Shown here: piece by piece, positions 1 to 30,749 of the stretch
How the letters are laid out: the number at the start of each line of letters is the position of its first letter
Position numbering within the stretch: the stretch's first letter is position 1
Virus record (IMG/VR): IMGVR_UViG_3300043395_000491
Span: 1 to 30,749 of that record
Reading direction: 5' to 3' (one strand)
DNA from: a virus
Taxonomy: Duplodnaviria > Caudoviricetes
DNA: 30,749 nt
Program-made: the position numbers and the translations under genes
Notes under the pieces: generated by a model
Database searches by the model: none
Seen by the model: the letters and a program-made list of their open reading frames with translations, nothing else
What the model was told of the DNA's origin: nothing

Positions 1-2
1 CT

Positions 3-587
3 GTCTCTGCTGCTATCACTTGCGTCAAGCCTTCTGGTACTGTGTCTCAGCTTTGTGGCACTGCTTCTGGCATTCATCCTCAACATGCCCAGTATTACAT
101 TAGGCGTGTACGATCAGATAAAAAAGACCCTCTCACGGCATTTATGATCGAACAAGGTATTCCTAGTGAACCTTGTGTGATGAGACCGGATAGCACTACA
201 GTGTTCTCATTTCCTATGAAGGCTCCTGAAGGTGCTATCACCAGAGATGATGTTGATGCTATAGCTCACCTTAACTTATGGCGTGTGTATCAGCTTCATT
301 GGTGCGAACATAAACCTTCAGTGACTATCTCAGTTAATGAGAATGATTGGCCTACTGTAGGGGCTTGGGTGTATGACAACTTTGATATCTGTACTGGTGT
401 ATCATTCTTACCAATGGATGGGGGCACTTATCGCCAGGCACCTTATGAGACATGCAGTAAGGAAGACTATGAAGCCTTGTTAGCTAAGATGCCAGTAAAT
501 ATCAACTGGGATATGCTTAAAGAGAATGATGATAACGTTGAGGGTGCACAGCAACTTGCCTGTGTAGCCGGTGTGTGTGAAATCTAG
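3..587 (+). CDS. nrdJ: Class II (adenosylcobalamin-dependent, monomeric type) ribonucleotide reductase, C-terminal part; 5' truncated by the window edge
   Basis: Frame is open from base 3: VSAAITCVKPSGTVSQL..ASGIHP..YYIRRVR, then EHKPSVT, GVSFLP, YRQAPYE and the C-terminal redox pair ACVAGVCEI, all typical of NrdJ. Confidence 0.93.
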   Translation, partial: VSAAITCVKPSGTVSQLCGTASGIHPQHAQYYIRRVRSDKKDPLTAFMIEQGIPSEPCVMRPDSTTVFSFPMKAPEGAITRDDVDAIAHLNLWRVYQLHWCEHKPSVTISVNENDWPTVGAWVYDNFDICTGVSFLPMDGGTYRQAPYETCSKEDYEALLAKMPVNINWDMLKENDDNVEGAQQLACVAGVCEI

Positions 588-589
588 AT

Positions 590-615
590 AAAAAAAGACC
601 CCTGCAAAGGGGTCT
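590..615 (-). terminator. Rho-independent terminator between the converging arms; U-tail on the minus strand
   Basis: AAAAAA-AGACCCCT-GCAA-AGGGGTCT: 8-bp stem, followed by a T run on the minus strand. Confidence 0.85.
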
Positions 616-637
616 ATAAAGGTCACTAAGGAAAACT

Positions 638-811
638 ATGCCGAATATATGGGGTTGGTCTTTTCTATCAGGGTTTATGTTAGGGATTTGTTACTCTGAT
701 GATTTTGTCGTAGCTGACGAGGACGGATCTGAGGTTCTTTTGGAAGGGTTCTTTGTCTTCATCAACATTGCTATGTTCAGTTTTGTTATTGGATGGGCTA
801 AGGAGGAATAA
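638..811 (+). CDS. Small hydrophobic/acidic protein, 57 aa (not in ORF track)
   Basis: AAGGA SD then ATG at 638: MPNIWGWSFLSGFMLGICYSDDFVVADEDGSEVLLEGFFVFINIAMFSFVIGWAKEE*. Overlaps the endolysin 3' tail in antisense. Confidence 0.65.
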   Translation: MPNIWGWSFLSGFMLGICYSDDFVVADEDGSEVLLEGFFVFINIAMFSFVIGWAKEE

Positions 812-1252
812 TGTCGCCTCTGCTTCACGACGAAGAACAAGACCTCTGGTTACTTTTCCTGCTGCAAGATTCCAACGCTTTAGTTCTTGAACAGCTTCCT
901 CCCATCTTTCTTGGTTTATTCTTGTTCGCATCGTGGATGCTCGGAGCCTAGCTGGCCCTAAGTTGTAAGTCCAGCTAACTATTGCAGCAGCTTTATTTGG
1001 GTGTTTCGTCAACACTGGACAGGCTTTGTAGACTTGAAGTAGGAATCTCTCTGCATCAAGTTCAAACAATTCCTGTCCTCTTTCTTTTGATATCTCAGGA
1101 TCATCTAAGGTAACCCTATCACCATTCTCATACATCGTAGATCCCCAGCCTATGGTGGGGACGTTAGCACTGCATAGATAGGGTTTACTTCTCCAGCCTT
1201 CGAATCTCTTGATTAGTGGTTCAGCGATGGCGATTACTTCTTTGATTCCCAT
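680..1252 (-). CDS. Endolysin, GH24 phage lysozyme
   Basis: IKRFEG..PYLCSANVPTIGWGST (E-x8-C-x5-T triad), SWTYNLG, RGLVLRREAEA. Confidence 0.93.
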   Translation of the reverse strand: MGIKEVIAIAEPLIKRFEGWRSKPYLCSANVPTIGWGSTMYENGDRVTLDDPEISKERGQELFELDAERFLLQVYKACPVLTKHPNKAAAIVSWTYNLGPARLRASTMRTRINQERWEEAVQELKRWNLAAGKVTRGLVLRREAEATLFLLSPSNNKTEHSNVDEDKEPFQKNLRSVLVSYDKIIRVTNP

Positions 1253-1701
1253 ACCCTACCAACGAACCAAAAAGTTAGAATTAATGATAGCATACCTTCA
1301 TCGTAGTCAGTCCATCCTGATAACAGCACTGATGTCCATGAACCATCCTGAAGAAAAGCTAGATATAGTCCAGCAGCTTTAACAACTGAATAAAAGAATA
1401 CAAACCAGTACGTCACTGCTGGTCTAACCAAAGCAGATAGTGATGCTACCCACTTCCAAGCCTTGCTGTCAGACTCTGCTTGTTGTTTGAATGCTTCACC
1501 GATAGCATCTAATTCATGCTCTTGTAGACGTTGATGTCCCTGCTGTAGAGCAAACTCTGCTTGCATCTTAGCGATAGAGACTTCAACATCTAACTTCTTT
1601 AGTTCATGCTCTCTTTCAAACTTCCTATCTAAGATCTTTAGGACTTCAGGAGCAAGTCTAAAAACACCACCGATCAGAGCACCAATGAGTTCAAACATCA
1701 T
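1234..1701 (-). CDS. Putative holin (3-TM, GTA-holin-like)
   Basis: N-terminal hydrophobic helix, coiled region, SALVRPAVTY motif, two TM segments, C-terminal FWFVGR; directly upstream of the endolysin. Confidence 0.7.
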   Translation of the reverse strand: MMFELIGALIGGVFRLAPEVLKILDRKFEREHELKKLDVEVSIAKMQAEFALQQGHQRLQEHELDAIGEAFKQQAESDSKAWKWVASLSALVRPAVTYWFVFFYSVVKAAGLYLAFLQDGSWTSVLLSGWTDYDEGMLSLILTFWFVGRVWESKK

Positions 1702-3680
1702 TATCTCCCTACATCAAACCTGGGTAGTTCTTCTTTAAAGACACCTCGTTGCTCTTGACGATACTTAATAAAAGCATCTCTGAATTCAGGGTTTCTAATA
1801 TTCTCTGACATAAACTGTTTACGCCCAACTTCTCTAGCTTTTTCTACAATCTTCTCTATTCTGGTAGCTCTAACCCTAGGATCTTCGATACGATTCAAAG
1901 CATCTACTCTAGGCGCTAGTGTTCGCTCTACAGCCTCACCAGTGAGTTGACGTAAGCGGCTGAGCTGTTCAGCATCTAATTCCATACCGTACAATCTCTT
2001 AGTAACTGGCCTGATATTCACATAAGGATTATCAAGCAGTTGTTGCACTGGTGTCTGTTCAGCTTCTCTAGAAGCTAAACCAAGTACTTGTCCTGGCGCT
2101 ACAGTCTTAGGCTGACCAAGTATGTCAAACTTCGTTGGTAACTCTTCTCTTAAGCCTGGTATACGGTTCATTAGTGAAGCAACAGCACTATCTACTTCTT
2201 TGTTTACAGGGTCTTGTAGACGTGCTACAGAGCCTACAACAGCAGGTACTAAGGAACCAACTGTGTTGTTTAGTATCTGTGGACCATATCGTTCTGCGTC
2301 TGTTGCAGCCATAACAAAGTTAGCTATACCAGCTAAGAATGTTTTCTCAACTAAGTTATCACGCATCACTGACATAAAACCAGATAACAACTTGTTCGCT
2401 TCAGTGTCTTTTCCTTCACGAACTAAATCTTTATATCGTGACATTACATCAAGTGTAAACCCAAGTGTTGATGATACAGGCTCAATTCTTGAGTAGTCAT
2501 ACCATTGATTACCTATCTTGATAGACATCTCAGGTATACCAGCAGCTTCTTTAGTAGCTCTTTCTTTATCACTATGATGACCAGTTATTATGTCTGATTC
2601 ATACAGACCAATAATGCTTGATATCGTAGCTAATCCCATTAAGTTCTTTGCTACAACATTAGAAAACTTATCTGTACCGGCATAAGCTAAAGCACTTCCT
2701 GGTGTGTACCTAAAGAAATCTTTAGTGATGTTGATTGGTGTCTTAATAAACGGTATTACAAAAGACAACAAAGGATAGTCGTTCCTTAGTTTTGTTAGTG
2801 TATTACCTACCTTACCTAGATCTGCTTGGAATGTATTCTCTTTAGCAAACTGAGTAATAGTCGATGCTTCTTTTTCAAGCCCAGCTAAACGCATCTTAGT
2901 CATCCAGTTTTCATCCTGGAAATCTATAGCTTGTAGCTTAGATACTAATGCCTGTCTAGCAGCAGCAATCTCTTCAGGGGTTGCGTCAAGATTATCTCTC
3001 ATATTAAGCTTACGAAATTGATCATCACTCATACCGTAAGCATAACGATACTTCAATGCATTGATTTCCATTCTACGGAAAAATGCTTTAGAGAATTCAT
3101 CTACCGCTACAGATACCCTAGTTGGTAAACGAACAAGTTCTCCTAATGCTTCAGCAGGTTTAGACGGTTCAATGTAAGTAACAGTACCATCAGCGTTAGT
3201 GGTGATCTTACCTGTACCGATTGCTTTAGTCCGAAAGTTTTCTAAAAACTTATTAACATCTTTAGACCCTACAGCATAGGTTAAATCTAAGGGCGCACCG
3301 TTAAGGAAACCTCTACCAGCAAACCTCCACGCTTCAGCGAACGATGTCACTAGAGCAGGGAACATTGACAATCCTTCACGGATAGTCTTACCTTCAGCAC
3401 CACGTTCAACAACAGACTCAATCATTCGTTCCCAAGGGGCAATAGCACCTTTGAAGAAGGCTGAATAGACGTTAACAACTGGTGTGCCTAAACCAGAGAT
3501 TAGACTATTGACGTAATACTCTTGCATCTTTTTAGCTAACGTAGGATTAGAAGACACAAGCTTTACTACATCCGAAGATAGCTTATTAGCCTCACTAGTT
3601 AGTCCTGATGCTTTAGCGTCTAGCTGCATCCTAGCAAAGTCTTGAAGGAACTTCTTACAATTCTCACTGACCTTTAGCAT
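1701..3680 (-). CDS. Internal virion/ejection protein, C-terminal segment (gp16-like), 659 aa
   Basis: Motifs EYYVNSLISGxxTPxVN, DEFSK, PFIKTPINI, YDYSRIEP as in large podophage internal proteins; last gene of the ejection cluster; GGAG SD; single Cys at residue 8. Confidence 0.75.
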   Translation of the reverse strand: MLKVSENCKKFLQDFARMQLDAKASGLTSEANKLSSDVVKLVSSNPTLAKKMQEYYVNSLISGLGTPVVNVYSAFFKGAIAPWERMIESVVERGAEGKTIREGLSMFPALVTSFAEAWRFAGRGFLNGAPLDLTYAVGSKDVNKFLENFRTKAIGTGKITTNADGTVTYIEPSKPAEALGELVRLPTRVSVAVDEFSKAFFRRMEINALKYRYAYGMSDDQFRKLNMRDNLDATPEEIAAARQALVSKLQAIDFQDENWMTKMRLAGLEKEASTITQFAKENTFQADLGKVGNTLTKLRNDYPLLSFVIPFIKTPINITKDFFRYTPGSALAYAGTDKFSNVVAKNLMGLATISSIIGLYESDIITGHHSDKERATKEAAGIPEMSIKIGNQWYDYSRIEPVSSTLGFTLDVMSRYKDLVREGKDTEANKLLSGFMSVMRDNLVEKTFLAGIANFVMAATDAERYGPQILNNTVGSLVPAVVGSVARLQDPVNKEVDSAVASLMNRIPGLREELPTKFDILGQPKTVAPGQVLGLASREAEQTPVQQLLDNPYVNIRPVTKRLYGMELDAEQLSRLRQLTGEAVERTLAPRVDALNRIEDPRVRATRIEKIVEKAREVGRKQFMSENIRNPEFRDAFIKYRQEQRGVFKEELPRFDVGR

Positions 3681-4276
3681 GGACCAACTCCAAAGACACT
3701 GTTGATAAGTTTATTCTCTTGCTGTGCTTTCTGTATGTTTTGTATATAACGTAGTGCTCTACCAACTTCAGAGCCAGCTCCTTCTAGTGCCGCACGAAGA
3801 GCTACGATATCGTTCTGAGCCTGTACTAACGTAGCTAACGCAGCCTCATCACCTTGCTCTACTAGCTTCAGTAATGCAGAATCATTAGCAGTATTCACTG
3901 CATGAGAGAAACCCCTAGCAGCTACCTCTAGTTCTTCAGCGTTAAAAGCTTTACCCTTAGACCACGCTGTCTTAACCCATTCACCAGCAAAACCAACATC
4001 TTTGTTCGATAAGAACTTATCAACACTATCAATAACTTTCTTGTCCGGTACAACATTTCTTGATGCTGCGGTCATCCTTTGTTGGAACTGTTCACCAATG
4101 CTGTCATAAACATCCCTCATGGTTAGACCATCTAATGTATCTCCACGTTCCATGATATGTTTAGACGCTTCAGGCCCAAGCCTAAATATCTTCTCTCGCT
4201 GTGCTTCAGACAAATCTTGCCACTTATAACGTGGCACAACAGCACGAACAACAGCTTCTGCATTACAGACACGCAT
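3674..4276 (-). CDS. Internal virion/ejection protein, middle segment, 200 aa
   Basis: AAGGAG SD 8 nt before ATG; helical, SEVGRAL motif; overlaps both neighbours; Cys only at residues 4 and 200. Confidence 0.7.
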   Translation of the reverse strand: MRVCNAEAVVRAVVPRYKWQDLSEAQREKIFRLGPEASKHIMERGDTLDGLTMRDVYDSIGEQFQQRMTAASRNVVPDKKVIDSVDKFLSNKDVGFAGEWVKTAWSKGKAFNAEELEVAARGFSHAVNTANDSALLKLVEQGDEAALATLVQAQNDIVALRAALEGAGSEVGRALRYIQNIQKAQQENKLINSVFGVGPC

Positions 4277-5450
4277 CTAGTATTCTCCTTAGTGAAGGCG
4301 TATTCTCTAGTATGTCTATCGCCTCATCAAATGTCTTAGGTAACTGAGTGAGATTAGCTTCATCTAAAGCTTTTAATACATCGTCACTAGCCTTAACATC
4401 TTTTAACACAGTGCGGATATCTTGTCCAGTATCTTTTGCTAATTGCTGTACCTTCGGTGTAGATATACCTTCATCAGCTACTCTAGCAGTCTGTGTAAAG
4501 TAATCATCAGACCTTTTAGTAAGTAAAGCACCTACATTAGGTTGTTCATCAGCAAGCCTTTGCTGCTCCATTTGCATAACCCTAGCAAGCCCTGTAGGGC
4601 CTGTAGGAGCTTCTTCAGTGATAGGACGTAATAACGCAGCTTCTTGCTGTACAGCTTCTCCTGGGGCTACTCTAGCCTGTTCTCTCTGCATGAATTCAGC
4701 AAACCCCATTCTAGGTGGTTGCTCTGATAACAATGCAGCCTGTCTAGGTACAGCACCAGTAGATCCCATTTCTTCAATGATGCGCTGTACTTCAGGAGAT
4801 TCAAAGGTTGCTGGTGTTGTTGTTTGAGTTGTATCTACTGTTTGCTGTGTAGTATCGTCTATAGTTCGACGACCTACGTTTATGTTATCTATTTCTTTTT
4901 TAAACAAACGACCAACAATATCGCTTGCTCCTGCTAAAGCTCCTCCGAGAACAGCACCTGCTCCAGCACCAATAGCCGCTGATTCTATCCTAGATTCGTC
5001 AGGGGTATACAAAGGACGAAGAGCACCTCCAACAGCACCCGCAGCAGCTCCTCCAGTTATTAAACCTTTAGCTCCTTTAAAAAGTAAAGATCCTGGTATA
5101 AGAGAACTTGGGTTAACAATACTACCTGCTAATGTACCTGCCCAACCAGCAACAGGAGATTGCTCACGTAAAGACTGCATACGAGTCTCTGCCATAAGCT
5201 CTTCTTCTGTTGGTTCTCTACCTAATATCTGACGTAGACCAGTTATTTCAGAACCAGCCTCTTGAGAAAAACCAGCTTTAAAAGCTTCTAAAGGACCGCC
5301 CTGAGCTTTGTTTAGTTCGCTTATGATTACTTGGTCTGTTACTCCCTGACCCCTTAAACCTTTGTAATCAATACCTCGTGAACTAGCTAGTTCTTCTGCA
5401 ATAATTGAATCTGAAACACCCTGTCGCTTTAACGATAGGATATTTATCAT
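4263..5450 (-). CDS. Internal virion/ejection protein, N-terminal segment, 395 aa
   Basis: Gly/Ala-rich membrane-insertion-like helices (GGAAAGAVGGAL, GAGAGAVLGGALAG); ATGA overlap with the upstream gene; single Cys at residue 394. Confidence 0.7.
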   Translation of the reverse strand: MINILSLKRQGVSDSIIAEELASSRGIDYKGLRGQGVTDQVIISELNKAQGGPLEAFKAGFSQEAGSEITGLRQILGREPTEEELMAETRMQSLREQSPVAGWAGTLAGSIVNPSSLIPGSLLFKGAKGLITGGAAAGAVGGALRPLYTPDESRIESAAIGAGAGAVLGGALAGASDIVGRLFKKEIDNINVGRRTIDDTTQQTVDTTQTTTPATFESPEVQRIIEEMGSTGAVPRQAALLSEQPPRMGFAEFMQREQARVAPGEAVQQEAALLRPITEEAPTGPTGLARVMQMEQQRLADEQPNVGALLTKRSDDYFTQTARVADEGISTPKVQQLAKDTGQDIRTVLKDVKASDDVLKALDEANLTQLPKTFDEAIDILENTPSLRRILDACL

Positions 5451-6637
5451 TGAAAAGGCCTTACATTATATCTTTGATAAGCTAACTTGTTAGCGTTTTC
5501 TAATATACGGTTTGCTTCTCTAATATTACCACTTCTTTCAGCATCCCTTCTTTTACGAAGAAGACCTTGTATTGTAACATCATTATTAGCTGCTTCAGTT
5601 TGCCGATCCTGTGTGGCTTGTGCTCTTTCAGACAAAGGGACTGATGGTTGTGTTGTTGTTGACGTGTTACTACCGCCTCCTAATAAAGATCTAACAAGAT
5701 TTCTTTGCTCATCTTCTGAAAGATTTCCTTTTTGTTTTTTATCTGTTACAGGAACACCAGTCTTCTCCAATTCTTTTGCTTGTCCGATAGGAATTTCTTT
5801 TACAGACCCGTCTTTTAAGGTAACAACAGCTTTTGTAATTTTACCTTCCAAATCTTTTTCATAACCAACATTAAGGGCTAACTGGCTTGTTTCTTTTGAT
5901 CGTTGTGCTACTAAAGCATCAGAAGCTCGTATATCAGCCTTGAGTTTGTCAACTTCAAGCTGTAGTTTATCCATTGAAAGCTTGGCTTTTGACTTAGCTT
6001 GTTTTTTCCTCTCTTCTGGTGTAAGCGCATCCCACTCAGCTTGTGCTGCTTCCAGTTTAATTTGAGCTTCTGACAACTGAGCGTTACGTACATTAATGTC
6101 TTGTACGTTCTTAGTAAACTCAAGATTCTTTATAGCTTGTTGCAGCGGTCTATCCTGTTCTTCCCAAGTAAACTTAGAAACAGCCCTTCCTTCAGCACCT
6201 TTAGAAGCCTCTGTTTGAGCTTGTGTCAAACCTATTCTGGCCTCAGTTTCTTTTTTACTAAGCTCAGTCTTAGCCTTAGACTCTTCAGCAGCCTTAACCT
6301 GTGCAGCAGCAGCGATAGCTTCCTGTGTTAGACCAAGCCTAGCAGCTTCTTTAGCCATGATCTTGTAAGCTTCTACAGGGTCTTGTCCATCCCATTGTGC
6401 TGAGATAGCATTCTTTAGTTCCTGTCTAGCTGATGCTTCCTTCAGCTTAGGGTCTTCCACACCGAACAACCCTGCAATAGATCTACCAGCCTGTATACCT
6501 GACATACTCATACCAGCTCTAATGCTTTGATATGGTGTTAGTTTAGCTTGAGCTATTGCGTTTTCTCTGTCCTGCTGCATCTGTTGTTGTTGTACATCGT
6601 AGATGCTTGGACCAAATAGACTTTGTTGCTGTGCCAT
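5447..6637 (-). CDS. Internal virion/ejection protein, coiled-coil, 396 aa
   Basis: Q/A/E/K-rich helical protein, GLFGVEDP motif, located in the ejection cluster. Confidence 0.65.
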   Translation of the reverse strand: MAQQQSLFGPSIYDVQQQQMQQDRENAIAQAKLTPYQSIRAGMSMSGIQAGRSIAGLFGVEDPKLKEASARQELKNAISAQWDGQDPVEAYKIMAKEAARLGLTQEAIAAAAQVKAAEESKAKTELSKKETEARIGLTQAQTEASKGAEGRAVSKFTWEEQDRPLQQAIKNLEFTKNVQDINVRNAQLSEAQIKLEAAQAEWDALTPEERKKQAKSKAKLSMDKLQLEVDKLKADIRASDALVAQRSKETSQLALNVGYEKDLEGKITKAVVTLKDGSVKEIPIGQAKELEKTGVPVTDKKQKGNLSEDEQRNLVRSLLGGGSNTSTTTQPSVPLSERAQATQDRQTEAANNDVTIQGLLRKRRDAERSGNIREANRILENANKLAYQRYNVRPFQ

Positions 6638-6646
6638 TACTGTTCC

Positions 6647-8713
6647 TTACATTAGAAACTGACCAATGTCTTGATTACCGTATCCTAGTCCAGTACCAAA
6701 ACCTAAGCTATTGATGTTTCCAGCAGCATTAGGATTTAGTATGTTACTTAACAGTCCTCCAGCAGCACTTCCTAAAGTACCTTGGTTACCTAATATCTGA
6801 TTAGCTACATCCCTTCTAGAATTTAACAAGCCTGCTAAAGCCTCTTGTTGAGCTTGTAAGTTACCTGCTAGACCAAGACTACGTAGTTTAGCTTGTGTAT
6901 CCAAACCAGATAACTGAGATAGTAACTGTTGCTGTACACCAGCCTGTTGAGCATTAGCAGCTAACTGTTGACCTGCTAAGCCTGTCTGAGCCTGTGTCAT
7001 GTAACCCTGTGCTGCTGGTTGAGCGAACAATCCTGCTGCACTGATCCTACCTTGCTGTGCTAGCTGACCTAACTGACCAGACAACTGAGCCTGTGCCATC
7101 TCTTGCTGTGTTAACTGTTGTATAGGTGCTAGTGCAGCAGTGCTTTGGTTGATGAGCGTACCACGTTCTCCTAAAGCAGCCTGTCTAGACTGTAGTTCTC
7201 TCTCTAGTCGCTGTTTAGCAATGGCTTGTTCCTGTGCTAACAGTTCTGGTGAAGATCCACCAAAAGCTGAACCACTTACACCCAATCTTCCTTGAGCACG
7301 TAACCTAGCCTCTGTAGCAAGGCGTTGACGCTCTACTTCAGGTGCGGACAATGCAGCTAACTTGTTGTAGTAATCCTGGCTAAGCTGGTCTACGTTAGTC
7401 ATCAGCGCTGCATTAGCAGACTGTTGAGCTACCTGTGCAAATGGATTATACATCTGTCTTGCATCTTCTGTCAAGGCAGTGTTAACCTGTCCTGTCTTAG
7501 GATCATAGGTAGTTCCGAACAAAGAACCAGTAACACCATAAGGCGTAAACTGACCAACCATGTTAGCAGCAGTTTGGCCTACATTCATCAAACCTTGTTG
7601 TGCTGTACTTCCTAATGCTTGTGTGTAAGGAAGAATACCTTGAGCAATCTGTGTTTGACCTAACCTAGCCCCTTCACCTGCTAAGGAATATTGACTACCT
7701 AACTGATTAGCTAAGTTAGTGTATTCTGTTTGAGTTAGTTGTCCTTGCTGACGTAACTTGTTAGCAGCATCCTGGATCATCGCTAAGTTAGCACCAGAAC
7801 TAATCAAACCACCTAGAACATTCTGTGCGTTAGTGTTCGTTAATCCTTGTAGTAAGGTGTTAGCTACTGTGGTAAACAATGATGCAGGGTTAAACAATGA
7901 TGCAGGGTTAAACAATGTACTGGCAGCGCCTGTTGCTGCACCTGTAGCGGCTGCTGTGGCTGCTGCACCTGTGGCAGCACCTGCAGCGGCTCCAGCAGCA
8001 CCAGCGCCTTCTCCAAGAGCACCTAAGCCACCAAGTTCTGCTGCACCAGCTCCAGCACCACTAAACAAAGAACTTACTTCAGGTAGGCTACTTAAGCCAA
8101 TAGCACCACCAACAATACCTAATGCTTGTAGCCACCCAGCACCCTCAGAAGTATTAGGACTGGTAAGTCTTGTTGTGGTTGGTTGTCCGTAAGCATCATA
8201 AGCTTGAACAACAAGTTTATCACCTTGCTTACCGATTACTTTCTCAACCGTAACATCCTCACCTTTATCTATCTGACGTATGTTGCCTTCAGTACCAAAG
8301 GTTCTTTTAACATCACCAGTTAAGATAGTACCTAAAGGTAAACCACCATCTAAAAAGAACTGATTGATTTCTGCTTTTGTTAAGCCACTAACAGCAGCTA
8401 GATCATCAGCAGTTAATCCATATTGTTTTGCTGTTTGAGCAATACTTTGTGCGTTAGTGGTTACATTGTTGATTAAGTTATCAACAGTGCTTTCTAATGT
8501 ATTACTAGGAACTGTTGACGACACCAACAAAGGACGACTAGTTTCAACACCTTTAGAATTAAACCACGAAGCATCAGAAGGTGAAATAGCACCGATGTTA
8601 ACTAAGTTATCGGTTGTTATTCCAGCATTTTTGAAGAATTGAGCTTTTTGATCTGCCCCTAATTTGTCCCAGTTAGCAGGAAGTATGTTCCTGATTTCCT
8701 CTTCTGTAAACAT
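6647..8713 (-). CDS. Internal virion/DNA pilot (ejection) protein, 688 aa
   Basis: Follows the nozzle gene; Gly/Ala low-complexity hydrophobic tract and Gln-rich helical C-half with FTPYGVT and RLRAQGRLG. Confidence 0.65.
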   Translation of the reverse strand: MFTEEEIRNILPANWDKLGADQKAQFFKNAGITTDNLVNIGAISPSDASWFNSKGVETSRPLLVSSTVPSNTLESTVDNLINNVTTNAQSIAQTAKQYGLTADDLAAVSGLTKAEINQFFLDGGLPLGTILTGDVKRTFGTEGNIRQIDKGEDVTVEKVIGKQGDKLVVQAYDAYGQPTTTRLTSPNTSEGAGWLQALGIVGGAIGLSSLPEVSSLFSGAGAGAAELGGLGALGEGAGAAGAAAGAATGAAATAAATGAATGAASTLFNPASLFNPASLFTTVANTLLQGLTNTNAQNVLGGLISSGANLAMIQDAANKLRQQGQLTQTEYTNLANQLGSQYSLAGEGARLGQTQIAQGILPYTQALGSTAQQGLMNVGQTAANMVGQFTPYGVTGSLFGTTYDPKTGQVNTALTEDARQMYNPFAQVAQQSANAALMTNVDQLSQDYYNKLAALSAPEVERQRLATEARLRAQGRLGVSGSAFGGSSPELLAQEQAIAKQRLERELQSRQAALGERGTLINQSTAALAPIQQLTQQEMAQAQLSGQLGQLAQQGRISAAGLFAQPAAQGYMTQAQTGLAGQQLAANAQQAGVQQQLLSQLSGLDTQAKLRSLGLAGNLQAQQEALAGLLNSRRDVANQILGNQGTLGSAAGGLLSNILNPNAAGNINSLGFGTGLGYGNQDIGQFLM
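7873..7917. repeat. In-frame 18-bp tandem repeat, 2.5 copies
   Basis: TAAACAATGATGCAGGGT x2 plus TAAACAATG; encodes LFNPAS-LFNPAS-LF. Confidence 0.9.
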
Positions 8714-8725
8714 TATTCGTTGTCC

Positions 8726-10252
8726 TTAGGCGATTCTACCAGTTTTGAAAAAGGCATCGATTTGTTGAATAGACAATACATCAGCACTAATGTTGGCTTC
8801 AATACCAATCTGAAACACTCTACCAGAACCGCTTACTTGTTGTCTTAGTTGATTGATGATTGTTCCTGAATTGTACTCAGCTATGTTATACTCAGATATG
8901 TTGTATTCTGCTCTTGGCTGTCTTGATGGTAAAGCTATCTGAGCTGCTGAGTAGTTACCTGAATAGTCTGTACCCCAGTTTAAGAAGATCTCAGTGTTAG
9001 AGCCACCAATAACAAGCATGGCAAACTTCTTTAAGATCTTTATGATAGAGGCATTACCAGCATCAATGTGTGATGTGTAATAAGCAAACCTGAATGAACT
9101 GCCATTGTCAGAGTACAGAGCACCATATTCACCGATATAACCTACACGGCTAATGTATAGTTTCCTGTCTCTGGTGGACAATAACGACTTAGGAGCTATA
9201 GTCCAGGTAGTTGCTTTACAGCTACCATCTTGTAGTCGTTGTTTAAGATCAAAGCAATAGGTGTAGATCCTTGACGGTAAACTAAGTAGATAAAATCCGT
9301 TACGTTCATCGAACACAGATTTGATGTCATCAGTAGTTGCGTTAGTGATCACATCAACAATCAAGTCATCACGGACATTCCTTGATACATCGAACAATGG
9401 TCCTGATTTCTCTTGAATAGTTCTACCTAGACTACGTACACCTGTATCAGACAAGAAGAAGATATCACTACCTACATCTTGTACAGAATCTCTAGCAATA
9501 CATCCTACACCATCAATAACCTCTACTAACTGAAGGTTTGTTGTAGGATCGCCTTCAGCACCAGAATAGATGATAGTGCTTTTCTTACAGAATATGATCA
9601 ACAAGCCGTTAAAGGCTGCTAAGGCTGTGATGCTGTCAGAGCCATTAGTTAAGACAGATTCAATGCTGATAGAACCATGAGTACCACCATTCCATTTATA
9701 ACCAATCAATGAATCTGACCAAGTAACTGTCTTCTTATCTGTAGTGGTGTCAGCAACCCATAGACGACCGTAAGCTGCTAACACTTCATTGGCTAATGGC
9801 ACAGTACCTGAATAAGAAGCATGTGCTGACATCTTCTGCCATGTGTTACCAGCATGATCATACAACAGTGGATCATGACCACGTTGAAAAAAGTAAGTAT
9901 GACTATTAAAGTTTACTGCTTTCCAGTTCTGTGCTGTCCAGGTAGCATCAGAGTAAACCTGAGTAAGTGTTGTTGTACCAGTGAAGATCTTCTTATCACC
10001 GATAGAACCGATAACTGTAGTACCATCAGACTTAACAATCTCAAAGATCAATGATGGTTCTTCACCGTTAAAACCTAACGTAGTGTTAACGTTATCCCAA
10101 CCTTTTCTAGCTGCAATACGACCATACTGATCAATAACAGCATTCTCAGCACGAAGTGCAAACTCTTTAGGTAAAGCTACAGAAGAGTCTTGAGTATTGA
10201 GACCAGCAAAGCCTGGGGCAACAATACTTACTGATTGTAGCTCAGCAGCCAT
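8726..10252 (-). CDS. Tail nozzle / tail tubular protein B (P22 gp10 / T7 gp12-like)
   Basis: About 508 aa, beta-propeller-like (APGFAGLN, GRLW, GVGCIARDS, FFLSDTGVRSL); start re-assigned to the ATG in the TAATG overlap at 10252. Confidence 0.8.
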   Translation of the reverse strand: MAAELQSVSIVAPGFAGLNTQDSSVALPKEFALRAENAVIDQYGRIAARKGWDNVNTTLGFNGEEPSLIFEIVKSDGTTVIGSIGDKKIFTGTTTLTQVYSDATWTAQNWKAVNFNSHTYFFQRGHDPLLYDHAGNTWQKMSAHASYSGTVPLANEVLAAYGRLWVADTTTDKKTVTWSDSLIGYKWNGGTHGSISIESVLTNGSDSITALAAFNGLLIIFCKKSTIIYSGAEGDPTTNLQLVEVIDGVGCIARDSVQDVGSDIFFLSDTGVRSLGRTIQEKSGPLFDVSRNVRDDLIVDVITNATTDDIKSVFDERNGFYLLSLPSRIYTYCFDLKQRLQDGSCKATTWTIAPKSLLSTRDRKLYISRVGYIGEYGALYSDNGSSFRFAYYTSHIDAGNASIIKILKKFAMLVIGGSNTEIFLNWGTDYSGNYSAAQIALPSRQPRAEYNISEYNIAEYNSGTIINQLRQQVSGSGRVFQIGIEANISADVLSIQQIDAFFKTGRIA

Positions 10253-10905
10253 TATGACCACTCCCAGGTTGTTTCATCACCGTAACGCTCTGCCTCAATA
10301 GAGATATAAGAAGCCACTGCTTTACGGTATAGATCAGCTTGTTGTTCGCTTAAACGTCCACCATCTTCACCACGTTCATTGATAGCACGAAGATAAGCAC
10401 CTTGAATAACTAACTCTGAAGGGACATAAACAACATCAGTACCAGCGGACAAATCAGCCTGTGGTATAACACAGTCTACCTTTACCGTTAGCACTGACGA
10501 TGGGATAGGCCATAGATCAAGAGTAATAACACCAGTAGATGATGTGCTGTTACCAATAGAAAAATAAAAAGGATCTCCATTCACTGAACCTTGAAGATTA
10601 TTCCATTCATGCATTTGATTCTGTGTAGCTTGTTGAAGATCTCTCTTCAGCGATGGTATGTAAACCACTAACAACCTTGCTCTTGGATTAGTAGTAGGTA
10701 TTTCGTAGTTCTGTGTACCGTTAGCGGTGGTGATTGTTTTTGTTGTACGAAGCACAGACCAGTTCCAAGCATCTTCAACTTCTCTCTTAGCTTCATTAAC
10801 AAAATCACCAATTAACTTAACATAGGCTGTATCAGTTGGCGTGATAGCCTCTGTCTCTCGTATACGGCGTAGAACACCATTGATGCAGTCTAAGAATGTA
10901 GCCAT
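10252..10905 (-). CDS. Head-tail adaptor / tail tubular protein A
   Basis: INGVLRRIRE, FVNEAKREVE..WNWSVLR, LWPIP motifs; precedes the nozzle; start at TAATG overlap. Confidence 0.8.
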   Translation of the reverse strand: MATFLDCINGVLRRIRETEAITPTDTAYVKLIGDFVNEAKREVEDAWNWSVLRTTKTITTANGTQNYEIPTTNPRARLLVVYIPSLKRDLQQATQNQMHEWNNLQGSVNGDPFYFSIGNSTSSTGVITLDLWPIPSSVLTVKVDCVIPQADLSAGTDVVYVPSELVIQGAYLRAINERGEDGGRLSEQQADLYRKAVASYISIEAERYGDETTWEWS

Positions 10906-11165
10906 TACCATTTCACCTTATCAGCCCAGTACGCAGCAGACATCTTACCTTTAGCAATGTTCTTAGCGTGGCGAGCCTTGAATGATTTATTTCTAGCAGA
11001 ACCTTCTGGAGAACCTGAAACACCTTGTTGACCGAACCGAATCGTCTTAACTTGATCACCGTCCTTTGCTACAACAATGTGAGATTTAGTAGGATGTGTT
11101 GGGGTTTTTTTAGGGCGATTATATCCAGACACTCCTGCTCTTTCCAGCCTAGAATCCTTTTTCAT
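10905..11165 (-). CDS. Small basic protein (DUF6321-like), 86 aa
   Basis: KTIRFGQQG..RNKSFKARH..SAAYWADKVKW. Confidence 0.8.
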   Translation of the reverse strand: MKKDSRLERAGVSGYNRPKKTPTHPTKSHIVVAKDGDQVKTIRFGQQGVSGSPEGSARNKSFKARHAKNIAKGKMSAAYWADKVKW

Positions 11166-11308
11166 TTCTTCTTAGCAGTTTTTGCTGCCTCCTTAAATGC
11201 TTTTGCTGTAGGAGCACCTTTAGTGCCAGGTTTTCTCATCTTCTCACCAGAGCCTTCAGCGATACGCTTACGCTTGGCTTGGATGTTAGCGTATAGTCCT
11301 TCTTTCAT
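11162..11308 (-). CDS. Lys-rich microprotein, 48 aa (not in ORF track)
   Basis: MKEGLYANIQAKRKRIAEGSGEKMRKPGTKGAPTAKAFKEAAKTAKKK*; ATGA overlaps on both sides. Confidence 0.85.
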   Translation of the reverse strand: MKEGLYANIQAKRKRIAEGSGEKMRKPGTKGAPTAKAFKEAAKTAKKK

Positions 11309-11463
11309 TTCTTTTTCTTTGGTTTAGACATACCAGCTTCAGACAAAGCAATAGCAACTGCTTGCTTACGAGACTTAACCACAGGACCACCTTTGCCACT
11401 GTGTAGAGTACCTTCTTTGTACTCTCTCATAACTTTACGTACTTTAGCTGGTTTCTGTTTCAT
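11305..11463 (-). CDS. Lys-rich microprotein, 52 aa (DUF6496-like; not in ORF track)
   Basis: MKQKPAKVRKVMREYKEGTLHSGKGGPVVKSRKQAVAIALSEAGMSKPKKKK*; ATGA overlaps. Confidence 0.85.
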   Translation of the reverse strand: MKQKPAKVRKVMREYKEGTLHSGKGGPVVKSRKQAVAIALSEAGMSKPKKKK

Positions 11464-11612
11464 GTTGGATAACCCATCTTCTTCTCTTTAGCCTTCATAG
11501 CCTTAGACTCTTTCTTCTCATGCATCTTCTTTGCTTTCTTTGATGCATACTCTTCAGCAGCTTTTTTACCTTTAGCTGTGTAAGGAAACTTCTTATTCGC
11601 TACCATCGGCAT
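11460..11612 (-). CDS. Lys-rich microprotein, 50 aa (not in ORF track)
   Basis: AAGGGG SD; MPMVANKKFPYTAKGKKAAEEYASKKAKKMHEKKESKAMKAKEKKMGYPT*. Confidence 0.8.
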   Translation of the reverse strand: MPMVANKKFPYTAKGKKAAEEYASKKAKKMHEKKESKAMKAKEKKMGYPT

Positions 11613-11799
11613 TTTTATTCCCCTTGTTACGTCTAAACATACATTGAACGGTATCTGTTTCCCATATACGAATAGCAGTCCACATAATCGTTAAGATTGC
11701 AGCTATTGCTGGTAGCAGTTCAGCCAAAGTCCCCACCACAGTGAGGATTGAGATAGCATCTCCAACTTGTTTGACATGTTCATCAGCTTGGAGAGCCAT
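11593..11799 (-). CDS. Small membrane protein, 68 aa (possible second holin-like protein)
   Basis: AAGGA SD; hydrophobic core ISILTVVGTLAELLPAIAAILTIMWTAIRIW and basic tail. Confidence 0.75.
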   Translation of the reverse strand: MALQADEHVKQVGDAISILTVVGTLAELLPAIAAILTIMWTAIRIWETDTVQCMFRRNKGNKNADGSE

Positions 11800-11822
11800 G
11801 TTTGTTGTCCTTAGGTCTCATG

Positions 11823-12086
11823 TTAAGGATTTGGTTGTACTACCAACTGCGATGCCAACTGCGCTGCTTCATAGGCTGCTACAACCTCTGGTGTCCACGC
11901 TGCTTGAGCAATCGCTACCACCTTCTCTGGTTGGTCTGTGAGGTCTTGTCCTGGTGTTAGGGATGTTCGGTGATAGGTCTGGGTTAAGACTTTACCGTCC
12001 TCAATGATACGGGTGGCTTCACGGTAAAGCACTGTACCGTTTTCAACGACAGTGATCTGGTCTACTACGGTTTCTTTGGTAATCAT
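11823..12086 (-). CDS. Putative tail fibre assembly/accessory protein, 87 aa
   Basis: AAGGA SD; immediately downstream of the fibre gene; ends AWTPEVVAAY. Confidence 0.65.
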   Translation of the reverse strand: MITKETVVDQITVVENGTVLYREATRIIEDGKVLTQTYHRTSLTPGQDLTDQPEKVVAIAQAAWTPEVVAAYEAAQLASQLVVQPNP

Positions 12087-12115
12087 TTAAGTTCCTTTCC
12101 GGTTTAAGAATCCAC

Positions 12116-13522
12116 TTAAACTGTGTAGCTTAATGAAAACTGAAAATAGTTTCCGTTGCTGTTCTGATTTACTAAATTTGTGGTTGTAAAACTTGGGTTT
12201 GCTGTTGAACCATCTTTATAAATACCAGCGGTTGTACCACTCCCAACTACTTTAGTTGGTAAGGCAGATGGTTGTACATATGTGCCAGCAGCGTCTAGTA
12301 CATATAAAACACCTATTCCAGAAGTCCCCACAGTAAAAGGAAGTCCTGCAAAAGATACTAACCCAGACCCACCAGTAAAACTTGATGTTGTATAGAGCAC
12401 TCCATAAACCCACACCAAGTTACCTACTTTTGTATATTTACCCGTTTGCCCCGCATAACCTAAACCCGAAAAAGCACCGCCAGCCGACGTTAATGTTGGT
12501 GTCCAAGTCCCCTCCTCATAATCATCCAGCGTATTAGCGTCTGAGGATGCAGATTGCGTGGCGGGGAAGGTGATGCCGTTGGATACTTGTATGACCCCCC
12601 CAGAAGCATTGTTGGTGGTTGTACCAACTAGTAAGTTACCACCGGAGTCGATACGCATCCGCTCGGTGCTGGCTGTGTAAAAGGTCGTGCCGAGAGAAGC
12701 TCCGCCCACCTGCGAGATACGCAGTTCGCCAGTGCTGAAAATATATTGCAAAGTTCCGTTGTAAGACGCATTGTTTCCAAGCGTCATTGTTCCGTTGGTA
12801 GCAGTGCTGTCAGAAACAGTCAGACGAGCGAGAGGCGAACTCGTCCCAATCCCTACGTTGCCTGCGGAGTCAATACGCAACCGCTCAGAGCCATCAGTCT
12901 GAACAGTAACGGTTCCGTTTGATCCTGTATCGCTAACAGTGACATTGGAATCACCAGCAGAGATTGATGCTCCACCAGACGTTGAAAGCGTACCGGCGGA
13001 CAAAGATAGACCACTACCAACAGTTACGTTACTGAAACCACCACTACCATTGTTAGCTAATAACTGTGCTGAAGTACCTGTTGTAGCAGCGGCATAGTCT
13101 GTTCCAGCAGCGGCATTGCTAAAGCCTCCTGTACCGTTTCCTTTTAGGATTGTTGTACCAGATGTTGCTGGTGCATAATCAGTACCAGCAGTTGCTGTAG
13201 TGATTGCGGACGTACCAGCACCTTTCAACAAAGCACCCGCACTAAAGGTATTAGTACCAGTACCACCATTAGCAACTAGAAGCGTACCTGTAACACCTGT
13301 CGTTAATGGTAATCCAGTCGCATTAGTCAACACTGCTGCTGATGGTGTACCTAAGTTAGGTGTAACCAGTGTAGGAGAGTTTAGATCTGCTTTAGTAGCA
13401 ATAGCCGTAGCTATGTTATCAAACTCTGTGTTGATCTCAGTGCCTTTTACAACCTTATTCGCATTACCGCTTGGTAAGGAGTCTTTAGCAGCAAAGTTAG
13501 TGCTTTTGGTATAGTTAGACAC
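12116..13522 (-). CDS. Tail fibre protein
   Basis: GAGGA SD then GTG at 13522 (MSNYTKSTNF..KGTEINTEFDNIATAI anchor); VANGGTG, ERxRIDSxGN repeats, NTLDDYEEGTWTP, GKYTKVGNLV..GLPF tip domain. Confidence 0.85.
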   Translation of the reverse strand: MSNYTKSTNFAAKDSLPSGNANKVVKGTEINTEFDNIATAIATKADLNSPTLVTPNLGTPSAAVLTNATGLPLTTGVTGTLLVANGGTGTNTFSAGALLKGAGTSAITTATAGTDYAPATSGTTILKGNGTGGFSNAAAGTDYAAATTGTSAQLLANNGSGGFSNVTVGSGLSLSAGTLSTSGGASISAGDSNVTVSDTGSNGTVTVQTDGSERLRIDSAGNVGIGTSSPLARLTVSDSTATNGTMTLGNNASYNGTLQYIFSTGELRISQVGGASLGTTFYTASTERMRIDSGGNLLVGTTTNNASGGVIQVSNGITFPATQSASSDANTLDDYEEGTWTPTLTSAGGAFSGLGYAGQTGKYTKVGNLVWVYGVLYTTSSFTGGSGLVSFAGLPFTVGTSGIGVLYVLDAAGTYVQPSALPTKVVGSGTTAGIYKDGSTANPSFTTTNLVNQNSNGNYFQFSLSYTV

Positions 13523-13524
13523 AA

Positions 13525-13686
13525 TCAATCCTCTTTAGTTGACTTTGTGACCTTAACTTTACTTTCTTGTTTTTTATCTTCTTCTTTTACTTCTTCATAG
13601 TCTGGATGCCTACGCATCTGCTCAATGTCGTATTCGTATTCAACATTCATTAAGTTGTTTGACCATTTGCATCTAAAAGTGACCAT
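13525..13686 (-). CDS. Hypothetical protein, 53 aa (not in ORF track)
   Basis: GAGGT SD; MVTFRCKWSNNLMNVEYEYDIEQMRRHPDYEEVKEEDKKQESKVKVTKSTKED*; fills the gap between capsid and fibre genes. Confidence 0.8.
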   Translation of the reverse strand: MVTFRCKWSNNLMNVEYEYDIEQMRRHPDYEEVKEEDKKQESKVKVTKSTKED

Positions 13687-13702
13687 AGTAACCTCTTATA
13701 TG

Positions 13703-13730
13703 AAAGAGGCTGCCGAAGCAGCCCCTCTTT
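13703..13730 (-). terminator. Terminator/attenuator after the major capsid gene
   Basis: Minus strand AAAGAGGGGCTGC-TTCG-GCAGCCTCTTT: C(UUCG)G tetraloop with a short U tail, consistent with partial read-through. Confidence 0.85.
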
Positions 13731-13738
13731 AGCTTTTA

Positions 13739-14713
13739 TTAGCTAGGGATGATCAAAGCAATACCAGCATCGTTACGAAGCTCTGCAACACCGTACAGCG
13801 TGTCAGCAGTATACAGCGTAGCAAGGTACTCTTGCTTGTACTGAGCCTGTGAGCGAACAGCCATTTGCTCTGCAAGAACCATTGCATCCTTATGGAACAT
13901 CAAGCAAGCACGAGGAGCAGTACCGGACGAAGCATAAGCAGTGTCAGCGTTGCTGCTAACAAACACTTTAACACCGTACACATCACCGATCTGACCGTTA
14001 CGGATGGTGTTGTTACCACCTTGCTCACCAACAAAAGCTTGTTCGGTGAAACGAGCAAGACCCATGAGGGTGTTACGAGCAACAGGAGGAATAACCAAGT
14101 AACGACCATCTTGAGGCACGTTAGCATCATCAAGACGCTGAATCGTACGACGAATAGCAGCATCAGTTAGTGCAGTTGCGTTACCAGCACCAGCACCACC
14201 AACAAAGGCTGTAGTACCATCACCACCGATGTAGGCAGTGGTTGTACCGGATACACTGTAGTCACCAGTAGCACCAGCGGCATGAGAGCCGTTGAAGAGA
14301 CGACCGATCTGGATTAGATCAGAGTCAACCTGCGTAGCCAATGCATAACCAGCATCTTCAGTGTAGAAACGACGAAGCGAAGCAAGAGCTTGAACTTCGA
14401 CGATGTCCTCAATCAAACGTGAGTATTCGTAGTGCTTGTTAATGGTAACTTGCACTTCAGACTCAACGTTCGCCTGAATTGTAACAGCAGTGTTAGCTGC
14501 TTTAGCGAATGCTGCACCACGAGTGGGGCTAGGAATATGAAGCGTATCACCTTTCTTACCACGCATTGTCATCTTGTTGACGAGGTTCGCCATAACAAGT
14601 GATTTCTTGTAAGAAGCGATGATTTCATCAGACCAAATCTCAGGTACAAATTTATCTGCGTTGGTCTTGTTTACGATGGAGGTACTACCTCCAGGATAAG
14701 TTGCTGTAGCCAT
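13739..14713 (-). CDS. Major capsid protein (HK97 fold), 324 aa
   Basis: FVPEIWS, KKGDTLHIP, YALATQVDSDL, LDDANVPQDGR, NGQIGDVYGVKVFVS, DTLYG; follows scaffold, followed by terminator. Confidence 0.93.
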   Translation of the reverse strand: MATATYPGGSTSIVNKTNADKFVPEIWSDEIIASYKKSLVMANLVNKMTMRGKKGDTLHIPSPTRGAAFAKAANTAVTIQANVESEVQVTINKHYEYSRLIEDIVEVQALASLRRFYTEDAGYALATQVDSDLIQIGRLFNGSHAAGATGDYSVSGTTTAYIGGDGTTAFVGGAGAGNATALTDAAIRRTIQRLDDANVPQDGRYLVIPPVARNTLMGLARFTEQAFVGEQGGNNTIRNGQIGDVYGVKVFVSSNADTAYASSGTAPRACLMFHKDAMVLAEQMAVRSQAQYKQEYLATLYTADTLYGVAELRNDAGIALIIPS

Positions 14714-14734
14714 TTTAATGTCCTTAAAGTTAGG

Positions 14735-15517
14735 TTATCGGACCCTACCATCGCTATAGGCTGACATGATGTCATCTTGTAGTGCCATATAACGTTCAGG
14801 GTCAGTCATTTGAAGTCGAATAAGATCTGCTCGACGATAAATTTTCTTGCTCGTCTCACCAGTAGCACCATCAACTGCTACAGTAGCTGCTTTGAGTGTT
14901 TGATTACGTTGTTCCTGAAGCTGTTGTGCTGCTTGCTGAACAGTGTCCTGTTTAGCTTTCTTCAATGCTTTGAAGTTAGACAACAACTCATTAGCGGAAT
15001 CGAAATCAAACTGTTTGTCTGCTGCTACGTACAATCGTTGACGTACAGGTGACTCATTTACCCATGAAGCAAACTCAGGATCAGCAATGACTTGAGTATA
15101 ATCAGGGTGTGATTGAGCTAGCCTGTTTGCTGTTTGCATCCTAGCCATCTGTGTTGCAGCCTGTTGAGCCTGAACAACTGCTGGATGGGATTCAACTGCT
15201 TTGTTAACTGCCTTAACAGGATCGGCAAAAAAGTCAGTATCATCTTCGATAGCTTTAGCAGGTTGATCCTGCGGTGTGATTTGCCTTTTGATGAGTTCAT
15301 CAGCTAACTTACGAACTTCTCCAACTTCTTGTGCTTGACGACCAATTAGCTTTTCAGCCTCCTGGTGCATCCTTATGATGTCATCTAACGATTTACCCTT
15401 ATACTTCTCAGGGATCGTAGGTTCTTCCTGAGTTGGTGCTGCTTCAGCCTTAGCCTCTACAGCCTGAAATTCATCGTTACCTACTTCATCATCTAGAGAT
15501 TCTACAAATTCAGCCAT
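14735..15517 (-). CDS. Capsid scaffolding protein, 260 aa
   Basis: Acidic N-terminus, IPEKYKGKS..EAEKLIGRQ, C-terminal DPERY..AYSDGRVR; directly upstream of the capsid gene. Confidence 0.85.
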   Translation of the reverse strand: MAEFVESLDDEVGNDEFQAVEAKAEAAPTQEEPTIPEKYKGKSLDDIIRMHQEAEKLIGRQAQEVGEVRKLADELIKRQITPQDQPAKAIEDDTDFFADPVKAVNKAVESHPAVVQAQQAATQMARMQTANRLAQSHPDYTQVIADPEFASWVNESPVRQRLYVAADKQFDFDSANELLSNFKALKKAKQDTVQQAAQQLQEQRNQTLKAATVAVDGATGETSKKIYRRADLIRLQMTDPERYMALQDDIMSAYSDGRVR

Positions 15518-15523
15518 CTGCTT

Positions 15524-15555
15524 CTCCTAGTCGGGTATAACCCAATTGTTAGGAA
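15524..15555 (-). promoter_or_regulatory. RNA hairpin pairing with the scaffold gene SD
   Basis: Minus strand UUCCUA-acaa-UUGGGU-uau-ACCCGA-c-UAGGAG; the 3' arm contains the AGGAG SD. Confidence 0.55.
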
Positions 15556-15572
15556 TTAAAAAGGAATCTAAG

Positions 15573-15812
15573 TTATCCCTCATAATAGGACTTAGACTTT
15601 GCTACGTTTACTGCTTGTTCATGCATCGTTGCCCATCTATCAGAAGCTGTTGGAAAAGCACCAGTGATGCCTTCTAGTTTGCTTCTAGGAGATGCTAACT
15701 GTCTTTGTGCTAACAAGTCACAGTGTGGGCACTGTATTTCTTTAACATAGTGATCTGTGTATCTTTCAGTAACATGTCCGTTAGCACACTCAAAATCATT
15801 TAGTATCCTCAT
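15573..15812 (-). CDS. FmdB-like zinc-ribbon protein, 79 aa
   Basis: DFECANGH..CPHC..RQLASP. Confidence 0.75.
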   Translation of the reverse strand: MRILNDFECANGHVTERYTDHYVKEIQCPHCDLLAQRQLASPRSKLEGITGAFPTASDRWATMHEQAVNVAKSKSYYEG

Positions 15813-16041
15813 TGACTAAATCCTCATAGGCTTTTTCCCAAACTTCATGCATCGTTAGGAGCCAATCTAAAGCTTTTAGTTGACCTTTACGTTCTTGTAG
15901 TTCTTCGCCACTAGAGATAGTGGTTATGTCCGCTACTGCGTCTCTGTACTCTTTAGCATCTTCCAACAGAGTTTTCCATCCTGGATGACTCATAAGGTCG
16001 AAGCGCTCTTCGTAGTACTTTAGTAACTTAGTAGTATCCAT
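15796..16041 (-). CDS. Hypothetical head-module protein, 81 aa
   Basis: YYEERFDLMSHPGWK..RKGQL; helical; no SD, probably leaderless. Confidence 0.8.
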   Translation of the reverse strand: MDTTKLLKYYEERFDLMSHPGWKTLLEDAKEYRDAVADITTISSGEELQERKGQLKALDWLLTMHEVWEKAYEDLVNEDTK

Positions 16042-16048
16042 TGTTGTT

Positions 16049-16078
16049 ATTTTACCACAGTGAAAATATTGTTGTAAA
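16049..16078 (-). promoter_or_regulatory. Sigma70-type promoter for the head genes (leaderless transcript predicted)
   Basis: TTTACA-18 nt-TAAAAT with TGn extended -10; 7 nt between the -10 box and the ATG at 16041. Confidence 0.7.
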
Positions 16079-16083
16079 GAGCC

Positions 16084-16112
16084 TTGACTACGTAAGTAAA
16101 ACGTGTTACAAT
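16084..16112 (+). promoter_or_regulatory. Sigma70 promoter of the endonuclease gene
   Basis: TTGACT-17 nt-TACAAT with TGn extended -10; GGAG SD at 16123-16126. Confidence 0.8.
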
Positions 16113-16131
16113 AACCCTTTCGGGAGACTCT

Positions 16132-16710
16132 ATGAAATCAATGCACTTTGCTAAAAGTAAGCTAACACCAGAAGAAAGACTAGATCTTGTTTGTCGTTTA
16201 GTTCTTCTAGGTAAACAAACTGATGAAATCAGGGTTGATCTAGGTAATGTCAGTCGTCAACGAGTACATCAGTTGTTTAACAAGTTAGTGTCTTTAGGTA
16301 GACTTACGTATGAACAATTACCTAGACAAGCTACGTTACTGAAGAGACGATCTAGTTACAAACAGAAGTGGGGACATTTCCCTGAAGAATCTTATTTTCG
16401 TGCTGATGAGTTCTACCAGATTATTAGAGAGAAGTTCAGACGTAAGAAAGCATCTAACTACAAACATGATTGGGATATAGAGTTCAATGACCTAACATTC
16501 CCTACTCATTGTCCGATATTAGGTATTGAGTTAGACTACCTAGCTAGTTTCCGTTCAGACAACTCTCCAAGCTTTGATAGGATTGATTCCTCTAAAGGAT
16601 ACGTCAAAGGAAACGTAGTTATCTTATCTTGGAGAGCTAACCGTATTAAGAATGATGGTACTGCTGAAGAACATCAAAAGATAGCAGACTTTATGCGATC
16701 TGTGATGTAG
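16132..16710 (+). CDS. HTH plus His-Me-finger (HNH-like) endonuclease, putative homing endonuclease
   Basis: N-terminal HTH (VSRQRVHQL); C-terminal CPILG..SPSFDRIDSSKGYVKGNVVILSWRANRIK; antisense to all neighbours. Confidence 0.8.
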   Translation: MKSMHFAKSKLTPEERLDLVCRLVLLGKQTDEIRVDLGNVSRQRVHQLFNKLVSLGRLTYEQLPRQATLLKRRSSYKQKWGHFPEESYFRADEFYQIIREKFRRKKASNYKHDWDIEFNDLTFPTHCPILGIELDYLASFRSDNSPSFDRIDSSKGYVKGNVVILSWRANRIKNDGTAEEHQKIADFMRSVM

Positions 16711-17008
16711 TAAACATAGTTACCTGATCTGTAGTCAGTAGTGTAGGTAGATCTATAGTCTCTATTGGCTCTATAGCCTCTACAGTACCCCAGGCACTTT
16801 CAACCCAGGCCATGTCTGCATGGTTCCAGTTCCACTGCCATCCTGCCCTGTCTGCTGGCTTAGGGTCTCTGATGATCCATTCCCAGTTTAGCCATACCAA
16901 CTCTTTGCCATCAGGGATGTCTGTTGGAGGCGAAGGAGCTTGTTGCCAGCCTTCAGTACCGTCTGTTTCAGTGCTTGGGATAGACCCGTTCTTTGTCCAG
17001 TATTGCAT
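16691..17008 (-). CDS. Trp/Pro-rich fibre accessory/assembly protein, 105 aa
   Basis: AGGA SD; follows the LamG protein; WxWN-type motifs; 3' end overlaps the endonuclease gene by 20 nt. Confidence 0.6.
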   Translation of the reverse strand: MQYWTKNGSIPSTETDGTEGWQQAPSPPTDIPDGKELVWLNWEWIIRDPKPADRAGWQWNWNHADMAWVESAWGTVEAIEPIETIDLPTLLTTDQVTMFTTSQIA

Positions 17009-17017
17009 GGTCTAGTC

Positions 17018-19102
17018 CTATAGGGTTGGAAAGGCTGCTGTTGGGCTTGTCGTCACCGTTCTGGCGTAGCCTTTAGTTATTCGCACATCTTGTAAATAAC
17101 CGTTTATTGATGTTGGTTGCGTTGGCTCGCCGCCAATATAAAATGGAACATTTGCCCCTATTGTTAGGCCTGTAACACTTCCCGAAGCAATAGAACTACC
17201 GTTTCTGTATAACGTAAGTGTATTACCGCTTCTAACAGCAGCAACGTAATACCATTGGCCTGTTGTCCAGCCTGTTGTTGAACCTTGTTGTATATCTGCC
17301 GCTCCTGCATTGATATAAAATCTTAATCCAAGCGAAGTATTGTACGTAATAACAAACTCGCCAGAACCTGTAACCCCTGAATCGTTTGTGTTTGAAATTA
17401 TTTGTTGAGCCGTTGCTAAAGAATTTGGATACCACCAAAACTCAATAGTAAAGTCACCAGTGCCAAATTGAGGAAGGATAGACGTTGGAGCTGCCAACCA
17501 ATCCCCATTCCCATCAAACGACATACTACTTCCACCAAACTTACTCTGTGTCGTACTTATCTGAGCATTCCCCACCGTCTCCAAGTCATTCTTACTTGTA
17601 GCATCGTAGATACCGGCGTTGGTGAAGTTGAGTAGTAAGGATGTGGCAGAAGATGCAAAGCTGGTGTTGACGTTGGTTGTGCTTGGGTAAGCCGCTGCTG
17701 ATGTTGAACCATCGTTTGTTATGGGGAGCAATGATGGAGGAGTGAAGTTTCCTGTGTAGACCGCAGTGCCTTTAACAATACGCACACCTGACAAGTATCC
17801 GTTTAGCACACTACTTGCGTTATACCCGTCTCCACCAATTAAAGGTCTTGATGTACCGTTTGTATAATTATTTGAGTCTGTATACGTTGAACCTTCTTGT
17901 ATGCCGTTCAAAAATAATTTAGTTGCTGTTCCAGATCTGCTAAGCGCAACGTGATACCAAGTGCTTGCTAATAAAGAAGTTGTACCTGTTATCCTGTCAG
18001 CGCTGTTTGTATAAAACACAAGTACATTACCAGAGCTTTTGTAAATTGTTGGGTAGAGTCCGTTTGTTGTTGCAGGTCTAGAGTCATATAATAAAACTTG
18101 AGTCCCAGAACTATTTGAATAATGCCAAAACTCAATTGTAAAATCACCTGTTCCAAATTGAAACGCAACATTATTTGAAAGGCTCAAATAATCCCCACTA
18201 CCATCAAAATACCCACTCCCACCATAAGTCGCAGCACTCCAGCTTGCAGTGGGGTTGAATGGGGAGAAGGCGACTACGGTTGGGGAGCCGTTAGGGGTGA
18301 TGGTATACGGACTGCTGCTATTGTCTAGGAAACGATTTGACTGACAAGTCAGTAGTGACGTGTTGGTTATTGCTGTTAATGGGGTCGTTGATGGTGTGAA
18401 GTTGCTAGTGTAAACCGCAGAACCTTTTACAATCCTTAAATTGCTTAGATAACCGTTTAAGTAGAAATCGCTACTTCTAGCGCCGATAATAAATGGCGTT
18501 CCTGTGTAGTTAATACTTGACGGTACTGTTGTTGCGGAGCCTTGCTGCGTACCATTTATAAAGTACCGAAGTGTTGTTCCGCTGCCTTCATAAGTCACTG
18601 CAACATGAGTCCATGTATTTGCAGATACAGCCCCTATGTCAGCCCAAGCAGTTCCATTCCAAATTTGAAGGTTTGTGTTTAGTGCATTTCCTCCAAAAGC
18701 AATCCCATAACCTTGATACGGCGAGCTTATGTTGTAGGCTCTGAGAACAAACGCTGAACCCCCAGTTGATGGGATGCTTGCCGGATAAACCCAAAACTCA
18801 ATTGCAAACGCAGTTGAATTTGAAAGTTGCACAGCAGATGTGGCCGTAAGGCTTAAATAAGCGTTACTACCATTAAAATAATTCCCCCACCCAGTCTGTG
18901 AGAACGGGCTAAACGTACCCTGTGTCGTGTTTCCGTTGCGGGTGATGGTGAAGTTATTGGTAGAACCGTCTAAGAACGTATTGTTCTGTGCGCCATTCGT
19001 ACCGTTGCCAGGAAGAAGTAGCGTGGTGTAAGGATAATAAGGGTCTGTGGTTACCCCACCTGAAAAGATGGACGCAATCATTGCTGTTAAGTTACCAGCC
19101 AT
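17018..19102 (-). CDS. Virion appendage protein with three ConA/LamG-like domains, 694 aa
   Basis: Three repeats of F(T/A)IEFW..W(T/Y)(H/Y)VA..GYLxx(L/V)RIxKG with TSLLT/TSLLL linkers. Confidence 0.85.
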   Translation of the reverse strand: MAGNLTAMIASIFSGGVTTDPYYPYTTLLLPGNGTNGAQNNTFLDGSTNNFTITRNGNTTQGTFSPFSQTGWGNYFNGSNAYLSLTATSAVQLSNSTAFAIEFWVYPASIPSTGGSAFVLRAYNISSPYQGYGIAFGGNALNTNLQIWNGTAWADIGAVSANTWTHVAVTYEGSGTTLRYFINGTQQGSATTVPSSINYTGTPFIIGARSSDFYLNGYLSNLRIVKGSAVYTSNFTPSTTPLTAITNTSLLTCQSNRFLDNSSSPYTITPNGSPTVVAFSPFNPTASWSAATYGGSGYFDGSGDYLSLSNNVAFQFGTGDFTIEFWHYSNSSGTQVLLYDSRPATTNGLYPTIYKSSGNVLVFYTNSADRITGTTSLLASTWYHVALSRSGTATKLFLNGIQEGSTYTDSNNYTNGTSRPLIGGDGYNASSVLNGYLSGVRIVKGTAVYTGNFTPPSLLPITNDGSTSAAAYPSTTNVNTSFASSATSLLLNFTNAGIYDATSKNDLETVGNAQISTTQSKFGGSSMSFDGNGDWLAAPTSILPQFGTGDFTIEFWWYPNSLATAQQIISNTNDSGVTGSGEFVITYNTSLGLRFYINAGAADIQQGSTTGWTTGQWYYVAAVRSGNTLTLYRNGSSIASGSVTGLTIGANVPFYIGGEPTQPTSINGYLQDVRITKGYARTVTTSPTAAFPTL

Positions 19103-19103
19103 A

Positions 19104-19994
19104 TCAGGTCACTCCTGGTCCAGTAACCCACCAAGTATCTGTAGCAACTTTTAACAACGATGCCATACCCTTAGTAGCTACAGTACGGTTTCCAGTAGCA
19201 CCATTAGCTAACTGAAACGTTACACCAGCACCAGAGATCGTTAAGTTACCGCTGTTGTTGTTAAGTACTAGGATTGTAGTTCCTGTAGAAAATGCTACAG
19301 AAGCGTTGGTTGGTACTGTAAGTGTTGCTGTAGAGCCACCAGTGAAATATACGTTTTTACCAGCATCACCAAGCACTAACGTATAAGTAGAACCTGATTG
19401 ACTATTCTGAGGAGAGTTAATAAAGCCTACAGAGTTAGTACCGTCTACTGTACAGTTACTGAGTGTTCCTGAAGTAGGTGTACCAAGTACAGGTGTTGTT
19501 AAGGTTGGTGATGTTGATAACACCACTGAACCTGATCCTGTAGAGGTTGTTACACCAGTACCACCATTAGCAACTGGTAGAGTTCCTGTTACCTGTGTAG
19601 CAAGATTAACAGTTCCAGCAACAGTCTTCATGTTACCATTACTGTCAAACGTACCATCTGTAGTCCAGGTATCGTTAGGCTGTAGTGTAACTTTAGCGAT
19701 CTGTCTTGTTGTTGGTCCTGTTGAATTGTTAAAGGTAACAGTAACAGTCACTGCTGCTGTATCTTTGTTTTGAATGGTTAACCACTTAACAACTCTACGT
19801 GTTGATGCTGATGGAGCAGAAACTAAAGTCACTGCTGTTGTACCATTTAGAGCACCATCATTAGATCCTTCAGTTAAGGATGAAGAAGTGCTATCAGCAT
19901 AAGCAACAGTAAAGTCTGGGTTGCTTGTCGCAGCAGCACCAGACATCACTGCCTGTATTGTTTTGGTTGTACCGTCTAATACTAATGTTGCCAT
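19104..19994 (-). CDS. Fibre/appendage protein, 296 aa
   Basis: Thr/Ser/Gly-rich; GTLPVANGGTG, SPTLTTPVLGTP, YTLVLGDAGK..TVPTNASVAF..LKVATDTWWVTG. Confidence 0.7.
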   Translation of the reverse strand: MATLVLDGTTKTIQAVMSGAAATSNPDFTVAYADSTSSSLTEGSNDGALNGTTAVTLVSAPSASTRRVVKWLTIQNKDTAAVTVTVTFNNSTGPTTRQIAKVTLQPNDTWTTDGTFDSNGNMKTVAGTVNLATQVTGTLPVANGGTGVTTSTGSGSVVLSTSPTLTTPVLGTPTSGTLSNCTVDGTNSVGFINSPQNSQSGSTYTLVLGDAGKNVYFTGGSTATLTVPTNASVAFSTGTTILVLNNNSGNLTISGAGVTFQLANGATGNRTVATKGMASLLKVATDTWWVTGPGVT

Positions 19995-20003
19995 ATCTTA
20001 TCC

Positions 20004-20540
20004 TTAAGATATAAACCAAGCGTAATTGTTTGAACCTGATCCACCACCGCCTCCACCACCTGTACCGTTAGCTGCTGATGTGATACGACCTTGTGCATCA
20101 ACAGTGATGTTAGCGTTGGTGTAAGAGCCTGCTGTAACTGCTGTATTCGCTAAGTTAATGGTTCTGTTAGCGGACAAATCACCACCACCAGATAAACCAG
20201 TACCAGCAGTAATCGTTGTTACTCCTACCGCATAACCAGCCGTAGCGTGATTACCCCATCCATAAGCAGTATCCCAATCAGTTTGCTTTGATGTGGTAGG
20301 GATCGCATAACCAGCCGTGTACGATACTGCTAACGTACCTGCTGATGTTACTGGTGATCCTGTTACAGTTAACCCCGTAGGCACTGTCATAGCTACTGAA
20401 GTTACTGTACCGTTTCCAGACAAAGCAGCGATGTTGCTGAGTGTTGTCTTTACAGTGTTACCGCCTTGTACGATAGGTACAACTTCAGTACCAGCCAATG
20501 CTGATGCATTTGATAGTGCTGATATCTTTACGTCAGCCAT
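20004..20540 (-). CDS. Fibre/appendage protein, 178 aa
   Basis: [10 protein letters not shown]-terminus, [36 protein letters not shown] fibre motifs; poly-Gly linker. Confidence 0.7.
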
Positions 20541-20542
20541 GT

Positions 20543-21103
20543 CTACTCCATGATAATGTAGTCACCAGCTTCTGTGGTGAGGAAATCACCGTTTTCAGTA
20601 GCCAGGATGTTCGCAACACTAAGCCAACCAAGTAAGTAAGTAAACGAAGCTTTCTTCCATTGTCCGTCTTGTCTAACAAGAAAGTATTCTGGTACAGGGT
20701 CTTCCGTAGCATCAGGTAAACCATCTAGTCCAAACTGCTGTGTATTCTGAATGTATATGTTGTCTTTGGACTTAGAAGTCTGTGGTAACTCACCAGCACT
20801 GACTTCAATACCATTAGACAACTTAAGTACCAGTGAGTTGTCAATGTCAATGTAAGCATCAACAACTGATACACCATCTTTTCCTGGTTTACCGTCTATA
20901 CCATCTTTACCATCAACACCATCTCTACCATCTTTTCCTGGTAATCCATCTTTACCAGGGTTACCTTTATCACCTTTTGGACCTTGTTTACCTTGTGGTC
21001 CTTCTAGTTTACTGATGGTATCTGCTTTAGAGTCTAGCTCACTTACTTTTTTCTTTAATTTACCAACAACAGCAGCTAGCTGTAGTAGTTTTTCCTCATC
21101 CAT
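20543..21103 (-). CDS. Collagen-like protein, 186 aa
   Basis: N-terminal coiled coil, 15 consecutive Gly-X-Y triplets, C-terminal [14 protein letters not shown] motif. Confidence 0.85.
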
Positions 21104-21105
21104 GA

Positions 21106-23082
21106 TTACTCACCAAGAGCATCGGTAAACTGCTTATCTACCTGCTTTTTAGTCTCCATTTGCATCTTGGCTATGTTTTCATTGCTTTTGATATCTTCTT
21201 CCTTCAACATTAACTCAGCAATCTTGATTCTACGTTGGAATTCACGCTCTGCTGAGTCATCGTTGTTAGGAAGGTTCTGAGTGGCTGCATTAACGATCTT
21301 AGCTCTTACCTCTTCAGGCATTAACTGAGCCTCTATAGACGCTTTCTGAGCCTCTGCTGCTGCTTTCTGTGCTCTGGCTTGCTTTTCCTGTACGGTAGCC
21401 TGTGCATCAGCCAATTGAAGCTGTGTAGCTTGCTGTTGAGCCTGTTGTTGCTCAGGATTTGGCTGTGTTAGTTGCTGAAGTTGCTGTAGTAAGCTCTCAC
21501 GGTTAGGTAATGATGAGTATTCAACGATACCTTGCAGTAATAACGGTACGATAGGACTGTTTGGACCTAGCGTAGACATCATTGCCATCATCTGAGCCTG
21601 TTCAAACTCTCTAGCAACCATCCCTAGCGTACCTGTTGGGATAAATTCAAAGTCTTTTACAGGATAACGGTCAGGAGCAAACTGCATATAACGCCATGCA
21701 GCCTTCTGTACGAACGGAATAAGGAAATCTTCTTGGAAATTCACCAAAGAACGCTTGTTCTTTTTGATGATACCGCTAACAGCCATCGCTAAACCAGCCG
21801 CTGCTGCATCACCACCACTGACTTGAGCAGGTAAGTTAGCTGTATCTAACGTACCTGTAGCCTGTAGCATCATTCTTTCAAAGATTTGAGCTGTTTCGAT
21901 GTTGGATTTGTCCGTAACACCAAACTTAAAGGGTTGTAGGATCTCTGATGGGTTACCATTGACAAGGATATTCTTCCCTGGTTTGATCTCAAACTTCTGT
22001 CCTCGAGGTAATCTAGAGGCATCTATAGCCATCATAGGAGCTGCTGTAAGCCCTAAAGAGTCTACGTGGCTACGAATCTGTGCATCAACAGCCTTTTGCA
22101 TGTTGTATGCCTTCTCAGCCGTTCCACGACCCCAGAAACGACCAGGAACGCTATCAGCTTGGTAGGCAACAACAGGTCTGTCCTGCATCATAAAGGGGTT
22201 TTCTTCAGCTTTGAGTAGATCTTCTCCGTTAGCAATAACGATCAAAGCCTCTACCATCTCTGAATACAACTCATCATCTTCAAAAGATAAGTCATCAGGG
22301 TTATCTAACAACTTCTTAGGTACTAAACCATAGTAACGAAGTAGTAATACCTTATCTGATTGATAGTAAGTTAAGTCTTGATTAGGCTCTAGATCAGTGT
22401 CTAAGGATGCTTCACCGATAGCAACCTTTTTATAAACACCATCTTCCATGCCTTTGATGACTGCATGTCTACCTACATACTCTTCGATAGCACATCCCAT
22501 TGCATCATCAATGGTGGTTGCGTTAGGATCAACAAGGAAGTTACGTGGATTGATAGGTTTTAAGTCTACCGATACTCTATAGTTAGTGTTAACACCAATC
22601 ATAGCCAATCCAGGCTGTGCTGTAGGTTGTGTTGCTGGTGTTAGACTCTTCTTTTGTTTGACAATGACCTCACCGATACCAGTACCGTAGATCTCTGCTA
22701 AGGTCATAATCTGACCAATGTTCTTACGTACTTTATCTTTCTTGAAATCTTCGGACAACAAAGACTTCATCTTCTCAACATCAGTCTTATCCTGATCACT
22801 GATGTCATCACTGATGTCAAAGAATACACCTTTAGCGAACACAGCTTCTTCAAGATCAGCTTGTTTATTATCTACTGCTTGCTGTAGGGCAGGGCTAATA
22901 AGCCTTGAACGCTCAGAATCCCTTGTTTTATCTTCATCAGCATAAAGACCTCGCCAGAGACGCTCATACTCATCCCAGCGATCCATGTAGTTCTCATCCC
23001 TGTAGTTACGCCAATCGTTACAGCGATCCATGACGAAGGCTACTAAGGCATTCTGAGGTGTGATTTCAGATTCAAATTTCAT
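21106..23082 (-). CDS. Portal protein (P22 gp1-like, with Gln-rich C-terminal barrel)
   Basis: About 658 aa directly after TerL; INPRNFLVDPNAT, PGRFWGRG..YNMQKAVDAQIR; start could be 23091 or 23082. Confidence 0.9.
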   Translation of the reverse strand: MKFESEITPQNALVAFVMDRCNDWRNYRDENYMDRWDEYERLWRGLYADEDKTRDSERSRLISPALQQAVDNKQADLEEAVFAKGVFFDISDDISDQDKTDVEKMKSLLSEDFKKDKVRKNIGQIMTLAEIYGTGIGEVIVKQKKSLTPATQPTAQPGLAMIGVNTNYRVSVDLKPINPRNFLVDPNATTIDDAMGCAIEEYVGRHAVIKGMEDGVYKKVAIGEASLDTDLEPNQDLTYYQSDKVLLLRYYGLVPKKLLDNPDDLSFEDDELYSEMVEALIVIANGEDLLKAEENPFMMQDRPVVAYQADSVPGRFWGRGTAEKAYNMQKAVDAQIRSHVDSLGLTAAPMMAIDASRLPRGQKFEIKPGKNILVNGNPSEILQPFKFGVTDKSNIETAQIFERMMLQATGTLDTANLPAQVSGGDAAAAGLAMAVSGIIKKNKRSLVNFQEDFLIPFVQKAAWRYMQFAPDRYPVKDFEFIPTGTLGMVAREFEQAQMMAMMSTLGPNSPIVPLLLQGIVEYSSLPNRESLLQQLQQLTQPNPEQQQAQQQATQLQLADAQATVQEKQARAQKAAAEAQKASIEAQLMPEEVRAKIVNAATQNLPNNDDSAEREFQRRIKIAELMLKEEDIKSNENIAKMQMETKKQVDKQFTDALGE

Positions 23083-23084
23083 TG

Positions 23085-24338
23085 TCACCAACCTATTGTT
23101 GTGTCTAGGACTTCGTACTCTTCTTCATTCAAGTTCTGATTCCAATCTGCTACCTGTATTTGATCAATGTAACTAACAGCATCTATTAAGTCATCATGAG
23201 TCTTGCTATCAGGAAACTGCATCAGTTGGTCTATAAACTTGTTATTCCAATCAGCTTCTTTCAGTACAATCCTACCGTGTTCAAATCGTCCTTGTAGTGA
23301 CCAAACAATCCTATCTGTCTTCTTCTTATTACCGTGTGTTAACTCTTCAATACGAGGATAGTAGTTCAATCTCCTCATCAGATCATTCATGTAAGGCATC
23401 ACTGCATTCTTCAGCGCACCTTTCTCAATCCCTACAGCATTGACTCTGTAGTCCTTAGCAGCCTTTAATATCCTCACTGCTGTTTCTCGGACATCCCATC
23501 TACCATACTGTATGTCAGCTACCCACCAACCTTTAGTGTTAACCTTAACAATGGCTATCGCTGTTTCATCCAACTTAGAGTTTTTCGTCTTATTCGCCTG
23601 AGATGAATCCGTAAAACCACAAAGATCCACCGCAATGAAGTAGTTACCATCTTCAGGTTCTTCGTCAGTAATTTTAATCCATTCATCTTTGAAGATCTCC
23701 GACTGTGCAGCCTCAAACGATGCCATGAACTCTTGTCTGAAAGCAAAGCTAGACATTGATCCTCTAGCAGCTTCAATCTCTTCAGGGTCTAACAATGGAT
23801 TATCAAAGCTAGTGAAGTGCCATGCCTTGTAATGTTGATCCTTACCACTATCACCTAGTTTATACAGTTCATAGAAATGATTTCTACCCATTGGTGTTCC
23901 TATGAACATTGCTCTACCCTTCTGATCCGCTAAAGCAGGTCTAAGGATTTGTTCGAACACCTGTGGTTTCATGTCTGCATACTCATCCATCACTAAGTAT
24001 TTAAGACTAACACCACGCATTGTCTCTGGTCTATCAGCACCTTTTAGCGATATCATTGCTCCATTCACCAACGTAATCTGCATGTTATTTACATGACTAC
24101 CTTTGATGACTGTATGGCCTAGCTCTAACAGCGTAGTCCACATAATATCTCTAGCTTGTCCCTGCGTTGGTGCTACATACCAGATATGACCTTTATCTGA
24201 CTGTAGAGCCTCTATGATCAGTGTCCAAGCTGCTAACCTTGACTTACCTGTACGTCTACCAGCAGCGATGATCTTAAACCTTACAGGGTCTTTGAAGACC
24301 TCTTGCTGCCACGGTAGTAACTTAACTTGTAGATCCAT
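23085..24338 (-). CDS. terL: Terminase large subunit
   Basis: Walker A AGRRTGKS, YVAPT, Walker B LVMDE, GTP coupling motif, nuclease IAVD..HDDLIDA. Confidence 0.97.
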   Translation of the reverse strand: MDLQVKLLPWQQEVFKDPVRFKIIAAGRRTGKSRLAAWTLIIEALQSDKGHIWYVAPTQGQARDIMWTTLLELGHTVIKGSHVNNMQITLVNGAMISLKGADRPETMRGVSLKYLVMDEYADMKPQVFEQILRPALADQKGRAMFIGTPMGRNHFYELYKLGDSGKDQHYKAWHFTSFDNPLLDPEEIEAARGSMSSFAFRQEFMASFEAAQSEIFKDEWIKITDEEPEDGNYFIAVDLCGFTDSSQANKTKNSKLDETAIAIVKVNTKGWWVADIQYGRWDVRETAVRILKAAKDYRVNAVGIEKGALKNAVMPYMNDLMRRLNYYPRIEELTHGNKKKTDRIVWSLQGRFEHGRIVLKEADWNNKFIDQLMQFPDSKTHDDLIDAVSYIDQIQVADWNQNLNEEEYEVLDTTIGW

Positions 24339-24819
24339 CGTCTTCTTCTTCGTAGTCTATCAAGGTAGTTTCTACTTCAACAGGTTCATGTTCAATCATC
24401 TCTACTGGGGTATCATTTACTCCAGTGATGTTGATGGTAATGGCTCTAGAGCCTCCACCAGCACCTTTATCCTCAAAGTAACTTACTGGCAACATCCTAT
24501 CAACACACAGCTTCAGCGCTGCCATCTGATCCTTATCTTCATCATTAAGAGCCTTATGCACTATCTTTCTGATGATAGCCTGTGAGTGTGTCAGCAACAG
24601 TGAAGCTGTTAGTTCTTTAATCCTTGCTGCTTCACCAGGAGGCCTACCTCTTTTAGGTCTCTTAATGTACTTCTGTACTTCTTCCTTCTTAGGTCTTCCT
24701 CTTTTTCTTTTTTTCGCAGGCACTTTCTTTTCTTCATTGACTGCCACAACATCCTGGCTGACCGATGAAGGTAGCGAACAAAGATCAGATATAACTTCAG
24801 TTTTAATTTCGGACATCAC
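24322..24819 (-). CDS. terS: Terminase small subunit (putative) with two AT-hook-like motifs
   Basis: Directly upstream of and overlapping TerL; KRGRPKK and KRGRPP; QMAALKLCVDRMLP; ITINITG strand; GAGGT SD. Confidence 0.75.
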   Translation of the reverse strand: MMSEIKTEVISDLCSLPSSVSQDVVAVNEEKKVPAKKRKRGRPKKEEVQKYIKRPKRGRPPGEAARIKELTASLLLTHSQAIIRKIVHKALNDEDKDQMAALKLCVDRMLPVSYFEDKGAGGGSRAITINITGVNDTPVEMIEHEPVEVETTLIDYEEEDDGSTS

Positions 24820-24969
24820 TACCTCTATATAGTTTCTCTGCCGGAAGGCAGGACTGTAAGGTGTATATAATTTTATGTATCTACAATGTAGTGTATGACG
24901 ATAAGTTATATGTCTACTATTATTTAGTTTTTATACGATGTTTTGTTCATAGCCTACATAGAAGGACTT

Positions 24970-24999
24970 ATTGTAACATACAAATGCTATTGTTGTAAA
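24970..24999 (-). promoter_or_regulatory. Sigma70-type promoter of the packaging/structural arm
   Basis: TTTACA-18 nt-TACAAT with TGn; same architecture as the promoter at 16049-16078. Confidence 0.7.
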
Positions 25000-25029
25000 G
25001 TGTCTTGACTACTACTGTAGGGTTATTGT

Positions 25030-25390
25030 CAGTGCAGACTGTGCTTTAACCAGTGCAGATTCAGTGCAGACTACACAGCAATCAAGGCTTTAGCGGGACT
25101 CCATTAACATGGTGTCATAGGCTCCGCAGAGGCTTTATAGATAACCTATTGATTCTTAAGAGATTTCTTAATAGTAATGGATTATCATTAACAACTTACT
25201 TTTTAGCTTTTTTTGAGGCTATTGTGGTGCTACTACGCTAGAACAACATTGTTACCCCTCCCCCTATGCCGTTTGTCAGCGTAAAACTACCGTCTGTCAG
25301 CTCAGTATCTATAGCGATGTCACTGATGAACGGCATAGTCTAGCCGATGAACGGCATAGTCTAGCTGACAAGTGGTACTTGACAGATGGG
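25030..25390. repeat. Repeat-rich divergence region, probable genome terminus/packaging region
   Basis: CAGTGCAGA x3; two WATCAANNNNTTR matches; T-tracts; CCCCTCCCCC; 21-bp tandem GATGAACGGCATAGTCTAGC(C/T) with inverted related copies. Confidence 0.7.
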
Positions 25391-25428
25391 GAAGACTATG
25401 GTGGTGCCTCTAAAGGGTACTACTGAGC

Positions 25429-25456
25429 TTGCAATCCTCTGCAGTTCAGGCATAAT
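25429..25456 (+). promoter_or_regulatory. Putative early promoter
   Basis: TTGCAA-16 nt-CATAAT upstream of the first plus-strand gene. Confidence 0.5.
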
Positions 25457-25507
25457 GTGCACATGGACGAAGCAATCGCAACGTCAAACAAACCAAGGGG
25501 AACCGAA

Positions 25508-25729
25508 ATGCTAGACTTCATCAAATCACTGATCCTCGTAAACAAGGTCAAGAAAACCACATCAACCCGCTTCGTAACAGCGTACAGCAGGCATGGCAGA
25601 ATCAACGGGATCATCATGAAGCGGGGGATCATCAAAAGCGTAATCAGGGTGCCATACCGTGGCGACGTGACAGTCTACAATACTAACATCGGATTTATCA
25701 GGCATGACAGGGTTACCAGCTTCAAGTAA
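25508..25729 (+). CDS. First early gene, basic 73-aa protein
   Basis: AAGGGG SD then ATG 25508 (MLDFIKSLILVNK..). Confidence 0.75.
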   Translation: MLDFIKSLILVNKVKKTTSTRFVTAYSRHGRINGIIMKRGIIKSVIRVPYRGDVTVYNTNIGFIRHDRVTSFK

Positions 25730-25780
25730 AGTATGCAGTGTATAGTACCTTCAACGAGGGTACTATGCAAAGTAAACTTT
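25728..25780 (+). promoter_or_regulatory. Long intergenic RNA hairpin (RNase III site-like)
   Basis: TGTATAGTACCTTC-AAC-GAGGGTACTATGCA 14-bp stem (two G-U pairs) closed by AAAGT/ACTTT; ends 2 nt before a GGAGGT SD. Confidence 0.6.
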
Positions 25781-25792
25781 ATGGAGGTTATC

Positions 25793-26461
25793 ATGCGACT
25801 ACGTGCGGATCATACTGCATTGTCTCAAGCCATTACGATACACAAGAAAACCGTACGTATGGTGTCCGACTATGAGCATAGGTTACTTAAGCCAGTATCC
25901 TACAATGATAAGCTTGGCAATGGTAGCAAAACCATTACCAAAGGCGCATGGAAGGGTTTTCCGGTGTATTCCCTTACACTCGAAGAAAGGTCCACATGTT
26001 CGCGCACTTGCCAGCAATGGGCTAACTGCTTTGGTAATAACATGGCATTTGCGCATCGTATCAAGCCGGATGATCCCGAGCTACTCATGCTTAGATTGTC
26101 CGATGAGCTTTTGCACTTGTCTACTGTACACCCTGAAGGCTTTGTTGTACGCTTGCACATTCTAGGCGACTTCTTCAGTGCAGCATATGCTCAGTATTGG
26201 GTTGACGCATTGCTAGAATACCCTGCACTTAGAATCTTCGGTTATACCCATAGGTCCGAGCAAGACATTATGGATGTTATCCGCTCAGGTTTACAGAATA
26301 GCAGGGCATGGATTAGATTCAGTGACAAAGGCGGTATCATGTCTGCTAACGTTAACGGCGAAGGCATCCAGTGCCCTGAACAAACTGGCAAAACACAATC
26401 TTGCATGACATGTGCGCTTTGCTGGTCCACTACCAAACCCATTGCATTCAAGGAACATTAA
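25793..26461 (+). CDS. GP88-like Cys-rich protein, 222 aa
   Basis: GGAGGT SD; NDKLG, SLTLEERSTCSRTC..C, VRLHILGDF, YTH, CPEQ..CxxCxxC. Confidence 0.7.
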   Translation: MRLRADHTALSQAITIHKKTVRMVSDYEHRLLKPVSYNDKLGNGSKTITKGAWKGFPVYSLTLEERSTCSRTCQQWANCFGNNMAFAHRIKPDDPELLMLRLSDELLHLSTVHPEGFVVRLHILGDFFSAAYAQYWVDALLEYPALRIFGYTHRSEQDIMDVIRSGLQNSRAWIRFSDKGGIMSANVNGEGIQCPEQTGKTQSCMTCALCWSTTKPIAFKEH

Positions 26462-26462
26462 C

Positions 26463-26783
26463 ATGGCCTATACCCTTAAAAAGCCTATCAATGGTTTAAC
26501 CTTTGAGGATATCAAGCGTATATATGATAATAACCCTAACATGACGTTAAAAGAGCTTTCAAACTTAACTGGTTTAGCTATACCTTTCCTTAAGAAAATT
26601 TTGATGGGTAATCTAATGGAAAACTTTAAGATTGTCGGTTATCTGGTAACGTACAAACTATTTTATGATGGTTTAACTCATATGGATAGGTTCAATACAC
26701 TATTCGATGCTGAAGAATGGGCAGACCGTAGTGAGCTTGCAGAGTACGTTATCAACCCCATTGTTGACCTATCAGGGGATTAA
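26463..26783 (+). CDS. Small HTH-like protein, possibly a fusion of two ORFs, 106 aa
   Basis: AAGGA SD then ATG 26463; MTLKELSNLTG HTH-like; internal ATG at 26616. Confidence 0.7.
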   Translation: MAYTLKKPINGLTFEDIKRIYDNNPNMTLKELSNLTGLAIPFLKKILMGNLMENFKIVGYLVTYKLFYDGLTHMDRFNTLFDAEEWADRSELAEYVINPIVDLSGD

Positions 26784-26864
26784 ATGAAAGATGCCTTGAT
26801 AGCTGTATCAATCATTGCCGTAAACGTTTTTGTTTTATGCTTACTTGTAAAGCTTTCATCATGA
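26784..26864 (+). CDS. Single-TM micropeptide, 26 aa (not in ORF track)
   Basis: AGGGGA SD; MKDALIAVSIIAVNVFVLCLLVKLSS*; starts immediately after the upstream stop. Confidence 0.6.
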   Translation: MKDALIAVSIIAVNVFVLCLLVKLSS

Positions 26865-26947
26865 ACAAATCTAGTGACTTTGTGTTGTATCTTGGTGGTG
26901 GTGTTTTTGGTGTATTGTTCGCTGTACTTATCTTTTTAGGGGTTTAA
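26861..26947 (+). CDS. Single-TM micropeptide, 28 aa (not in ORF track)
   Basis: ATGA overlap; MNKSSDFVLYLGGGVFGVLFAVLIFLGV*; ends 1 nt before the next ATG. Confidence 0.6.
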   Translation: MNKSSDFVLYLGGGVFGVLFAVLIFLGV

Positions 26948-26948
26948 C

Positions 26949-27224
26949 ATGTATTGGTGCGATTCTTACGGACTCATTGAGCTTAACATCACTAAAAAAC
27001 AAGCTCATATAGGCTACCATCAAGGACAATGTGATAATGACATTAAAGATCTTAGGGATGTTCCTACTATAAAAAGACAATTGAATAAGCTTAAACCTGA
27101 CGTTGTGGTCCATGTCTTAAAAGATTATGGCGCATGGGATGACAATGACTTATCCGATCATGATGATAACCTTGATCGCCTATTGTGGATTGCTTGCGGT
27201 GATATTGTAGAAAACAACGTTTAG
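26949..27224 (+). CDS. Hypothetical early protein, 91 aa
   Basis: AGGGG SD; HQGQCDNDI, LKDYGAWD, RLLWIACGDI. Confidence 0.75.
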   Translation: MYWCDSYGLIELNITKKQAHIGYHQGQCDNDIKDLRDVPTIKRQLNKLKPDVVVHVLKDYGAWDDNDLSDHDDNLDRLLWIACGDIVENNV

Positions 27225-27237
27225 GAAAGACTAAAAC

Positions 27238-27450
27238 ATGATTCAACTATACTTCAATGGTAAACCCTGCGAGATAGTCAGTAGGGACTCTACAGACGGT
27301 ACTGTCTGTATACGATATGCTGCTGACCATCCTAATTGGCCTTTTCCGAATTATACTTGGGTTAATCCCAGCGTATTGTCTAAGCTTAGGCAGTCTAAAC
27401 ACGCTAAGCGATTAGAGGCTCTACAAGGCGTTGAAGATGCTCTTATGTAG
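27238..27450 (+). CDS. Hypothetical early protein, 70 aa
   Basis: AGGA SD; tight packing with neighbours. Confidence 0.7.
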   Translation: MIQLYFNGKPCEIVSRDSTDGTVCIRYAADHPNWPFPNYTWVNPSVLSKLRQSKHAKRLEALQGVEDALM

Positions 27451-27516
27451 GTAGGTGCCACCCTAGCCTAGATAATCGCTTCTAGGCCCGTTTTAATCGA
27501 TTCTAGAGGGTATTCT

Positions 27517-27690
27517 ATGACTAAAGAGATGTTGGATGAATTGCTGTACCTGATTGAACTGCAAATCAAGGCTAATCTTGCCTTAGCGTTAGGTCATGCT
27601 GATGCTGCGGACAAAGAAGCAGAAAGGGAGCATGTTCAGTATTACAGACTTGTTTCGTTGATTGACTCTATGAAAGATGATCTTAAATAG
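27517..27690 (+). CDS. Hypothetical helical protein, 57 aa (not in ORF track)
   Basis: GAGG SD; MTKEMLDELLYLIELQIKANLALALGHADAADKEAEREHVQYYRLVSLIDSMKDDLK*. Confidence 0.7.
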   Translation: MTKEMLDELLYLIELQIKANLALALGHADAADKEAEREHVQYYRLVSLIDSMKDDLK

Positions 27691-27707
27691 AAAGGTAGGG
27701 ACGGAAG

Positions 27708-27905
27708 ATTAGATGTTTATCATGCAATGAAGCCTTAAGTGACTATGAAGCCTCTAGGCGTAGTGTTCGGACACACCAGTACATTGACTTATGCAATGAT
27801 TGTTTTCGTTATGTCCGTGATGAAATAGCTGCAGTTGGCAATGTGCGATTGATCAATGAGGGTGATGATGACATTGTAAGCAAACGTAACATTGATGAAG
27901 AATGA
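27708..27905 (+). CDS. C4 zinc-finger protein, 65 aa, apparent ATT start (not in ORF track)
   Basis: (I/M)RCLSCNEALSDYEASRRSVRTHQYIDLCNDCFRYVRDEI..EE*; in-frame TAG at 27696 and no ATG/GTG/TTG before the first CxxC. Confidence 0.65.
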   Translation: MRCLSCNEALSDYEASRRSVRTHQYIDLCNDCFRYVRDEIAAVGNVRLINEGDDDIVSKRNIDEE

Positions 27906-27906
27906 C

Positions 27907-27935
27907 TTGACAACTTTGTTTTTCTCTGATACCCT
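27907..27935 (+). promoter_or_regulatory. Putative sigma70 promoter upstream of the replication genes
   Basis: TTGACA-17 nt-TACCCT with TGn. Confidence 0.55.
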
Positions 27936-27944
27936 AAATCTATA

Positions 27945-28041
27945 TAGGCTATGTAGGCTACTTAGGCTACTTAGGCTATGTACTAAGTATATACTATGTA
28001 TAATATTTAATATATACTTAGTACTTAGCCTATTTAGCCTA
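27945..28041. repeat. Iteron-like repeats plus long inverted repeat; candidate replication origin
   Basis: TAGGCTA x4 at 9-bp period, inverted TAGCCTA x2; arms 27963-27993 and 28011-28041 match 28/31 around an AT-rich spacer. Confidence 0.75.
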
Positions 28042-28075
28042 TGTACAGTAGGGCTTAACATAAGGATTGTTCGAA

Positions 28076-28267
28076 ATGTACCCTGACGATGAATTTTTAC
28101 CTGAAGAAGCCTTTGATTACACTAAAGGTGAGTATGATGATATGCACGAAGATCACAACATCAATGATGTGTTAAATCGTTTTGTTCGCTTATGTCAAGA
28201 GTATGGGTTTTACTTTATGATGAGACAACTTACTAAGGCTCTGAACGCTAAAGGGTTCAACGTATGA
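28076..28267 (+). CDS. Small acidic protein, 63 aa
   Basis: AAGGA SD then ATG 28076; D/E-rich N-half. Confidence 0.7.
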   Translation: MYPDDEFLPEEAFDYTKGEYDDMHEDHNINDVLNRFVRLCQEYGFYFMMRQLTKALNAKGFNV

Positions 28268-28545
28268 GAAAGCGTATACAGCCACGCAAGCGTAAGGTTA
28301 ACCCCTACGTAGCCTACCTAGAGAATCATGGCCGCCATGCTACCTTAGAAGACCTCCTAGAGGCATTCCCTAACAAGACCTCTAAGCAGATCAGAGACTC
28401 TATGTCTAAGTTAGTTGATAACTACACTGTTGATAGGGATATTAGGAAGGATGATCATCAATACTTGATATCGTACTCACTAGGCGGATACAACACCAGG
28501 GACAACACTGGTATCTGTTGGCATAACCCTTTTAATCTGAGGTAA
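28264..28545 (+). CDS. Putative winged-helix DNA-binding protein, 93 aa
   Basis: ATGA overlap; ATLEDLLEAFP..KQIRDSMSKLV helix pattern followed by a beta hairpin. Confidence 0.6.
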   Translation: MRKRIQPRKRKVNPYVAYLENHGRHATLEDLLEAFPNKTSKQIRDSMSKLVDNYTVDRDIRKDDHQYLISYSLGGYNTRDNTGICWHNPFNLR

Positions 28546-28547
28546 GC

Positions 28548-28757
28548 ATGACTGAGAACAAAAACGCAAAGACACCAACGGATGGTGGGGCAGCGTTCCC
28601 CCTTGCACATTCGTACCTAATCCAATCAGGCATGTCCCTGCGTGATTACTTTGCAGGGAAGGCGATGCAAGCACTGGCGCAGGGGAATTATTTTGATGCA
28701 ACCGCGAGGCAGGCTTACATGATTGCAGACGCCATGTTGAGGGAGAGGGAGAAATGA
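28548..28757 (+). CDS. Conserved phage hypothetical protein, 69 aa
   Basis: GGAAFP..GMSLRDYFAGKAMQAL..AYMIADAML motif common in proteobacterial phages. Confidence 0.85.
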   Translation: MTENKNAKTPTDGGAAFPLAHSYLIQSGMSLRDYFAGKAMQALAQGNYFDATARQAYMIADAMLREREK

Positions 28758-28993
28758 GCAGAGAAGCTATGCAGATTGCTTTAGATGCGTTGGAAGCTAA
28801 TTTAGGCAATTGGGCGGCAAAAACAAAAGCCGTTGAGGTATTGCGCCAAGCACTGGAAACAGAGAAACAGTGGGTTGGGCTAACCGATAAAGATATTGAT
28901 GATTGTTATTTTGCAGCAAGAACGCCAGATTTTGATCTATGGGCTTTTGCTGCTGAAATCGACGATCTATTAAGGGAGAAGAACAAGTGGTAG
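28754..28993 (+). CDS. Conserved phage hypothetical protein, 79 aa
   Basis: MSREAMQIALDALE..WVGLTD..LREKN modular family. Confidence 0.8.
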   Translation: MSREAMQIALDALEANLGNWAAKTKAVEVLRQALETEKQWVGLTDKDIDDCYFAARTPDFDLWAFAAEIDDLLREKNKW

Positions 28994-29036
28994 ATATCGT
29001 AGTAGGACTACGACTCAAGCTAAAGGAGAAGAATCA

Positions 29037-30644
29037 GTGAACTATTTAGCCACGCATGTTGGCTGCGATGATTGTGGATCTAGTGATGCGTTGTCCGTAT
29101 CTGTTAATGATAAAGGAGAGACTTGGTCACATTGTTTTGCTTGTGGTACGAACACTAAAATGTCTGAACATGATGATAACTTCAGACAAAAGCATACAAA
29201 GTCTGCTAAGGTGATTCCAATGTTAGATGGTAAGTATCAGTCTATACCGCTAAGAAACTTATCCAGAGATGCCTTAAAAGCCTTTGGTGTGATGATCACT
29301 GATGAGGGTGGTGTAGCTTTTCCCTACTGCGATGCTGATGGTAAGGTCACTGCATACAAGGTAAGACATGATGCAATGAAGACTGATTGCACTATCAAAG
29401 GTGATTGGTCTAAGGCTACTTTGTTCGGACAGCATTTATTCCCTAAAGGAGGTAAGAGCATTACCATCACTGAAGGTGAGTTTGATGCTGTTGCTGTTTA
29501 TCAAATGAATGGTATGCGGTATCCAGTAGTAAGCATACGCAATGGAGCACAATCAGCAATTAAGGACTGTAAGGACAACTATGAATATCTTGACTCTTTT
29601 GAAACCATTGTTATCAGCTTTGATGCTGATGAAGTTGGTAAGCAAGCTGCTACGAAGGTAGCTGATCTGTTCGGTGCTAAGGCTAAGATAGTAAAGCACA
29701 GACAACCACACAAGGATGCTAACGATTATCTCAAAGATGAGATGATCAAGGAGTACATCCAGGACTGGTTCGCTGCTGAAGTCTATGTACCTGATGGGAT
29801 CATCGAAGGATCAAAGCTTTGGGAAGAGATCAACACACCAGCCATTAAAGCCTCTTGTGACTATCCCTGGCAAGGCCTTAATGCTTTGACCTACGGCATC
29901 CGTAAAGGTGAGCTGGTGACGTTTACAGCAGGTTCTGGACTGGGTAAATCACAGGTGCTTAGGGAGATCGTATACCATATCTTATGTAAGACTGATGACA
30001 ACATAGGATTAATGTTCTTGGAGGAGTCTACTGTTCGCACTGCCAAAGGTATCATGTCTATCCATGCGAACAAACCACTACATCTACCTGACACAGCGTA
30101 CACTGATGAGGAGTTTAGAGATGCCTTCGAGCACACTCTTGGCACTAATAGGGTTTATCTTTTTGATCATTTTGGGAGTACATCAATTGACAACATACTA
30201 TCAAGAGTCAGATTCATGGCTAAAGGACTCGGATGTAGCTTTGTTGTGTTGGATCATATTAGTATTGTCGTCAGTTCTGGCGATGTTGGCGATGAACGTA
30301 AAGCATTAGATGAGATCATGACCAAGCTTAGGATGATTGTGCAGGAGACAGGCATAGCACTGTTGATTGTCAGCCATCTTAAGAGACCAGATGGTAAAGG
30401 CCATGAAGAAGGTGCGGCTACTTCACTAGGTCAGCTTAGAGGATCTGGTAGCATTGCACAGTTGTCTGATATGGTGATCGGTATGGAAAGGAATGCACAG
30501 CATGATGATGAACGTGAACGCAATACCACCAGGATTAGGGTACTCAAGAACCGTTTCAGCGGTGTCACAGGTCCAGCCTGTAACGTCTATTACAGCCACT
30601 CAACAGGAAGGTTATCAGAGGTCATACAAGATGAAGACTTATGA
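29037..30644 (+). CDS. DNA primase-helicase (T7 gp4-like)
   Basis: Zn-binding CDDC..CFAC, TOPRIM (ITEGEFDA, FDADEVG, KDAND), SF4 helicase Walker A AGSGLGKS, LDHIS, VSHLKR, LRGSGSIAQLSD, KNRFSG; AAGGAG SD with GTG start. Confidence 0.97.
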   Translation: MNYLATHVGCDDCGSSDALSVSVNDKGETWSHCFACGTNTKMSEHDDNFRQKHTKSAKVIPMLDGKYQSIPLRNLSRDALKAFGVMITDEGGVAFPYCDADGKVTAYKVRHDAMKTDCTIKGDWSKATLFGQHLFPKGGKSITITEGEFDAVAVYQMNGMRYPVVSIRNGAQSAIKDCKDNYEYLDSFETIVISFDADEVGKQAATKVADLFGAKAKIVKHRQPHKDANDYLKDEMIKEYIQDWFAAEVYVPDGIIEGSKLWEEINTPAIKASCDYPWQGLNALTYGIRKGELVTFTAGSGLGKSQVLREIVYHILCKTDDNIGLMFLEESTVRTAKGIMSIHANKPLHLPDTAYTDEEFRDAFEHTLGTNRVYLFDHFGSTSIDNILSRVRFMAKGLGCSFVVLDHISIVVSSGDVGDERKALDEIMTKLRMIVQETGIALLIVSHLKRPDGKGHEEGAATSLGQLRGSGSIAQLSDMVIGMERNAQHDDERERNTTRIRVLKNRFSGVTGPACNVYYSHSTGRLSEVIQDEDL

Positions 30645-30749
30645 AGATTTGAAAGAAGATACGAAACGATTTGCTTTACAGCAGATACGTACAGGGTCTA
30701 CAATGGGTGAAGTAGTTTGTTCGTTTGAAGAGATCATCAATGAGATCAG
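30631..30749 (+). CDS. Hypothetical protein, 3' truncated by the window edge
   Basis: GAGG SD; MKTYEDLKEDTKRFALQQIRTGSTMGEVV.. open to the end of the window. Confidence 0.6.
   Translation, partial: MKTYEDLKEDTKRFALQQIRTGSTMGEVVCSFEEIINEI

Follow-up and report, generated by a model that had tools for sequence, protein, structure and literature searches.

How podophages push large proteins in order through a narrow tail is an open question, and it is raised by a freshwater phage in which one ejection protein appears to be encoded by three overlapping genes. The locus lies in the window, the whole 30,749-nucleotide stretch of DNA that we analyzed (IMG/VR record IMGVR_UViG_3300043395_000491). 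Why should such a protein come in three pieces, and why do its only Cys residues lie where the pieces meet? The genes (pieces A, B and C; Table 1), whose products have calculated masses of 42, 22 and 74 kDa, overlap by 14 nt (A/B) and 7 nt (B/C). Our recomputation agreed with the earlier note on this DNA that all four Cys, with their codon positions, fall at the two seams, that each downstream gene has a Shine-Dalgarno (SD)-like site of its own, and that the upstream 396- and 688-aa proteins are free of Cys. These two proteins are putative ejection proteins, a role suggested by their position, and no Cys clasp was present at their junctions.

Table 1. Features of the split ejection-protein locus (coordinates of the window)
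Feature	Position	Strand	Description	Conservation or source
Piece A	4263..5450	(-)	395 aa, ejection-protein N-terminal part; sole Cys C394	ORF call
Piece B	3674..4276	(-)	200 aa, middle part; Cys at C4 and C200 only	ORF call
Piece C	1701..3680	(-)	659 aa, conserved C-terminal part; sole Cys C8	ORF call
Codon of A C394	4269..4271	(-)	Seam 1, upstream Cys, D-x-C motif	Cys 15/15, Asp 15/15 (70% clusters)
Codon of B C4	4265..4267	(-)	Seam 1, downstream Cys	15/15 (70% clusters)
Codon of B C200	3677..3679	(-)	Seam 2, upstream Cys	43/43 (70% clusters)
Codon of C C8	3657..3659	(-)	Seam 2, downstream Cys	43/43 (70% clusters); invariant in alignments A1 and A6
SD-like AAGGAG	4285..4290	(-)	8 nt 5' of piece B	
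SD-like GGAG	3688..3691	(-)	7 nt 5' of piece C	
Two upstream putative ejection proteins	5447..8713	(-)	688 and 396 aa, Cys-free, after nozzle-like gene	

Sequence similarity identifies A, B and C as parts of a single "internal virion protein D"-type ejection protein. In phmmer, piece A matched fused homologues over their N-terminal part (L078 at E 1e-48, for example), and piece B aligned with the region directly upstream of the C domain in relatives that are fused or have two genes. Piece C matched PHROG_6651, an internal virion protein family, over profile positions 719-1313 of 1375 (E 1e-40) and, in tblastn, annotated internal virion protein D. A profile of B and C together matched contiguously in the internal virion protein D of ProddE and in CRP-227 gp38 (E ~1e-105), bearing out the statement in the earlier note that motifs of the split pieces occur in one polypeptide in other podophages. 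The split locus comprises the last internal-protein genes after the nozzle gene, and from homology and position its product is likely packed in the capsid and ejected on infection. The description "gp16-like" held with respect to position and annotation but not to sequence: PDB searches with profiles A6 and A8 gave chance matches only, and none to T7 gp16 at E values up to 1. T7 gp16 has an N-terminal lytic transglycosylase domain; for piece A, no lytic transglycosylase match was obtained in Pfam at E 0.1, and a weak PHROG_342 match was confined to residues 89-293. Piece B had no match among annotated phages. A protein search with B alone returned 3 matches, near-identical or broken, and one with the B alignment returned 8, with no new three-gene form among them; the best ESM Atlas scores for B (0.81 or lower) carry no evidential weight.

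The same three genes and four Cys were present in all 14 IMG/VR loci covering both seams; a fifteenth locus (L015) stops past seam 1. No indels were listed in 4/4 runs from four studies, and a read-set check found the whole stretch covered by one contig. On these three grounds we ruled out an assembly artefact, an outcome that the earlier note had named as fatal to its proposal. A true artefactual break was found in L043, which has a 47-bp deletion relative to L037 and lacks the clasp, and in L032 a 55-bp deletion lies behind a seam that is itself intact. In RNA run X15, one contig crossed both seams, contigs being no proof of transcription.

As the earlier note had anticipated, terminal Cys pairs accompanied the split and were absent from fused homologues. 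Cys was present on both sides of seam 2 in 70/70 junctions and of seam 1 in 23/24 (90% clusters), the exception being the 47-bp deletion, whereas 21 clusters of fused forms (27,721 residues) contained none. Away from the seams, 2 Cys were found in 92,057 residues. Within the same loci, Cys flanked 1 of 217 other adjacent-gene junctions, against 58/58 seams in the same 70% clusters, confirming that seam Cys pairing exceeds chance. Among standalone C-type representatives, 41/44 carried one Cys at position 4-12; the three without it (P0168, P0250 and P0264) look truncated or mis-started. In all 106 longer forms, the 15 residues to either side of the seam position were free of Cys. Since the ejection proteins of Schitoviridae avoid Cys, the exceptions are telling. 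The split clusters do not represent independent events, each seam having probably originated only once or twice.

The Cys might merely follow from shared descent or from the overlap of stop and start codons, ATGNTAA permitting only Cys or Trp, but the probability of this is practically negligible. While the ATGCTAA overlap in the window indeed leaves only TGN as the codon ahead of B's stop, and overlaps of this type occur in 12/41 seam-2 junctions, Cys is kept at overlaps of -4 and -1, at gaps of +1, +8 and +9, and as the penultimate residue; the downstream Cys is not part of the overlap, and the residues beside the seam Cys vary freely (70% clusters). The non-overlapping junctions that retain Cys refute an origin from overlap. 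The junctions show eight or more geometries and use both Cys codons, and because junction geometry spans -14 to +9 nt, overlap constraint and frameshifting alike fail as explanations. Programmed frameshifting or read-through, which would yield one long protein and render the apparent starts minor, is extremely unlikely on other grounds as well. Most seam-2 junctions do share a -1 frame relation, but seam 1 is in the +1 frame in the window and the -1 frame in relatives, seam 2 of L141 is in frame across the stop, SD-like sites precede the starts, and the Cys would be left unexplained. With neither a conserved frame relation nor a shared slippery sequence visible in the junctions inspected, this candidate was rejected.

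Several other loci bear on the extent of the split. Protein P0161 has a lone Cys4 with its start 157 residues further upstream, a placement that may mark another seam; its locus was looked for and not found. Among 48 genome-contig loci there was no clasped split: the majority were either in one piece or interrupted by a contig end, the ORFs of L250 and L258 are partial, and the loci pointed to no host. In L233-L237, a 149-aa gene precedes a 1007-aa homologue, which we did not count as a Cys-free split because the small gene has no homology to A. A literature search, which covered few subscription papers, found no report of the split-versus-fused Cys rule.

In the wider family the protein is normally encoded in one piece, and trees place re-fusion inside split clades. 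Seam 1 is re-fused in two loci, each on a single contig: in L384 the Cys are kept seven apart as C-x6-C, with no remnant of a stop or start, and in L302 both seam-1 Cys are gone and the B-end Cys is kept. In the fused linker, both seam-2 Cys align to one and the same Leu, which a structure model places in the first helix turn after a one-residue break (at low confidence, pLDDT 55-61 at the seam); the model of the fused relative L085 is nearly all-helical (mean pLDDT 82). In these alignments, the seam Cys positions fall at about one spot in fused proteins. Counting against so close a match, pairwise mapping put the two seam-2 Cys at most 5 residues apart in only 11/20 pairs (at most 20 apart in 19/20), and the terminal Cys of the B rows were scattered in global alignment A8.

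Cys near protein termini are typical of trans-splicing, ligation and lipid-anchoring chemistry. Such other uses of the thiols (intein-like trans-splicing, ligation, lipid anchoring, or closure of B into a ring via C4-C200) are nonetheless very unlikely here. A split intein was rejected, as Pfam gave no intein family match and no conserved His-Asn precedes the downstream (+1) Cys; the leaders, at 3-10 residues, fall short of the length of a lipoprotein signal; and the ring is disfavored because Cys are lost in facing pairs, the A-end and B-start Cys together in L302.

Because split relatives keep the seam Cys and fused relatives mostly lose them, disulfides likely join the pieces end to end. 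We consider it probable that A C394 pairs with B C4, and B C200 with C C8, in inter-chain disulfides that would replace the peptide bond. The pieces would be made separately and dock non-covalently in the reducing cytoplasm, and the seam thiols would oxidize after lysis. Once infection begins, the tethered pieces would unfold and be threaded through the tail as a single chain, remaining joined in the periplasm. A precedent is cyanophage A4 (Anabaena phage A-4L), in which cryo-EM resolved a Cys1715-Cys5 disulfide between ejection proteins gp27 and gp26 (PMC12002296). It serves as an analogy, since we found no sequence homology to A4 gp26/gp27: the best E values were 0.004-0.009 in a 13-protein set, and the A4 gp26 entry 9k3a_A, present in the PDB, was unmatched by profiles A6 and A8.

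Metal (Zn or Fe) could instead be bound across each seam by the terminal Cys, with a nearby Asp or the thiols of neighboring copies. The Asp invariant two residues before the seam-1 Cys leaves room for such a site, and metal could bridge the seam while the particle assembles in the cytoplasm. We regard it as quite unlikely, however: each seam offers two thiols only, His occurs in just 4/116 seam windows, no second ligand is conserved at seam 2, and a disulfide is favored because the sole solved analogue, A4, was modeled as one.

Granting disulfides, the bonds might act as a redox switch, the pieces being delivered linked and having to be freed by reduction in the host cytoplasm. Phage Q-beta has redox-dependent capsid bonds according to PMC13576161, and the split is maintained across proteins only ~25% identical. 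But reduction cannot open the peptide bond of the one-piece forms, and because these are common and have re-arisen within split clades, we take the link to be a stand-in for the peptide bond rather than a needed switch. A switch is thus unlikely; release through cytoplasmic reduction would be possible but is probably not the purpose of the link. The earlier proposal of a fissioned and re-linked protein stands as regards the split, the single-protein origin and the paired Cys read from sequence, with A4 as a precedent for the bond, and is weakened as regards redox-triggered release.

On balance, we lean towards a more general reading, in which injected phage proteins can evolve terminal disulfides in place of the peptide bond. 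A gene could be cut once or twice provided that each new pair of ends acquires Cys, and the pieces would be joined extracellularly into one thread for tail passage; on re-fusion, the Cys pair would at first be retained in a C-x6-C loop and later be lost. The family would be an independent origin of such a link, and the first with the whole series of fission, clasp and re-fusion. A rule by which no ejection-protein break goes unclasped suggests that ejection requires a continuous chain. The clasp rule offers point mutants as a test, most easily in A-4L, which is editable according to PMC12002296. Seam Cys also offer a signature by which to detect split ejection proteins in sequence data and to separate real fissions from assembly errors, and the locus would represent a rare, well-sampled case of gene fission offset by a covalent link.

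Compared with known systems, the split protein shares with T7 gp16 its place as the last and, by position, largest ejection protein. The marine and freshwater T7-like podophage proteins ProddE gp34, CRP-227 gp38 and Syn5 gp45, and that of HTVC011P, are closer, with homology to B and C, the same operon position and few Cys. ProddE gp34 (1268 aa) and CRP-227 gp38 (1303 aa) each consist of one polypeptide without the seam Cys; where the internal virion protein D type has one polypeptide of >1000 aa, the window has three clasped genes instead. A4 resembles the window phage in that adjacent ejection genes stand last in the operon, with a lone Cys near the upstream C-terminus and another near the downstream N-terminus: C1715 is the only Cys among the 1717 residues of gp27, and C5 the only one of gp26, an anatomy also seen in Pf-WMP3 and TR020. 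A4 has one clasp, however, and the window phage two, and the bond has been solved in A4, whereas here it is proposed from sequence. In its accessible part, the A4 report (PMC12002296) neither describes gp27/gp26 as products of gene fission nor sets them against fused forms, whereas the family of the window phage displays fused, two-gene, three-gene and re-fused forms.

The three overlapping genes A, B and C (395, 200 and 659 aa) contain four cysteines in total (A C394; B C4 and C200; C C8), facing each other at the A/B junction (seam 1) and the B/C junction (seam 2), and the two proteins that precede A in the operon contain none. The seam coordinates and SD-like sites of the earlier note proved right when checked on the window sequence. 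The contig, 30.7 kb long and complete as its own record, is present in freshwater metagenome runs. All 14 close IMG/VR loci that span both seams (15 close loci in all) had the same three genes and four cysteines, no insertion or deletion was listed in four runs from four studies, and a single contig covered the entire stretch. We conclude that the splits are real. Defects could be distinguished from true seams, since the break in one homologous locus, L043, corresponds to a 47-bp deletion relative to L037 and carries no cysteine.

Features of the window and of two A+B-fused loci, with coordinates where available
Feature	Position	Strand	Observation
Structural operon	window	minus	order: terminase, portal, tail fibres, scaffold, capsid, adaptor, nozzle-like protein, 688 aa, 396 aa, A, B, C, possible holin, lysozyme
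Endonuclease gene	window 16132-16710	opposite	within the structural operon
Major capsid protein	window 13739-14713		best annotated relatives are cyanopodophages including A-4L, ~30%
Portal			nearest relatives are HMO-2011-type phages
688-aa protein	window 6647-8713		644 to 1056 aa, with differing N-termini, among otherwise close strains (L001-L029)
396-aa protein C-terminus and first ~85 aa of A	window 5200-6637		three paired variants among close strains (L001-L014)
A+B fusion in L302	L302:2578-4905		both seam-1 cysteines lost; one contig
A+B fusion in L384	L384:58-2481		seam-1 cysteines retained as C593-x6-C600, seven apart; one contig

The relatives of the capsid and portal proteins point to a mosaic head module, cyanopodophage-like in the former and HMO-2011-type in the latter. 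Across strains L001-L014, B is 92-100% identical despite the paired 396-aa/A variants. Such pairing may mean that a cassette was swapped or that the two proteins touch end to end without a covalent link.

C matches PHROG_6651 as well as proteins annotated as internal virion protein D; for A, the matches lie in the N-terminal part of fused (one-piece) relatives. A profile of the B+C region matched within one polypeptide in each of the phages ProddE and CRP-227, bearing out the earlier note's claim that the motifs occur in one polypeptide elsewhere. A, B and C are pieces of one likely ejection protein, gp16-like in its position and annotation; PDB sequence searches established no direct link to T7 gp16. 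An AlphaFold2 model covering 883 residues of a fused relative, L085, was almost all helix, with a mean pLDDT of 82.

Distant matches of 619-652 aa (30-35% identity) had a single cysteine at position 7-8 in 21/21 cases and further ones had it at 6-9 in 5/5, while three longer one-piece matches sharing that C-terminus had none. The best 150 representatives of clusters made at 50% include 44 whose start coincides with that of the C domain; 41 of these carry one cysteine at position 4-12, and the other three, lacking it, appear truncated or mis-started as judged from the proteins alone. The remaining 106 longer forms were mostly cysteine-free (97), and in none was a cysteine 15 residues or less from where the seam would be. 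P0161, a 771-aa homologue whose only cysteine is Cys4, starts 157 residues upstream of the usual seam and possibly marks a third seam position.

Gene context was drawn from 335 viral and metagenome loci, many being repeats of the same contig, with L233-L290 handled separately. Leaving out 19 ORFs truncated at the 5' end, as well as 3 short matches, gave 312 ORFs in 92 clusters at 90%. Cysteines stood on both sides of seam 2 in all 70 clusters with the upstream gene in view, and of seam 1 in 23 of 24, L043 being the sole exception (24/24 and 8/8, respectively, at 50% clustering). Just two non-seam cysteines, both of them in L384, were present among 92,057 residues, and there was no cysteine at all among the 27,721 residues of the 21 fused clusters. 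Terminal cysteine pairs thus accompany the split and are missing from the fused clusters, as the check proposed in the earlier note had asked, and the rule is real for this protein family. Of 217 other junctions in the same loci, taken as a control, one was flanked by cysteines on either side, this single positive being due to the Met-Cys start of the small first internal protein, a start often seen there (L253, L266, L273-L275, L286, ProddE, CRP-227). No clasped split was seen in 48 genome-contig loci, where some distant one-piece forms have internal cysteines.

The ATGCTAA overlap of the window leaves only Cys or Trp possible as the last residue of B, as expected if the cysteines were a by-product of overlapping stop and start codons. 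This reading is ruled out, however, by the retention of cysteines at overlaps of 14, 13, 7, 4 and 1 nt and gaps of 1, 8 and 9 nt, by the use of both cysteine codons among relatives, and by an upstream cysteine that may be the last, second-last or third-last residue. A shared frameshift is likewise unlikely, because the frame relation varies between lineages.

In local alignments, both seam-2 cysteines map to one leucine in a short linker of the fused proteins. The model places this leucine, at low local confidence, in the opening turn of a helix that follows a one-residue break. Pairwise mapping was noisier, with the two at most 5 residues apart in 11/20 pairs. An end-gap effect scattered the terminal cysteines of the B rows in the global alignment from which the fold was modelled.

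Trees of the C domain covered 36/58 and 54/58 of the 70% clusters. With strong support, two A+B-fused forms, L302 and L384, fell deep within the three-gene lineages; L384, which has no stop or start remnant at its fusion point, is likely a re-fusion intermediate. A fully fused clade was sister to a two-gene clade (support 100/98), and a single clade of all split forms was rejected (AU p 0.0028 with 28 rows, 0.036 with 54 rows), implying that this site was split either once, with a re-fusion, or twice. We prefer the former. The window's own lineage was unplaced at the tree base, so that the case for its seam 1 having a common origin with the others depends on a D-x-C motif and the length of B. 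Independent events are therefore few.

Together, the split, the homology, the restriction of cysteines to seams and the way in which facing pairs are gained and lost together indicate that facing cysteines probably form a disulfide in split forms, within one protomer or between neighbouring copies; that it acts as a tether is more likely than not, if less certain. The pieces would dock in the cytoplasm without a covalent bond, their thiols would oxidise after lysis, and they would be ejected as a single linked chain. A metal bridge at these cysteines is unlikely. The proposed redox-triggered release is doubtful as a required step, because peptide-bonded forms evidently work, although capsid bonds that depend on redox state have been described for phage Q-beta (PMC13576161).

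Ejection proteins of Schitoviridae are reported to avoid cysteine (PMC11445570), and part of the crAss001 report (PMC10172136) places disulfides in the tail rather than in cargo proteins. No statement of the split-versus-fused rule turned up in the literature searched; the bond type itself is already known from one solved case. In cyanophage A4, a Cys1715-Cys5 disulfide ties the C-terminal helix of gp27 to gp26 (PMC12002296). By sequence check these are the only cysteines of the two proteins, and the same terminal pair occurs in two other Saffermanviridae, Pf-WMP3 (L241, gp26/gp25) and TR020 (L242). Although its homology to A, B and C is undetectable, gp27/gp26 thus provides a solved precedent for the bond.
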